Assembly (NCBI GenBank): GCA_965112735.1
Contig: OZ218954.1
Span: forward strand, 2,480,001-2,544,000
Length of the DNA stretch: 64,000 nt
Direction of reading: 5' to 3'
Source of the DNA: Phaeosaccion multiseriatum
Taxonomy: Eukaryota; Protista; Ochrophyta, other classes
Positions within the stretch are counted from its first letter, which is position 1; every line of letters starts with the position of its first letter. The position numbers and the translations under genes are program-made. The notes under the pieces were generated by a model. The model ran no database searches, was not told the DNA's origin, and saw only the letters and a program-made list of their open reading frames with translations. Of this stretch, positions 1-64,000 are shown piece after piece.

Positions 1-280
1 CCGTCCCAGGAAGGCGCGCTCTCGCTCCGAGAGCCACATCTGGTGGCTGTAGTTGATGAGCGACGGAGAAGGAGAGCATCCTTAATCTATGGTTGTCTAA
101 AAGTAACGTCTCACCGCCCCGGGGAACTTAGCCACCGAGGTCGTATCCCTCCGACTCGTCAGTCCTCCCCATCGGAACAAAGTTGATACCAGCCAGGATC
201 CTGTGTCGAATCGATCGTTCGTGTCGGGCCCGCTGGAGCGCCACGGCTCACACGGCCAATTGTGGGCCCCAAATACAAAT

Positions 281-816
281 TCGACCCCTGACACGCTATC
301 GCCCACTTTGGAGCCGGCTGGCCCAGGAATGACGCAAACAGCCCTTCGGCCCCATGCACGCCTAGCCGTTTTGCTCTAGGCCGCTCACTTTTCAGTCCTA
401 GGCGGCCTATATAGCCGCCTCTAGGCAGCCTCCCAGTGACCGTGGGCGCGTGCGTGGTGCCGCCCAGCCAGTGGGTAGCAGCACACCTGTAGGCCTGCAC
501 TCCTCGTAGGGCCAGCGAGGCGGAAGAGACAACACGAACCAAGTCTACTCCTCACTTCCAATCCCATGCAATGAAACTGACTACTCTTTGCACTCTGGGC
601 ACTCCCACCGTCCGCCTAGTTGGCTGGGGTCTGCCCTAGGCCGCGCGGGCCTCCGGCCCGCCTAGGCCGCCTAGGCGGCGGCATATAAATAGGCCGAGAG
701 CCTACGGCCCTCGCTAGGCCGGGCAATTTTCCCAAATAGGCCTAGGCCGCTGTGCGCGCGCGTGCATGGGGCCGAAGCTCTCGCATAACCTTCGAAGTTG
801 GTGATACGGTGGTCGA
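281..816. mobile_element. MITE family A (TCGACCCCTGAC terminus), right end degenerate; hosts a nested family-B MITE
   Basis: TCGACCCCTGACACGCTATCG at 281 is identical to the left end of the 28557 copy; only a weak GGTGGTCGA near 808-816 could be the right end. Confidence 0.55.
346..775. mobile_element. MITE family B (TIR TCGGCCCCATGCACGC), CCTAGG-rich
   Basis: TIRs at 346 and ending at 775; flanks AGCCCT/AGCTCT (5/6 TSD); interior closely matches the reverse complement of 5973-6437. Confidence 0.85.
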
Positions 817-888
817 TTTTTTTTTCCCTTTTGTCTCTCTTCCTCCCCTCTCTCATTTCTCCTCATCTCTCTGAACCAGGACCCTAAT

Positions 889-1946
889 ATGAAGAAGGAG
901 AAGGAAACCCATGCCCTGCTTGAAGGGCTCGTGCGGGATAGGCGCCTAGAAGCCGCTCTGCAGTTGTGCGAAGAAGAGGAAATTCGTTCGGAAGGAGGGG
1001 AGACGGAAGTGTTTTTCAGCATGCAGGTGCGCGGCACAGTAGGGGCTTGGCTATGGATGTTGCTTTCAGCAAGCAGCATGGAAGGGCGGAGTGTGTTGAG
1101 GGTGCCCTTGGCTTTGTGCAGGGGCCGAGGACGGCTATGTGCTTACCTTTTTCGCAACTCGTGTCCCGTCTCCCCCCAGATGTGCCTCTACCTAATCACC
1201 GAGGACTTGGACAATGCCAGATTCTTGTGGAAGCGTATACCCCCTTTGTTTAAAAGCGAAGAGGGGGATGCCTTTGCTCTGTGGGAGGTGGGGAAAGCGC
1301 TGTGGCGGAGGTAAGTAAAGTACATCAATTTGGGGGGGGGGGGCGAAAAGGGATAGAGACTCATGTTTAGTCCACCACGTCTCCTCTCTTTGGGGCTAGG
1401 TCTGCACCTGATGCGTACGCATGCTTGAGGCGGCGACCCCAGTGGTCTCCTGGCGTCGATTCCCTCGTCGCTGTCCTCGCGGAGAGGCTGACCGAGCGCC
1501 AGGTTCGTTGTCGTCCAGTCTTTTCTTTGTGTCTAGTCACATCCTAAACTCGAGCTCCTCCACGACTGCAGCGCTCCTTAATGGCGAAGGCCTACACGGC
1601 GGTCCCACTTGACGCAGCTGCGGCCAGGCTTGGCATGACAACTGCCCAGGCCAAAGCGTACTTGGAGACACACGTGAGTAGTTTTGTAGTAAGTGGTGGT
1701 GGGTTCCCATGTTGGTAATGGTCCGTCTGTGTTTTTTTACTGTCTCTTTTGTACGTGTAGGGGTGGACACTTGCAGCCGAGGACGGTGCTGCAGCTTTGG
1801 CGTGCCCGCCGTCTCTGAGCGGGAGTGGCGGCCTTGTTGGACCGGACGAAAGGCGCCTTCAAGCGCTGCCATTGGGTGACGAGCAGCTCATTAAGATGTC
1901 GGAGTACATCACTTTCCTGGAGGGATCCAGGCAAGGTGTGCGATAA
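889..1946 (+). CDS. CSN8: COP9 signalosome subunit 8 (multi-exon)
   Basis: LYLITEDLDNARFLWKRIP...LWEVGKALWRR, LMAKAYTAV and C-terminal EQLIKMSEYITFLE match CSN8 motifs; GT-AG introns; stop TAA 1944-1946. Confidence 0.8.
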
Positions 1947-1995
1947 GGACACTGTATTAATGGAGAACAAAAGCGTGGAGGAAAGAGAGCGATTG

Positions 1996-2243
1996 TCGAC
2001 CCCTGACGTGCTATCCGCTATGCCGGCGCCAGCCGGCACCCGATAGCATGCTATCTGCTATCGCCCGCGCAGCCGGCGTGCTATCTGCCAACGCCGGCGC
2101 CAACCGGCGTGCTATCTGCTATCGCCAACGTCAGCCGGCTTTGGGGGGGGGGGGGTGTTGTGGGGGTGTGCTATGTGCTATCGGACCCTCAGGCTCCGAT
2201 AGCATGTTATCGAGAATGTGGGCGACAGCACGTCAGGGGTCGA
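1996..2243. mobile_element. MITE family A
   Basis: TIR TCGACCCCTGACGTGCT / AGCACGTCAGGGGTCGA; internal GCTATC repeats; flanks CGATTG/CGGTAG (4/6). Confidence 0.85.
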
Positions 2244-2730
2244 CGGTAGGGCAAGGGCCCGCTGCTGCTGCTGGTCCTGCTGCTGGTGGTGGTGATGGTG
2301 ATGGTGCTGCTTGTGCTCACTCACCTCGCACGGGAAAGAAGTACAGCACTGGCCCTATTCGGAAGAGGATGTGTGGCGCCACAAGAGGTAGGCCCCGGAA
2401 GCTAGCGTTGAGTTCTTTCGGGTGAGGAAGGCGAGCGTGTCTAGCGAAAGGCTTGCTTCAGGGGAACCCGGACGTGACGGTAGCCCAGGGGCTGGAGCAT
2501 GGTGCCTGTGGACGCATGCACATACACGCAAACACACACACACACACACAACCAGCGCACACACGTCCGCTCACAGTGGTCTCTTTCAGAAGAAAAAAAT
2601 AAAAATTGGCTCCCGCCAAAAAAGATACCCCCCGGGAAATGACATCATGAAAATGAATAAACAAAACACGTTTTCGCTCTTTGGATTAGACAATATCACA
2701 CAGCTTGTTGTTAGGACATCAATACAAGCC

Positions 2731-5700
2731 ATGGAGGTAGTACACGACAAGGTGGACCTGCCTAACGTGCAGAGCAGCAAGCCCGAGCAGGTGGACCCAT
2801 CGGTGGACCACATCAAAGGGTCGAACTACTACAAGCCGGGCTACTACCCGCCCGATGAGGTGGTGAAGGAAGTGGATTCGCGAGACAAGGTACGGGGGGC
2901 TCGGTGTCGGCACTGATTCAAGAAAAGACGTTAAATTCAGCGTTAGAGTCTCTAATCGTTTCGTGGGCTCTCTACTTTGGATATCTGCCTCTGCGAAGGG
3001 CACTCCTGACGAGTGGATTCCGCGCCACCCGGAGCTCGTACGACTGACTGGACGCCACCCCTTCAATGTGGAGCCTCCTATTGTGAGGGAGTTTGACCAT
3101 GGCTTCATTTCACCGACGAGGTGAGCGGATGGCGTGCAGGCTGGTTTATGTGAGCATTTTTCTCTCGAAGAAAATTCCGCGTTTTCACACTGCTTTCGCG
3201 ACTTGTGCCTGCCCAATCCTACGCTGCAGCCTGCACTACGTGAGGAACCATGGCGCTGTGCCCACGAACCTCGACTGGGACACCCACGTCATTAAGATTG
3301 GAGGGCTTGTGGACCGGCCCATGGAGATGACAATGGCTCAGCTCACGGGAGGCGACTTTGAGATTGTCACGCTGCCCGTCACACTGGTCTGTGCGGGCAA
3401 CCGCCGCAAGGAGGAGAACGTGGTCAAGCAGGTGAGCCATCATTAATTATGGAGCTGCCTGTGACCATCTCTCTCTTTTGGTGTGACGTACTCATTTCCC
3501 GAACGTGCGTGTGCTCGCAGGGCCTTGGGTTTTCGTGGGGACCTGCTGCCGTGTCCACATCACTGTGGACGGGAGTCTGGCTCAAGGATATCCTCAAGCA
3601 CGTGGGCATCAAGAGCATCGAGGACGGGGCGAATCACGTCTGCCTGGTGGGCACAGAGAAGCTGCCTGGGGGGTTGTATGGCACCAGTATTCGCAGGGAG
3701 GTGGCGTTGAGCGAAAGGGACGATGTTCTCATCGCGTTTGAGCAAAACGGCAAGCGTCTCACGCCGGACCACGGCTACCCTGTGCGTGTAATCATTCCTG
3801 GTTACATTGGGGGCCGGATGATCAAGTGGCTGGCAGACATTACGGTGACGGCCGAGGAGAGCGACAACTACTACCACTACTTTGACAATCGCGTGCTTCC
3901 CCCTCAAGTGGATGCCGAAAGGGCACTGTCGGAAGGCTGGTGGTACAAGCCCCAGTACATTATCAACGAGCTCAACGTCAACAGTGCGACAGTGTACCCG
4001 GCCCATAATGAGGTGTTGCCAATCGCCAAGGCGCAGACGTACACGATCAAGGGCTATTGCTACGGAGGCGGGGGCATCGCCATCACACGCATGGAAGTCT
4101 CCTTTGACGACGGGGACACGTGGGAGCTCTGCGACCTCATGGTGAGTGTACATGTTAGTATTTACTGCGCCTTGTGGCTTTTTTTAGATGCCTTGTAGCT
4201 GTACCCTCAACGCTGCCGCTGTTGCTGCCACAACTTCTCGTTGCCCGACCAGACAACGGAGAAGCCGAGACCAACGGGCAAGCACTGGTGCTGGGTGTTC
4301 TGGCAGTACGAGGTGGACGTCGTCAGGCTCCTGAATTGCAAGGAGATCTTGTGTCGCGGGTGGCAAGGGCAAAACACGCAGCCCAACAAGTTGACCTGGA
4401 ATCTGTTGGGTATGATGAACAACAGCTGCTTCCGTGTGAAGATCCACCCTCACCGTGTTGAAGAGACGGGGGAGATGGCTCTCAAGTTTGAGCATCCCAC
4501 CCAGCCAGGCGCACAGCCTGGAGGATGGATGCTCAGGAAGTATCCTCAACAGGCGGTGGCGACAGTAAAGAAGGAGGTGGCAAAGACTGGAAAGACATTC
4601 ACACTGGAGGATGTTGCCAAGCACGACAAGGACGACGACTGCTGGATCGTCGTGGAGGGGAAGGTGTACGATGTGACCAAGTTCTTGGATGATCACCCGG
4701 GTGGAAAGACGAGGTAAGCTCGCGTGCCGCTGAAAAGAGGGTTTTACCACAAGCAACAACCGCTCACCTCTGTCGTCTTTTCTGCCCCCCCCCCCCCTCC
4801 CCAAATGACCCTGATATGTGCAGTATCACCATGACCTCGGGGGAGGACAGCACGGACGAGTTCAACGCTTTGCACAGCGAGAAGGCCAGAGATATGTTGG
4901 CAGATTACCTCGTCGGTGATGTCGTAGCCTCGGACAAGCCTGCGACAGAGGCTGCTGTCGAAGCGGAGGACACGGCCTCTAACGGCGTCAAAGTGACACT
5001 GCAGGGAAAGAAGAAAGTTGCCTTGAAGCTCAAGGAGAGAGAGGAGCTCACGCACAACTCTCGGCGCTTCCGATTCGCGCTGCCCTCCGAGGAGCACTTG
5101 CTGGGGTTGCCTGTTGGGAAGCATTTCTTCGTCTCGGGAACGTGGAAGGGAGAGCATGTTATTCGGGCCTACACGCCGACGACTGGCGACGAGGTTGCTG
5201 GGTACGTAGACCTTGTCATCAAGGTCTACAATCCATGCGAGCGCTTTCCCGAGGGTGGCAAGATGAGCCAGCTCTTAGACAGCTTGGCAATTGGAGACAC
5301 CATTGATGTGAAGGGTCCCCTGGGCGAGATTGAGTACCATGGGGACAGCAAGTGGACCATCCACGAGGAGGCACGCACCGCGGACAAGATTGCAATGCTG
5401 GCGGGCGGCACCGGGATCACACCCATGTATCAGGTGGCCAAGGAGAGCCTAGCCAACGCTGCGGACAGCACCCAGTTTTGGCTCGTGTACGCGAATGTCA
5501 GCGAGGACGACATTTTGCTCAAGGATGAGCTGGACGCCTTGGCCAAAGCCCACCCCGATCGATTTAGGGTATGGTACACTGTGGACACGGTTGTCAGGCC
5601 CGACGAGTGGAAGTGCAGCTCCGGGTACATTGACGAGCAGATGCTGCGCGATCACCTCCCTCCTCCCGGCGAGCATACGGTGGCGCTCATGTGCGGCCCC

Positions 5701-5778
5701 CCACCTATGCTCAAGTATGCGTGCACTCCCAACCTCGAGAAGCTGGGATACATGGACACGCACGTGTTCAAATTCTAA
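2731..5778 (+). CDS. NR: NAD(P)H nitrate reductase (Moco, dimerisation, cytochrome b5, FAD and NADH domains; 5 introns)
   Basis: [101 protein letters not shown]. Confidence 0.97.
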
Positions 5779-5949
5779 GTGCGCGAGAGAAGCTGTCATC
5801 GAGCAGTGGGCGGCCCAGGGTCGCTACCTAGCATTGGTACTTACCCCTCGTTCTTGCTTCTCTGCAAAAATGAGCGTCGCTGCTTTTTGTAATAATGTTA
5901 CGCCACAAGATACTAATATGCTGATTGAGCCCTGAGCCCTCTGCGGTGA

Positions 5950-6554
5950 ACGACCCCTGACGTGCTACCAACTCGGCCCCCATGCACGCCTAGCGGCCTA
6001 CGGCCTATTTGGGAAAATTGCCCGGCCTAGCGAGGGCCGTAGGCACTTGGGCCTATTTATATGCCGCCGCCTAGGCGGCCTAGGGCAGACGCCAGCCAAC
6101 TAGGTGGACGGTGGGAGTGCCCAGAGTGCAAAGAGTAGTCAGTTTCATTGCATGGGATTGGAGGTGAGGAGTAGACTTGGTTCGTGTTGTCTCTTCCGCC
6201 TCGCTGGCCCTGCGAGGAGTGCAGACCTACAGGTGTGCTGCTAACCACTGGCTGGGCGGCACCACGCACGCGCCCACGGTCACTGGGAGGCTGCCTAGAG
6301 GCGGGCTATATAGGCCGCCTAGGACTGAAAAGTGAGCAGCCTAGAGCGGCCGGAGGCCGCCGGCCTAGGCCTAGATCGGCCGAAGGCCGAGCGGCCTAGC
6401 GGCCTAGAGCAAAACCGCTAGGCGTGCATGGGGCCGATACCAACGCATTCTCGGTAGCACATGGCAGGTAGCACGCCGGCTGGCACCGGCGGTTAGCAAG
6501 TAGCACACCGGAAGAGGCGGGGGGAAGAGGAAGAGAAAGCACTTCAGGGGTCGA
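5950..6554. mobile_element. MITE family A hosting a nested family-B MITE
   Basis: ACGACCCCTGACGTGCTAC at 5950; AGCACTTCAGGGGTCGA ending 6554; GTAGCAC repeats in the right arm. Confidence 0.75.
5973..6437. mobile_element. MITE family B, inverted relative to 346-775
   Basis: TIRs TCGGCCCCCATGCACGCC / GGCGTGCATGGGGCCGA; perfect 7-bp TSD TACCAAC at 5966-5972 and 6438-6444. Confidence 0.9.
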
Positions 6555-6588
6555 CGACCAGCACCCTAAGTTGGAGGAAAGACGATGG

Positions 6589-6619
<31 letters not shown>

Positions 6620-6671
6620 TCACAGACCAAACGCGTTGGTTCTTCAACAGGGAGGGAGGACGCCCTTGTAG

Positions 6672-7827
6672 ATGCAGGTTCTCTCCCTTCTGTGGCTGCT
6701 CCTGCTTGCTCTGCGTGTGCGGGCAAGTAAAAATGGAGGCACATCCCCTGGGACGTTTGGTTTGTTTCATAGAAGGAGGGCTGGGGAGGCGGGGAAAGGA
6801 GTCGCGTGTTGGCACATGACGGGGCGTCTGTCCAATCCCTACACGGGGGAAATCATTGCTCGCGTGGAGGGGGTGGAGCTGTGCCGAAGTCTGGGATGCG
6901 GCGTGGGATCGGGGTGTGCAGAGGGGAAGTGGGCGGGAAAGCTCCGGGCTGCAGACGCAGTCAAGACTGGAGGTGCTGCGGAAGACGGAGAAGCTGCGGT
7001 AATAGGGTTTGCATCAGCCATTAGTCACAAGTTCTTCGTTTTCCTGAACCCCACGACTGGGAAGGCTTTGGAGTGGTTAAAGCTCAGCTCTGTGAGCAAA
7101 CGCAAACCCGTGGCTCCTTTTTCGGCCTCTGGACAGGTAAGCCCTCGAAGAAACGTCTTGTTGCGCGCGACAACCTATTGATTTGTTCTCTCTTGCATTT
7201 GTTGGGGCGGGGCGAAGATTGTGTCTCACGCCTTGCACTCGAGCGGAGCCATGACTGCGTATAGCGAGAGTCGCCAGAGTGAGGTCGCAAGTTCAACCAC
7301 ATTGAACACGGACTCTGTTCGTCAAACTACAAGCGCGGGGCCGATGTCCAGCCTTGTTTCGAAGTTCAAGCCGAGCCGGAGGGTGTTTACGCTGGACTTT
7401 TTCGTCAAGAGCGCCAGGTTGCAGAAGGAGGAGGGCGACTTCAGCGCGGCGGCCAAGAGAGATTCCCAACAAAAGAGGAAGCGGACGAAATGGTACGTGA
7501 GCCAGTGAGCCAGCCGAACCTCCTCCTCCTCCCCTTCCAATCATCATCCTCCTCCTCCTCTTCTTCTTCTTCTTCTTCTTCTTCTTCTTCTTCTTCTTCT
7601 TCTTCTTCCTCCTCCTCCTCCTCCTCCTCCTTTCGCTCTTCCAATCATTATCCTTCTCTCCTCCTCCCCTCCTTCCCCTCCACCTCCTTCTCCTCCTCCT
7701 CTTCCTCTTCTCCTCCGCTTTTGGTCCCTGCCCTGCCACTGCAGTCCGCTCATCGGTCTCTTCCCTCTTCACCCTTGTCCTCGTCTATCCGATGTCGTTC
7801 GTTTGTCGTTCCGTCTCTCCTCTCTCT

Positions 7828-7873
<46 letters not shown>

Positions 7874-8265
7874 CTATGGTATTGGCATTGTCATGGTCGT
7901 CGGCCTCTGCTTCCCCCCCCTCCTCTGCTTCCAGGCTTGCGTTCGGCCCTTCCGCTCCTCCAGACTATGGGTGTAAAGAGAGCTACAGCTACGTTGATGA
8001 CACCTTGATGACGTACTCGCGGTACGGGGAGTGTCCCGCCTGGTATGGGCCTGGTAAGATGTGTTCGCTAGACTTGACAGGTCGTCGCGTTGAGTCGTTC
8101 GACGGACTCCCGGATCACTTGCGCGCCATGATTGCGCAAGTCGTTCCAACATTCTCTGACCTGGCAGAGTCAGTGGAAGCTTTTAGGGCGCAAGGGGCGG
8201 AGGCACTGCAGATACTGTTCTCTCCTCCAAGGGAGGCTTGGTGGAAGATTTGGAAACTGCCCTAA
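6672..8265 (+). CDS. hypothetical protein with N-terminal signal peptide (3 exons)
   Basis: Hydrophobic N-terminus MQVLSLLWLLLLALRVRA; ORF pieces 6672-7181, 7221-7508 and 7792-8265 bounded by plausible GT/AG sites. Confidence 0.6.
7518..7930. repeat. intronic (CTT)n/(CCT)n/(CT)n pyrimidine microsatellites
   Basis: Directly visible runs. Confidence 0.9.
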
Positions 8266-8743
8266 TTTCCCCGCATGTTCTCGGGAAGAATCACGCGGAA
8301 GGTGAGGAAGCTTCGTTATGTGCCCGCGAAAGGTCTCTCGCCTCATTGGCCCACCACCCACCTGTCCTCCCCTCAATCGAGAAAGGCACCTCCATGTGAT
8401 ACTCTCTGCACCAGTGCCACCTCCGGGGCATATCAGCTGAGACAAGACGAGCTTCCCCAAGCTCTATGCTCCGAAACTGGGTCGAGCAGGCACGGGAGTG
8501 TGTATGTGTGTATGTTCGGAGCCATCATCGACGGGGTACAGGCCGTTCAGAAGCCGCAACGGCGACCACGATACCTGGCATAGCTGAGCAGTGTCCTCGC
8601 TCCCTCTCCAAACCATTGTCAACGGACAAAGCCAGCCATGCACGCCGGCTCCTGCCTACGCCACCTGCTCTGGTCGAGCTTGCCTTCTCCAACACGCTGG
8701 GCACATACTATCCTAAAAGTTGTAATGTATTTACACTTATCTA

Positions 8744-11700
8744 CTATCTTCCTTTCTCCTCATCGTCACTAAGTAAGACCTTTGTGATGTCCTTTTCTAT
8801 TGTTCGGCTCCTGTCTTGGAGCGCGTAAATCTTGTTGCGGAGAGGAACGATCTTGGAGTACATAAACTTGAGCTTGCAGTACAGGCGGGCCTCGCTGGGT
8901 TCCCACTTGTTTTCAATCTTTCGCTGCATGGTGAGCGGATAATCGTGCTCCAGCTGATCTGCAAGATCCCGGAGCGGAATGCGGCAGCACCCAATCCTTT
9001 TCGGGGCGGGTGACCGGACTGTAATGTCGAATACCACTTCAGCGTCTTGTGTCCGGACTGGAGCCATGACGAAAACTTGATTGAACTCCATGGCAGCGCC
9101 TTCGTCCCTCTTTCCCTTAATGCCTGCTAAAGAAGCGCCACCACCCGCAACCCCGACTCCTCTCCGTCTTGCGCCGTGGGCAGGCCGAGAAGCTTGTGGA
9201 GCCGGACCGGGTGGTACTTTGTCGCCCTGCTTGGTGCAGCGCAAGGACATAATAACACTCGTCGCGCTGGGATCCTCTTGCAGGCCCTCGAGGCGGATAA
9301 GCTTGATATTCAGGCACCCCAAGGGAAGGCCGTGCTTTGTCTCGCCAATTTGCGTTTGGTCGTTGAACGTCTCATTCTGGTAGGCTGCTTGCAATTGCTC
9401 CTTTGCCACTTTCAGAGCACGCGATACCTCCCGTAGCTCTGCGCGCAATTTGCTCACTGCTGCTGATGTCTCCTTTCGATATACTCGCTTCTGCTTGCTC
9501 ACAAACTTCAGTCCGTCGATATCCAAGTTGCCTTGATTGTCGCCCCCCCCAGCCCCCTCTCCCACGTTTCTCTCTCTGTCGTCGTCTCGGACGAAGCCGT
9601 GCTTGTGCTTCTGCACGATAAAACGGTGGCGTTCGATCACCGTACGAAGCCAGTCTGGCTCGTCACTTACGCAAAGGTGCAGTATGACCTTCAGCCCAAG
9701 CAGGGCATGTTCGAGGATGAGCCAGGTCAGAAACTTGGTTTCCAGACCCTTGTCCATCAACGTCCCGCTCGTGAAGCAAATAATGGCAGTATTGCTGAAC
9801 ACAGAGAGGTAGCCCATCGCCTCGGACAAATTGCTCCACATGCCCTATCAAGTGTGGCAAAGAACACGGGAAGGACACGGTCGCAATTACAAGTGCATCC
9901 TCTTCGTTGGGGGGAAGGGAAAATGGACGCCTGGAACTCCCATCAATCAGTCCACAGACACCGAAAACGACACCCCCTGACTACTTACCACGTCCTCTGC
10001 TTGCTCCGGGTATGGCCTGCGCAGCAAGCTCACAAGCTTGAAGCTGTCCACACGAATCTGCAACAGAATTTCTAGCATGGCCAGAAACACCACAGCCGGA
10101 AAACCTGCCACAAACATGGTCACATATCCGTACTGGAGCACGATGGCGGCATAGTCGTCAAAGGTCCCCTCGTAAGGGGGCTTGATGAGCTCGGACTCAA
10201 ACGCCTCCTCCTCCATAGCGACGCCTTGCTCCTCAGTGAGCCCGCTGCTAGCATCCTTCTCCTTCTCTTCCTGGCGTTCCTTCTCCTTCGCCGTCGCTTT
10301 CCAGGATGCCAAGGCATACGGGTGCCCCAGTTCCACGGCCGTCATGAGGAAGCGAACAATGAAGATGCTGAGGAGCAGTTCTCGCAGCTCATGGACACAG
10401 CTAGGTGAGCAGCCGTAGAGGGAGCCTTTGATGAAGCAATTGTAGAACAAAGCCGCGTAGTTGTTGAACATTTGAAACAAAAAAGTCTTGAAGATGAGGT
10501 TGTCCTCGTAAGAAGTCTCCGTCTGGTAATTCTCCAGCTCGTTGAGGTGGCGAACGCCGTGGGAATAAAACCAGCTCAGGACCTGAATTTGCACACTTGA
10601 CAGAACGCTATAATACAACGCACAGCAACAGGGGCGAGGTGGGTTTGGGGTATGTTGGAGGCATTTTATTTTGAGGGAAACGATGGCAACAAGGGCAAAA
10701 CTAAATCACCGCCTACCTTCCTGCCGTGCTTCCCCAGCTGTAGCCCTTCACGTCTTCTAGATAGTACTCCAACCATTCGACGAACTGGACAGCACCACAG
10801 AGCGCCACGATAAAAGTGACGATGAAGAAGAGACCAAGAGCTTGCCGGACCTATGCATGTGTTGGGGGGGCGAGGGGGGGGGGGACATGGAAAATGAGAA
10901 CAAATGTAAAACGTACCACTTCCTCTTGCGTTCATTCTCTCTCGCCATACCTGTCGCTTTTCGTCTGGGAAGAATGTCTCGTAAGTGTTTGTTACCGGGC
11001 TACGCCGCCTGCCTCCGTCGGGGGCATCTTTGTCTCCTCGGAAGGAAGGTCTGTCTTTCTCTACCTCCTCAAAGCCCACCGTACCCCACTTGACGGCCAC
11101 AACCTTCTCCTCTCGCTGCCACAGCTCCTTGTAAATGGTGTTCCACACAATAATCATAACAACCACTGCCACCTGCACAGGGTCCCAGCCGACCTCGTGA
11201 AAAGTCAAGCCGTTACTCCAAAAGTAAATCTCCGAGCCGATGCACAGCAGCGAAGGCACGATGAGTGCGTAACCATAGAAACCCAGCCAAGCAAAGTAGA
11301 ACGCTAGCTTCTCGCCAAAATAGTCGCGAACATCCTCGAGAGGCTGGCTGAAAGCGCGCAGGTACCACGACACGGCGACGCCCTCGTCCATCTCGCGCAT
11401 GCTGACCATGGGAGCACCCAAGCGGTCGGCTTCTTCTCTCCAGAAGAACACCCATCGCTTTTGTAGAACCTGTGGGCAACAAGGCACATAATTTACTCTG
11501 TCATGCTCCCGCACCTTTTGTATGGGACCGGACCGGACAAAGCTCGGTCAGCACTAACCTCTCTCGTAATCTTGTCTCCCCGATTGGCGTCGTGCAGGGC
11601 TGTGACGGACAGTACGACGCCCTTCTCTTGTAGAACTCCGAGGTCAAAGTACGAATCTATTATAGCTTTGGTAAGGATGAGGCGATCCTTGGCTCGAAAT

Positions 11701-13044
11701 AAGGTTCGTCCTCGGATGCTGGGGTACGTTTGGTAGAGATGACGCTCCTGTTCGGGGTTGAGGGCCGGGCGATTGGGATCCAGGGGAGGCAAAATGGCCA
11801 CGCACTCAACTCTAAAACATGCCTTTAGGCGTTTCTCACCTTGGGGTTCCGATTGAACTCCGCGTACGCGGGAAAGCGGTTCTGCACAGGCACTCTGTCA
11901 GCGATCCTCTCCAGGGTATGCACACGGCGAGACCATTCTTTCTGTGTCGCTTCGTCTGGAAATACCGCCAGGTCGGAAGGGGAGATCTTCTCTGCCTGAT
12001 AGAGCTTTTCCAACACCTGTTTTGTGTGTGTGTGTGGGGGGGGGGGGGGGATGAGACGATGTCTAAACGTCTCAACATTTGAGAGGCCAGAGATGGGCAC
12101 CCGATTGGATCAAGCGCCGCTGCAAGAACACACTTCAGACCAGAGAAGGACTACACACTAGCCTCTTATCCACACAACTTACTTCGTCGGCATCCTCCCG
12201 AGAGGTGTAGATCTTTTGCTCCTCTGCAATTTCCTCCTCTGACCAGAAGTCATAACCTGGGTCTACTTCCCCTCGAAACTGTTGGTTGCAGGCGGGGGGG
12301 ACGAGAAGATAAAAAAGCGTACACACCAGAGTGAGAGAGGGAGGCAATTTACAAAGGACAGACCAGAGGTAGAAAGAACAGGCTTCCCTGAAACCCAAGG
12401 ACACCATTTAGCCAGTCCCTACCTACCTGCAAACGATAATTGTCTCGGTCTGCCTGTCGCTCTAGAAGGCTCACGGGAGCCCGCACGCGGCAGAGGATAC
12501 CGGAGCCATCTCGCGATTGCGTAAGCTTCAGCTGAAGCCCAGACTGCGTATAAAGCGTTGTCTGGATGACCTCTCGGGCTAGCCGCAGCCACTCTACTCG
12601 ACTGATTTCCACGTCTCCCTCTTCAGCCCCGCCAAACTCGGCAGGTGTCCGAAAGCGAGCCTCAAATTCGCGTCGCAGCTTTTCCCTAGCAGAGTTCTTG
12701 ACAACCTCATCCCCAGGCACGACACTGTACCAAATGTCATCAATCTCACTGAGCTTCACGAAGTCTCCTTTAAAAGGGAGCTTCGCTACCCCCTCGACGC
12801 TGCCAACCTCTGCACCAGTCCCTCTCTTCACTTCTTGCGCATGCGGAAACTCAATGAGGTAGTCGTATCGATCCACAGTTTGGTCGATATCCGCGAAATC
12901 TGCGCCTGCCTCGTCTGCCTCATAGCTTCGGAGGTACCGCCTTTCTGCCCTCTCTGCAGAGCTCAGACAGGAGGCGCTTTTCAACGTAGGCTGCTCAAGC
13001 AGCTTTGCGCTCATGCTATCATCTTTGCCCTGAGAATTCCCCAT
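8744..13044 (-). CDS. anoctamin/TMEM16-family protein with C-terminal coiled coil and C2-like domain (multi-exon)
   Basis: QPLEDVRDYFGEKLAFYFAWLGFY, ENYQTETSYEDNLIFKTFLFQMFNNY, FDDYAAIVLQYGYVTMF, QIRVDSFKL, LILEH; C-terminal LNIKLIRLEGL...MEFNQVF...IGCCRIPLRDL; N-terminal MGNSQG. Confidence 0.92.
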
Positions 13045-13184
13045 CCCTCTTCGCTTTGGAGGAAGAGGGCACGGGGAGGCCCCTCTCTCCTTAGAGTGTC
13101 AAACGGTTACGAATTGGTTGTGCGGCGGATCACAGTTGGCATAAAATTGTGACCCCCTTTCTTCGACTTTCTTGGCACTTGGAT

Positions 13185-13361
13185 TCGGCCCCTGACGCTG
13201 TTCTGAGGCGACCCAGGTTCCAGGTTCTGGCCGGCGCCAGCCGGCCAGGTTCCAGGTTCTGGGGGAAAGCCATGTAGTAAGGCAATGATGAGGGCCAAGG
13301 CTGCTCTGCCAAGCCTCGCAGCTTCTGGCCTGGGTCGCCTCAGAACCTTGTCAGGGGCCGA
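13185..13361. mobile_element. MITE family C (TIR TCGGCCCCTGAC..GTTCTGAGGCGACCCAGG)
   Basis: Extended inverted ends; flanks TTGGAT/CTGGAT (5/6 TSD); internal CCAGGTT repeats. Confidence 0.8.
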
Positions 13362-13977
13362 CTGGATCTGAACTGGTTTCTGGCCCTTAGTCCAGTCCGA
13401 CAAACCTGCGCGCTGACCGGCTAACACTGGTGACACCAGATAGCTGGCCCTAGTCGTGACGGCTGACTCCCGGTAATACGAAGGCGGCAGACGGGGGGGT
13501 CGGGGCGGGAGAGGCCAGCGAGGGACGAAGAGATGTTATACATTTGATTAGTGGGCTAGCCTTGAACTACTCAGCTGGCCGCTTGGAGACGGGCGAGAGC
13601 GAAGCAAGGAGGGGCGGCAGCCCGGCCGACGTCGGCGGTAGCAGACAGGCAGACGTTGGGGGTCGACCCGGACTCCGGCCCAAGGCCCACTTCCAAGTGA
13701 GCTAGGGCTTGTGCGCCAGCCTAATAAACCCCAGCTTTAGCCACTGGTCTAGTACGGGTCCGATGGGAAAGTTTGTACATGGGTTGAAGGGGGAGGGGGA
13801 AACCACCAGACGGCGTTGTGTCCCCCTAACCCGCGAAAATCGTCATCTGCAGCCGTGCTGGAAGTGGCTCTCCTTCCCCCTGCAGGCGAGTAGCGCCTGC
13901 AGGCTGATATCGCCGAGGCCTTGATCCGGGCCTGAGCGTGGGCCACGCCGCGTCCCTCCGGCCTTGGGCCTCATGCC

Positions 13978-14605
13978 TCATCCGCAAGGCTTGATACGGA
14001 AGTGCAACGAAACCAGAGAAAAAACAAGACATTTGAGGTCTTGGATGAGGTAGTAGAAGATGCGGAGCCCCTCCGGGTCCTTGCTCTCCTGGACGTCGAG
14101 CAGTGAGCCAATCTTGGCACAGGTAAAGGAAATGTGTTTGTCTCCGAGCTTCACCTCCAGCTCCTGCCGTCCGACTCTGTCCGGCTCTGGCCACGCCGCA
14201 TCGTTCTCCGCCGTCACCTCACTGTCCTCGATGATCCGCTTCACCTCGTCAAGAACAGCCCCGGAGACTGTCACCTGAGGGAGAAGCTGAGTCAGCAGCA
14301 GCATGATAAACGGACACCTCCCAGAGTGGGGCCCGACTCACCTCCTTCCGTATCATCTTGTCATTCTTGTAATTGGAATTGTTGGCGTAGCGGAGCAGAC
14401 CATTCGGTTGAAATTCGAACTCCATGAACTCGTGCCCATGTACTCCCTTGTGCCCGACACTTGAGTTGGACGGAGCGACGAACAACGACGTTGTGGCACA
14501 GCGAGTTAAGAGCAAAAGGGGGCAGGGTTGAGGAAAAGGGGGGGGCGTGATGGTTTGGCCAGAAGTTTGAACTTACTAGTAGCGGCAATAGAATTCCTCC
14601 CCCAT
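13978..14605 (-). CDS. MAGO: Mago nashi, exon junction complex core subunit (2 introns)
   Basis: [10 protein letters not shown]|[65 protein letters not shown]. Confidence 0.97.
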
Positions 14606-14813
14606 GGTAGGGGTGGATCCTGTGTGAGGGTAGTGGGGGGTATGGGGAGGTTCAGCTGGCCTCTCTGCTTATTATCATCTTCACAGCGCCCGCTAATTTT
14701 GGATTCATTGACATAGTCATACCGAGCGCCGAGCACCCACACAGCCGACTCCTCCCCTATCTTTTTCCGTACAAACGCAACGTTCCCCTCAGTCAATAAC
14801 ACCCACCAGAGTC
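14606..14813. promoter_or_regulatory. putative bidirectional promoter shared by MAGO and Y14
   Basis: 208 bp between divergent start codons. Confidence 0.65.
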
Positions 14814-15420
14814 ATGGCGGAGGAGGTAGATTTCGAGCCGGATGCAGATGAGATGGAGGACGAGGTTCCTCCGTCGGCAGCAGCTGGGGTCGAGACCGGT
14901 GGTGCACCTGAACAGGCCGAACCTGCTGCTGTAGCATACACAACGCGTGGGCGTGGTCACACGAAGGACGGAAAGGACAGAGGGCGGTACGAGACGCTGG
15001 GGGGGGGGCAGAACGGGAAACATCTTCGAAGCGTGGAGGGCTACGTGCTGATAGTTCGAGGCGTGCACGAGGTGAGGCAGCGAGAGCACACGGGAAATGA
15101 GCTGCCTACCTAGCCAAGCCCTTTTGATTACTTTCTCACCACGGCCCTCTCTTTGATCTCTTCCGGATCCTATATATCAGGAGGCCCAGGAGGATGATAT
15201 CCTGGACAGCTTTGGGGAGCACGGCGAGGTGAAGAATATTCACGTCAATCTGGATAGGCGTACGGGCTTCGTCAAGGGTTACGCGCTGGTGGAATTTGCC
15301 AAAGAGAAGGAGGCAGAAGCGGCCATTGCGAACATTGGTGGAAAGGAAATGTTGGGACAAGTCATCAGCGTGGACTGGGCGTTCGCTCCGCACAGGGGCG
15401 GAGGGAGGAGGAGGAGGTAG
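14814..15420 (+). CDS. RBM8A: Y14/RBM8A RNA-binding protein, exon junction complex (1 intron, ~15072-15180)
   Basis: RGRGH, RSVEGYVLIVRGVHE|EAQEDDILDSFGEHGEVKNIHVNLDRRTGFVKGYALVEF, ISVDWAF. Confidence 0.96.
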
Positions 15421-15451
15421 AGTCGCTTGCCGTGTAATGCGAATGCATCTC

Positions 15452-16724
15452 TTATTTTAAAGGCGTGGCTTTTTTGTTGCTCCCACCGCCAATGATGTTT
15501 GAAACGCAAAATACCGCCAGAACCGCTGTGGCAAAGAGTGCCCCTGCCTGTTTGGTGGGGGAGAAACGTTTTGTTCAGAAAAGAGAGGGGGTATTTGGAA
15601 AAGCCTTCAGGTATTACCTTTCCCGCCAGGGTGAGAGCACTCATGATGGAGCCGGCAGCGACCACCCCCAGAAAGATGCTCAGCATTGCCGACCGGAAGG
15701 ACATGCCGAGCAGGAAGGCTCCCATCGCACCTGGAGGGGAGCGGCAGCAGTAAGTGATGATTACCGTCGTCAAAGGCGCTCTCGACAAAGATTTTCCACC
15801 CCGCCCAGCTTACCAGTCCATGCGCCAGTTCCTGGTAGGGGGATACCTACAAACAGGGTCAATGCCAGGGCCTGGGCAGAGGAAAGGCGGAACGACGGCG
15901 CGGTGTCAAGTACGACCGGGAGGGAGGGGAGCAAACTCAGTCTACCCACCTGTGAGGAAGCATCTCCAAATTCGCTGGCCTTTTTACGAGCTCTGTCCAG
16001 CACCGGCTTTGCGAGGTCTTGTATTGTCTTGGAACGGAGTCCTAAAAGAATAAAGGGTATTGGGATCATATTCCCCAGGATGCACAGGCCAAAGACCTTG
16101 CTCAGAGGCAACCCCATCCATAATCCCACTGGAATCCCACCCCGGAGCTCCACCACAGGCATGGCCGATATTAGCATTAGCACCAAGTCGTCGGGTAGAC
16201 CCTGAAGTGCACATGGACGCCCATGAAGGGAGAAAGGTGAGATGAGAGAGGCCCTTCCATGGAGCCAAGCGAGACTCGACTTGAACCACTCACCCCACTC
16301 CGGAAGAAGTTTGCAACCTTCTGCCCGATGTGCAGATGTTGTGACGAGGCCGCAGCCACCTGCAAAAACACAACAGCAGCAGTAGTAGCAGCAGCAGGTG
16401 GGTACACATGTTTTTCCGGTCTCTGCGGCCAAGCTGTTCTCGAAACCGTACCGCAGAGTCTGCCAAGGCCCTCCGGGAATGGGCAACGAGACCGAGAGCG
16501 AAGCCGCCCAAGCCTTTCGAGAGACGTCCTTTTTTTTGTTTCCTCGTGCAAAGCGGGGCCTCGCAGGCCGTGTGCGCACGCATGCTTGTGGAGAATGTGT
16601 TGGACGAAAGAAAGCCATTGGGTCTTACAGCTGCCCTGCCTTTCACCACTAGTGGTGGCAAACAAGTAAAGCAAAATGCAACCTCATTGAGGATCGCCAA
16701 AACTAGGACATGAAGGACCCTCAT
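15452..16724 (-). CDS. small multidrug export family protein (Sm_multidrug_ex-like) with N-terminal presequence
   Basis: ISAMPVVELRGGIPVG, LFVGIPLPGTGAWTG, GAMGAFLLGM; exon-1 boundaries approximate. Confidence 0.85.
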
Positions 16725-16866
16725 GCTCAAAAAGGAGGGCAGGGCAGGAGATGAGAAGCAGGGGGATGATGAAGCACGCGAGTTGGTGATACATTTGAGT
16801 TGCAGTTTCTTGGAATTGCTCCTTCCCCCATCGCCCCCACCGCCCCACCGTACGAATAAAATAACC

Positions 16867-18943
16867 ATGGAAGTGGAGCAGCAGCAAGAGCAGCCACAGC
16901 CGCAGCCCCAGGAGGAAGAGAAGGATGGTACCGAGGAGAAACAGGAGCAGAAGGAGGGGGAGGTCCCCCTTTCAGGCGTTTTGGAGTCGGTCTCCCCAGC
17001 CCCGCTCCCCGTCCCCGCGCCCCCGACGTTTGATTTAGAGACCTACATTGGGCGCTACGGGGGCCAAACCAAACTCATGAGACTGCTGTTTATCGCTGAG
17101 CGATGTCCCGACCTTACTGCGGAAGCTTGTCGTGCGGCTCTGGAAGATATCAAGGGGGGAATGAACACCAGCGCGTACGGCTTGCTCCAAAAGTACTTGC
17201 AGCACCTGCCTAGTGATTCCCTACCTGCGACGGGCTGGGTGGAGCAGCAGAATCGAAGGGCGTCGTCCATTCACGATCGCCTCGAGCAGGAGCTGAGCAG
17301 CTACAAGACGAATCTTATCAAGGCACGTCCCCTTTTCTTCCCTCTTTCCTGCTTGCTCTACCTAACTGTACCTCCTGTCTTGAACCACCAAAAGGAAAGC
17401 ATTCGCATGGGATTCAACGAGCTCGGTGACTTCCACTACAAGAGAGGGTCTCTGAATGAGGCTCTCAAGTGCTATGTGCGCACCAGGGACTACTGCACCA
17501 CCAATCGCCACAGCGCAGAGATGTGTTTGAACGTCATCAAAGTGCGCGCTCGGTTATGAGAAGGGGGTTAGGTCGCCTCGAATTTCATTGACTTCCCTAC
17601 CTCCAACCCTGAATGAAATGCCCCCCCTGCCTCCCTCCACGCACAGGTCAGCATCGACCTCGGTAGCTGGCAACATGTGAACAGCTACGTGGCCAAGGCA
17701 GAGCACACGGCAGATATCTCTGACCCGATCGTTCTAGCCAAGCTCAAGGCCGTGGCGGGTTTGTTTCAGCTTCAACAGAGTGATTATTTCCGAGCTGCTT
17801 CATGCTTTATCGAGGTCAAGCCAGAGCTAGGAGCCGGCTTCTCTCAGGTGTGCGCGCCAAGTCTGTTGTTCCCTGGGTGCCTGCTCCAGAGCGTAACATT
17901 GTCGGGTCGACGCCTCGTTTCCCCTTTCTTAGGTCATGGCACCAGAAGATGTGGCCATATACGGTGGGCTGTGTGCACTCGCTTCGTTTTCTCGGCAAGA
18001 GCTGAAGAGAGACGTACGTAACAGGAGACGTACGAAACGGGACGTGATAGTGAGTTCCTATTTTATGGACGGTGCTCTCTCTCTCCCCTCTTTTCTCTCT
18101 TCACAGGTACTGGAGAACGCTTGCTTCAAGCACTTTCTCGACCTTGTGCCGCGAGTTCGAGAGCTCATTAGTGACTTGTATCACTCCAAGTACAAGTCCT
18201 TCCTGGAGTACTTGGATGTGCTCAAGGCAGAGCTGCGGCTGGACCTGCACCTCCATAAGCACATTGAGCGGCTCTGTGAGAAGGTAGGTTCTGTGTGTAT
18301 CTGAACTGGAGCCTCTCCTCCTCTTCTTTGCGGGTGTATAAAGCTCTTTGTCACGCACCTCTTGTTTCTCTCTCTGTCTCTCGTTTGCAAGATTCGAGAC
18401 AACTGCCTCGTCCAATACTTTTCGCCGTACATTTCGGTTCGATTGCAGTCAATGGCGGATGCTTTTGGATCGACAGTGGGGGAGATTGAAAAGCAGGTAA
18501 AGACTGGCATGCGTTGACAAGACAAAACGGGAAGGTGGCATGTCTAATTCTCTCTCGTCATGCGCTCAGGTTGAAGCTCTCATTGTCAGGAACGTCATAG
18601 CCGCTCGCATCGACAGCCGCAGCGCAACCCTGCACACGAAACAAGCGGAGCAAAGAAACGTGAGCTACTCCAAAGTCCTTCGTTTGGGTGAGACCTTCCA
18701 GAACGAGCTGCAGGTGAGGTGTCCGTGCTCTTTCTGCATGCCCACGTCACCCTCCATTAAGGTACCCCCCCCCCCCAACAACAACCCCCACCCCACCCGT
18801 TTCCTTCCCTATAGGCCATCCTACTTCGAATGAGCTGCATCGAAAATGACCTTGTCGTTCGGGGCCGCCCGGGGGGGGCGACTGATCACGATCCGCTGAG
18901 TATGGAAGGAGGCCATCACCACCACCACAAGGAGCTCCTCTAA
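16867..18943 (+). CDS. CSN1: COP9 signalosome subunit 1 (PCI protein, multi-exon)
   Basis: FDLETYIGRY, RLLFIA, NLIK|ESIRMG, ALKCYVRTRDYCT, DVAIYGGLCALASFSRQELK, LVQYFSPY, ARIDS. Confidence 0.95.
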
Positions 18944-19041
18944 TCTCAATCTCACGCGGGAGACACGGAACGAAGGAAAGCGGGGCCTGTGAGAAGGGAA
19001 CTAGACCTGTGAGATAAGATAATGTACATACGATCGGCCTC

Positions 19042-19309
19042 TCGACCCCTGACGTTCTACCTGCTACCTGTTGCCGCCGGCGCCAGCCGGCCTGCTACCT
19101 GCTACCGCCGGCGTCAGCCAATGTGCTACCTGTTATTGGCCGACCAGCCGGCCGACCAACCATCAGCTGCCACCGCCGGCGTGAGCTAGCTGCTACCTGA
19201 TACCGCGTGAGCTGGCGGGCTACCTGCTACCGGCGTCAGCCCGTCTTGACCTGCTACCGGCGCGATTATCTGCTACCGCCGGCGTCTGCTATCGCCGGCG
19301 CCAGTCGGC
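19042..19309. mobile_element. MITE family A, right end missing
   Basis: TCGACCCCTGACG at 19042 followed by GCTACC/GCCGGCG repeats; no GTCAGGGGTCGA found. Confidence 0.7.
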
Positions 19310-19487
19310 GAGAGCAAAGCAAAAAAGAGTTTCAGTTTCTTGGGTGATTCCTCTTACTTCGAAGTAAGTCAATAACCTCATTTTTTATCGCCGCTCGCGA
19401 CAGCGTTTGCGTGCAGGCATGCTCTATGGTCTGCTTGTTGTTGTACTGATTTGTGTACATCTGTCAGTGCCCGCCAAGGCGTTTTTG
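19310..19487 (+). repeat. 178-bp duplicate (A1) of the upstream region and first codons of the gene at 23151
   Basis: Identical by eye to 23042-23219. Confidence 0.92.
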
Positions 19488-22400
19488 AGGACCCGGCACT
19501 CAACACCAGGCGGGTCCCCTTGGCCGACACAAGCGCTCTGTCCGGGCCCAGGACAAGAGGCTCGCTTTCCACCACACCAGTATCTACTCTCCTCCTTGAC
19601 AGTGTGCTCCACTCTTCCTGGGCTCTGTCTCCGCCGCCTCAGTAAGTGACAGCGCACGCCAAGGTCTCTCCTCTTCTGAAAAATCTAAATTCCCTGCTTC
19701 ACTGACATACTGTACATCTCCCCAGAGGGGACCCCCCCCCTTGGGGCGGTACCAAGCACCTACGCTGACGCTTCGCCCTGCTGGCTCCCATGTCTCCCAC
19801 CTCTTCCTCGTCTCTGTTCCGCGAGAAACAAAGTTCCGTTGCTGCGCTGCTGAACAGGCTTTCGCGCCGTCACGGCGCTCGGGCGAAGGTGGGGAGCCAG
19901 TGAGAGGCCTCCTCCCTTCAGTCGTAGGCGAGGGCCCGGGAGATGTCCGACTCCCGCTCCAAGGCGTCGCAGTATGCAGGCTGAGGGCTATCCACATCCA
20001 CGCCGTAGCCGGCTGTTCGAGGCCAAGAGGAATAGGGCTGGACTCCCAGGTGGCCACCTGCTCCGCAGGTGGAGAGGTCGTGGACCAGGGGTAGCTAACG
20101 TTGGGGGAAGGACTCATCATTAGTAGGGGGGGGCAGTCCCGTGAGGGACTCCCACCTTGGGAGCGCAGAGCGCCTCCAAGGGGGCCGCCTCCATGGAGGG
20201 AGGCGGGCACCGGGTTTCGGATGTAGTGGAGCTTGGGGTGCCACCGCAGTGAGCACCCCAAGTCCCGCTTCACCCCCACCCATCCGAGTACCCACCGGTG
20301 CGCTGCGAGGGTGCAGCAGCACCTGCCCCAGCCTAGTCGAGAGCCCACTCTCCCGATCGTAGTCGGCCGGTACACAAAACACAAAGATACACAAACATTC
20401 ATACGCACACAGACATAATAATACACATACAGGGGCAACAGTAGACGCAGACGCACACCAGTACACACACACATATAAACACCCGCCGCGTGTACCGGTG
20501 TAGGGCTGCTGGTGTTGTTGCCAAGGGCTGCGCTCCCCGCTGCTGGGGGAGGAATGATGGCGAGGGAGGAGCCGCTGGTGTCGCCACGGGCAGAGTCCGT
20601 GTCCTTTGAAGAGGTCCCTTCGCACGCCCCCTGCTGACCATCACACACCCCCCACTCGCTTGGGATGGTGTGCGGGGGGGGGGGCGAGCCACTGAGCGAA
20701 ATACACTGCGCAGTCCTCTGGCACGGCTGGTGGAAGCAGCAAAGCGCGCCCAAACCGGCAAATTCGGATTCTTTTCGGAATCACAGATCCAAAAGTGTCC
20801 ATATATCCAACCCCTGTAGAAAAGCCGAAAATGCCCTCACCGAAGCGCTCATGTTTTCCGCTCCAAGCTCTTCGAACATCAACTCGTAGAAGTTACCCTT
20901 CTGCACACGCCGTACCAAGACCACTCCGCTGCGATTCCAACCGTCCGCCGCGGACTTCCGCTGTACCAGCTGAGCAATACAACGAATGCCAAACACCTCG
21001 GTGCTGCGGGCCCGAAAAATGAACAAGTCCAATATCTCAAGCGCGGCGGCACCAATCCCTCGACCACCGAGCACGATAGCAAGAGGGTAGTCCATCCATA
21101 CTACCGGAAGTAAGTCGTGCAAGCAGAGCGAGCCACAAGCCCTGTTCTCTCCCATCCTCCATGTTCACACCGCTCACGAGCCCCAACGCCGAAAAAACCA
21201 TCACCTTCTCTTCTGCATCACAGGCAGGCCCCGACTTCCACTCCATAGCTGTTGTGAACGACCAAACATCATGCTTCCGCCGTCCGTTACAGATAAGTAG
21301 CCAGATTGCTCAATGCCCCAATTTCCTTCAGCACCGGACGACGTACATCGCCGTACACTCCGTAGACGGTCACCAAACGCTGCCGTACCTCCCGAAATGC
21401 GAGTACCGTACACTCCCAATGCCGCCTTCCAATTCCCAATTCTCCCTCGTATGCTGTGCCTCTCTTGTCGCCCATCGGTTCGCTGTTATGGCCACAGGTC
21501 CCATATCCGCTCCACACGGAAACTCGAGGCGCCAACCACGATCAAAGGGCTCTCCGGTTCCTTCCAACAGCCCGAATAGCTGCCTTCGCATCCATGCTGC
21601 CACCTTTGACGCTCGTACTAACTGCCTTGCGGTTGCTGTTTGTCCTGAGAGCTGAGCCTCCATCGGACCCCCCCCCTCCCCCTCCCATGCGTTCGAGATG
21701 GTGAGGGAGGTACAGCTGTAGTCCGTCTCCTTCCCTTCGCCGCTCCTCGGCCCGATATGTCTCTCGGATGTAGCTGCCGGAGGTGAGCCGTGCGAGCTCC
21801 CGTATCGAAGGTCAGCTACGCCCCCACCCATCCAGAGAGACTGCAGGCAAGCCCAGTGGCGACCACGTACGCCTCCTTCTGGCCATACTGCTGTTGTAGG
21901 TGGGAGACACTCCAACAACAAGGGAGGTACACTTAAAGACGCAGACGTACACAAACATTCACAGGCACACAGATATAGACAAAGGCACAATACAGGGACA
22001 CCAGCACCCACAAACGCACACTAGCACACACAGACGCAGACCAGCACACACAGATACAAACACACATCGTGTGTAGGGGCAGTGACCACGGCTGCTGTTG
22101 CCTAGGACTGCCCCGCCCGCCGTTGAGGGCCGGAATGGCGAGGGATGAGCCGCTGTTGTCACCGCGCGCAGAGCCAGCCTCCTTTGCGGGGGAGGCCCAT
22201 ATTCGCACGCCAAACACAGGAAATACGCACCCTACACACAGAAACACCGTCTGGACATACACACACAAACATACAGACAAACACCTGGAAGAGCTAAGGG
22301 GCCTGCTGTCACCCGGGAGCCCCTTTCGTCTCGTAAAAAGACAAAAAATGCCGTGGACCACACCCCCCAAACCTTGGGCCACGGGAGAGAGGAGAGGGCG

Positions 22401-23041
22401 GAGAGATGAGTAGGGCGTCGGCCTCAACACCGGACGCGGATCCTACGGCGATACCAGCAAGGAAGAAAGGGCGAAGAGGGCAAAAGGCGCCGGCACTCAA
22501 CACCGGGGAGGCGGTCGGCACTCAACACCAGACACCGCTCCTAAGCCGTAGAGCCCCACAACACCGGCAAAGGGAAAGAAAAGAAGAGTTCCGGCACTCA
22601 ACACCGTGGACACTGTCGGCACTCAACACCAGACACAGTCTCCCTATCTCTCCTTCCCTCGCCCACGAGGACCCCGGCACTCAACACCAGGCGGGTCCCC
22701 TTGGCCGACACAAGCGCTCTGTCCGGGCCCAGGACAAGAGGCTCGCTTTCCACCACACCAGTATCTACTCTCCTCCTTGACAGTGTGCTCCACTCTTCCT
22801 GGGCTCTGTCTCCGCCGCCTCAGTAAGTGACAGCGCACGCCAAGGTCTCTCCTCTTCTGAAAAATCTAAATTCCCTGCTTCACTGACATACTGTACATCT
22901 CCCCAGAGGGGACCCCCCCCCTTGGGGCGGTACCAAGCACCTACGCTGACGCTTCGCCCTGCTGGCTCCCATGTCTCCCACCTCTTCCTCGTCTCTGTTC
23001 CGCGAGAAACAAAGTTCCGTTGCTGCGCTGCTGAACAGGCT
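19488..23041. mobile_element. non-autonomous element with ~373-bp direct terminal repeats (B1 19488-19860, B2 22668-23041); class uncertain
   Basis: Terminal repeats differ by one C; no TG..CA ends; no recognisable RT, integrase or transposase; interior has a degenerate duplication and a GGCACTCAACACC motif cluster. Confidence 0.75.
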
Positions 23042-23150
23042 GAGAGCAAAGCAAAAAAGAGTTTCAGTTTCTTGGGTGATTCCTCTTACTTCGAAGTAAG
23101 TCAATAACCTCATTTTTTATCGCCGCTCGCGACAGCGTTTGCGTGCAGGC

Positions 23151-23984
23151 ATGCTCTATGGTCTGCTTGTTGTTGTACTGATTTGTGTACATCTGTCAGT
23201 GCCCGCCAAGGCGTTTTTGTCACCACTTAGCCCATCAAGCCGAGCTCATGTTGCTGCGCGTGGACCGAGAGGGCTTGCTCCTTCAACTCGCACTTGCCCG
23301 CGCATGACATTGGATGCGCTTGGGGGAAGTCTCGTCGCGACGGAGAGGTAGGGCGAAGGAGGCTCATGGGAGAGGATATGGCGCGTTGATAACACCCAGC
23401 ACCTTTGTACTTTCCTCGCCCTTTGTCCAGCCCCCTGAGCACGTGGGCAGGGACCATCCTCGCAGAAGGAAACATTGCAGGCGCGAACAATATCATCTTC
23501 CAGGTACTCTCCAGCGTAACGTATATATGGGCAGTCTTTATTGGAGCCACTTACGCGTCCTTGCATGCCTACTGCTGTTTTGTAGAACGTGTTTGTCGGA
23601 GGTATGGTCATCATCGGGTCTGGCATCGTCGCAGCGTACATCGTTGGAACACTGCTCGAGTATGCGGACATTGAGGAGGTGAGGAGGGTATATTTGCATG
23701 CCTGGTCTGTTTCGAGGAGGAGCGGCGTTGGAAAGTATACATGCACCTCTGACATGGACGAGTGCGCCTTCCTTCTGGTGCGCCCGCCCCGTGCCATCTT
23801 TTCGCTCCTGCAGATTGCCGACAACCTGGGGGGGCTAGTTGAGAAGGAGTCTGATCTAGCGGATCAGATGGAGCGGAGAAAGGTCAAGGAGAAGAAGAAG
23901 GCGGAGGAGGTTGCGGCGGCATCAAAGGGCACCTTTGAATCTGTCGATCTCAGTGAAATTGTGGACGAGTACTCCGGCTCATAA
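23151..23984 (+). CDS. small plastid-targeted membrane protein, hypothetical (4 exons)
   Basis: Signal peptide MLYGLLVVVLICVHLSVPAKA-FLSP (ASAFAP-like) plus S/R-rich transit peptide; TM segment NVFVGGMVIIGSGIVAAYIVG; GT-AG introns join in frame. Confidence 0.7.
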
Positions 23985-24033
23985 GATTAGACCAGCAGCG
24001 CCAAAAAAACTGGAGTGCTTTTCATTCCTTCTT

Positions 24034-26238
24034 CTACGTAGGCCTTTTCTTTCCCCGCCGCTCTCGCCCTCTCTTTGAGTTCGGATTCTCTCGGCCATAA
24101 CCAACTTTGATGTCGGGCGCCTTGTTAATATTCAGACCTACGCTCTCCATTACATGATCCCCGAACATGCTTTTGACACCTTTCTGCGTCCGCTTGGCCT
24201 TTTGAGCCCAAATTCCGCTCAAGAGCTGGTCTTCACGCAGCAGCAGTCCCTGGGAGAAGAGACAAAAAGGGACACGGGTCAGCCTCTGGTGTTCCTTTCC
24301 TCCGAGGGCTGTTGGGTGGAGGCTAAGTGTAACAAAGCCTTACCCCTTCGAAGCGGCCGTCTTTAGCCGGCTTGGGCAGAGAAAATTTGGTGCCTCGCAG
24401 ATTGTGTTTGCCAGGTTTGAGGTGTAAACGGTTCTCGCCTGTCCTGCTGTCCACCGTACAAGACACTCGAGTCTGTATAGGAGCAGGAGCAAAGCCGTGT
24501 ATCAGTTTCGTCAGCGGAAAGGAACGCATAGCACACACCGTCCTTGTTGCACGTACTAGGTTGTCCGAGCCACACACGGGACAGAAAATCTTGCTCATGA
24601 TCGTCGTGGTCTTGAAGCAGGCTGGGCAATACATGATCCATTGTTTGACCTTGCTGACTTGCATCCCATCCAGGCTGACGAGGGGCATCCCCTGCGTAGA
24701 GTATGCAAAGAGAGGGTCACGTCAGCATTGCTGACGCCCACAAAAATAAGAGCCCACATTTCTTCTTCCCGCCCGCTCACCATCTGCAGCATGACATTTT
24801 GCATGGTGTAATCGGTCGTGACGCATCCAGCCTTCCTCCTCATTCTCTTTCTCTTCTTCTTCTTGGCTCCGACTGGAGGCTCTTCAGTGGGTTTGGAGTA
24901 CGTCATGCCCGATCGGAGAGCCTCGTGAACATTGGCGGAGCTGACCCATCCCACCATGTCGTCTTCGTTCTCACCGCCCAAGCGTACACCATCCGTGCCA
25001 GAGCTGTTGAGAATGCGGGACTCACAACCTCGCCTGCCATCATCTGTAAGGGCGCCTGAGCCTCCGCCCACGTCACTTCCGCCCACGTCACTGTCAGGGA
25101 GTAAGGGCGCCTGAGCAGCTGCGGGTACCAAGACTGCGGGTTGAGCAGCTGTAGAGGATGACACCCTCCTGGTGAAGGTCACGTCTGTGCCCCCCCCAGC
25201 CCAAGCTGTCTTGGCCCAGGTCGCGCCTTCTGTAACAAAGAAGGAGAAAAGTCAAGGGTGAGGGAAGGGGGGGGGGGCGCACAGGAGCCACACCATTGAA
25301 GAACTGAATCTCACGTTCAGAGGCAGACTCGGACGCGGCCTGAGCAGTTTGGCCGTCTAGGAGCGGGAAGTCCGAGTCGTTGGTGGCAGAGAACGCTTCT
25401 CGGCCATGGTCTGAGTCAAGAGGAGCCCTGGTGCCAGGCACACAGTCCGGCTCCCATTCAGCATCCTCCTCGCAGTAGTCCTCCTCTTCCTCGACCTCGC
25501 CTCCCACTCTGTCACCATCGACCTCGCCTCCCACTCTGTCACCAACGGCCTCGTCACCCTCCTCCTCCTCCTCCTCCTCCTCCTCCTCCTCCTCCTCCTC
25601 TTCCTCCTCCTCCTCCTCCTCAGTACAACCATCTTCTTCTTCTCCTCCTTCTTCGTCTTCCTCTTCATGCTGCTCATCCTCATGCTTGACGTGCTCTCCA
25701 TTTCCTTCCAGCGGCACTTCTCCAGGCCCTTGCACGGACGGGCCCGGGACTTGCTCGCGACCCACCCCCTTCGCCGCCGTCGCCCCCGCCGAAACCTTCT
25801 TCGCCAGAGTCCTTGGAACTGCCCGGTAATACTTGCACTTGGTCTCCTGCATCTCTAGCATGTATGTCAGCGCTAGAACCTTCAAGTCCACGGAGGAGAG
25901 CTGCTGGAAGTCCCCTGTAAGCTTCGAGAAGGTAGCAACTTGCTTCAACGCCTCTACACTGGGCTCCCTCACTTTCAGCTCGAATGGAAGGCTTCCCAGA
26001 TACTCCCTGTGGCACACGTAAGTACAGACATAAGTTTCGTCCGCTTCTTCCGTCAAAGTCTCAAGCCACGTCCCCCTTACCTGGCCCGCTTGTCTCGGAT
26101 TTCACCCAAGACCTCGGCCACAGTCCAATACTCCACCGCTACGTTCCGCAGCGCGCCACACGCTCCCCGAATTATTGCCCCACTATCAACCACAAGGTGC
26201 CGCAGTTTCTGCGACGCCTTTGGCTGTCCCTCTGCCAT
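24034..26238 (-). CDS. NOB1: NOB1 20S pre-rRNA endonuclease (PIN domain + Zn ribbon, multi-exon)
   Basis: HLVVDSGAIIRG, FSKLTGDFQQLSSVDLKVLALTYMLE, GCVTTDYTMQNVMLQM, CPAC..FCPVCG, NLRGTKFSLPKP. Confidence 0.95.
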
Positions 26239-26392
26239 CCTGCTCGCGGTTATGTCCTGCTCCGTCTATGGCTGCCCTCCGTACCAAAACCAAGTCTCCT
26301 TGGGTATCCCATAGTACCCCGGGGGGTCATAAAGGACCCAATTTGGCCTTGGCAACGTACTGATTTTGTAGGAGCTTTATCGTCCATTAAAA

Positions 26393-28195
26393 ATGAAGAC
26401 GACGCAAGTATCTCTGTCGGTCGTTGCCACCGCCGCCCTTCTGGGGTCGGCGTTTGCCTTTGTGCAGACTCCTACGGGCGTGTCTCGTGCTGTGGCCCCC
26501 GCGCAGAGCAAGTCTCGCGTTGCCTCCATCAGCAACGTTGATGTGCGAGACTCCTCTGTGTCCTTGGCCATGTCGGACTCCATGGTGGATCTCGGACAGC
26601 CAACGGTGGAGCAGGTGAGCTGCAACTCTTTATTCTTCCCCTCCTCTCAGAACTATGCATCTGCTGTCTTTGGTGCGCCCTCCTTCATCCGTGCGTGGCC
26701 ATGTTCTCACGTCCCTCTGTTTCCTTGCCCCTGCTCCTTCCTCGGCCTATTTGCTGTGTGCATTCTCTGGACGCTCTTGCTAGTGGCTCGAGCAAGTTGA
26801 CCCCAAGTTGCAGGCAACCCTGAACGCCATGTTTGCCGCGTGCAAGGAGATTGCTTACAAGATCAGGACGGCGTCGTGCGACAAGATGGCCTGCTTCAAC
26901 GAGTTTGGCGATGAGCAGCTGGCAATTGATGTGTTGGCCAACAACGTGATCTTCGAGAACCTCAAGGCGTCCGGAGCGTGCGCTACGGCTTCGTCGGAAG
27001 AGACTCCTGTGGAGGACCCCATGGGTGGAGAGGTGAGATGTTCTCCCTTTGTGAGCTGAGCTGAGCTGAGCCTAACATTGCCCCAACCCCCCTGCCCGCG
27101 CTTCATGGCTGCCTCCTCTAATCTCCTCTCTCTCTGTGTTCCGGCCCTCTTTTGTCTTGCTGACCCCCAATCCCAACCAATGACCAACGATGGGCTCTTT
27201 GTGGACACTGGCAGGGCTACTCTGTTGCCTTCGACCCTCTCGATGGCTCCTCAATCATTGACACAAACTTTGCAGTCGGTACCATTTTCGGCATCTGGCC
27301 CGGTTCCCGTCTTGTAGGCATTACGGGACGCACTCTGGCGGCGTCGGGTATGGCGACATACGGGCCACGCACGACCATGACGGTCGCAGGTAAGACGCAC
27401 ACCTTGTTTAAGAGCAGCATCCCGCAGCATTCCGCAGGCGCTCACTTGTTGGCGAACGCATAACAATATCGTTTCTCCTTTGCGCGCAGTGGACGGCGTG
27501 GAGGGTGCCCACGAGTTCCTTCTCATCGACGACTTCTCGGGTCGCCATGGCCAGTGGGTCAAGAGCAACTCCTTCATGACCATCGAGGACGGCAAGCTCT
27601 TCGCACCAGGTATGTATGTCTTTGCATTCATGTCTTTCGCCCCCCTTTGTCTTCCCTCTTGATGACACACACACACACCTTGCTTGCCCCGTTTCTGCGC
27701 AGGCAACTTGCGAGCCACCCAAGACAACGCCGGCTACGACGAGCTCTTCAAGCACTACTTGGACAACAAGTACCAGCTCCGCTACACAGGTGGCATGGTG
27801 CCCGATGTTAACCAGCTGATGGTGAAGGGCAAGGGCATCTTTGTGAACGCTGCCTCTCCCTCTGCTAAGGCCAAGCTCCGTGTACTGTACGAGGTGGCTC
27901 CCATCGGTACGTCGCGAGCTGGATTGAGTCCCCTCCTCCACTCTTCCTTTTGCGGTGTGCCCCACTCTCATTTGCTGCGTACCCCACATTGATGATGAAC
28001 ATGCGTTCCGCCCCCCACACAGGCTTCCTCATCGAGAAGGCCGGAGGAAAGTCCTCCGAGGGAGACAAGTCTGTTCTTGACATTGAGATCCCCAACACGG
28101 AGGTGCGCTCGCAGTGCGCTTACGGCTCCATTGGCGAAGTAAACCGGTTCGAGAGCATGGTCGGAAAGAAATTCGTAGGGTCCGAATCCGATTAA
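26393..28195 (+). CDS. SBP: plastid sedoheptulose-1,7-bisphosphatase (multi-exon)
   Basis: Bipartite presequence (SAFA-FVQTP); [24 protein letters not shown]; [23 protein letters not shown]; [11 protein letters not shown]; [10 protein letters not shown]. Confidence 0.93.
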
Positions 28196-28556
28196 GCCGG
28201 GTAGATCAACAGGTGCTGGCGCGGCGACGAGAAGGTCAAATGAACCGTGTAGGGCCTTTATAGAGCATTTTAGAGCAATATTGCGGACAGCCAGCTTCTA
28301 CACACCGTCGGTCTCTTCCGCCCCAAGTCCCGGGACAGACTGTTTAGCCAGACAGAGCATGTTAGATGGTTTACGAGACGTTCAGGGGGGGGGGCGCAAG
28401 AGAGATTAGAGGAACCTGATTTAAATTATATGGAACAGATATATGGTCCGTGGAACTTTCCAGTCCCATCAGCTCCTCCACCCACAAGGGCAACGTCCTG
28501 ACCATCAGCTGCAGGCACCAGATGTGGCTTTGACAGCGGCTCGACCGGCGCCGTTG

Positions 28557-28855
28557 TCGACCCCTGACACGCTATCGCTCACATTCTCGATAGCGCGCTA
28601 TCGCGCCCCGGCGGGCCCGATAGCGCGCTATCGGCCGCCGGCCAATAGCGGATAGCGTGCCGGCTGGCGCCGGCCGATAGCGGATAGCGTGCCGGCTGGC
28701 GCCGGCCGATAGCGGATAGCGCGCCGGCTGGCGTCAGCTCTCCCCCCCCCCGGTGCGGTAGCAGCTGACGCTGGCGATAGCGGATAGCGCGCCGGAGATA
28801 GCGGATAGCGTGCCGGCTGGGCGATAGCGTTAGCGGATAGCGTGTCAGGGGTCGA
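28557..28855. mobile_element. MITE family A, intact copy
   Basis: TIR TCGACCCCTGACACGCTATC / GATAGCGTGTCAGGGGTCGA; perfect 6-bp TSD CCGTTG; tandem GATAGCG motifs. Confidence 0.92.
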
Positions 28856-29163
28856 CCGTTGGTACAGTAGGAAGTCAGCCATTTTTTTCCTCGCCGTACC
28901 ATGGCGGGGCAGAGCTGGATCGTAAGGGGGATGAAGGACATGCGCTGCTGTCCTCATACCGTGACGACTGCTGGATGGCAGCCGAGGGGGGTATGTTGGT
29001 GCGTATTGCGTGCGGTCAGTTCCGGGCCGGCGCAGCTTTTCAAATGGTACGAGTGAGAGGAAGCGTTGGGCGGGGAGGGGGCAGAGACCTAACCCCTAGA
29101 TATACGCCGTGCCTACCATTTTTAGGTACGAAGCTTGTTGGATACCTACTTTGTCCAACAGAA

Positions 29164-29680
29164 CCTCCTCCTCCTCCTCCTCCTCCTCCTCCTCCTCCTC
29201 CTCCTCCTCCTCCTCCTCCTCCTCCTCCTCCTCCTCCTCCTCCTCCTCCTCCTCCTCCTCCTCCTCCTCCTCCTCCTCCTCCTCCTCCTCCTCCTCCTCC
29301 TCCTCCTCCTCCTCCTCCTCCTCCTCCTCCTCCTCCTCCTCCTCCTCCTCCTCCTCCTCCTCCTCCTCCTCCTCCTCCTCCTCCTCCTCCTCCTCCTCCT
29401 CCTCCTCCTCCTCCTCCTCCTCCTCCTCCTCCTCCTCCTCCTCCTCCTCCTCCTCCTCCTCCTCCTCCTCCTCCTCCTCCTCCTCCTCCTCCTCCTCCTC
29501 CTCCTCCTCCTCCTCCTCCTCCTCCTCCTCCTCCTCCTCCTCCTCCTCCTCCTCCTCCTCCTCCTCCTCCTCCTCCTCCTCCTCCTCCTCCTCCTCCTCC
29601 TCCTCCTCCTCCTCCTCCTCCTCCTCCTCCTCCTCCTCCTCCTCCTCCTCCTCCTCCTCCTCCTCCTCCTCCTCCTCCTC
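29164..29680. repeat. pure (CCT)n microsatellite, ~172 units
   Basis: Directly visible uninterrupted run. Confidence 0.95.
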
Positions 29681-29702
29681 GTCCCCCTCCCCCCTCCCCT
29701 AG

Positions 29703-32158
29703 GTACGGCTGCGACAAGAACGGTTACGACTCGCAGGACCTCGATAGTCTGTGTGAGAGCCCCCAGGCGCAGGGTTACTGGGTAGCGGCGTATTTTGTGG
29801 TGTTCACAATCATCGCTGCACTCGTGCTGCGAACGCTCTTCATCGGGCTCGTCACCACGAGCATGGAGAAGGTGGGTACACGTGTGGATCGTCTTCAACT
29901 AGGATTCTCTCTTGTCTCTCTTTCTCTGTCTTCTTCCTTCTCTCTCCCTCTCTCCCTCTCTCCCTCTCTCACTTTCCATTCTCTCACTCTCACCCTCTCT
30001 CACCCCCCTCCTCGTCTCCCCCTCCCTCTCCTTCGCCGTCTCCCTACCTCTCTCCACCTCTCTCCCTTCCTCCCTTTCTCCCTCCCCCTCTCTAGGCAAC
30101 GGGTGAGCTTGAGAGCGAGACGGGCAGGGACAGGCTCGTGCAGATGGTGGTGGAGAAGGAGAGAATGTCTCCTGCTCGGTGAGTTGTAGTCAGTAGTGAG
30201 GAGACGGAGAGAGAGGAGAGGAGAGGGAGTGTAGGAGGAGAGGGGGGAGGGAGGGAGGGGATAGAGAGAGCAGTGGCGAACGATCTGACCTGGCTTGTAT
30301 AGGCAGTGGGTGGGGTGCCGCGCCAGCCCATGAAGTGACTCATCTACCCACTCACCCACCCACCCACCGACCCCTCCCCTCCCCTCCCCTCCCCTCCCCT
30401 CCCCTCCGCCTCCCAGCCTGGATCTTTACACGCGACCTTCAACCAGCTGGACCTGAACGGAGATGGCGTGATTGATGAGGTTGAGCTCCTTGAAGGGCTC
30501 ATGGCGATTGGTAGGAAGAGCATGGTGCAGCAGGTGAGTCAGTGAGTCAGGGAGGAAGTGAGTGAGTGAGTGAGTGAGTGTGTGAGTGAATGAATGAGTG
30601 AGTCAGTGAGTGTCAGTGAGTGAGTCATGAGTGAGCGAGGGAGTGGGTGAGTGAGTGAGTGAGTGAGTGGGCTAACGAACGAACGATTGCCTTGCCCCCA
30701 TCCCCCGCGCCCCCCTTTCTCTCTTTCTCCCTCCCCTACTGCCGGTCCTGCTGTATCACCAACTACCCCCACCCCCTTGCCTCCTCCCTCACAGATCAAG
30801 GGAATTATGCCTCGCTGTGACCCCCACGCCAGCACGGGCACCGGGGTGTACTTAGCAAGCTTCATTCAGCTCCTCGTCAGCATCCAAAAGGAGCAGGTAC
30901 GAGTTGGTAACAAACAGAGGGGGGGGGGGGGGGTGGATGGCAGTGGATGGCAGTGGATGGCATCGGATATGCCTCGATGCTTCGCTGTAGCGCTCATTTA
31001 CACGCCCAACATGTCATCCCACGAAGTCAGACAAAGCCGTTCCTCCGATCATTTGTTTGCTTCCCTCCTTCCTTCCTTCCTTCCTTCTCTAAAAAGACGT
31101 CCATTTCCTAACTGACACCTATCCACTGATATATATGAGAGTGTTTGTCCTGTGGGCGAAACTGGATGCACTTGAAGCTGAAACTGGGTAGTACTCCGCC
31201 ATGTTGGCGGGGGAAGTAACAACTTTACTGACAGGCATGTGAGAAGACCTCCTTTTGCTGGACTGACACATATCCTACGGGGAGTATTTCAGTGGAATGG
31301 TGTCAGTCTAGCAACAGGACGTCATCTTCCCTCCTTCCCTTCCTTCCCTCCTTCCTTCCAAGCCCCAAGCCTCTCCCTCACGCCCTCCCGACCCTCGTAC
31401 TGTGCATCTTGTCTGTATGCCTCTACATGTCTGTAACTGTATGCCTGGATACTGTCTCTCTGTGTGTTTGTGTGTCCCCCCTTCTCCCTGTGTGTGTTTT
31501 GTGTATGTTTATGTCTCTCTGTCTGCGCGTGTGTTTGTGTGGGCGTGCGCGCGCCCCCCCTTTCACTTCCTGACAGGAGGCGATTGCCGCTGAGGGGGCA
31601 AGCATCGTGTCATCCCCCACAGCAACAAAGGCGGACACCACAGGCAGCTTCTCTGCCCTCGTTGCCATGGCCAAGGGGAATCTGTGCTCACTGGGAGGGG
31701 GGAGCGGAGGAAGAAGAAAGAAAGGAACAATTGAGCATTTTGGGTGTTGGGAGGGCAGTGGGGCAGGGGGGCACAGGTAGAGGCAGAGAGGCGAGACGGG
31801 CAGAGGGGCAGAGAGGAAGAAGATGTTGGCAGGAGGACACTCCCTCCCTCCCTCCCGTCCTCCCTCCCTCCCTTCCTTCCATCCCTTCCTCCCTCCCTCC
31901 CTCCCTCCCTCCTTCCATCCCTTCCTCCGCCATTCCCTTCCTCCCTTCCTCCCTCTCTCCCTCCTCGCACTCAAAAGCGACACCCGCGAAGGTGACTCCT
32001 TCCCAGAGCCGCCTCGAGCCGCCTCCGAAGGGGCCTCCGGCGGGCCCGACCTTGGGCTGTGCTAGGGAGAGGATTGGACAGAGTCGACTCTATGGACTCG
32101 TTCGGAGAGGGGGGGTCAGTGGCGAGTTGCTACCAGTGGAGGAAGAGGCACTAAGCAG
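29703..32158 (+). pseudogene. fragment of a voltage-gated cation channel with EF-hand (S6 exon, EF-hand exon, further exons); 5' part not found
   Basis: YGCDKNGYD..C..PQAQGYWVAAYFVVFTIIAALVLRTLFIGLVTTSMEK resembles pore exit/S6; TFNQLDLNGDGVIDEVEL EF-hand at ~30417-30532; no S1-S5 or S4 arginine repeat upstream. Confidence 0.55.
30534..30670. repeat. (TGAG)n intronic microsatellite
   Basis: Directly visible. Confidence 0.85.
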
Positions 32159-32159
32159 G

Positions 32160-32843
32160 TGAGGAGGGGAGAAGATAAGAGGGAGGGAGGAGGGGATGGA
32201 GGGAGGAAGGGTGGGAGGAGAGGGAGGGAGGGAGGGAGTAAGGGAGGGTAGAGAGGGAGGGAGTAAGGGAGGATGGAGGGAGGGGAGGGAGGGGAGGGAG
32301 GGGGGGGGGGGAGAGAGGGAGGGAGGGAAGGGAGGGGAGGGAGGATGGGAAGGGAGGAGGATGGGGAGGGAGGGAGGAAGCAAGGGATGGAGGGCAGGGG
32401 AGGGAGGATGGGGAGGGAGGGAGGAAGGAAGGGATGGAGGGCAGGGAGGGATGGAGGGCAGGGAGGGGAGGGAGGATGGAGTGAGGGAGGGGAGGGAGGG
32501 GGGGGAGGATGGAGGGAAGGGGGGAAGGGGAGGGAGGGGGGGAGGGAGAGAGGGAGGGAGAGAGGGAGGGAGGGGAATGGAGGGAGGATTGGAAGGGAGG
32601 AGGATGGGGAAGGAGGGAGGAAGGGAGGGAGGGAGGGGAGAAATGGAGGGAGGGGAGGGAGGGAGGGGAGAGAGGAGGGTGGGGAGGTAGGGAGGGAGGG
32701 GAGAAACGGAAGGAGGAGAGGATGGTAGGAAAGTTGAGAGGGAGGGGGTGGGAGGGGTGAGGGAGGAGGGGAGGGAGAGAGGGAGGGGAGGAGAGGGATG
32801 GAAGCGAGGAAGAGAGGGAGGGAGGGGAGGGAGGGGAGGGGGA
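32160..32843. repeat. G/A polypurine low-complexity tract (GGAG/GGGA)
   Basis: ~680 bp almost devoid of pyrimidines. Confidence 0.9.
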
Positions 32844-33150
32844 ACGGGCTGCTCCAGGGGTACAGCTTCCAGGGTCTTCCTGGGGGATGCGGAGATCAGT
32901 AGTTGCAAGCGACTGGGAGTAGATAGAGACTGTCGGAGAGGCTAGGGGCCTCATCCCTATTGAACCTCCTTGTCTTTGGACGATAAATCTTAATGAAGCA
33001 ATCCAAGCGTGATGGAGTGGGATTGAAAATGCATGTACATTGGCAGATGCAGCTGCCGCCGAGGACTCTGTTGGATGACTGCGGGTGAAGGCAAGTTCGG
33101 GATGAGGCATGTGAGGCATGTATTTTCCTTCAATGAGGCTTGCATGTATG

Positions 33151-36054
33151 TCACAGGACGATCCGTATCCTTTGGAGTCCTCTCCGACTTGCGCTACGGT
33201 GTAGGCCACATTCTACTTGTAAAACGTCCTCTAGCTGGCTGTTGAGGAATTGCTTCAGACCTGGTATCAGCACAACACCTGGAACGGAATCCCTCTGCCT
33301 CACGCGTTTTCCTCTAAAGTAATTGTTGGTCAGGTCCACACCCAACTCGAGACCTTGTTTCTTCATGGCATAAACAATTTGAACAGCCAGGTCAGGTCGG
33401 CAAGCTTTGCCCGACACGTAGACTAATGCACAGCAGGCAGCGCGACGGGTAGCGAGGAAGTCCTTCGCAGTAGCGTGCTCGGATGAAGAAGCTGCTCGTT
33501 CACGTTCGGCACATGCGGGCCAAATGGATTGTCGGGTGAATGCTACCGCGGCCTGAGTTGATGAGCACATGCCTCTTGATGAGAGATTACGTCGGGAGCA
33601 TAACCAGCAACGACACGTTCTTACCTCCACATCGTAGCCAAAGGAGCGCACAGCGGCATTACACAGCTTGCCATTGACGAGGCAGCCCTGAGAGACGGCC
33701 TCGCGGAAAATACTGTCCCCAACGTTCCTCCCATGGTGCTCTCCCCGTGATAGACTGGTTAGGACTGGAATGTGGACAGATGTTATTTTTCAGTCACGCT
33801 GCAAAATCACTGTCCGCACCAGGCGTGACACAATAAAATACCTGTGGTGAAAGTAATGTGGTCTGCCTGGAGCTGAAGGCTTTGCATGTATCGGAGTAGG
33901 GCAACCGCTGCATCTGCTCCGCTTGCATCTGATTCATTTGTGGTCCTCTTGAGCACGTCAAGAACGCTGCTCCTCTTCCCCGAGCGCATCCACAGACACG
34001 GGGCACTTGACGGCAGCACGTCCGCCTGGCTGGCGCAGGCGCGATGAGCGAAGACATTGATAAGAGAATTGAATGCCACCAGGTCCGGCTTGAGCCCAAC
34101 GTCTTGGAGCCCGTCAAACGCCCCCACAGCACCACGCACGTCGCCAAAGCGTGCGAACGCGCTGAGTGGGGGAGGACGAAACACGAAATGGGGGGGTGGG
34201 GGGTTAATGGTACAAAAAAATACGCTATTTGCTGACTAACGCCTCTAATAGGGACACCACACCTGATGAAAGCATTTATCAGCGGCCGGGATGGTCGTAC
34301 ACGGTACTGCCTGAGCATATCTCCCACAGCGTATGCGCCCGCAGCAGTTTGCTGAACTTGTACAACGGAAGCAAGTGTGTAGCTGTGGATGGAGGGATGT
34401 GACGTGGGGGAGTGGACGTCTTTTCGTGAATCGAAGGGGCACGGGTATGCAGGAGACATAGAAAGAGAGACCAGACACGTTTGGCAGACGTACCAGTCAG
34501 GTCGCAGGCCTCTCTGCAGCATCTCCCTGAACGTTCGCTCGACCTGGGCATGATCTCCCGCGTTCTTAAAGTGGTCAAGAATGACGTTGTATGTGACAGT
34601 GGACGGTGCAATGGATGGACTCCCCGTGGAGGGGTCCACTCTCATTGCGTTGTCGAACACTGACATTGCCTGGTCCGAGTCTCCGGCCTTCACCCCGCCA
34701 TAGAAGGTGAAAACGGGCATGGGAGTCAGTCTTGGCTCAAAACAAAACAAAATGAAAAAGCGAAAGATGGAAGGGGCAAGTACCTTGAAGAGAGCCGTCA
34801 TAAAGGTGTTGAGGGTATCTTCTCTCGGCTCTAGCCCCTGCTCTCTCATGAGGTCAAGAACTTCGAAGCCTTTCTCCACCTTTCCTGCCTGCGTCAGAAA
34901 GTAATAGGAATGCACACAGAGCTTTGATGTTGGAGAGAGAGGGGAGGGGGGGGGGGAACCGGAGGAAAGGTTACAAAAACCGTTCCACCTCCCTCACCTT
35001 CAAGTACGCGTCCAAGCCGATGTTGAAGGTAACAATGTCTGGACGCCCTCCACGGATATCCTACGAAAGAAAAGGAGTTGGGTTGGTAAGTGACGAGGGT
35101 TGGGTGAAAAGTGTCCACCAGGCTCATCGGTATTCGCGGGTACCTTGGTGGTGACCTCTTCAAAAAGTGCTTGGGCCTTCTCCAAGTCTCCACGCCGGAT
35201 AGCGTGCTTAATTAAGGTGTTGATGGTGACTGAGTCAAATCGAGCTCCGCTGGCCGTCAGCATCTTCATTCCTTCCTCCATAAGTGAAGGCACGTCATTC
35301 CGATCAGCAGCCCCGATGATAGTATTGTAGCTGCAGTGCCGCAGGAAAGGAAGAGAATAAGCAAGGATAATACACTTTACTCCGCCCCAAAAGGGACTCA
35401 AGCCACGCACCTGATGATGTTTGGTGTGATGAGAAAAGCCTCGGGGGCGTCCCGCAATACTCTGAGAGCTTCCTCGTACTGCCTTCCCTCCAGCAAAGTA
35501 GCGAGTACGATGTTCAAGCCCATCGTTCCATATCTCCCTCGAAGAGGAATCATCTTGCCGAGCGTGGCGACACAAAATTGGGGAGCTCGCGTGGTGCGCA
35601 GGGTTTGCAGCACGTCTATACAGGTGTGGGGTTGCGGCCTTTGTCCGTTCTTCAACATGACCTCCAGAATATTTAGAGCGTCGGTTCTTCGTCCACACGC
35701 ACAAGCTGCTCGCAGCATCGGCTCTCGGACAGGAATCAGGCCTCGATCTCCAGCGCGAGCCATTTCTCCATCCACCACAAGCTCGTCCATTGTCGCTACA
35801 AACTGGGATGAGCATCGCGTCCGCACGATGGTGGCGAACTCCTTCGCGTATTTGGTCGCCCTGTTGTTGCTGCTGCTGCTGCTGCTACTACAATCGGGGC
35901 TAACATGTTTTGTGGCCCTATTCTCCCTCTTTGGAGGCCGAAAAGACCCAACTCCAGCGCCTTTCCCAACTGCGAGCGAGTAGCATGTGCGTATGGTACA
36001 TAGCAGTAGCGTCACGAACACTCCTGCGGCTGCTGCTGCCGACAAGGATAGCAT
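33151..36054 (-). CDS. pentatricopeptide repeat (PPR) protein with N-terminal signal peptide, probably plastid (multi-exon)
   Basis: PDIVTFNIGL, PSTVTYNVIL, LKPDLVAFNSLINVF, ADHITFTT PPR motifs; N-terminus MLSLSAAAAAGVFVTLLLC. Confidence 0.88.
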
Positions 36055-36157
36055 TTCCGATCTAAGGAGAAGGGGGCGACCCAAAAAAAGGACCTTCTTG
36101 TTGACATATTTCGCCCCCCCCCCCCCAAGTGGTTCTCCAAAAGAAAACCTTCTCCCC

Positions 36158-37105
36158 ATGCTTAGGGTCCTTCGTGTAGTTGGTAGGCCAGCTTCCTTAC
36201 AGCGCCAAGGTGACGCGGCCTTTGCTTCGTACATTGGGGCGAGTAGGCATGCCTCCTTCACCGAGCCGCCGAGGGATGTTGCGACAACACTCCCGGCTGC
36301 CATCTCTGTGAGTGCCCCTCTCCTCATCTCCTTCTCTCTCCCTCCGCCGGTTTGTGGCTAACTCTTGGCATGTCTCATTTCGCATGTTCAGGAGCTCTCC
36401 CCAGGTGGACAGGGGATTGATACAGGCGTTCTATCCCATCTGCAAGCCGGGCTCTGTTACTTTCATGATATGACGGGTCTCCCGTGGTGGGCCAGTATCG
36501 CCGTGAGTACGCTAGTGGTGCGGAGTTCGATGCTGCCTTTGGTGTGGTTTCAGACGAGACATGTCGGGCGACTTGGAGAGGCCCTTCCTACATTGAAGCA
36601 GCTCACATCCCTGTTGAAGAACTCTCTTCAGAGGCCTGGGCAGCAGCAGCACGTTTCATACGGGCACTTCACTGTGGGGGTGAAGAGCATTTTCAAGTTG
36701 CACAAGTTCAACCCTTCTCTGGCAGTGGCAGCCCCTCTACTGAACGCTTCGCTTTTCTTGTCCTTCGTTTTGGCGACGCGGCAGATGGTCAGGAGTGCTG
36801 TGCCTGGTCTGGAGGAGGGGGGCATTTTGTGGTTTGAGAATCTCAGTGCTGTGGACGGGACAGGCGCACTGCCGTTGATTGCGATTGCAGCGTCTTACGG
36901 CACTATGGATATGAGTTTCGGCAATCAGGAGGCTCTTGAAAAGTCGCCGAAAATCCTCTTTTTCAAGTCTTCCCTCCAGAGTCTGCTTATTTTCTCGACT
37001 CCTCTGGTTTTGTCGCTACCCCAAGGAGTCTTCATGTACTGGATACCCAGTACGTTGTTTACGGCGTGCCAGCACCTATATCGACGAAAAGCAGGAGAGG
37101 TATAA
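36158..37105 (+). CDS. OXA1/COX18 (YidC) family mitochondrial insertase (1 intron)
   Basis: HDMTGLPWWASIAVSTLVVR, GLEEGGILWFENLSAVD, LPQGVFMYWIPS; R-rich MLRVLRVVGR presequence. Confidence 0.88.
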
Positions 37106-37126
37106 TTTCATCATATGTACATGTAT

Positions 37127-40100
37127 TTAAAGGTCTTCTGCGGGGTATTTGGTGACGCCTGTAGCCTCAGCGAAGCTCAAATTGGCTGCCTTGAAAAATG
37201 CGTCGGGGTCCGTTTTCTTGGGCACAAGCTTAGATATTGGCTTGGAAGATGGCCCGGACTCCCACTTGTACGGAAACTTGTCCTCCCGGCCGCCGGCAGC
37301 CGAAACAGCGGCTCGGACATGAATGAGACTCGCTCTGTCCATATCGGCATTCTGCGTCAAGGACGGAAGCATGGGGTTGATAATTTGGACCACTGCCATG
37401 GAGCCCTCCAGCAACTTGTAGTTTTTGTTCCGGAGGTTGTCGATGACAGCCTCCACAGGCTTCTCTTGATCCAGCATGTCAACCGGGAATGGACCGACAA
37501 CGAGAGGAACCAAATAGGTGCCCTTTCCGATGTACCCATCCAGCGTGAAAACCGGGATGATGCCCCACCCGCCCAGTTGCCGCTTGGTCGAAGGCTGCTC
37601 CGGTACGAAGCCATTCTTCTCGATGCGGATGCACCGCACATCGATGATGATGCACTGGCCCAGGTCGTGGTTTACATGCTCGTACGTCTTCGGCTCGTCC
37701 ATAAAGCGCGGCGCGGACTGAGAGCTTGTCAAGTCGTACTTGAGGGTGAAGTCTGCTTGGTCTGTCAGGGGTGGGTCTTGGTAGTAGAAACCGGGAAGAA
37801 GGAGAGAGTACACCACTTTGAAGATGTACTTCTTGCTCCCTCCTGGTGCCATGTTGACGAGGCCAGCCAGTCTGAACGAGAAACCCTTGTCCGGGTTGTA
37901 CTTGGCAGACCAACGATAGTCGACCATCTTGCGTCCTTTGGTGGCCATGGCGGACTCCATCCACTTGATAAAAGGCTCGCTGTTGCTCTCTTCGTACTCG
38001 GGCACTCCTTCCTGACCATCATCTGCATCCGGGTTGAAGGCCAAGTGAGCCACAATGGATATCCGCTCATCATCTTCAGTCATACTCAGAATTGAAACTT
38101 CGCCCTCCGAGAAAGGGGCACGGCTGTTCTCATAGACGCCCGGCAAATACTTTGGAGCAGGCTCCACCACCTTGAGCTTTTCCCAAAACTCTTTGGGTAC
38201 AGATTTGTCCGACAGGTTGGACTCTCCGTCCTCGGAACGGGCACATTCTCGAATTCGCAACAGGACTGTAGCACATGGCACCCGCCGAACGTCATCAAAG
38301 CACCCGTCCACGATATTTTTCACGTCGGAAGGCGGTCTGGAGTACAATGGGATCTCAAAGTTCCCCTTGTTCAAGAATAAAGCTGAATTCCCCCACTCTG
38401 CCGAGGTCGGTTGCCGGCCCTGCTCATCACAGAAGACGGGGAAAGCCGTGTAGCCCACCACTTTAACCTCCGCCGACTGCCTTTCCACAGTCTCGATCTT
38501 GACTAGCAGTGTGAGAAGGGCGCTGGGGGCCGGCTCTCTGAATTCGCGCCGCAGATGATACATGGGCTTTTTCGAGTAGCTCATTGGGGACGAAAGTGCA
38601 TGAACTCCCTCGTCGTTTAGAGTGTCCAGTGCAAAGACCCTCAATACCGCTTTCGAAATGGTGCAAGAGCTAGGCAGTCCACGTGCGCCGTCCACGTACA
38701 CATCAAAGCCCTTGCCTGGCGTGAAGGGTGTCTTGGCTTCCAAAGAGCGTTTCCTTGGCTGAGGCTGCTCCTTTTTGTCCATCAGGACCTTCGTTGGACG
38801 TGCGGCTTTACGAGATGATCCCTGCTTCTCCTCTTCGCCCTCTTTCTGCTGTGATACTTGTTTGGGCGCCTCCCTCTCCTCATTCGGGATGTCCCCAGGC
38901 CTGTTGGCCAGCTGGTCTCGAAGACTGTCCAGTTCCCTGCGCATCGAAGCCATTTCTGCCCTGCGCTCCTTCTCGTCTTCTCCCATTTGGTTCTTCTGCC
39001 CAAAGTTGTCCACCCTAGTCTTGAAGGATGCGGCAGGCTTCCTGCCCTTCTGCTTCACTCTGTACTTCAAGTTGCAGAGGAAAATAACAATGCGCCAACA
39101 AACACCTCTCCACAACTTGACCCTCTCCGCCGGCGTACAGAGCACACTCTTGTAAAGATGTGCCGTTGCCGCATCGACGATGAAGCTGTTCGCGTTGGAA
39201 ATGTCTTGGGCGTGAACGACGCGCAGAAATACCTTTCCAATAGCGTCCTCAGCTGTCAAAATGTTGTAAGCGCCGACACGCAGGTCCACACTTCCCCGCA
39301 TGAGAGGAAGACATATCATACCTGCTCGTAGGCCCAAAGACGTGACATCCCTTTTCTCAGGGCGGAACAGATGAAGAGACGCCCATCCTAGACTCTCCGG
39401 GGAGGAGCGGCCTGCCGTCGATTCACCAGTCTTGCTATTCTTGAATTGCACCTCAACCATAACCCTCGCTTGTGGATTGGAGGGCAGATACTCGAAGGTG
39501 CGGCTGTACGAAAGTGTACACATCAGCGCGTCTCCCAAGGCCTTGGTGGACACCCAAGCTGTTGAGCTCATCTTTGATAGAGCTTTGGTGCCGAGATACA
39601 CGCCGAGCGCAACGCGGACTTTGCCAACCGCCTTTCGCCCTCTCTTCTTCGGTAAACCCGTCACGTAGTCGCAGAGAAGTGACAACCCAAGGTTCTGGTT
39701 GTAGGGCCGCTGTATCACACTTCCCAAGCCCACTGCCTGGCCAGAAGACGATGTAGATAGACTTTGCTGCTGGTGTGGAAGCGTGGTCCCTGCCTTGACG
39801 AGTTCTGCTAACTGTCGCTCCTTGGCGAGAATCTTCTTCATTTTCAAAGCCTGCAGCTCCCTCTTCTGGTCCTCCAACCACTTTTCATGCGCAAGAGCCT
39901 TGGCATTAGCTTCTTGCTCCCCCTTCATAATCTCTTTCATGTCCTCGAGCCGCTTCCGCATTTCCAGCTCCTTGATTTCGAATTGCAATTTGAGCATTTC
40001 CTCCTCGTGGACAGCGCTCAGAGCCACCAACTCGGGTGTAGGGCTCCCATGCAGCCGCCCTCCAATACCGTCCGATGACTTCCGAGAAGAGGCGGGGGGT

Positions 40101-41590
40101 GTGGGTGTGTTGGATTTGATGGGTGGCGAGAAATGGGGTGGATACAAGGGGGCAGGTTGCGGAAAAGACGATGGCCCTCCTGCGGGATTGAAAGGCACGA
40201 GACCCTGGCTGAGGGAGTGCATCTCCTGCATCAAACGCATGTTTTCTGCTTCCACGGCGGCCAAGTAGGGATTCCCCGGGTAGCCGACTGAAGTACTGAG
40301 CAAAGGGTGCTGTGGCAGGTAGCCGCTGCTACCCCCTGGACCCATGCCGAAGGCACCATCGAAAGGACCGCCAGTTGGGGGCCCATGTAGAGGCTCCTGT
40401 GACTCCTGACCATGTTTTGTATGACCGTCCTGTTGCCAATTGTCTTCCTGAGGTTGGCTTTCCCCTTCCGTTGAGGATGGTTTCTCTCCTCTCTCTAGCA
40501 GCGGTGGGTTCTCTTCATCACAACTTTCGAGCGCTTGTCCAGAATACGTGTCCTTCTGAACACGCTTACTCTCCGACACACTTTGCGATGTCTCGAGCTG
40601 CTCTGACTCTCTCTCCCCCATAAGAGCATCTCGAGTGACCTCCTCTTCATCGGCCTTGAGCCACTTGTCCAAAAATTCCTGGGCAAGCAAGTCCCCGATG
40701 CCCTCGGTCTCTTCGTGGCCTCCGTTTGCCGCACACAATTGCCCCCCCACGCCGTCCATGCTTTCTACTGCCGCCTTCATTTCCGCGAGGTAGGCCTTTT
40801 TCAAGTGGGCAATCCGCTCTTCCTGACTCTTTAGGCCGGCATCAGACAGAAGCTTGTGGAGAGAGTCTTCGCCGTTTTCCAAACCCTGCTGAGAAAGACT
40901 GTCTAGCTCTTCCCTCAATGCGCAGAGATCATCTTCTAGTCTCAGTCTCTCCTTTCGCAAGCCTTCAGTGCTAGTCCCGAACTTACGTGCAAGCTGGACC
41001 TGTCTGCCCACAATCTCCTCCTTTTCACCCCGCCACACGGAAGCGACAGGACCCCCGCTTTCCGCCTGCTGACGCAGCCTTGCATTTGCCTCCTCTAGAG
41101 CATCGTGGTGCTCCTGATCCTGACTCATAATGGCCTCACGCACAGCTTGGATTGCCTCCAACTTTTCCCGTTCCTTTTGGAGTAGCATTTCTCTCTCCTC
41201 CTGCAGGGTCACGAGCTCCAATTGCGTCTCCTTCTGCAGTCCAGCAAGGTGAGACCTCTTTAGTGAAAATAAATCCTTCACTAATTTGTCACGCTCGTCC
41301 CTCTCCTCGATGAGACTCTCTCGGTGCAGCTCCTCCGCTCTCTGAAGGTCCATCAACTCCTGTTCCCTGCCGCGCTTGTCATTCATAATCTCTTGCTGCT
41401 CTAGTCTTAGATTCGCCAGTTCACTGAGTCGAGCCTTATCCTGGTGCTTGTCCAGAAGCTCCGACCGCACACGGCGAACCACCACCTCCGGTGGAGCAGA
41501 GGGAAGCTGCTGGACGCCTTCTAACCCCTCTCCCCTCGTGTCGGTGAGGTCCAGATACCGTCGGGCATCAGACATCAGCGACAAATTCAT
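37127..41590 (-). CDS. 1487-aa intronless coiled-coil protein with C2-like domains (CCDC17-like, possibly ciliary)
   Basis: Single ORF; long E/K/R/Q coiled coil; PYNQNLGLSLLCDYVTGL, LGWASLHLF and GFDVYVDGARGLP resemble C2-type domains. Confidence 0.7.
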   Translation of the reverse strand: MNLSLMSDARRYLDLTDTRGEGLEGVQQLPSAPPEVVVRRVRSELLDKHQDKARLSELANLRLEQQEIMNDKRGREQELMDLQRAEELHRESLIEERDERDKLVKDLFSLKRSHLAGLQKETQLELVTLQEEREMLLQKEREKLEAIQAVREAIMSQDQEHHDALEEANARLRQQAESGGPVASVWRGEKEEIVGRQVQLARKFGTSTEGLRKERLRLEDDLCALREELDSLSQQGLENGEDSLHKLLSDAGLKSQEERIAHLKKAYLAEMKAAVESMDGVGGQLCAANGGHEETEGIGDLLAQEFLDKWLKADEEEVTRDALMGERESEQLETSQSVSESKRVQKDTYSGQALESCDEENPPLLERGEKPSSTEGESQPQEDNWQQDGHTKHGQESQEPLHGPPTGGPFDGAFGMGPGGSSGYLPQHPLLSTSVGYPGNPYLAAVEAENMRLMQEMHSLSQGLVPFNPAGGPSSFPQPAPLYPPHFSPPIKSNTPTPPASSRKSSDGIGGRLHGSPTPELVALSAVHEEEMLKLQFEIKELEMRKRLEDMKEIMKGEQEANAKALAHEKWLEDQKRELQALKMKKILAKERQLAELVKAGTTLPHQQQSLSTSSSGQAVGLGSVIQRPYNQNLGLSLLCDYVTGLPKKRGRKAVGKVRVALGVYLGTKALSKMSSTAWVSTKALGDALMCTLSYSRTFEYLPSNPQARVMVEVQFKNSKTGESTAGRSSPESLGWASLHLFRPEKRDVTSLGLRAGMICLPLMRGSVDLRVGAYNILTAEDAIGKVFLRVVHAQDISNANSFIVDAATAHLYKSVLCTPAERVKLWRGVCWRIVIFLCNLKYRVKQKGRKPAASFKTRVDNFGQKNQMGEDEKERRAEMASMRRELDSLRDQLANRPGDIPNEEREAPKQVSQQKEGEEEKQGSSRKAARPTKVLMDKKEQPQPRKRSLEAKTPFTPGKGFDVYVDGARGLPSSCTISKAVLRVFALDTLNDEGVHALSSPMSYSKKPMYHLRREFREPAPSALLTLLVKIETVERQSAEVKVVGYTAFPVFCDEQGRQPTSAEWGNSALFLNKGNFEIPLYSRPPSDVKNIVDGCFDDVRRVPCATVLLRIRECARSEDGESNLSDKSVPKEFWEKLKVVEPAPKYLPGVYENSRAPFSEGEVSILSMTEDDERISIVAHLAFNPDADDGQEGVPEYEESNSEPFIKWMESAMATKGRKMVDYRWSAKYNPDKGFSFRLAGLVNMAPGGSKKYIFKVVYSLLLPGFYYQDPPLTDQADFTLKYDLTSSQSAPRFMDEPKTYEHVNHDLGQCIIIDVRCIRIEKNGFVPEQPSTKRQLGGWGIIPVFTLDGYIGKGTYLVPLVVGPFPVDMLDQEKPVEAVIDNLRNKNYKLLEGSMAVVQIINPMLPSLTQNADMDRASLIHVRAAVSAAGGREDKFPYKWESGPSSKPISKLVPKKTDPDAFFKAANLSFAEATGVTKYPAEDL

Positions 41591-41766
41591 GGTGGGATGA
41601 GCTCAGGAGGCAACGCCCGCCCCCCCACCCCCCCCGAATGCAACCCGGGTGGGCCGGACGCGCCGTAGCACACCGCACCAAGCGCGGGACGAAAATAACG
41701 TGTGAAAGAATCTCATTGACATATGTACAGTTTTTCCCATTGTATTTTCCTTCTTTTTCAACCTTC

Positions 41767-43216
41767 CTAACCCCCCCTGAACACGCGGCCGTCTGGCAGT
41801 GATCGTGTCGCTAATGTGGAGTCTGGGAAAATCAACGCTGCCAGTATACTTGACGGCTGCTGGTTGGCTTTTTGGCCGTCCATTCGAGCAAGAACAGCGA
41901 CAAGCTGATCATAGCCGAAAGAAAAGGCTTTGAGACAGTCCGCGACCTGGTCGAAGACGGGGGAATTTGAATAAGCTCTAGACAAAAGACATGCGCGCGC
42001 ACTATAAGCAGAGGATGGGTGACGGACGAACCTTGTAGGAGTTCTTGCCAACATCAATGTCTGGGTCCTCCGGGTTCTCGACGCAAATTAGGTTTGGCCG
42101 CGCCGCATCGTCCCATCGCCTCTCCCACTTTTTGAAGTATGAGCCCCCATCGCGTAAAGAGATGGCGGTAGTGGAGATGTTGAACTTGTTCCCGTACAGA
42201 TTGAGAAAGGACAGGAGGAGAGAGCCGAGGTTGTTCTGGTACGAATATTGCTCTTGCGCCTTCTGAACGAGGAAGAGGGAAGGAAAGGGTCAGTGTGGCG
42301 TCATTACGGTCTACGCTGGGTTCTCCCCGCCAGAAAGAAAGAAGTACCTGCGCATTCGTGTGCTGCACCAAGCTGGTCACCATCAGCTGAAGCAGAAAGG
42401 ACCCGATTCCACCTTGATACGTTTCGTTCAAAAAGCGCTGTGCCAGGAAATACTTGAGTATGAGGACCAGCGGTCGCACCGTCGGCATCCGTGTCATGAT
42501 ATCCGTAACCATTTGGGCGGTCTTTAGTCCCGTGGCCATGTTGAAACAGATGTCACAATGCCTCCCCGTGTTGGTGTGAACAAACTTGATGATTGGGACT
42601 CGGGCCTTGGCAATCACTTCAAGGTTGTGCACGCCTCCGCAATTCATTTGCCGGCGCAGCATCTTGACGGCGGCAGGCAGTAGAGTGCAGGAGAAGAATG
42701 TGAGAAGGAAGAAACAACTAAGCGGGAGAGCAAGAGCCCCTCGCTCCTCCAAACCTGGCACAGTCGTATACCTTTGCTAACACGAAGATGGCACCCGTTG
42801 GGGCATTGCTGACGATAAGGTCAATGTCACTGGTCGGCAGGACTAGACGGGTAAGCTGGGACCCAAAAACGTCCACGCTGGCCTGGTGCCCAAACCCCTC
42901 CAAAACCAAGCCTTGCACCAAAGTTAGCACGGTAGCCCTGCAACGCAACGTGGGGGGGGGGAGTTAGAAACAATCGAGGCACGGCATATCCCTAACAGCC
43001 TCGCAAAGGGCCTCACGTGTCTCGGATTTCTTCGGCGGTGGGCTGCAGCAAGTCGCACAAGTCCAGGACCTCATTGTGCAGGGAAGCCAAGCAATCTCCA
43101 GGTACGAAGCTGCTCGCCCGAAACCATGGCGGCTTCTGGTCGCTGCTGTCTTGTTCTACTGCGGCTGCGGCTGCTGCAGATCGTTTCGCAGGAATGCTTA
43201 TGAACTCGTCGTCCAT
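41767..43216 (-). CDS. non-canonical poly(A) polymerase TRF4/PAPD5 (TRAMP) family (multi-exon)
   Basis: LHNEVLD, VFGSQLTRLVLPTSDIDL, AKARVPIIKF, LNETYQGGIGSF, ICVENPEDP. Confidence 0.9.
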
Positions 43217-43493
43217 CTTGCTTATTTTTGCTCCGTGGGACTGGGAGGGAGGGGACGAAAAAGCGAAATAAAAGTAAAATGGGGTGGTGTCCCCCCTCCA
43301 GTGGACCTCTTCTGCTCAAAGAGAGAGAAGGGGGGCAAGGGGAAACCAGTGGAGGATGTCGGATCTTAACCTGCATGCCTTGTCCTCCCTCTTTGGTGCT
43401 GAAGAAGCCAAGAGTGGTTCGGCTTTAACTTTCCTTGAGCGTTCTAAGGGCCGATGGGTGGGAGGGCGGCAGTGTAGAAACTCTCGAGTGGAA

Positions 43494-46400
43494 ATGCTGG
43501 AGGCGGTGAGAGCGGCGGCAGCTGGCGGCGAAGATGGCAGTAGTATGGGTGCCGACGAGGGTATCAAGGAGGAACTCGTTGCTCTGTACGGAAAGCATAA
43601 CCCCGCAAAGCTGGCGGACCTCCCGGGCATGCTCGTGAAGTACGAGGTGAGCCAAGCAAGTTGTTCTAATGTGGGGAAGCCTGAGGCGGCGGACATTTCT
43701 GATTGATGGACCTGATTGTGCAGGGACGCTTGGGGGAACTACTGGAGAGAGCCAAGAACAAATATACAGGGAAATTCCCCCCTGCCGACGGACACGGCCC
43801 CGTCGTATACTTGGACCTCACCATCGGTGGCAGCCCAGTCGGTGAGGAACTGCATGCTTGTTGTGGCCGCTCCTTTCGCTTGCCCCTTCATCACTGGCTT
43901 TTTTGGTTGGCCTGTATATGGACAAATGCGTTGCTCATGTCGAAATGTGGGTACACTCCACAGGACGAGTCGTGATCCGCCTGTTCAAGGATCGCGTGCC
44001 CATTACTTGCGAGAACTTCCGAGCCCTATGCACTGGAGAAAAGGTACTTTCAAAGCAGCACCAGTTGAGCCAGAAAAATCATGTACTAGTCCTCGCTCAC
44101 AGATGCTGTTCTGTCAAGACAGTCCTACCACGGGAAGCAGTTGTCGTACAAGGGATGCTCGTTCCATCGAGTTTTGCCGAACTTCGTGCTTCAAGGGGGA
44201 GACTTTACTCGCCACGATGGAACCGGGGGGCACTCAATCTACATTGGGACAGAGCGCGCGGATAAGAACGGAAAGTTCAAGGACGAGGAGTGCTTCATGA
44301 AGCACCATACCCATGGCCTGCTGTCCATGGCAAACGCAGGTAAAACACACCCACAGTGCCGAACGAGACATTGAGACATTTACACCATTCCAACGCGTTT
44401 TCCGCACGGCCCTACGCAGGCCCAAACTCCAATGGGAGTCAGTTCTTTATCACCTTGAGAGCCGCACCTCATCTCGACGGGAAGCACATCGTGTTTGGCA
44501 AGGTCGAGGGCACATCTAGCCTCAAAGTCCTGGACCGGGTGAAGGCTGTGAAGACGAGAGGCGACGGCAGGCCTACTAGCGAAAACCATGTTTCCATTAG
44601 CAATTGCGGCGAGCTCGAAGGTGACAGCAAAGTGTGCGAGAAGAGCACCGATGTGGGAACGGCGGGCCGTGGCCTGGACGGGGTGGTAAGTAGAAGCTGG
44701 CAGGCACGGACTTCATCTTTACCCAAGTCTAGTTTTGCTAACGCCCGCAACTCAACAATCTCACAAAAGGGGGGGCGCGTCTCCTGGGTTGAATCCCCAA
44801 AAGAGAGCAGCTCCACCGGTCCTGCTTCTCTGACCTTCGCCAACGGCAGCTGGTCCCCATTTGTGGCCGCCTCTGACAAGCGGAGCGCACTTTCGGGAGT
44901 CAACGACGAGGTCCCGTGCACAAGAACCGAGGAGGCAGGAGCTGCAGGGAAGAGCGATAGTTTTGGCGGTGTGGGCAAGTTGACTGCGGGGCAGTGGAAG
45001 TGCCCGAGCTGCCTGGTTCCCAACGCACGGGATGTGGTGGAGTGTGCTGCCTGTGGTACTCTGAACCCCACGGCGGCGGCAGCAAGTAGGACGGGAGGAG
45101 GTGATAAGGCTGCAGCAGTGCTCTTCGGCGGTAGCAGCAGCAGCAGCGGCATCGGTGGCCAGAGCTCACTCGCCGCTGCTGGTGGCGACTCGTGTATTGG
45201 GTCGGGAGGGTTCAGTTTTGGGGCGAGCTCGGGGGGCAATACGACGTTCTCCTCCTCTCCTAGTGGCGGCAGCTCGGCAGGTGTGACAGTCAAGGACAGT
45301 CAGGCGAGCGGCTCTTGTGCCACATCGACGGGCGGAATCGCGCCTGGCGGATTCATGTTTGGTATCGGTGCTGTGGCATCAAGTGAGCAAGGCAGGGTGA
45401 AGGACAAGTCGGAGGGAGAGGGCAACAGAGAGGAGGAGGAGCAGGTGGAGGTGGTGGTGGAGGAGGATGAGGAGGAGGAGGAGGAGGAGGAGGAGGAGGA
45501 GGAGGAGGAGGAGGCTGTCTTGGGCGCGGACGGATACGAATACCCCGAGAGTGACGAAGATGAAGACATGGCGCTGGAGAAGGAGAAGGCGAGGCGCGCA
45601 TTTGACAGGTGTGGTGGGTCTGATGCGTCGGGGCTTGGTGAGGATAGATGGCCGGCCTTGTTCAAAGATCTTGGGACGACTTACGGCAAGGAGGAGCACG
45701 GACAAAAGATGCAGGCACTCGCGGACGGGACTGGGTTGGTGTCAAGAGCTGCTTTCGTGACGTGGTACATTGACTGGCTCTTCGGGAGCGACGACGAGGA
45801 GGAAGAGGACGGCGAGGACGAGGAGGACGAGGAGGAGGACAAGGAGGAGGGGGGCGCGGCGGTAGGGGCAGCAGTGAAGAGCGATAGTTTTGGCGGTGTG
45901 GGCAAGTTGACTGCGGGGCAGTGGAAGTGCCCGAGCTGCCTGGTTCCCAACGCACGGGATGTGGTGGAGTGTGCTGCCTGTGGTACTCTGAACCCCACGG
46001 CGGCGGCAGCAAGTAGGACGGGAGGAGGTGATAAGGCTGCAGCAGTGCTCTTCGGCGGTAGCAGCAGCAGCAGCGGCATCGGTGGCCAGAGCTCACTCGC
46101 CGCTGCTGGTGGCGACTCGTGTATTGGGTCGGGAGGGTTCAGTTTTGGGGCGAGCTCGGGGGGCAATACGACGTTCTCCTCCTCTCCTAGTGGCGGCAGC
46201 TCGGCAGGTGTGACAGTCAAGGACAGTCAGGCGAGCGGCTCTTGTGCCACATCGACGGGCGGAATCGCGCCTGGCGGATTCATGTTTGGTATCGGTGCTG
46301 TGGCATCAAGTGAGCAAGGCAGGGTGAAGGACAAGTCGGAGGGAGAGGGCAACAGAGAGGAGGAGGAGCAGGTGGAGGTGGTGGTGGAGGAGGATGAGGA

Positions 46401-49400
46401 GGAGGAGGAGGAGGAGGAGGAGGAGGAGGAGGCTGTCTTGGGCGCGGACGGATACGAATACCCCGAGAGTGACGAAGATGAAGACATGGCGCTGGAGAAG
46501 GAGAAGGCGAGGCGCGCATTTGACAGGTGTGGTGGGTCTGATGCGTCGGGGCTTGGTGAGGATAGATGGCCGGCCTTGTTCAAAGATCTTGGGACGACTT
46601 ACGGCAAGGAGGAGCACGGACAAAAGATGCAGGCACTCGCGGACGGGACTGGGTTGGTGTCAAGAGCTGCTTTCGTGACGTGGTACATTGACTGGCTCTT
46701 CGGGAGCGACGACGAGGAGGAAGAGGACGGCGAGGACGAGGAGGACGAGGAGGAGGACAAGGAGGAGGGGGGCGCGGCGGTAGGGGCAGCAGTGAAGAGC
46801 GATAGTTTTGGCGGTGTGGGCAAGTTGACTGCGGGGCAGTGGAAGTGCCCGAGCTGCCTGGTTCCCAACGCACGGGATGTGGTGGAGTGTGCTGCCTGTG
46901 GTACTCTGAACCCCACGGCGGCGGCAGCAAGTAGGACGGGAGGAGGTGATAAGGCTGCAGCAGTGCTCTTCGGCGGTAGCAGCAGCAGCAGCGGCATCGG
47001 TGGCCAGAGCTCACTCGCCGCTGCTGGTGGCGACTCGTGTATTGGGTCGGGAGGGTTCAGTTTTGGGGCGAGCTCGGGGGGCAATACGACGTTCTCCTCC
47101 TCTCCTAGTGGCGGCAGCTCGGCAGGTGTGACAGTCAAGGACAGTCAGGCGAGCGGCTCTTGTGCCACATCGACGGGCGGAATCGCGCCTGGCGGATTCA
47201 TGTTTGGTATCGGTGCTGTGGCATCAAGTGAGCAAGGCAGGGTGAAGGACAAGTCGGAGGGAGAGGGCAACAGAGAGGAGGAGGAGCAGGTGGAGGTGGT
47301 GGTGGAGGAGGATGAGGAGGAGGAGGAGGAGGAGGAGGAGGAGGAGGAGGAGGAGGAGGCTGTCTTGGGCGCGGACGGATACGAATACCCCGAGAGTGAC
47401 GAAGATGAAGACATGGCGCTGGAGAAGGAGAAGGCGAGGCGCGCATTTGACAGGTGTGGTGGGTCTGATGCGTCGGGGCTTGGTGAGGATAGATGGCCGG
47501 CCTTGTTCAAAGATCTTGGGACGACTTACGGCAAGGAGGAGCACGGACAAAAGATGCAGGCACTCGCGGACGGGACTGGGTTGGTGTCAAGAGCTGCTTT
47601 CGTGACGTGGTACATTGACTGGCTCTTCGGGAGCGACGACGAGGAGGAAGAGGACGGCGAGGACGAGGAGGACGAGGAGGAGGACAAGGAGGAGGGGGGC
47701 GCGGCGGTAGGGGCAGCAGTGAAGAGCGATAGTTTTGGCGGTGTGGGCAAGTTGACTGCGGGGCAGTGGAAGTGCCCGAGCTGCCTGGTTCCCAACGCAC
47801 GGGATGTGGTGGAGTGTGCTGCCTGTGGTACTCTGAACCCCACGGCGGCGGCAGCAAGTAGGACGGGAGGAGGTGATAAGGCTGCAGCAGTGCTCTTCGG
47901 CGGTAGCAGCAGCAGCAGCGGCATCGGTGGCCAGAGCTCACTCGCCGCTGCTGGTGGCGACTCGTGTATTGGGTCGGGAGGGTTCAGTTTTGGGGCGAGC
48001 TCGGGGGGCAATACGACGTTCTCCTCCTCTCCTAGTGGCGGCAGCTCGGCAGGTGTGACAGTCAAGGACAGTCAGGCGAGCGGCTCTTGTGCCACATCGA
48101 CGGGCGGAATCGCGCCTGGCGGATTCATGTTTGGTATCGGTGCTGTGGCATCAAGTGAGCAAGGCAGGGTGAAGGACAAGTCGGAGGGAGAGGGCAACAG
48201 AGAGGAGGAGGAGCAGGTGGAGGTGGTGGTGGAGGAGGATGAGGAGGAGGAGGAGGAGGAGGCTGTCTTGGGCGCGGACGGATACGAATACCCCGAGAGT
48301 GACGAAGATGAAGACATGGCGCTGGAGAAGGAGAAGGCGAGGCGCGCATTTGACAGGTGTGGTGGGTCTGATGCGTCGGGGCTCGGTGAGGATAGATGGC
48401 CGGCCTTGTTCAAAGATCTTGGGACGACTTACGGCAAGGAGGAGCACGGACAAAAGATGCAGGCACTCGCGGACGGGACTGGGTTGGTGTCAAGAGCTGC
48501 TTTCGTGACGTGGTACATTGACTGGCTCTTCGGGAGCGACGACGAGGAGGAAGAGGACGGCGAGGACGAGGAGGACGAGGAGGAGGACAAGGAGGAGGGG
48601 GGCGCGGCGGTAGGGGCAGCAGTGAAGAGCGATAGTTTTGGCGGTGTGGGCAAGTTGACTGCGGGGCAGTGGAAGTGCCCGAGCTGCCTGGTTCCCAACG
48701 CACGGGATGTGGTGGAGTGTGCTGCCTGTGGTACTCTGAACCCCACGGCGGCGGCAGCAAGTAGGACGGGAGGAGGTGATAAGGCTGCAGCAGTGCTCTT
48801 CGGCGGTAGCAGCAGCAGCAGCGGCATCGGTGGCCAGAGCTCACTCGCCGCTGCTGGTGGCGACTCGTGTATTGGGTCGGGAGGGTTCAGTTTTGGGGCG
48901 AGCTCGGGGGGCAATACGACGTTCTCCTCCTCTCCTAGTGGCGGCAGCTCGGCAGGTGTGACAGTCAAGGACAGTCAGGCGAGCGGCTCTTGTGCCACAT
49001 CGACGGGCGGAATCGCGCCTGGCGGATTCATGTTTGGTATCGGTGCTGTGGCATCAAGTGAGCAAGGCAGGGTGAAGGACAAGTCGGAGGGAGAGGGCAA
49101 CAGAGAGGAGGAGGAGCAGGTGGAGGTGGTGGTGGAGGAGGATGAGGAGGAGGAGGAGGAGGAGGAGGAGGAGGAGGAGGAGGAGGAGGCTGTCTTGGGC
49201 GCGGACGGATACGAATACCCCGAGAGTGACGAAGATGAAGACATGGCGCTGGAGAAGGAGAAGGCGAGGCGCGCATTTGACAGGTGTGGTGGGTCTGATG
49301 CGTCGGGGCTTGGTGAGGATAGATGGCCGGCCTTGTTCAAAGATCTTGGGACGACTTACGGCAAGGAGGAGCACGGACAAAAGATGCAGGCACTCGCGGA

Positions 49401-52400
49401 CGGGACTGGGTTGGTGTCAAGAGCTGCTTTCGTGACGTGGTACATTGACTGGCTCTTCGGGAGCGACGACGAGGAGGAAGAGGACGGCGAGGACGAGGAG
49501 GACGAGGAGGAGGACAAGGAGGAGGGGGGCGCGGCGGTAGGGGCAGCAGTGAAGAGCGATAGTTTTGGCGGTGTGGGCAAGTTGACTGCGGGGCAGTGGA
49601 AGTGCCCGAGCTGCCTGGTTCCCAACGCACGGGATGTGGTGGAGTGTGCTGCCTGTGGTACTCTGAACCCCACGGCGGCGGCAGCAAGTAGGACGGGAGG
49701 AGGTGATAAGGCTGCAGCAGTGCTCTTCGGCGGTAGCAGCAGCAGCAGCGGCATCGGTGGCCAGAGCTCACTCGCCGCTGCTGGTGGCGACTCGTGTATT
49801 GGGTCGGGAGGGTTCAGTTTTGGGGCGAGCTCGGGGGGCAATACGACGTTCTCCTCCTCTCCTAGTGGCGGCAGCTCGGCAGGTGTGACAGTCAAGGACA
49901 GTCAGGCGAGCGGCTCTTGTGCCACATCGACGGGCGGAATCGCGCCTGGCGGATTCATGTTTGGTATCGGTGCTGTGGCATCAAGTGAGCAAGGCAGGGT
50001 GAAGGACAAGTCGGAGGGAGAGGGCAACAGAGAGGAGGAGGAGCAGGTGGAGGTGGTGGTGGAGGAGGATGAGGAGGAGGAGGAGGAGGAGGCTGTCTTG
50101 GGCGCGGACGGATACGAATACCCCGAGAGTGACGAAGATGAAGACATGGCGCTGGAGAAGGAGAAGGCGAGGCGCGCATTTGACAGGTGTGGTGGGTCTG
50201 ATGCGTCGGGGCTCGGTGAGGATAGATGGCCGGCCTTGTTCAAAGATCTTGGGACGACTTACGGCAAGGAGGAGCACGGACAAAAGATGCAGGCACTCGC
50301 GGACGGGACTGGGTTGGTGTCAAGAGCTGCTTTCGTGACGTGGTACATTGACTGGCTCTTCGGGAGCGACGACGAGGAGGAAGAGGACGGCGAGGACGAG
50401 GAGGACGAGGAGGAGGACAAGGAGGAGGGGGGCGCGGCGGTAGGGGCAGCAGTGAAGAGCGATAGTTTTGGCGGTGTGGGCAAGTTGACTGCGGGGCAGT
50501 GGAAGTGCCCGAGCTGCCTGGTTCCCAACGCACGGGATGTGGTGGAGTGTGCTGCCTGTGGTACTCTGAACCCCACGGCGGCGGCAGCAAGTAGGACGGG
50601 AGGAGGTGATAAGGCTGCAGCAGTGCTCTTCGGCGGTAGCAGCAGCAGCAGCGGCATCGGTGGCCAGAGCTCACTCGCCGCTGCTGGTGGCGACTCGTGT
50701 ATTGGGTCGGGAGGGTTCAGTTTTGGGGCGAGCTCGGGGGGCAATACGACGTTCTCCTCCTCTCCTAGTGGCGGCAGCTCGGCAGGTGTGACAGTCAAGG
50801 ACAGTCAGGCGAGCGGCTCTTGTGCCACATCGACGGGCGGAATCGCGCCTGGCGGATTCATGTTTGGTATCGGTGCTGTGGCATCAAGTGAGCAAGGCAG
50901 GGTGAAGGACAAGTCGGAGGGAGAGGGCAACAGAGAGGAGGAGGAGCAGGTGGAGGTGGTGGTGGAGGAGGATGAGGAGGAGGAGGAGGAGGAGGAGGAG
51001 GAGGAGGAGGAGGAGGAGGAGGCTGTCTTGGGCGCGGACGGATACGAATACCCCGAGAGTGACGAAGATGAAGACATGGCGCTGGAGAAGGAGAAGGCGA
51101 GGCGCGCATTTGACAGGTGTGGTGGGTCTGATGCGTCGGGGCTTGGTGAGGATAGATGGCCGGCCTTGTTCAAAGATCTTGGGACGACTTACGGCAAGGA
51201 GGAGCACGGACAAAAGATGCAGGCACTCGCGGACGGGACTGGGTTGGTGTCAAGAGCTGCTTTCGTGACGTGGTACATTGACTGGCTCTTCGGGAGCGAC
51301 GACGAGGAGGAAGAGGACGGCGAGGACGAGGAGGACGAGGAGGAGGACAAGGAGGAGGGGGGCGCGGCGGTAGGGGCAGCAGTGAAGAGCGATAGTTTTG
51401 GCGGTGTGGGCAAGTTGACTGCGGGGCAGTGGAAGTGCCCGAGCTGCCTGGTTCCCAACGCACGGGATGTGGTGGAGTGTGCTGCCTGTGGTACTCTGAA
51501 CCCCACGGCGGCGGCAGCAAGTAGGACGGGAGGAGGTGATAAGGCTGCAGCAGTGCTCTTCGGCGGTAGCAGCAGCAGCAGCGGCATCGGTGGCCAGAGC
51601 TCACTCGCCGCTGCTGGTGGCGACTCGTGTATTGGGTCGGGAGGGTTCAGTTTTGGGGCGAGCTCGGGGGGCAATACGACGTTCTCCTCCTCTCCTAGTG
51701 GCGGCAGCTCGGCAGGTGTGACAGTCAAGGACAGTCAGGCGAGCGGCTCTTGTGCCACATCGACGGGCGGAATCGCGCCTGGCGGATTCATGTTTGGTAT
51801 CGGTGCTGTGGCATCAAGTGAGCAAGGCAGGGTGAAGGACAAGTCGGAGGGAGAGGGCAACAGAGAGGAGGAGGAGCAGGTGGAGGTGGTGGTGGAGGAG
51901 GATGAGGAGGAGGAGGAGGAGGAGGAGGAGGAGGAGGAGGAGGAGGAGGAGGCTGTCTTGGGCGCGGACGGATACGAATACCCCGAGAGTGACGAAGATG
52001 AAGACATGGCGCTGGAGAAGGAGAAGGCGAGGCGCGCATTTGACAGGTGTGGTGGGTCTGATGCGTCGGGGCTTGGTGAGGATAGATGGCCGGCCTTGTT
52101 CAAAGATCTTGGGACGACTTACGGCAAGGAGGAGCACGGACAAAAGATGCAGGCACTCGCGGACGGGACTGGGTTGGTGTCAAGAGCTGCTTTCGTGACG
52201 TGGTACATTGACTGGCTCTTCGGGAGCGACGACGAGGAGGAAGAGGACGGCGAGGACGAGGAGGACGAGGAGGAGGACAAAGAGGAGGGGGGCGCGGCGG
52301 TAGGGGCAGCAGTGAAGAGCGATAGTTTTGGCGGTGTGGGCAAGTTGACTGCGGGGCAGTGGAAGTGCCCGAGCTGCCTGGTTCCCAACGCACGGGATGT

Positions 52401-53109
52401 GGTGGAGTGTGCTGCCTGTGGTACTCTGAACCCCACGGCGGCGGCAGCAAGTAGGACGGGAGGAGGTGATAAGGCTGCAGCAGTGCTCTTCGGCGGTAGC
52501 AGCAGCAGCAGCGGCATCGGTGGCCAGAGCTCACTCGCCGCTGCTGGTGGCGACTCGTGTATTGGGTCGGGAGGGTTCAGTTTTGGGGCGAGCTCGGGGG
52601 GCAATACGACGTTCTCCTCCTCTCCTAGTGGCGGCAGCTCGGCAGGTGTGACAGTCAAGGACAGCCAGGCGAGCGGCTCTTGTGCCACATCGACGGGCGG
52701 AATCGCGCCTGGCGGATTCATGTTTGGTATCGGTGCTGTGGCATCAAGTGAGCAAGGCAGGGTGAAGGACAAGTCGGAGGGAGAGGGCAACAGAGAGGAG
52801 GAGGAGCAGGTGGAGGTGGTGGTGGAGGAGGATGAGGAGGAGGAGGAGGAGGAGGAGGAGGAGGAGGAGGAGGAGGAGGCTGTCTTGGGCGCGGACGGAT
52901 ACGAATACCCCGAGAGTGACGAAGATGAAGACATGGCGCTGGAGAAGGAGAAGGCGAGGCGCGCATTTGACAGGTGTGGTGGGTCTGATGCGTCGGGGCT
53001 TGGTGAGGATAGATGGCCGGCCTTGTTCAAAGATCTTGGGACGACTTACGGCAAGGAGGAGCACGGACAAAAGATGCAGGCACTCGCGAACGGGACTGGT
53101 TCAGTTTAG
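43494..53109 (+). CDS. cyclophilin-type PPIase fused to nine RanBP2-type zinc finger/FG/acidic repeats (multi-exon; final exon ~44420-53109)
   Basis: [39 protein letters not shown]|[23 protein letters not shown]; repeats carry [16 protein letters not shown]. Confidence 0.88.
44950..53099 (+). repeat. coding tandem repeat: 8 full units (927, 918, 927, 903, 927, 903, 930, 930 bp) plus 1 truncated unit
   Basis: Unit spacing read from equivalent ORF starts (45101, 46028, 46946, 47873, 48776, 49703, 50606, 51536, 52466); length differences lie in the (GAG)n tract. Confidence 0.95.
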
Positions 53110-53264
53110 TGCATGGGTTGCACTGATTATGCACCTTGACTTGGTGTATATTCATCCAAAAATACTCGCCAACACTCGCTTCGCATAATCCAAACTGGGA
53201 GCCTATGTCAATAATACACTATTTATCCTTCGACTCCAGCCTCCGAGAACGGAATATCTTTCGT

Positions 53265-54207
53265 GCAAGTGTTATTCACGATCGTGCAGTGGCCGCTGCG
53301 TACAATACCCGATCAATATGTGCCTCGTTCACGCTGCTTGTGCCCCGCCAATGCCCGCCTCCGCCCAGTCAAGAGCGCGCTGCTTCAGCAGCGAAGCCAG
53401 ATTGGGCGTTTTAATGCCGGCCAGGGCTTTCTTTGTGCCTCTCGATCGTGGCAAGCGATGAGTCAGTATAGGCTCATTCCTGATCGTTCAGTGAACGCTG
53501 CGTCCACGGCCTGACCAGCAAATGCTTCACGCTACTTTCACACCGCAAATGCCCGCCTCCCCCCAGCCAAGGGCCAGATTGCGCGTTTTGAGGCCACCCA
53601 AGGCCTTGGTCGTGCCTCTCAAGGCCAACTATTGCGTCAGGAGAGTCATTTGTGCTCGTGCAGTGACCGCTGCGTACTCGGCCCGACCAGCAAATGCCTG
53701 ATTTCACAATTTCTGGGTACCCATTGAGAGGCCTCGCTCCTCCTCATCCAGTCGTCGTCAATGTTGGGGGATAAGCCTTTTCACTAAGAGTGCAGTCCTG
53801 AGAGGGACTCACCTCGGGGCACACACAATGCTTTTGCCCCGCAAATGCCCACCTCCGCCTATCCAAGGGCCAGATTGAGCATTATGAGGCCGGCCAAGGC
53901 CTTGGTCGGGCCCCAATTGCGTCAGTAGCGTCATTTCTGATCGTGCAGTGACCGCTGCGGGCACGGCCAGGCCAGCCAACGCCTCATTCACGCTCCTTGT
54001 GCCCCGCAACTGCCCGCCTCCGCCCAGCCAAGAGCCAGATTGGGCGTTTTGAGGCCGGCCAAGGCCTTGGTCGTGCCTCTCGGGTCCAGAGATTGTGTCA
54101 GTAGGGTCATTTGTGATCGTGCAGTTACCGCTGCGTACACGGCACTACCAGCAAATGGCTGATTCACGCTGTTTTTGCCCCGCAAATGCCCACCTCCGCC
54201 TATCCAA
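53265..54207 (-). repeat. ~5 diverged monomers related to the 177-bp satellite, in inverted orientation
   Basis: TTGTGCCCCGCAA.TGC and GCCAGATTGGGC match the reverse complement of the satellite's GCATTTGCGGGGCACAA and GCCCAATCTGGC; spacing ~175-200 bp. Confidence 0.75.
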
Positions 54208-54909
54208 CACAGGTGACAGGTGGCCCTCTCACCACAGGCAAATGTGTTCTCACTTGAGAGACGAAGACCCTCTTGCTCTCAAATGAGAGCGCCCCAAAAA
54301 AGAGAGGGTTTGGTCTTGAGAAGGTGGTGTCGCTGTGGGCTGGTGGAAAAGTGAATAAGATCGGTGCCTGAGTCAACCCTGACGGGATACGACAAATTCC
54401 GTGGCTTGAAATATCCTCGAGGGTCTCAACTCATAGCGTCTCCAGAGTATCGTGGGCTCTCAATTGAGACACCTGCGAGATGAGAGTACAGTGGGTCTTC
54501 AATTGAGAGCAGGGCTTGGTGTAAAGAGCGTATCACAACGACGAAGACATTTTTGGGAGGCGCTTGCTTGACTCTTCCGCAGCATCAGCTGCACGCATAT
54601 CAACCACTCTCAAAGGCTAAGAGCCTCCGGCAGGCTGCAGGAGCACATAGATCCCGCTGATCCCCACTGATGCATGTACTCGTGCTTACCCGGGAGAGAG
54701 CGCAAGCCGGAGATTTTGCATTGCCCACCAACTATGGAGAGCCAGGCAAGTTTGAAGAACCCCCACCACAACTGGCGACTAGCCAGTGTATGAACAACAT
54801 AAACCATTTCTTTCCCCCCCTTTTTTTTTATAGTTGTTTTTTGTGTACTGGCTTCCCTACAATGTAATGGCCCAGAAGTTGCGAGTGAACTGCAAAAATC
54901 ACATCCACA

Positions 54910-56245
54910 ATGCCCGCGAACTCTCCCGGTTATTTACAACTGTGTAGACTTCTGGGTGACACAGTCGAGCTTATACACAACGGTTCTGACGAAACATCAG
55001 AGCCAGGAGACATTATTATGGAGCTTGCAGAGGTAGAAACTCTTCATGACAAGAATCCTGGGTTCTCTTTGCCCTTTGGAGAGGAGCTATCCAGCTCAGG
55101 ACAAGTTGTGGTGGGAGGCATACTTGAGACAGGTGCCACGTATCGAGGTTCTCTCTTTCCCCTCCAAGTCAAGAGGATACTTGTTTTATTGTGGAGGATG
55201 ACTTGGTGCGCATTTTGACCATGGACAACATCCAGTACATCTCTCATTATATAGTGTTGTTTGGTCGACGGTGGATGTATTTGAAGAGAGAACGATGCGC
55301 TTTTACATCGCCAATGCGGACCATCAGGGTGTGGCACTGGACGACGAGGAAGAGATGGACATGCTCAAGCAGGATATCAAGGAGCAGTATTCTCTCCGTG
55401 TGATGGAGAAGGATGAAGTTGAGTGGCGACCTTGCGACAGTCGAGTGGGTATTGACAAAGAAGGTGCAATCTACTTGGAGATTCAGAGGACACAGTTTTG
55501 TCACTGTTGTGTCATCGAGGAGCTCACGGACATGGAGCGAGGCGAGCCCTTTGTGGTCAAAGATTTGTTACAGAGGCGAAAGACGTGCTTTACTACGCAA
55601 CCCTTCTTACAGTCCAATGCGATCTCCCCTTCGTCACCCTCTCCGAAGAAGGGTATCAAGTCTGTTGTTCGCAGCTTCGTCAAAGGGGAACCCAAAATCC
55701 GCTTTCGTCGCAAAGGTCGAAATCAATCGAATGTCAGAGACAATTGTGTGTTTGTTGCCAATTTCTCTCTCCAGGAGATCAACGCTGTGTTGGAGGGTGT
55801 GGGGAAGGGGGCACTTGGAGGATTATGGAATCAGAGCCCTTGGTACCCAATCGAGGTTTTGTGTGTATTTGCGAAAAGGGACTACGTCTACGAGGAGGCG
55901 AGCTCGGCTCGGGCTGGTGAACTGGAGCTGGGTGCAGATAGAGCGAGGATGGCAGCTAATCAAGAGCGTGCCAGAAGCTTTGTATGGGATGCCAATGCGC
56001 AATTTGAGGGCCGAGAACTTCGACCAAAGCGAGACGATGGACTGATCTCTGGTACATCCTTTGACTTCAACACGAACACAGCTACGATACGGTACTTCTT
56101 ATGGACACCCGATCACAAATCTGAGGGGAAAATGTGGACGTGGGGGTGCAGTGGTGACAAGGTTGGAAATTCTTTGTCAATGGGGAAAGTTGTCATCTTC
56201 AATACAACATACATGACATCCATGAAGCGAGTGGACCACTTCTGA
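54910..56245 (+). other. orphan ORF (324 aa, 55271-56245) with overlapping upstream ORF pieces in other frames; possible decayed element gene
   Basis: Protein-like composition; no motif recognised; adjacent ORFs 54910-55218 and 55191-55403 suggest frameshifts. Confidence 0.45.
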
Positions 56246-57545
56246 AGAGACATTTAAAAAAAAAACGTGGGACCATGACTCTCTCTACGGCGGAGAGACG
56301 ATGTCACCGTCCCAGGAGGAGAGAGAGAAGGAGGAAAGGAGAAAGAAGAGGAGGAGGACGAGTTGAGGTGAGTGGGTGGATATGCAGCAGCGAAGCCACG
56401 TACTTTGTCGCACATGTACCTTACATTACACTTTCTTCTTCCTATACCATGCCGCAGGTCAAGCATCACTAGCAGGACAAGGCACACGACCACCCGCCGT
56501 GTTTGTATGTTGCACAAAGAGGGTGGGTTAGGGCGATATGGGGGGAAGGGGGGGCAGTGGGGTTGGATGGGATGGGGTGGTGGGGTTAGCGACACACATG
56601 TCATGAACACGCGCGTACGCATGATGTTCGTATGTACATGCATGTCTTATGCATATAGTGTATGACATATGAGGGTGATGGGCGGAGGGGACGCACAAGT
56701 GCACGTGATATACATCAGAGAGGGGGTGCACTGGCGGCTGGGTGGGGGGTGCACATATGATGGGGGCGGAGCGGGGACACGGCAAGGACAGGGCAGTCAG
56801 AGTAGACTATAGACTATCATGTAGAGAAGAGTGGGTGTAGACATGGGAGACACGCATTGAAATACTTGCTTATACCACCTTCTCGAAGAAAAAACTCTAG
56901 GCTAGCTAGACGCGAGCACCTGGCTGCTAGCACGTCAGGCCCAGGCTCTCAAACTTCTACTAGATACGTGTGCGTAGCGCAAGCTCTTGCAACCGTTTGC
57001 ATTGGGGGCACCTCTTGTGTTTGCGACAAGTAGCATGACACAAGTAAGCACACGGCATCTTCACCCTCACAAGAGAAGCAGTCGGGCCCTACTGCGATCC
57101 TTGCTTTCCTGCACCATCAGTCTCTACTCTCCTCCCTGCTTGTACACGCTCCCGTACCTGCTCTCTTATCTCCTTCAATCACGGTAGGGTGGCGAGTACA
57201 GCAGGGCTTCTCCTCTTCTGAGCTCGAGCAGCAGAGAACACTGCTTACCATCTGCTGCCATACATATTTCTATCCTAAAAACCCCTCGGGGTCCACACAC
57301 GCGCCCACGCACCACACCCTACCCCTCAGCTCTCAATACCGTGCTTATCCGTCGACTCCATTGCACTCTGCGAGAACAGAACTTCCGTGGCTCAGCTGCA
57401 GACGCAGCGAAACCTTCCTTTTGAGACCAACCTACGTGCAGACAGTAGGAGGCTCTCAATTGAAACCCAAGGCGGCTCTTAGTAAGGCTCTCAGATGAGA
57501 ACTAGGCCCTCAGTTGAGCTCTAAAGGACCACCTGTCCACCTGTG

Positions 57546-60500
57546 CAGTGGGGCGTTGAATGGGTCAAGAGGCCCAATCTGGCCGCTGTTCCGAAGCACC
57601 CAGTTGCGTGGCACAAGAAAACAGCCAAACGAACCGTCGGTGGGCCACTAAATGCCCACGCAGAGCATTGGATCAGCACGGCTGGCCTACACAAGACACT
57701 GCATTGCCGCAACAGCGCCCAGTGGGACATTAAATGGGCTCAACAGGCCCAATCTGGCCCCTGGTTAGGCCCAAAGCAATGCGGGGCACACACAGCCTAA
57801 ATGACGGGTTGGCGTGTCATACCATGCCCGCGCAGAGCATCGTATCAGCATGACTGGCCTATCCGACACACTGCATCGCCACAACAGCGCCCAGTGGGGT
57901 GACGAATACGCTCAACAGGCCCAATCTGGCCCCTGGTTGGGCCCAAAGCAAGCATTTGCGGGGCACAAACAGCCTAAATGACGGGTTGGCGTGTCATACC
58001 ATGCCCGCGCAGAGCATCGGATCATCACGACTGGCCTATCCGACACACTGCATCGCCACAACAGCGCCCAGTGGGACCTTGAATGGGCTCAACAGGCCCA
58101 ATCTGGCCCCTGGTTGGGCCCAAAGCAAGCATTTGCGGGGCACAAACAGCCTAAATGACGGGTTAGCGTGTCTCAACATGCCCGCGCAGAGCATTGGATC
58201 ATCACGACTGACCTGTCCGACACACTGCATCGCCACAACAGCGCCCAGTGGGGTGACGAATGGGCTCAACAGGCCCAATCTGGCCCCTGGTTGGGCCCAA
58301 AGCAAGCATTTGCGGGGCACAAACAGCCTAAATGACGGGTTGGCGTGTCATACCATGCCCGCGCAGAGCATCGGATCATCACGACTGGCCTATCCGACAC
58401 ACTGCATCGCCACAACAGCGCCCAGTGGGACCTTGAATGGGCTCAACAGGCCCAATCTGGCCCCTGGTTGGGCCCAAAGCAAGCATTTGCGGGGCACAAA
58501 CAGCCTAAATGACGGGTTAGTGTGTCATACCATGCTTGCGCAGAGCATCGGATCAGCACGACTGGCCTATCCGACACACTGCATCGCCACAACAGCGCCC
58601 ACTGGGACGTCGAATGGGCTCAACAGGCCCAATCTGGCCCCTGGTTGGGCCCAAAGCAAGCATTTGCGGGGCACAAACAGCCTAAATGACGGGTTGGCGT
58701 GTCATACCATGCCCGCGCAGAGCATCGGATCATCACTACTGGCCTATCCGACACACTGCATCGCCACAACAGCGCCCAGTGGGACCTTGAATGGGCTCAA
58801 CAGGCCCAATCTGGCCCCTGGTTGGGCCCAAAGCAAGCATTTGCGGGGCACAAACAGCCTAAATGACGGGTTGGTGTGTCATACCATGCCCGCGCAGAGC
58901 ATCGTATCAGCACGACTGGCCTATCCGACACACTGCATCGCCACAACAGCGCCCAGTGGGGTGACGAATACGCTCAACAGGCCCAATCTGGCCCCTGGTT
59001 GGGCCCCAAGCAAGCATTTGCGGGGCACAAACAGCCTGAATGACGGTTTGGCGTGTCATACCATGCCCGCGCAGAGCATCGTATCAGCACGACTGGCCTA
59101 TCCGACACACTGCATCGCCACAACAGCGCCCACTGGGTCGTCGAATGGGCTCAACAGGCCCAATCTGGCCCCTGGTTGGGCCCAAAGCAAGCATTTGCGG
59201 GGCACAAACAGCCTAAATGACGGGTTGGCGTGTCTCAACATGCCCGCGCAGAGCATCGGATCATCACGACTGGCCTATCCGACACACTGCATCGCCACAA
59301 CAGCGCCCAGTGGGACCTTGAATGGGCTCAACAGGCCCAATCTGGCCCCTGGTTGGGCCCAAAGCAAGCATTTGCGGGGCACAAACAGCCTAAATGACGG
59401 GTTGGCGTGTCTCAACATGCCCGCGCAGAGCATCGGATCATCACGACTGGCCTATCCGACACACTGCATCGCCACAACAGCGCCCAGTGGGACATTGAAT
59501 GGGCTCAACAGGCCCAATCTGGCCCCTGGTTGGGCCCAAAGCAAGCATTTGCGGGGCACAAACAGCCTAAATGACGGGTTGGTGTGTCATACCATGCTTG
59601 CGCAGAGCATTGGATCATCACGACTGGCCTATCCGACACACTGCATCGCCACAACAGCGCCCAGTGGGACCTTGAATGGGCTCAACAGGCCCAATCTGGC
59701 CCCTGGTTGGGCCCAAAGCAAGCATTTGCGGGGCACAAACAGCCTAAATGACGGGTTGGCGTGTCATACCATGCCCGCGCAGAGCATCGGATCATCACGA
59801 CTGGCCTATCCGACACACTGCATCGCCACAACAGCGCCCAGTGGGACATTGAATGGGCTCAACAGGCCCAATCTGGCCCCTGGTTGGGCCCAAAGCAAGC
59901 ATTTGCGGGGCACAAACAGCCTAAATGACGGGTTGGTGTGTCATACCATGCTTGCGCAGAGCATCGGATCATCACGACTGGCCTATCCGACACACTGCAT
60001 CGCCACAACAGCGCCCACTGGGACCTTTAATGGGCTCAACAGGCCCAATCTGGCCCCTGGTTGGGCCCAAAGCAAGCATTTGCGGGGCACAAACAGCCTA
60101 AATGACGGGTTAGTGTGTCATACCATGCCTGCGCAGAGCATCGGATCATCACGACTGGCCTATCCGACACACTGCATCGCCACAACAGCGCCCAGTGGGA
60201 CCTTGAATGGGCTCAACAGGCCCAATCTGGCCCCTGGTTGGGCCCAAAGCAAGCATTTGCGGGGCACAAACAGCCTAAATGACGGGTTGGTGTGTCATAC
60301 CATGCCCGCGCAGAGCATCGGATCATCACGACTGGCCTATCCGACACACTGCATCGCCACAACAGCGCCCAGTGGGGCCTTGAATGGGCTCAACAGGCCC
60401 AATCTGGCCCCTGGTTGGGCCCAAAGCAAGCATTTGCGGGGCACAAACAGCCTAAATGACGGGTTGGCGTGTCTCAACATGCCCGCGCAGAGCATCGGAT

Positions 60501-63500
60501 CATCACGACTGGCCTATCCGACACACTGCATCGCCACAACAGCGCCCAGTGGGACATTGAATGGGCTCAACAGGCCCAATCTGGCCCCTGGTTGGGCCCA
60601 AAGCAAGCATTTGCGGGGCACAAACAGCCTAAATGACGGGTTGGTGTGTCATACCATGCCCGCGCAGAGCATCGGATCATCACGACTGGCCTATCCGACA
60701 CACTGCATCGCCACAACAGCGCCCAGTGGGACCTTGAATGGGCTCAACAGGCCCAATCTGGCCCCTGGTTGGGCCCAAAGCAAGCATTTGCGGGGCACAA
60801 ACAGCCTAAATGACGGGTTGGCGTGTCTCAACATGCCCGCGCAGAGCATCGGATCATCACGACTGGCCTATCCGACACACTGCATCGCCACAACAGCGCC
60901 CAGTGGGACCTTGAATGGGCTCAACAGGCCCAATCTGGCCCCTGGTTGGGCCCAAAGCAAGCATTTGCGGGGCACAAACAGCCTAAATGACGGGTTGGTG
61001 TGTCATACCATGCCCGCGCAGAGCATCGGATCATCACGACTGGCCTATCCGACACACTGCATCGCCACAACAGCGCCCAGTGGGACCTTGAATGGGCTCA
61101 ACAGGCCCAATCTGGCCCCTGGTTGGGCCCAAAGCAAGCATTTGCGGGGCACAAACAGCCTAAATGACGGGTTGGTGTGTCATACCATGCCCGCGCAGAG
61201 CATCGTATCAGCACGACTGGCCTATCCGACACACTGCATCGCCACAACAGCGCCCAGTGGGGTGACGAGTACGCTCAACAGGCCCAATCTGGCCCCTGGT
61301 TGGGCCCCAAGCAAGCATTTGCGGGGCACAAACAGCCTGAATGACGGTTTGGCGTGTCATACCATGCCCGCGCAGAGCATCGTATCAGCACGACTGGCCT
61401 ATCCGACACACTGCATCGCCACAACAGCGCCCACTGGGTCGTCGAATGGGCTCAACAGGCCCAATCTGGCCCCTGGTTGGGCCCAAAGCAAGCATTTGCG
61501 GGGCACAAACAGCCTAAATGACGGGTTGGTGTGTCATACCATGCCCGCGCAGAGCATCGTATCAGCACGACTGGCCTATCCGACACACTGCATCGCCACA
61601 ACAGCGCCCACTGGGTCGTCGAATGGGCTCAACAGGCCCAATCTGGCCCCTGGTTGGGCCCAAAGCAAGCATTTGCGGGGCACAAACAGCCTAAATGACG
61701 GGTTGGCGTGTCTCAACATGCCCGCGCAGAGCATCGGATCATCACGACTGGCCTATCCGACACACTGCATCGCCACAACAGCGACCAGTGGGACCTTGAA
61801 TGCGCTCAACAGGCCCAATCTGGCCCCTGGTTGGGCCCAAAGCAAGCATTTGCGGGGCACAAACAGCCTAAATGACGGGTTGGCGTGTCTCAACATGCCC
61901 GCGCAGAGCATCGGATCATCACGACTGGCCTATCCGACACACTGCATCGCCACAACAGCGCCCAGTGGGACCTTGAATGGGCTCAACAGGCCCAATCTGG
62001 CCCCTGGTTGGGCCCAAAGCAAGCATTTGCGGGGCACAAACAGCCTAAATGACGGGTTGGTGTGTCATACCATGCTTGCGCAGAGCATTGGATCATCACG
62101 ACTGGCCTATCCGACACACTGCATCGCCACAACAGCGCCCACTGGGACCTTGAATGGGCTCAACAGGCCCAATCTGGCCCCTGGTTGGGCCCAAAGCAAG
62201 CATTTGCGGGGCACAAACAGCCTAAATGACGGGTTGGCGTGTCATACCATGCCCGCGCAGAGCATCGGATCATCACGACTGGCCTATCCGACACACTGCA
62301 TCGCCACAACAGCGCCCAGTGGGACATTGAATGGGCTCAACAGGCCCAATCTGGCCCCTGGTTGGGCCCAAAGCAAGCATTTGCGGGGCACAAACAGCCT
62401 AAATGACGGGTTGGTGTGTCATACCATGCTTGCGCAGAGCATCGGATCATCACGACTGGCCTATCCGACACACTGCATCGCCACAACAGCGCCCACTGGG
62501 ACCTTTAATGGGCTCAACAGGCCCAATCTGGCCCCTGGTTGGGCCCAAAGCAAGCATTTGCGGGGCACAAACAGCCTAAATGACGGGTTAGTGTGTCATA
62601 CCATGCCTGCGCAGAGCATCGGATCATCACGACTGGCCTATCCGACACACTGCATCGCCACAACAGCGCCCAGTGGGACCTTGAATGGGCTCAACAGGCC
62701 CAATCTGGCCCCTGGTTGGGCCCAAAGCAAGCATTTGCGGGGCACAAACAGCCTAAATGACGGGTTGGTGTGTCATACCATGCCCGCGCAGAGCATCGGA
62801 TCATCACGACTGGCCTATCCGACACACTGCATCGCCACAACAGCGCCCAGTGGGACCTTGAATGGGCTCAACAGGCCCAATCTGGCCCCTGGTTGGGCCC
62901 AAAGCAAGCATTTGCGGGGCACAAACAGCCTAAATGACGGGTTGGCGTGTCTCAACATGCCCGCGCAGAGCATCGGATCATCACGACTGGCCTATCCGAC
63001 ACACTGCATCGCCACAACAGCGCCCAGTGGGACATTGAATGGGCTCAACAGGCCCAATCTGGCCCCTGGTTGGGCCCAAAGCAAGCATTTGCGGGGCACA
63101 AACAGCCTAAATGACGGGTTGGTGTGTCATACCATGCCCGCGCAGAGCATCGGATCATCACGACTGGCCTATCCGACACACTGCATCGCCACAACAGCGC
63201 CCACTGGGACCTTTAATGGGCTCAACAGGCCCAATCTGGCCCCTGGTTGGGCCCAAAGCAAGCATTTGAGGGGCACAAACAGCCTAAATGACGGGTTAGT
63301 GTGTCATACCATGCCTGCGCAGAGCATCGGATCATCACGACTGGCCTATCCGACACACTGCATCGCCACAACAGCGCCCAGTGGGACCTTGAATGGGCTC
63401 AACAGGCCCAATCTGGCCCCTGGTTGGGCCCAAAGCAAGCATTTGCGGGGCACAAACAGCCTAAATGACGGGTTGGCGTGTCATACCATGCCCGCGCAGA

Positions 63501-64000
63501 GCATCGGATCATCACTACTGGCCTATCCGACACACTGCATCGCCACAACAGCGCCCAGTGGGACCTTGAATGGGCTCAACAGGCCCAATCTGGCCCCTGG
63601 TTGGGCCCAAAGCAAGCATTTGCGGGGCACAAACAGCCTAAATGACGGGTTGGTGTGTCATACCATGCCCGCGCAGAGCATCGTATCAGCACGACTGGCC
63701 TATCCGACACACTGTATCGCCACAACAGCGCCCAGTGGGGTGACGAATACGCTCAACAGGCCCAATCTGGCCCCTGGTTGGGCCCCAAGCAAGCATTTGC
63801 GGGGCACAAACAGCCTGAATGACGGTTTGGCGTGTCATACCATGCCCGCGCAGAGCATCGTATCAGCACGACTGGCCTATCCGACACACTGCATCGCCAC
63901 AACAGCGCCCACTGGGTCGTCGAATGGGCTCAACAGGCCCAATCTGGCCCCTGGTTGGGCCCAAAGCAAGCATTTGCGGGGCACAAACAGCCTAAATGAC
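57546..64000 (+). repeat. 177-bp satellite array, ~36 copies, runs off the window
   Basis: Equivalent positions 177 bp apart (58024/58201, 60844/61021); first monomer diverged, the rest highly similar. Confidence 0.97.

Follow-up and report, generated by a model that had tools for sequence, protein, structure and literature searches.

A head-to-head Mago nashi-Y14 gene pair across a 208-bp spacer in Phaeosaccion multiseriatum, with linked counterparts in two brown algae

The two proteins that form the Mago nashi-Y14 heterodimer of the exon junction complex (EJC) are unstable apart from one another and dose-sensitive in animals. To our knowledge, human, fly and Arabidopsis all carry the two genes at unlinked positions, and only a few divergent gene pairs for both partners of an obligate heterodimer are well documented, namely those of the histones and of some integrins. 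Histone pairs (H2A-H2B, H3-H4) share with the genes described here that both partners of an obligate 1:1 heterodimer have their genes head-to-head, separated by a spacer of a few hundred base pairs. The histone arrangement, however, is conserved in most eukaryotes, is often present in many copies, and comes with demonstrated shared regulatory elements and cell-cycle control, whereas Mago nashi and Y14 (RBM8A) form a single-copy pair of one algal clade, with a spacer conserved neither in length nor in sequence and a shared promoter that is presumed.

More broadly, a survey of 64 eukaryotes found a tendency towards functional relatedness among conserved divergent pairs whose spacers are short, with the genes for the ribosomal proteins L13 and S16 as an example (PMC2871058). 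The Mago/Y14 pair resembles these in its conserved head-to-head orientation, in its short spacer and in the fact that the products belong to one complex, but its conservation, covering Phaeosaccion and two brown algae, is narrower; neither the text nor 7 supplementary files of that survey mention it. In unicellular holozoans, integrin alpha and beta genes are found as head-to-head pairs, which in Capsaspora are co-expressed (PMC5560861). Here too, the genes for the chains of a heterodimer have been kept head-to-head in one lineage, although the proteins and the lineage are different ones; Y14 and Magoh appear in that work only as marker genes for NMD and the EJC, with no mention of their linkage. 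A study of MAGO/Y14 co-evolution does not discuss linkage either (PMC3885619). In line with an earlier note on this DNA, which knew of no description of the arrangement, we found no report of it in a literature search whose coverage takes in few subscription journals. The linkage of Mago and Y14 is thus apparently undescribed, while divergent pairs of partner genes are an already known phenomenon, as the histones, L13/S16 and the holozoan integrins illustrate.

The window that we analysed is a stretch of 64,000 nucleotides from the genome of Phaeosaccion multiseriatum (contig C5:2,480,001-2,544,000), and coordinates of the Phaeosaccion locus are counted from its first letter. With its exons rebuilt from the window, Mago nashi lies on the minus strand and comprises three exons and 147 codons, from the ATG at 14605 to the stop at 13978. 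Exon 1 (14577..14605) encodes M-G-E-E-F-Y-C-R-Y, matching the start of Ascophyllum Mago, and is followed by a 117-nt intron of phase 2 (14460..14576, GTAAGT...AG), by exon 2 (14342..14459), by a second, 67-nt GT-AG intron (14275..14341), and by exon 3 (13978..14274), which ends in the stop codon at 13978-13980. Homology searches were run exon by exon, the exons being joined only for the frame check and the codon count. On the Mago_nashi profile (PF02792, curated cut-off 27 bits), exon 2 scores 64 bits (E 2e-17) over positions 7-45 and exon 3 scores 153.9 bits (E 3.5e-45) over positions 46-141/142; both are above the cut-off, together they cover almost the whole profile, and they are in register on either side of the second intron. 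In a search of the PDB, exon 3 matched the human MAGOH and fly Mago chains at ~1e-45 over the aligned stretch, and exon 2 is 80-87% identical to the corresponding exon of other stramenopile Mago genes. Of the columns that are invariant among 12 diverse Mago proteins, 63 of 66 are kept, the exceptions being K17V, D74N and K143R.

Two features of this gene deserve separate mention. Within exon 2 (14342-14458, minus strand), Val-His stands in place of the Lys-Phe (K17/F18, motif GHKGKFGHEF) of the 12 reference proteins, brown algae included; K17 is otherwise invariant in this set, and F18 is found in at least 90% of it. Furthermore, the exon structure differs from that of related genes, in that neither Ectocarpus nor Ascophyllum has the second intron, and what is a single exon 3 in Phaeosaccion is divided among three exons in Heterosigma, Ectocarpus and Ascophyllum, the breaks falling at 14209/14208 and 14122/14121.

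Y14/RBM8A, likewise rebuilt from the window, lies on the plus strand with two exons and 165 codons, from the ATG at 14814 to the stop at 15420. Its first exon (14814..15071) encodes an acidic N-terminus, which is kept in Ectocarpus and Ascophyllum with the pattern MA[E/D]EVDFEPE, together with the start of the RRM; a 109-nt GT-AG intron of phase 0 (15072..15180) separates it from the second exon (15181..15420), which completes the RRM and ends, after an Arg-Gly-rich tail, with the stop codon. A Pfam search with exon 1 alone returned no domain. Exon 2 matches RRM_1 with 51.9 bits (E 7e-14), and its ten best matches in the PDB are all RBM8A/Y14 chains (5e-26 to 1.4e-22), the next being PUB1 at 1e-13. 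The protein has the small size expected of Y14, and it carries an acidic extension at the N-terminus and an Arg/Gly-rich tail that closes the C-terminus with GGGRRRR. Conservation of the N-terminus, MAEEVDFEPDADEMEDE..., extends to brown algae: it reads MAEEVDFEPD in Phaeosaccion vs MADEVDFEPE in Ectocarpus.

Both Phaeosaccion proteins are clear orthologues of the subunits of the EJC heterodimer (PDB 1P27, 1HL6, 1OO0, 2HYI, 2J0S). Judging from the orthology of Mago to chains that were co-crystallised with Y14 (1p27, 1hl6, 1oo0, 2hyi), the two would be expected to form the same heterodimer. The earlier note had placed MAGO (ATG 14605, minus) and Y14 (ATG 14814, plus) 208 bp apart, which proves correct to the base on the rebuilt models, including the strands, and the Pfam and PDB matches bear out its identification of the genes as Mago-Y14 heterodimer partners sharing one short divergent spacer. 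That the adjacency might be an artefact, either through a misjoin or because one of the genes is a pseudogene or a retrocopy, is extremely improbable: we found no point in favour of this, the sequence is continuous without N, the GT-AG introns are canonical and the frames intact in both genes, each gene is the sole copy in the 22-contig assembly of 67 Mb, and two independently assembled brown-algal genomes have the same arrangement.

The ATG-to-ATG spacer (14606..14813) measures exactly 208 bp and is presumed to hold a shared promoter region together with both 5' leaders. Mago and Y14 are a divergent pair, lying head-to-head with their ATGs well within the ~1 kb that is set as the limit for bidirectional-promoter pairs and with no gene between them, and the spacer contains no credible ORF. 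In scans of 14606-14813, TATA and CCAAT boxes were absent, and a scan for Inr elements yielded nothing distinctive. The base composition of the spacer is mirrored, with a GC skew of +0.55 in the 70 bp beside Mago, a skew of -0.60 in the 68 bp beside Y14, and a more AT-rich centre at about 14658-14735, which means that both leaders are rich in C when read in the sense direction of their own gene. Judging from upstream ATGs, the transcription start site of Mago would lie at or below 14677 and that of Y14 at or above 14643. With only 208 bp between the two ATGs, this one TATA-less, compositionally mirror-symmetric spacer has to accommodate both core promoters as well as both 5' leaders. It is therefore very probable that a single nucleosome-free promoter region serves both Mago and Y14, which in consequence would be co-regulated.

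A 12-nt inverted repeat with 92% complementarity (14595-14606 / 14813-14824) extends across both start codons. Its origin is the shared beginning of both coding sequences, ATGG[G/C]GGAGGA (M-[G/A]-E-E), and we do not regard it as a regulatory palindrome, since it is probably a coding coincidence or a common start-codon context.

The same two genes are immediate head-to-head neighbours in the brown algae Ectocarpus siliculosus and Ascophyllum nodosum, where they are ~4-5 kb apart. In Ectocarpus (FN649742.1), Mago is on the plus strand and has a minus-strand RRM_1 gene upstream of it, with no annotated gene between the two, and tblastn and tblastx identify this RRM_1 gene as Y14 (76% identity over 37 aa of the RRM). 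Its ATG lies near locus position 2637 and Mago exon 2 starts from 7968, giving a distance of ~5.3 kb across an assembly gap, a figure that is approximate because the spacer holds 1930 N. Ascophyllum, which belongs to another brown-algal order, has the same layout: in the locus from CAXNAB020000480.1, the ATG of Y14 at 5682 (minus) and that of Mago at 10001 (plus) are 4318 bp apart, and the sequence between them contains no called gene, no ORF of more than 115 aa and no Pfam match. The adjacency is hence not unique to the Phaeosaccion genome, and its recurrence in two brown algae argues that it is not an accident of one genome. As to the gene models available for these species, the public Ectocarpus Mago model (129 aa) looks truncated, its start being an internal Met at 8001 while the beginning of exon 2 is at 7968, and so does the public Ascophyllum Y14 model (99 aa), which is without the conserved N-terminal exon at 5682-5512.

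The spacers themselves have little in common. An alignment for conserved motifs, as proposed in the earlier note, came out empty by blastn among Phaeosaccion, Ectocarpus and Ascophyllum: with 7-nt words, the Phaeosaccion spacer yielded chance-level matches only to either brown-algal spacer (E at least 0.3), a search that short motifs could escape, and the Ectocarpus and Ascophyllum spacers gave no match to each other at E up to 1e-3.

Outside this group, the pair was not recovered. We considered five further stramenopile genomes, from one raphidophyte, one eustigmatophyte, two pelagophytes and the oomycete Phytophthora. Y14 was not found within 10 kb of Mago in Nannochloropsis, Aureococcus and Chrysophaeum, the Chrysophaeum Y14 gene being on a different contig from Mago, nor within 6 kb of Mago in Phytophthora. 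In Heterosigma there was no Y14 within 10 kb of Mago either, a search range that is to be seen against the great length of the genes in this alga, where Mago alone spans 13 kb. Synteny across ochrophytes and oomycetes, which had been put forward as a check, is thus partly borne out, with the pair present in Ectocarpus and Ascophyllum and not found in Phytophthora or in the four other ochrophytes, which indicates that the linkage is lineage-limited. In a metagenome scan, none of 80 environmental Mago loci carried Y14; the upstream sequence measured 1 kb or more in 44 of these loci, 2 kb or more in 32 and 5 kb or more in 20, and the loci resemble pelagophyte, green-algal, opisthokont and other sequences. 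Conversely, two environmental Y14 lineages with compact genomes had no Mago nearby. Both were detected by the Y14 query at ~1e-32, which confirms the sensitivity of the method. Since no linkage of Mago and Y14 was found in the other lineages sampled, subunit balance can evidently be achieved without linkage.

The flanks of the pair are of interest in this context, as they provide a measure of how far gene order has otherwise been retained. In a tblastx comparison of positions 1-34,000 of the window with the brown-algal and Heterosigma loci, Mago and Y14 were the only matches. The immediate neighbours of the pair in Phaeosaccion are a gene for a membrane protein with an Sm_multidrug_ex domain (PF06695), which lies to the right of Y14 on the minus strand and is convergent with it, and a gene for a protein without a Pfam domain. 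The Ascophyllum homologue of the former is on a 631-kb contig, while Ascophyllum Mago is on a 463-kb contig. In turn, the Prefoldin_2 gene that adjoins Mago in Ascophyllum has its counterparts in Phaeosaccion on other contigs. The Sm_multidrug_ex homologues of Tribonema and Chrysoparadoxa have no Mago or Y14 nearby, an observation that bears on the synteny of this neighbour only. Mago-Y14 is accordingly the sole surviving adjacency in a small sample, the background rate having been sampled at a handful of neighbouring genes.

The Sm_multidrug_ex neighbour also helps to place Phaeosaccion among its relatives. Its homologues in Chrysoparadoxa, Ectocarpus, Tribonema and other brown algae are 58-63% identical, compared to 53% in the raphidophyte Fibrocapsa and 45-50% in diatoms. 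In a tree of this single gene, Phaeosaccion falls into a clade with Chrysoparadoxa, Tribonema and the brown algae, which is supported at 98/97 and unresolved inside, with Fibrocapsa and the diatoms outside of it. Its short introns and small genome speak against Phaeosaccion being a brown alga itself.

These data bear on whether the linkage has one origin or two. A separate origin of the head-to-head pairing in Phaeosaccion and in brown algae would fit the ~20-fold difference in spacer length, the lack of common spacer sequence, and the partly different intron positions in both genes; the Y14 intron of Phaeosaccion, for instance, is absent in Ectocarpus, where the two exons match directly adjoining stretches (488-399 and 398-288). 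However, two named genes would be expected to adjoin by chance with a frequency of about 1 in 10^4 in a genome of about 15-20 thousand genes, and convergence would call for two origins of the same pair in the same orientation, each at ~1e-4, in lineages that are within one well-supported clade. The two lineages moreover have the N-terminus of Y14 and the first Mago intron in common, the latter being identical in position and phase between Ascophyllum and Phaeosaccion (after M..FYCRY-TA). We therefore regard convergence as very unlikely. Most likely, the adjacency and orientation of Mago and Y14 were inherited from an ancestor common to Phaeosaccion and the brown algae, and the pairing would have persisted while the neighbouring genes that we checked changed. 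Overall, we favour, with moderate confidence, an ancestral divergent Mago-Y14 pair of this clade, which in Phaeosaccion would have one shared promoter region and whose genes would therefore be co-regulated.

How the short spacer is to be understood depends in part on its surroundings. The genome is very compact around Mago and Y14. The last matched exon of the Sm_multidrug_ex gene reaches 15615, less than 200 bp from the stop of Y14, so that the 3' UTRs of the two genes must overlap or be very short. Against this local compaction, a head-to-head spacer of 208 bp is not special. It is also of note that a third EJC-related gene, PYM (Mago-bind, PF09282), is on another contig (C8:3076798-3076878), which argues against a larger EJC cluster and leaves the heterodimer pair only; the notion of an operon-like EJC module does not hold up in this respect. 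A whole-assembly profile search with the Btz/CASC3 domain (PF09405) gave no match, a blank that does not show absence.

As the main alternative, it is possible, if short of probable, that Mago and Y14 are simply neutral neighbours, which came to lie next to each other by chance once, in the ancestor of the clade, and were never separated, with the 208 bp reflecting compaction and no selected co-regulation or role in stoichiometry. Other intergenic distances nearby in the window are just as short, the brown-algal spacers of 4-5 kb are not a compact shared promoter and their sequence is not conserved, and all other lineages sampled get by without the linkage. Given thousands of protein complexes, finding one adjacent pair post hoc would also not be very improbable. 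On the other hand, adjacency and head-to-head orientation have been kept in three genomes in which every other flanking adjacency that we checked is broken, and large surveys show an enrichment of functionally related genes among conserved divergent pairs (PMC2871058). Retention despite broken flanks, taken together with this known enrichment for functional partners, supports some constraint on the pair.

The strongest form of such a constraint would be that Mago-Y14 is a selected co-expression unit, held since the common ancestor of Phaeosaccion and the brown algae while synteny around it decayed, owing to the advantage of making the two partners of an obligate heterodimer in balanced amounts. 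We put this forward tentatively, as a rather doubtful extension of the favoured, ancestral-pair reading; the shared promoter, the co-expression and a selective benefit for subunit balance are what we infer from the arrangement of the genes. The earlier proposal of a histone-pair-like promoter that fixes the stoichiometry of the two proteins is weakened by the kilobase-scale spacers of brown algae, by the lack of conserved spacer sequence and by the general compaction of the locus.

Our understanding of the EJC is unchanged by the Mago-Y14 pair, and most eukaryotes clearly do not need the linkage. Gene order in eukaryotes shows few signs of being important, and conserved divergent gene pairs are one of them; a lineage that hard-wires Mago and Y14 to one promoter region would provide a natural test of linkage as a buffer of stoichiometry. 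In practical terms, the 208-bp spacer is a candidate compact bidirectional promoter for transgenes in the algal group to which Phaeosaccion belongs. If the reading as a selected unit were true, the pair would show a eukaryote using an operon-like solution outside the histones, for a complex that acts in RNA processing.

Follow-up and report, generated by a model that had tools for sequence, protein, structure and literature searches.

The gene occupies positions 43494-53109 of the plus strand in the 64,000-nucleotide window (the whole stretch of Phaeosaccion multiseriatum DNA that was analysed) and comprises six exons and 3,057 codons. The predicted protein contains, in order: a helical motif termed KYNP; a cyclophilin; a linker; and nine tandem units. 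About 90 residues lie N-terminal of the cyclophilin. Exon 1 (43494..43646) starts at the first in-frame ATG and carries the KYNP motif, which ends in exon 2 (43724..43841), where the cyclophilin begins; exon 2 resembles P0128 and P0023 among the relatives described below. The cyclophilin continues through exon 3 (43964..44043), exon 4 (44123..44339; the core, ending in MANA) and exon 5 (44420..44685), which contains the end of the domain (... NCGEL) and the start of the linker. Exon 6 (44770..53109) is a single open frame holding the rest of the linker, the nine units and a TAG stop codon (53107-53109). This frame is open through 8.3 kb with zero frameshifts, GAG runs included. All sequence searches were made exon by exon, and exons were joined solely for the reading-frame check.

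The gene is real: a second sample shows it transcribed, with correct splicing. A 1,247-nt cDNA contig (run X5, another sample) lacks all five GT..AG introns, from the first (43647-43723) to the last (44686-44769), which is 84 nt long and in frame. The contig contains the joints of exons 2 and 3 and covers the cyclophilin into unit 1, as far as 44978. Whether the repeats belong to the cyclophilin mRNA had been set in advance as a test, and this spliced contig places them there, since it passes from the cyclophilin into the beginning of unit 1. Because the transcript evidence consists of short contigs, it covers this joint and cannot prove that nine units lie on one mRNA.

A generic cyclophilin at the N-terminus

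The first-pass annotation had placed a cyclophilin at the N-terminus, and the profile search agrees. Pro_isomerase (PF00160; cut-off 21.7 bits) spans exons 3-5 from profile position 11 to 158 of 159, and each exon scores above the cut-off: 26.3 bits for exon 3 (positions 11-33), 48.3 bits for exon 4 and 57.6 bits for exon 5. The sequence and its alignments to PDB entries indicate that the usual catalytic residues are kept (Arg55, Phe60, Gln63, Asn102, Phe113 and His126 in CypA numbering). The position of Trp121 is occupied by His, as in Cyp40. For exon 4 the best PDB relatives resemble CypA, with the RanBP2 cyclophilin at about rank 51; for exon 5 the latter falls outside the best 60. The domain is best described as a generic CypA/Cyp40-like cyclophilin with no special closeness to that of RanBP2.

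A nearly uniform array of nine units

Each unit contains: a zinc finger; four FG motifs in an uncharged, Gly/Ser-rich linker; a poly-Glu tract; and a degenerate EF-hand pair. In unit 1 (44928..45854, 927 bp), the finger (44986-45069) is followed by the FG linker, the poly-Glu tract and the EF-hand pair (45529-45789). The first 21 bases of this unit are unlike those of the others, so the array proper starts near 44949. On the same strand follow unit 2 (45855..46772, 918 bp; finger 45913-45996, EF-hand pair 46447-46707), unit 3 (46773..47699, 927 bp; finger 46831-46914, EF-hand pair 47374-47634), unit 4 (47700..48602, 903 bp; finger 47758-47841, EF-hand pair 48277-48537), unit 5 (48603..49529, 927 bp; finger 48661-48744, EF-hand pair 49204-49464), unit 6 (49530..50432, 903 bp; finger 49588-49671, EF-hand pair 50107-50367), unit 7 (50433..51362, 930 bp; finger 50491-50574, EF-hand pair 51037-51297) and unit 8 (51363..52292, 930 bp; finger 51421-51504, EF-hand pair 51967-52227). 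Unit 9 (52293..53100; finger 52351-52434) is truncated, with its EF-hand pair cut after the first half: the EF-hand profile matches 52891-53106, and similarity to the other units stops at about 53100 (alignment column ~810). The stop codon derives from flank sequence beyond this truncation. Taken together, the truncated unit and the flank-derived stop suggest that the present C-terminus may be damaged. Degenerate satellite-like repeats begin about 150 bp downstream.

The nine units of about 305 residues counted in the first-pass annotation (903-930 bp, the ninth truncated) are more alike than that reading could tell: across the entire array, units differ by three substitutions in total and by the length of the GAG run. 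A T-to-C change and a short GAG run are common to units 4 and 6, which are identical, and the pair of units 3-4 was therefore duplicated as units 5-6. The ratio of repeat to flank k-mer depth is 7.8, 7.9 and 8.3 in three DNA-like runs, which fits 8-9 copies. The junction of unit 9 with the flank was found in these three runs and in cDNA run X5, with a loose end at 45734. The array is probably either very young or kept uniform by unequal crossing-over, and a rearrangement beside the satellite DNA probably cut its 3' end.

All four FG motifs noted earlier (SFGG, LFGG, FSFG and FMFG) are found in every unit. Two FxFG motifs per unit are reached by 0.07% of shuffled sequences, and four or more FG by 4%. 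Exons 5-6 are extremely acidic (611 Asp+Glu vs 218 Lys+Arg), which is unusual for FG domains. An AlphaFold2 model of a whole unit made without an alignment is mostly disordered (pLDDT 45) and was excluded from the fold search. A word-index search found no relatives of unit 1; low-complexity words probably swamped it.

Zinc fingers of the Nup153/Nup358 class

The finger reported in every unit, W-x-C-x2-C-x3-N-x6-C-x2-C, scores 35.5 bits in 9/9 units in a genome scan. In units 1 and 9, the two scanned with Pfam, Zn_ribbon_RanBP (PF00641; cut-off 27 bits) scores 31.6-31.9 bits. RanBP2-type fingers are known to bind Ran, ubiquitin and single-stranded RNA. Here, the second Cys is followed by Leu-Val (CLVPN), where ubiquitin-binding NZF fingers have Thr-Phe. 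The best 22 PDB rows for the finger are all Nup358/RanBP2 or Nup153 fingers, and NZF, FUS and RBM5 fingers match at E > 0.1. By sequence, the finger belongs to the Nup153/Nup358 class. Elsewhere the genome contains about 25 RanBP2-type finger loci. These follow the form C-T-[FLY]-x-N except for one, a C-F-V-x-N finger in a 1,741-residue FxFG protein.

Consistent with this class assignment, a model of the finger with Ran and GDP has an ipSAE of 0.78, as compared to 0.01 for the best of three controls. The Ran used is 87% identical to the alga's own Ran. At least 95% of contacts agree among three runs, partner pLDDT is at least 83, and the mark attained is one reached by 51/78 solved complexes and 2/108 mismatched pairs. 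In the modelled interface, L-V-P-N-A and C-G-T-L-N of the finger lie against Ran residues 31-42 and 71-77, with the Leu-Val resting on the Ran-GDP switch regions. Since structures of Nup153 fingers with Ran are already solved, the score may reflect memory of these complexes. The model thus favors Ran-GDP as a ligand that the finger may bind, with the same caveat.

A degenerate EF-hand pair

The helical block at the end of each unit, previously described as EF-hand-like, is recognized as a true EF-hand pair by both profile and predicted fold. A family profile of the block matches calmodulin and centrin at about 1e-13. Its AlphaFold2 model (pLDDT 84) contains four helices and a bridge that joins the two loops, and Foldseek returns EF-hand proteins only, at query-normalised TM-scores of 0.6-0.7. 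In a Pfam search at E <= 1, the block of this protein itself went unrecognised; only the family profile matched. The block carries the signature AFD..., GTTY..EEH, FV.WY..WLFG. Judged by a canonical criterion of Asp at position 1 and Glu or Asp at position 12, the calcium loops are degenerate: loop 1 has Gly at position 1 and loop 2 has Ala at position 12. Loop 2 is degenerate across all members in the family alignment. A genome scan with the EF block identified this locus as the sole one in the genome.

A stramenopile family built on the same module

An exhaustive search of 1.84 billion protein representatives returned 155 relatives of the EF block, 70 of them at E <= 1e-10. Of the best-scoring 60 among the 155, nearly all have fingers of the [L/M/C/S/F]-V kind as well, and FG motifs number 30-74 in the long proteins. 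The module order is conserved between the relatives and this gene: EF, FG, finger, several FG. Members with species names come from oomycetes, a diatom, brown algae and Phaeothamnion; all are stramenopiles.

The module is found in two settings. About 43 non-redundant relatives, from oomycetes and a diatom, begin with a Nup214/Nup159 beta-propeller (propeller Pfam scores 64.3 and 44.1 bits; cut-off 29.6). Nine relatives, from brown algae and Phaeothamnion, begin or end with a cyclophilin. The KYNP motif recurs near the C-termini of the Nup214-type relatives and in the alga's own Nup214-like gene. Full-text searches for an EF-hand/finger/FG repeat family found no description of one. These comparisons place the gene in an undescribed stramenopile family whose module joins either a Nup214/Nup159 propeller or a cyclophilin, and this family of modules is what is new here. 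The nucleoporin-like protein recognized in the first-pass annotation has the features claimed for it; it is one member of a family with 155 relatives, not a one-off of this alga.

Array size and uniformity vary among the relatives. The brown-alga relatives have 2-3 fingers, and P0001 combines 8 fingers with 10 EF blocks of 39-54% identity; a diatom relative, like this gene, has near-identical units (96-98%). In a tree of EF blocks, blocks cluster within proteins. As this was a quick, poorly resolved version with the present protein on a long branch, no donor or order of events was drawn from it.

The alga also has its own Nup214-like gene, on contig C9, in which a profile of the family propeller finds four colinear exon matches. 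This gene lacks the EF-hand/finger/FG module. Pfam applied to its single exons found nothing, as did a genome search with PF16755. A profile of the KYNP motif marks about 10 loci in the genome, and exon 1 alone as a genome query matches only itself.

Comparison with known nucleoporins

Nup358/RanBP2 has been found only in opisthokonts (PMC2951903) and has been called vertebrate-specific (PMC8421043). It resembles the present protein in several respects: both are giant FG proteins (3,224 residues as compared to ~3,057 here); both combine an array of Ran-class fingers (8 in human, 9 here) with one cyclophilin domain; and, among solved structures, their fingers match one another best. There are also differences. 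Pfam recognizes here neither the N-terminal alpha-helical anchoring domain nor the SUMO E3 region of Nup358, and a Ran-binding domain of the RanBD1 type is absent from every exon and unit scanned at Pfam E <= 1. The cyclophilin is C-terminal in Nup358 and N-terminal here. EF-hand pairs and poly-Glu tracts are missing in Nup358. Because the lineage differs from that of Nup358, the assembly would be convergent. The independent assembly first suggested for this protein accordingly finds agreement in a generic cyclophilin, the lack of a RanBD and of the Nup358 N-terminal domain, and species-named members that are all stramenopile. The claim of a reversed domain order holds for this gene, with its N-terminal cyclophilin, but does not extend to the family: in relative P0106 the cyclophilin is C-terminal, and the order of cyclophilin and module is not fixed.

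Nup153 and the alga's Nup153-like gene (contig C2) share with this protein the C-x2-C-[L/F]-V-x-N signature and FxFG after the finger. Nup153 differs in that it has an N-terminal domain of its own, a single long FG region at the C-terminus, and neither a cyclophilin nor an EF-hand; the Pfam Nup153 family is not among the matches for this gene.

Further likenesses lie within the family. The Nup214/Nup159 homologues of Peronosclerospora sorghi (P0005), Aphanomyces euteiches (P0010) and Epithemia (P0003) contain the homologous repeated EF-hand/finger/FG module and KYNP, but these oomycete and diatom proteins start with a propeller and have long C-terminal FG regions, in contrast to the cyclophilin start seen here. 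The cyclophilin-type relatives, P0007 (Sphacelaria rigidula), P0009 (Laminaria digitata), P0128 (Phaeothamnion confervicola) and P0001, share the cyclophilin (exons 55-73% identical), the FG motifs and the repeated EF-hand/finger units, in this order. Their 2-3 fingers (8 in P0001) and diverged units (39-74% identical) differ from the nine almost identical units of this gene.

A candidate peripheral nucleoporin

Taken in aggregate, the data suggest, with a probability of about 0.6, that this protein is a peripheral FG nucleoporin, or else one that partners the cytoplasmic filaments, and that it is a convergent analogue of animal Nup358. We infer the pore location because the same repeat module sits inside Nup214 in other stramenopiles. 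The earlier nucleoporin-like reading gains from this occurrence in Nup159/Nup214-propeller proteins and from a Nup153/Nup358-class finger modelled on Ran-GDP. Functionally, this would involve: fingers that hold Ran-GDP near the pore; FG motifs that dock transport receptors; a cyclophilin that acts on passing cargo or neighbours; and EF-hand pairs that, with their degenerate calcium loops, serve as protein-binding or spacing modules.

No pore-anchoring domain (beta-propeller, coiled coil or alpha-solenoid) is recognised in this protein, where Pfam was applied to every exon. This would suit a soluble or shuttling cofactor that, like Nup50, RanBP3 and other mobile FG proteins, binds transport receptors and Ran but is no stable part of the pore, in which case the module in Nup214-type proteins would reflect shared parts and not location. 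The separation of cyclophilin-type and propeller-type genes in this alga, whose Nup214-like gene (contig C9) is without the module, points the same way. We nevertheless regard a mobile cofactor as unlikely, since this protein has FG motifs, Ran-class fingers and KYNP in common with Nup214-type proteins and since finger arrays of this sort are known in animals only from pore proteins (Nup153 and Nup358).

The array itself could be a recent and essentially neutral expansion beside a satellite in a partly damaged gene, with the function of an ancestral 2-4-unit protein possibly impaired. Three substitutions among the units, the cut in unit 9 at ~53100, the stop codon taken from the flank, the nearby satellite-like repeats and the 2-3 fingers of brown-alga relatives are all compatible with this. 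It is made improbable by an 8.3 kb frame kept open through the GAG runs, by transcription and correct splicing in a second sample, and by the other large (P0001) and near-identical (diatom) arrays of the family.

A role in another pathway, through fingers that bind ubiquitin or single-stranded RNA instead of Ran, is raised by the three activities of the RanBP2-type fold, which Pfam does not separate. The Leu-Val in place of the Thr-Phe of NZF, the PDB scores of NZF, FUS and RBM5 far below those of Nup153/Nup358 fingers, and the modelled contact of Leu-Val with the Ran switch regions make it highly improbable. Finally, near-identical tandem units are difficult to assemble, but an assembly artefact in the array or its copy number is scarcely credible given the depth ratios in the DNA-like runs, the presence of both array ends in independent contigs and in the second sample, and the distinct GAG-run lengths and shared variant that set the order of units.

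A broader proposal, for which we judge the odds to be slightly less than even, is that stramenopiles, independently of animals, evolved Ran-GDP-capturing finger arrays on the cytoplasmic side of the pore, that these consist of a module specific to the lineage (degenerate EF-hand pair, finger and FG motifs) which moved between a Nup214 homologue and a cyclophilin protein, and that unequal crossing-over turns its copy number over fast, up to the nine identical units of this gene.

Nup358 is regarded as an invention of animals, and there is still debate over what its finger array and its cyclophilin are for. If Ran-class fingers, FG motifs and a cyclophilin came together a second time, independently, this would serve as a natural replicate that makes the question testable, all the more so since related lineages have the same module within Nup214. 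If the proposal is true, such arrays would have been paired with a cyclophilin in two unrelated lineages, a recurrence suggesting that prolyl isomerase activity is useful at the pore and no accident of Nup358 history; if this is a pore protein, it would also bring the first EF-hand module among pore parts. The array offers a clear case of coding tandem repeats made uniform at the level of DNA, and names can be given to some 150 large proteins listed as "hypothetical" in diatoms, oomycetes and brown algae.

Gene structure and transcription

The window occupies positions 2480001-2544000 of contig C5 in the 67.1 Mb, 22-contig genome of this alga (G000). On the forward strand a long open frame extends from 44356 to its TAG stop codon (53107-53109), and short exons bordered by GT..AG lie upstream. 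Read from the sequence, the gene comprises six exons: 43494-43646, 43724-43841, 43964-44043, 44123-44339, 44420-44685, and 44770-53109, giving a coding length of 9,171 bases, or 3,057 codons. Searches were made exon by exon.

Contigs from four public sequencing runs were placed on 43300-45900. One of these (1,247 nt), from run X5 (a different sample and study, labeled 'DNA?' in its record), confirms the exon model. It is free of all five introns, identifying X5 as cDNA, and reaches 44978, thirty bases inside the repeat. The cyclophilin and the start of unit 1 therefore lie on one mRNA, as the first-pass annotation had supposed for the repeats. That all nine units share this transcript is argued from the unbroken frame, the contigs being too short to span the array. 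Relative to the assembly, X5 carries A>G at 43413 and the C variant alone at 45636; these differences suggest another strain. Within 43355-43456, the transcribed leader contains out-of-frame ATGs at 43355, 43375, and 43454, 5′ of the start codon at 43494, which are possible upstream open reading frames.

Domains and finger class

Pfam identifies a cyclophilin across exons 3-5 (26.3, 48.3, and 57.6 bits, cut-off 21.7; profile positions 11-158 of 159). Read by eye, it retains the usual catalytic residues; the position corresponding to CypA Trp121 is a His, as in Cyp40.

Unit 1 has 309 residues: a RanBP2-type finger at 20-47 (35.5 bits in each of the nine units, against a cut-off of 27); a nearly uncharged Gly/Ser/Ala-rich linker at 48-150; an acidic segment with a poly-Glu run at 151-213; four helices at 214-287; and a second acidic segment at 288-309. 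Residues 1-150 carry SFGG, just ahead of the finger, then LFGG, FSFG, and FMFG; two FxFG motifs arise in 0.07% of shuffles of this region. Every part originally proposed is present: N-terminal cyclophilin, RanBP2 fingers, FG motifs, poly-Glu, and a helical block of EF-hand type.

Compared with all PDB sequences, the finger finds Nup358/RanBP2 or Nup153 fingers in its best 22 rows. The genome contains about 25 other RanBP2-type finger loci; in their translations, with a single exception, the unit finger's Leu-Val is replaced by Thr followed by an aromatic residue or Leu. The exception, on contig C2 (about 1445728-1450950; 4729-9951, reverse strand, of extracted piece L031), is the only other Leu/Phe-Val finger found in the genome. 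This Nup153-class finger, GQWKCTACFVRNEKDATKCVSCGT, is the only one in an open frame of 1,741 residues that also has about 25 FTFG/FSFG (FxFG) motifs, plausibly a candidate Nup153/Nup1-like basket nucleoporin.

Ran binding was modeled. Because the alga's own Ran gene contains introns (four of its exons were identified), the partner was a Ran encoded without introns on a metagenome contig, 87% identical over those four exons. With GDP and zinc, the finger-Ran complex reached an ipSAE of 0.78, against 0.01 for the best of three controls; in a calibration without small molecules, 51 of 78 solved complexes attained this ipSAE mark, as did 2 of 108 mismatched pairs. Three runs gave at least 95% contact agreement and a partner pLDDT of at least 83. 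In the predicted interface, the finger meets Ran residues 2-5, 31-42, 55, and 71-77 through its L-V-P-N-A and C-G-T-L-N segments. Structures of Nup153 fingers with Ran have already been solved, so the model may reproduce known complexes. It supports compatibility of the unit finger with a Nup153-like mode of Ran binding rather than binding itself.

An EF-hand family linked to Nup214

Pfam does not recognize the helical block. When the block by itself was compared exhaustively with 1.84 billion representatives (phmmer), 155 proteins matched at E <= 0.001, 70 of them at E <= 1e-10. Many have 2,000-3,300 residues and 2-10 block copies; relatives carry 2-8 copies of Zn_ribbon_RanBP and pass EF-hand Pfam cut-offs. 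Calmodulin and centrin are hit by a profile of 24 aligned blocks (A2) with E-values near 1e-13. AlphaFold2 with this alignment gives four helices and the inter-loop bridge typical of a paired EF-hand (pLDDT 84), and Foldseek returns EF-hand proteins exclusively. Since the calcium-binding loop positions are non-canonical here and loop 2 is degenerate across the family, a structural or partner-binding role would be expected rather than calcium sensing.

Among the best-scoring 60 of the 155 relatives, nearly all have [L/M/C/S/F]-Val fingers, the long ones 30-74 FG motifs. The order EF block, FG, finger, and two to four FG recurs. Two types of head are found. The first is an N-terminal NUP159/NUP214 beta-propeller (Pfam 64.3 bits in P0005, from Peronosclerospora sorghi, and 44.1 in relative P0011; cut-off 29.6), present in 43 non-redundant representatives by local iterative search; named members are the oomycetes Peronosclerospora, Aphanomyces, and Lagenidium and the diatom Epithemia. 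The second, in nine representatives, replaces the propeller with a cyclophilin; named members are the brown algae Sphacelaria and Laminaria, and Phaeothamnion. Relative P0001 begins with the last residues of a cyclophilin. All named members are annotated as hypothetical or unnamed; as names are known for few, stramenopiles are a minimum range. A full-text literature search found no description of this EF-hand/finger/FG family.

A motif in exon 1 (43560-43646; consensus YRxxLVxFYQKHNPxKLxxVDxxLxKYKG), termed KYNP, has no Pfam match. One or two copies lie near the C-termini of propeller-type proteins, and about 10 loci occur in the alga's genome, several of them in other genes; a docking function is possible. 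The alga also has a Nup214/Nup159-like gene on contig C9 (about 811100-822500, reverse strand; pieces L034 and L117), with at least four colinear exon matches to the family propeller profile. Past the propeller come FG-rich exons, in which 'GGYPPMSSKAPxxFG' is repeated, then an exon encoding a coiled coil and, at the C-terminus, a pair of KYNP motifs accompanied by more FG. In contrast to its oomycete and diatom counterparts, this gene carries neither finger nor EF block, and the EF profile matches nothing in the genome outside the gene studied. Here, the module thus resides on the cyclophilin protein alone.

The nine-unit array

The units start at 44928, 45855, 46773, 47700, 48603, 49530, 50433, 51363, and 52293 on the forward strand; in the DNA alignment, three substitutions and a GAG run of varying length are all that separates them. 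A T-to-C change occurs in both unit 4 and unit 6, which are identical, indicating that the pair 3-4 was copied as 5-6. Similarity among the units begins near 44949 and stops sharply near 53100, midway through the unit 9 EF-hand block. Seven bases further on, unrelated flank supplies the stop codon. Simple duplication of a single segment was ruled out as the array's origin: about 190 bases of the inner units are missing from both flanks, and the array was therefore truncated in a secondary step. Both X5 and three DNA-like runs show the junction of truncated unit 9 with the flank as a loose end. No further unit copies were found elsewhere in the genome. Degenerate satellite-like copies (65-85% alike, spacings 176-374 bp) occupy 53257-54207, beginning about 150 bp past the stop codon; the rearrangement that introduced these repeats may be the source of the breakpoint near 53100.

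Relationship to Nup358 and proposed working

The protein resembles Nup358 in its array of Ran-class fingers, FG motifs, cyclophilin, and size. Unlike Nup358, it has neither the Ran-binding domain nor the N-terminal anchoring domain by Pfam, and in PDB comparison its cyclophilin is no nearer to that of RanBP2 than to CypA or Cyp40. It departs from Nup358 in every distinguishing feature that could be compared; the protein is, as judged from sequence, an analogue and not a homologue, and the independent assembly first proposed is supported. Nup358 has been found only in opisthokonts (Neumann et al., PMC2951903); in a 2021 review it is described as specific to vertebrates, and fingers in stramenopile pore proteins go unmentioned (PMC8421043). 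The reversed domain order holds for this gene but is not general. Relative P0106 (L116:10001-15256, a gut-metagenome contig) is a single open frame of 1,751 residues ordered FG, two EF blocks, finger, more FG, KYNP motif, and C-terminal cyclophilin, a Nup358-like order; the domain order of the family is thus not fixed. The gene next to P0106 is on the opposite strand.

The gene, its splicing, domains, finger class, family, and the family's Nup214 link are direct observations. We give a probability of roughly 60% to a pore-associated protein, which would sit at or close to the cytoplasmic face. The nine fingers would retain Ran-GDP there; the 36 linker FG motifs would dock transport receptors; acidic tracts would hold the chain extended; EF-hand pairs would bind a partner; and the cyclophilin would act on passing substrates. 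The KYNP motif, shared with the propeller-type proteins, is one candidate anchor.

The main competitor, a soluble cofactor of Ran and transport receptors, would use the same building parts and is unlikely. A neutral expansion, partly damaged as at unit 9, is improbable. A finger ligand other than Ran is more doubtful still: ubiquitin-binding NZF and RNA-binding FUS and RBM5 fingers match the unit finger only at E > 0.1 among PDB sequences. An assembly artifact is very improbable, as k-mer depth of repeat over unique flank (7.8, 7.9, and 8.3 in three DNA-like runs), a consistency check rather than a copy number, agrees with the value expected of 8-9 copies.

The protein is not alone in its near-identical units. 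Identity among units rises from 39-54% in P0001 through 74% in Laminaria and 96-98% in Epithemia to almost 100% here, and P0003 (Epithemia), P0014, P0020, P0021, P0030, P0031, and P0037 each contain identical or near-identical EF blocks. A tree of the blocks, built quickly and of poor resolution, groups those of one protein together. Taken with the identical blocks, this clustering indicates that recurring duplication or homogenization of coding arrays is, on the sequences compared, a trait of the family.

Follow-up and report, generated by a model that had tools for sequence, protein, structure and literature searches.

How did a 177-bp satellite come to lie, in opposite orientations, on both sides of a core that carries an open reading frame? 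The window analysed here is a stretch of 64,000 nucleotides from the ochrophyte Phaeosaccion multiseriatum (contig OZ218954.1, positions 2,480,001 to 2,544,000), and a sequence-only reading of its right-hand end proposed a large foldback-like element whose right arm had run away into a satellite and whose core encoded the element protein. Our analysis shows a largely ordinary locus: the core is probably a decayed copy of a terminal inverted repeat (TIR) element at the edge of a candidate-centromeric satellite, with inverted relic monomers outside it, and the satellite did not grow from the element.

The right satellite array begins at 57546/57547 and occupies the remainder of the window (57546–64000, + strand). 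Repeat detection gives a period of 177 with 95% matches. The array is 33 kb long, lies entirely in the + orientation with one 4.1-kb interruption and ends at ∼ 90708 (extended window coordinates). It is homogeneous (95–98% across the 33 kb); divergence is higher in its first three to four monomers. Blocks of the 177-bp satellite were found on at least 10 contigs (C2, C3, C5, C6, C8, C9, C10, C11, C15 and C16; the window belongs to the C5 chromosome), and the locus lies at the arm-side border of the C5 block of this genome-wide satellite. One large homogenized block of a nucleosome-sized tandem unit per chromosome would be expected of a centromeric satellite; besides the 33-kb block on C5, blocks were seen on nine further contigs, and we regard the repeat as a candidate, probably centromeric.

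On the left, relic satellite (53271–54207, − strand) lies between the stop codon of a long upstream ORF (53109) and the core. A multi-chromosome satellite profile identifies six partial, decayed monomers of ∼ 176 bp, all on the minus strand (53271–53426, 53449–53605, 53623–53704, 53829–53901, 53916–54066 and 54091–54220; E 1e-8 to 7e-31), confirming the inverted, diverged monomers that the sequence-only reading had described. That they do align significantly to the satellite was also seen with a single C5 monomer as query, which matches the left stretch down to E 2.5e-13; 200 shuffles of the stretch gave no match to this query. The relic monomers are interrupted by a piece of a dispersed repeat (∼ 115 bp, 53710–53824, + strand) flanked at both ends by CACAA; its 91–92% matches at C6 and C10 adjoin copies of a ∼ 530-bp repeat that is also present in the core (see below). 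Mutual identity among the left monomers is 70–89%. They are 51–73% identical to the consensus of the right array and 50–73% identical to the consensuses of other chromosomes (five variants), and are thus equally distant from both; the two arms are therefore not copies of one another. We interpret the six monomers instead as a satellite remnant of much greater age that was left stranded in inverted orientation.

The core measures 3,338 bp (54208–57545). Its left TIR, CACAGGTGACAGGTGG (54208–54223, + strand), matches the reverse complement of 57529–57545 (CACAGGTGGACAGGTGG) at 16/17 positions with one indel; the right TIR at 57529–57545 is CCACCTGTCCACCTGTG. As a gapped pattern, the TIR occurs five times in the 67-Mb genome, three times at ends of this element family, compared with a single occurrence for the reversed control. 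CTCA-NN-TGAG palindromes cluster just inside the termini, as the sequence-only reading had noted: three on the left (54249, 54278, 54459) and two on the right (57490, 57509), and the 64-kb window contains no further exact CTCANNTGAG site. The inward motif that the two arms were said to share is genuine, but it marks the end of the core, with the monomers beyond it. Rfam gave no match in 53000–58500.

Comparison with the rest of the genome divides the core into conserved and foreign parts. The left part (54208–54730, + strand) is 92.6% identical to a copy on C16, 86–89% to C3a and 87% to C4 (partial). The first piece of the right part (56271–56879, + strand) is 89% identical to C15 and 83–89% to C4 and C8; a second piece (57410–57545, + strand) carries the right-hand palindromes and the right TIR. 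Between these two pieces lies a ∼ 530-bp dispersed repeat (56880–57409, + strand) with at least 40 scored copies (86–91%, on 12 contigs), mostly within or adjoining satellite blocks. Empty sites at C15 and C11, where 56879 is immediately followed by 57410, show that this repeat is nested in the core.

Including the window copy, the family has eight copies. Left (L) ends are found at C16, C3:332559 and C3:3468685, where the left terminus is also present, and right (R) ends at C4, C11, C8 and C15. C3a and C4 overlap by ∼ 1.5 kb at 83–85%, so that L and R parts belong to a single element type. A canonical interior of ∼ 1.65 kb is mutually homologous in C3a, C4, C16 and C15 and is thus the ancestral interior of the family; it contains no long ORF. 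A TIR search allowing up to two mismatches revealed neither further family members nor a transposase partner in this genome. TIR matches at C5:3124760, C1:4073326 and C6:771106 (1-mismatch) show no family homology and were dismissed as chance. In our reading the core is a single decayed member of a non-autonomous TIR family with few copies, a gene-less type of transposon that would move by cut-and-paste. The near-perfect terminal repeats and the identical end points at eight loci whose flanks are unrelated, being either satellite of differing phase and orientation or unique DNA, are traits of class II TIR transposons; an autonomous transposase partner, a further trait of this class, was not found among the TIR matches or in the canonical interior. 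Against our preferred explanation it counts that the window copy alone has both termini, no target-site duplication is readable, and the transposase partner is missing.

CACTA/En-Spm elements, and the wider CMC group, have CAC...GTG termini, clusters of subterminal repeats and a 2–4-bp target-site duplication, and depend on a CMC-type DDE transposase. The family resembles them in its CAC-starting TIRs (CACAGG..CCTGTG), its clustered subterminal palindromes (5/5 sites), its rearranged non-autonomous copies and the foreign sequence in its interior. However, its terminus reads CACAGG and not CACTA, no 2–4-bp duplication could be recognized, and the genome yielded no transposase partner, so that membership of the group, and the superfamily generally, is putative.

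Could the ‘element’ never have been mobile and represent instead a dispersed host gene or a segmental duplicate, with ends that coincide by chance? The canonical interior does show exon-like features, namely an acidic stretch ending AG/GTGAGT and a short signal-peptide-like ORF conserved between C3a and C4. We nevertheless consider this highly improbable, since homology stops at exactly the same nucleotides in eight contexts, the 17-nt termini form a near-perfect inverted repeat and the outer flanks are non-homologous between loci. The non-homologous flanks also led us to reject segmental duplication of the whole arm, element and array edge. In the outer flanks of C8, C11, C15 and C16, ten ORFs were compared with Pfam and none had a match.

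The other copies also bear on the origin of the satellite. Five of the eight adjoin satellite arrays, and the predicted association of the core with monomers elsewhere holds to the extent that element parts lie beside monomers on four other chromosomes; orientation and phase vary, though, and C3a, C3b and C4 have no monomers. The termini adjoin non-satellite DNA at C4 and at two loci on C3. Relative to the element ends, the satellite is arranged as (−)L..R(+) at C5, (+)L..(−) at C16, R(+) at C8 and C15, and R(−) at C11, and the phase of the monomer at the junction differs between copies. A large foldback-type element, with inverted arms of 177-bp subrepeats of which the right one was amplified into the satellite, would account for a core flanked by inverted monomers, and the L end at C16 likewise lies between inverted monomers. 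It also has a precedent in Tetris, an FB-like element of Drosophila virilis, in which tandem repeats inside its terminal inverted repeats, on the inner side of a common terminal domain, gave rise to satellite arrays (PMC4079207). The present family is similar to Tetris in being a non-autonomous inverted-repeat element tied to tandem repeats of ∼ 200 bp and heterochromatin-like repeat blocks, with rearranged forms common. In contrast to Tetris, the monomers are outside the 17-nt termini (54208/57545) rather than inside inverted arms, they vary in orientation and phase, and the blocks are chromosome-wide and independent of the element. Nor do the arms share outer termini: no inverted match exists between 53100–53270 and the far array border. 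Arms that resemble each other no more than they resemble the satellites of other chromosomes, opposite polarity at C16 and C11, three copies free of satellite and large satellite blocks on at least 10 contigs all speak against a runaway foldback arm, as does the absence of the core ORF from all other copies (see below). We therefore give this origin hardly any credence; what stands of it is that a mobile element bounded by inverted repeats encloses an orphan ORF.

In place of the canonical interior, the window copy contains a unique segment (54731–56270, + strand) that does not resemble the other family copies and has no copy elsewhere in the genome, at the DNA level or in a six-frame protein search, which returned the ORF itself only. 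The ORF had been placed at 54910–56245 as one open frame; this region comprises two frames, 54910–55218 and 55202–56245. They can be joined in frame by a probable GT..AG intron, either 55133–55235 or 55140–55254, a frameshift being the alternative. Exon 1 (54910–55132 or 54910–55139) would then be followed by exon 2, which would begin at 55236 or 55255 and close with the stop codon at 56243–56245. GC content at the three codon positions (0.52/0.40/0.55) is coding-like. With the exons as separate queries, no homologue was detected in 1.84e9 representative proteins (exhaustive HMMER), nor was there a match in Pfam, NCBIfam (E up to 1), a PDB sequence search, a word-based protein search or the ESM Atlas; the ORF is as unrecognised as the sequence-only reading had it. 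AlphaFold2 run without an alignment gave a pLDDT of 30.

The ORF is a passenger and not a shared element protein, because it is absent from all other copies. One might still regard the window copy as the sole surviving autonomous copy, the orphan ORF as a novel transposase and the other copies as deletion or replacement derivatives. It alone has both termini, and the long, coding-like ORF fills the interior almost exactly. However, the ORF is single-copy in the genome, its searches yielded no homologue and no transposase or nuclease domain, C3a, C4, C16 and C15 share a different interior, and the window copy is itself disrupted by the nested repeat and has rearranged flanks. This makes an autonomous copy very unlikely. 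A retrocopy origin of the segment, considered for its A10 run (56255–56264), was rejected because the genome contains no parental gene for it, and is further weakened by a similar A-run plus CGTGG motif within the canonical element at C16.

In Pack-type gene capture, known from Pack-MULE and Pack-CACTA elements, a non-autonomous TIR element carries a foreign segment the size of a gene inside its conserved ends. The window copy likewise has a foreign, gene-sized segment within conserved TIR element ends. It differs from these elements in that this genome holds no parental gene and no homologue was found.

We propose that a copy of the element inserted into the satellite, and that it later received the nested ∼ 530-bp centromere-associated repeat. 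Its ∼ 1.65-kb interior would have been exchanged for the unique 1.5-kb segment with its orphan, probably two-exon, ORF. The right array may since have been expanded and homogenized by ordinary turnover, presumably unequal exchange and conversion. The window copy is flanked by inverted satellite with no clear target-site duplication (..TATCCAA / CAGTGGGG..), and this, together with the orientation switch and the differing junction phases, points to a rearrangement in which a breakpoint fell at the element, possibly recombination between inverted copies inside the satellite or aberrant transposition. An inversion through two inverted copies of the ∼ 530-bp repeat (56880–57409 and a fragment at the far border) was rejected, since undoing it breaks the clean empty-site relation with C15 and C11.

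Whether the family shapes array edges, and is not merely hosted there, is a separate matter. By one-ended, reversed-ends or sister-chromatid transposition, or by recombination of inverted copies, the element itself might flip the satellite. Both loci at which an intact L end lies beside satellite, C5 and C16, sit exactly at an orientation switch; the edge at C16 has the same layout, with main array, element, two inverted monomers and non-satellite DNA. The left junction at C16 and the right junction at C5 interrupt the monomer at positions that agree to within 2 nt, and the window copy has no target-site duplication. The R side is towards the main array in 5/5 satellite-linked copies (1/16 by chance; small numbers). 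But there are only two such switch loci, with opposite polarity; the far border of the C5 array has no reciprocal breakpoint copy; and the age of the left monomers, far greater than that of the array, prevents the event from being dated to the element. Strand switches are, moreover, common at the edges of centromeric arrays of other organisms that have no such element. On balance we consider active flipping unlikely. A yet bolder version, in which the family is a satellite-edge specialist that flips arrays and sets their boundaries, with the window copy as its last autonomous member and a transposase without detectable relatives, seems to us highly improbable. As an observation in its own right, the consistent facing of the R side and the inverted outer monomers at 2/2 loci with an intact L end beside satellite (1/4 by chance) count against a purely passive old insertion, small as these numbers are.

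The preferred reading of a decayed element at a satellite edge has familiar counterparts. At the edges of human alpha satellite and Arabidopsis CEN180 arrays, a homogeneous core array gives way to older, diverged monomers, with strand switches and surviving peripheral transposons. The C5 edge likewise combines a homogeneous core, old edge monomers, a strand switch and an edge transposon; it differs in that the host is a stramenopile alga and the residents are a TIR family and the ∼ 530-bp repeat. An attractive but wrong origin story is removed: the candidate centromere satellite of this alga does not derive from the arm of a foldback transposon. The orphan ORF in the element, a putative coding sequence that is restricted to its lineage and lies at the edge of a candidate centromere, is a minor oddity. 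The edges of the satellite blocks host an old TIR element family together with the ∼ 530-bp repeat, and inverted relic monomers are left stranded outside the homogenized array, resembling animal and plant centromeres.

The window (C5:2480001-2544000) belongs to a 67-Mb genome assembled in 22 contigs. An upstream long ORF ends at 53109, and the features discussed here run from there to the window end. A 177-bp tandem array was identified from 57652 to the window end (Tandem Repeats Finder, 95% matches). When followed past the window with eight additional 10-kb pieces, it extended from 57546 to ~90708 (window numbering continued downstream), on the + strand throughout, with a single 4.1-kb interruption at ~64999-69113. 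Pieces 82–97% identical to this insertion also break satellite on C15 (fetched piece L026, 7944-8417), C8 (L031, C8rc 6340-6770) and C16 (L027, C16rc 2119-2809 and 8034-8954). Satellite blocks occur on at least ten contigs as chromosome-specific variants (consensus identities 60–85%).

To the left of the array lies a 3,338-bp core (54208-57545). Its left terminal motif, CACAGGTGACAGGTGG (54208-54223), recurs in reverse complement at 57529-57545, a pattern with just five occurrences genome-wide; the inward-ending motif of the sequence-only reading is thus real, as are the palindromes inward of it, all five exact CTCANNTGAG sites of the 64-kb window being located just inside the two core ends. 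The left 523 bp (54208-54730) are found again at C16:539160 (93%), C3:332559 (C3a, 86–89%) and C3:3468685 (C3b), where each left part begins (C/T)ACAGGTGGACAGGT. Copies of the right part (56271-56879 plus 57410-57545) were found at C15, C11, C8 and C4, those at C4 and C11 ending in ...GGGCCACCTGTCCACCTGTG and those at C8 and C15 having a truncated terminus. C3a, which has the left end, and C4, which has the right, overlap by ~1.5 kb (83–85%), which makes the two parts pieces of a single ~3-kb element type. Flanks are unlike at every family locus, either satellite of varying phase and orientation or, at C3a, C3b and C4, non-satellite DNA. A TIR-bounded mobile element is recognisable from the fixed termini, from inverted repeats of 17 nt that match almost perfectly and from clusters of subterminal motifs. 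Matching termini, which the sequence-only reading suggested looking for, recur at other loci; the target-site duplication is not readable because only the window copy has kept both ends. CAC...GTG termini and subterminal repeats are CACTA/CMC-like features; the core family has both, a resemblance and not an assignment.

No long ORF was found in the canonical interior (the middle common to the other copies), and a relaxed TIR search of the genome gave no additional members and no autonomous partner. The canonical interior holds a short signal-peptide-like ORF, which is conserved in both C3a and C4, and an exon-like acidic stretch (L028 3560-3700, L026 5780-5950, aligned to window 56271-56366) that ends at a consensus splice donor, TTGAG/GTGAGT. 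The family may have arisen from an old gene fragment or may contain one. The C4 copy has a ~700-bp (CA)n/(CACACG)n-type microsatellite expansion just inside its right end (L028 3900-4630, C4:4088900-4089630).

Six partial minus-strand monomers were detected left of the core (53271-54220, E 1e-8 to 7e-31), both by BLAST and with a multi-chromosome satellite profile, confirming that monomers here are inverted relative to the right array. A single C5 monomer as query gave E 2.5e-13 against this stretch, and 200 shuffles of it yielded zero matches. In profile alignments the six are 51–73% identical to the right-array consensus, 50–73% to the C6, C8, C11, C15 and C16 consensuses, and 70–89% among themselves. 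They represent an old, separate remnant and no mirror of the right array. A ~115-bp repeat piece (53710-53824), with CACAA at either side, breaks into these relic monomers. Two copies on C10 (L007 1017-1124 and 2035-2142), 1018 bp apart, form direct repeats around a copy of a ~530-bp repeat, which hints at a small terminal-repeat element; another copy lies on C6 (L004 1170-1256).

The sequence-only reading proposed a foldback-like element whose right arm had amplified into the satellite. It is right that an orphan ORF sits within an inverted-repeat element, but the monomers are located outside the element's termini, in contrast to Tetris, whose terminal inverted repeats contain the tandem repeats (PMC4079207). 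The outermost part of the left arm and the far array border showed no inverted match to each other. Satellite at the right end is (+) on C5, C8 and C15 and (−) on C11; on C16 it is (+) at the left end, with the main array (−) on the other side. The monomer is cut at differing positions at the element/satellite junctions. With the left/right divergence and the blocks on at least ten contigs, these observations led us to reject an arm origin.

Within the core, 56880-57409 is a dispersed ~530-bp repeat with sharp ends and at least 40 scored copies (86–91%) on 12 contigs (L034, C3:1714-8289, among the loci), almost every one in or beside satellite blocks. On C15 (L005-L010, C15:1996461-2013648) it recurs every 2.1 kb, alternating with ~nine monomers as a 2.1-kb higher-order unit. 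Its copies showed no clear target-site duplication, TIR or poly-A. The C15 and C11 element copies join the equivalent of 56879 directly to that of 57410; these clean empty sites indicate that the repeat inserted later in the window copy. The far array border is abrupt and begins with an inverted fragment of the repeat, 81–84% identical (90709-90904, also given as 90713-90904, in continued numbering; L021, C5:2570709-2570904), so that inverted copies bracket the 33-kb array. Near the C3 contig end, oppositely oriented copies flank a 936-aa open frame (L034, C3:5144-7951 (+)) with RT, RNase H, integrase zinc-binding and integrase core domains, a Ty3/gypsy-type pol.

The unrecognised ORF described at 54910-56245 is present, but as two frames, 54910-55218 and 55202-56245. 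Either of two candidate GT..AG introns (55133-55235 or 55140-55254) would join them in frame; alternatively, a frameshift separates them. Codon-position GC (0.52/0.40/0.55) is coding-like, with GC3 below that of neighbouring long ORFs. With the separate exons as the only queries, nothing matched in Pfam or NCBIfam, among PDB sequences, by a word-based protein search, in the ESM Atlas or when 1.84 billion representative proteins were scanned exhaustively with HMMER; a single-sequence AlphaFold model was uninformative (pLDDT 30). The surrounding segment, 54731-56270, has no other DNA copy in the genome and no protein-level paralogue by six-frame search; it also does not resemble the interiors of other family copies, those of C3a, C4, C16 and C15 being mutually homologous. 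The ORF is thus a true orphan in one copy. Its suggested role as the element protein finds no support, since it is absent from the other copies, whose interiors differ; it is cargo of a single copy and not a family-wide protein.

The expected association of the core with monomers elsewhere holds in part: five of eight family copies adjoin satellite, a strong enrichment, but orientation varies and C3a, C3b and C4 have non-satellite flanks. The right side faces the main array in all five satellite-adjoining copies. C5 and C16 share the order main array, element, a few inverted monomers, non-satellite DNA, but relative to the element the polarity is reversed between them. The monomer is interrupted at one position, to within 2 nt, at both the C16 left junction (..CAGCGCCAA/T-ACAGGTGG) and the C5 right one (CACCTGTG/CAGTGGGG). 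These layouts are compatible with rearrangements that broke in or at copies of the element lying within satellite, for which recombination between inverted element copies or aberrant transposition would be candidate routes; with so few cases this is not distinguishable from chance.

Neither a "runaway arm" as source of the satellite nor an "element protein" role for the ORF is supported. The most plausible interpretation is that this locus marks one edge of a candidate centromeric array, where an old non-autonomous TIR element sits together with nested repeats and stranded relic monomers. All of these components are of already known kinds, of which the locus is a further example.
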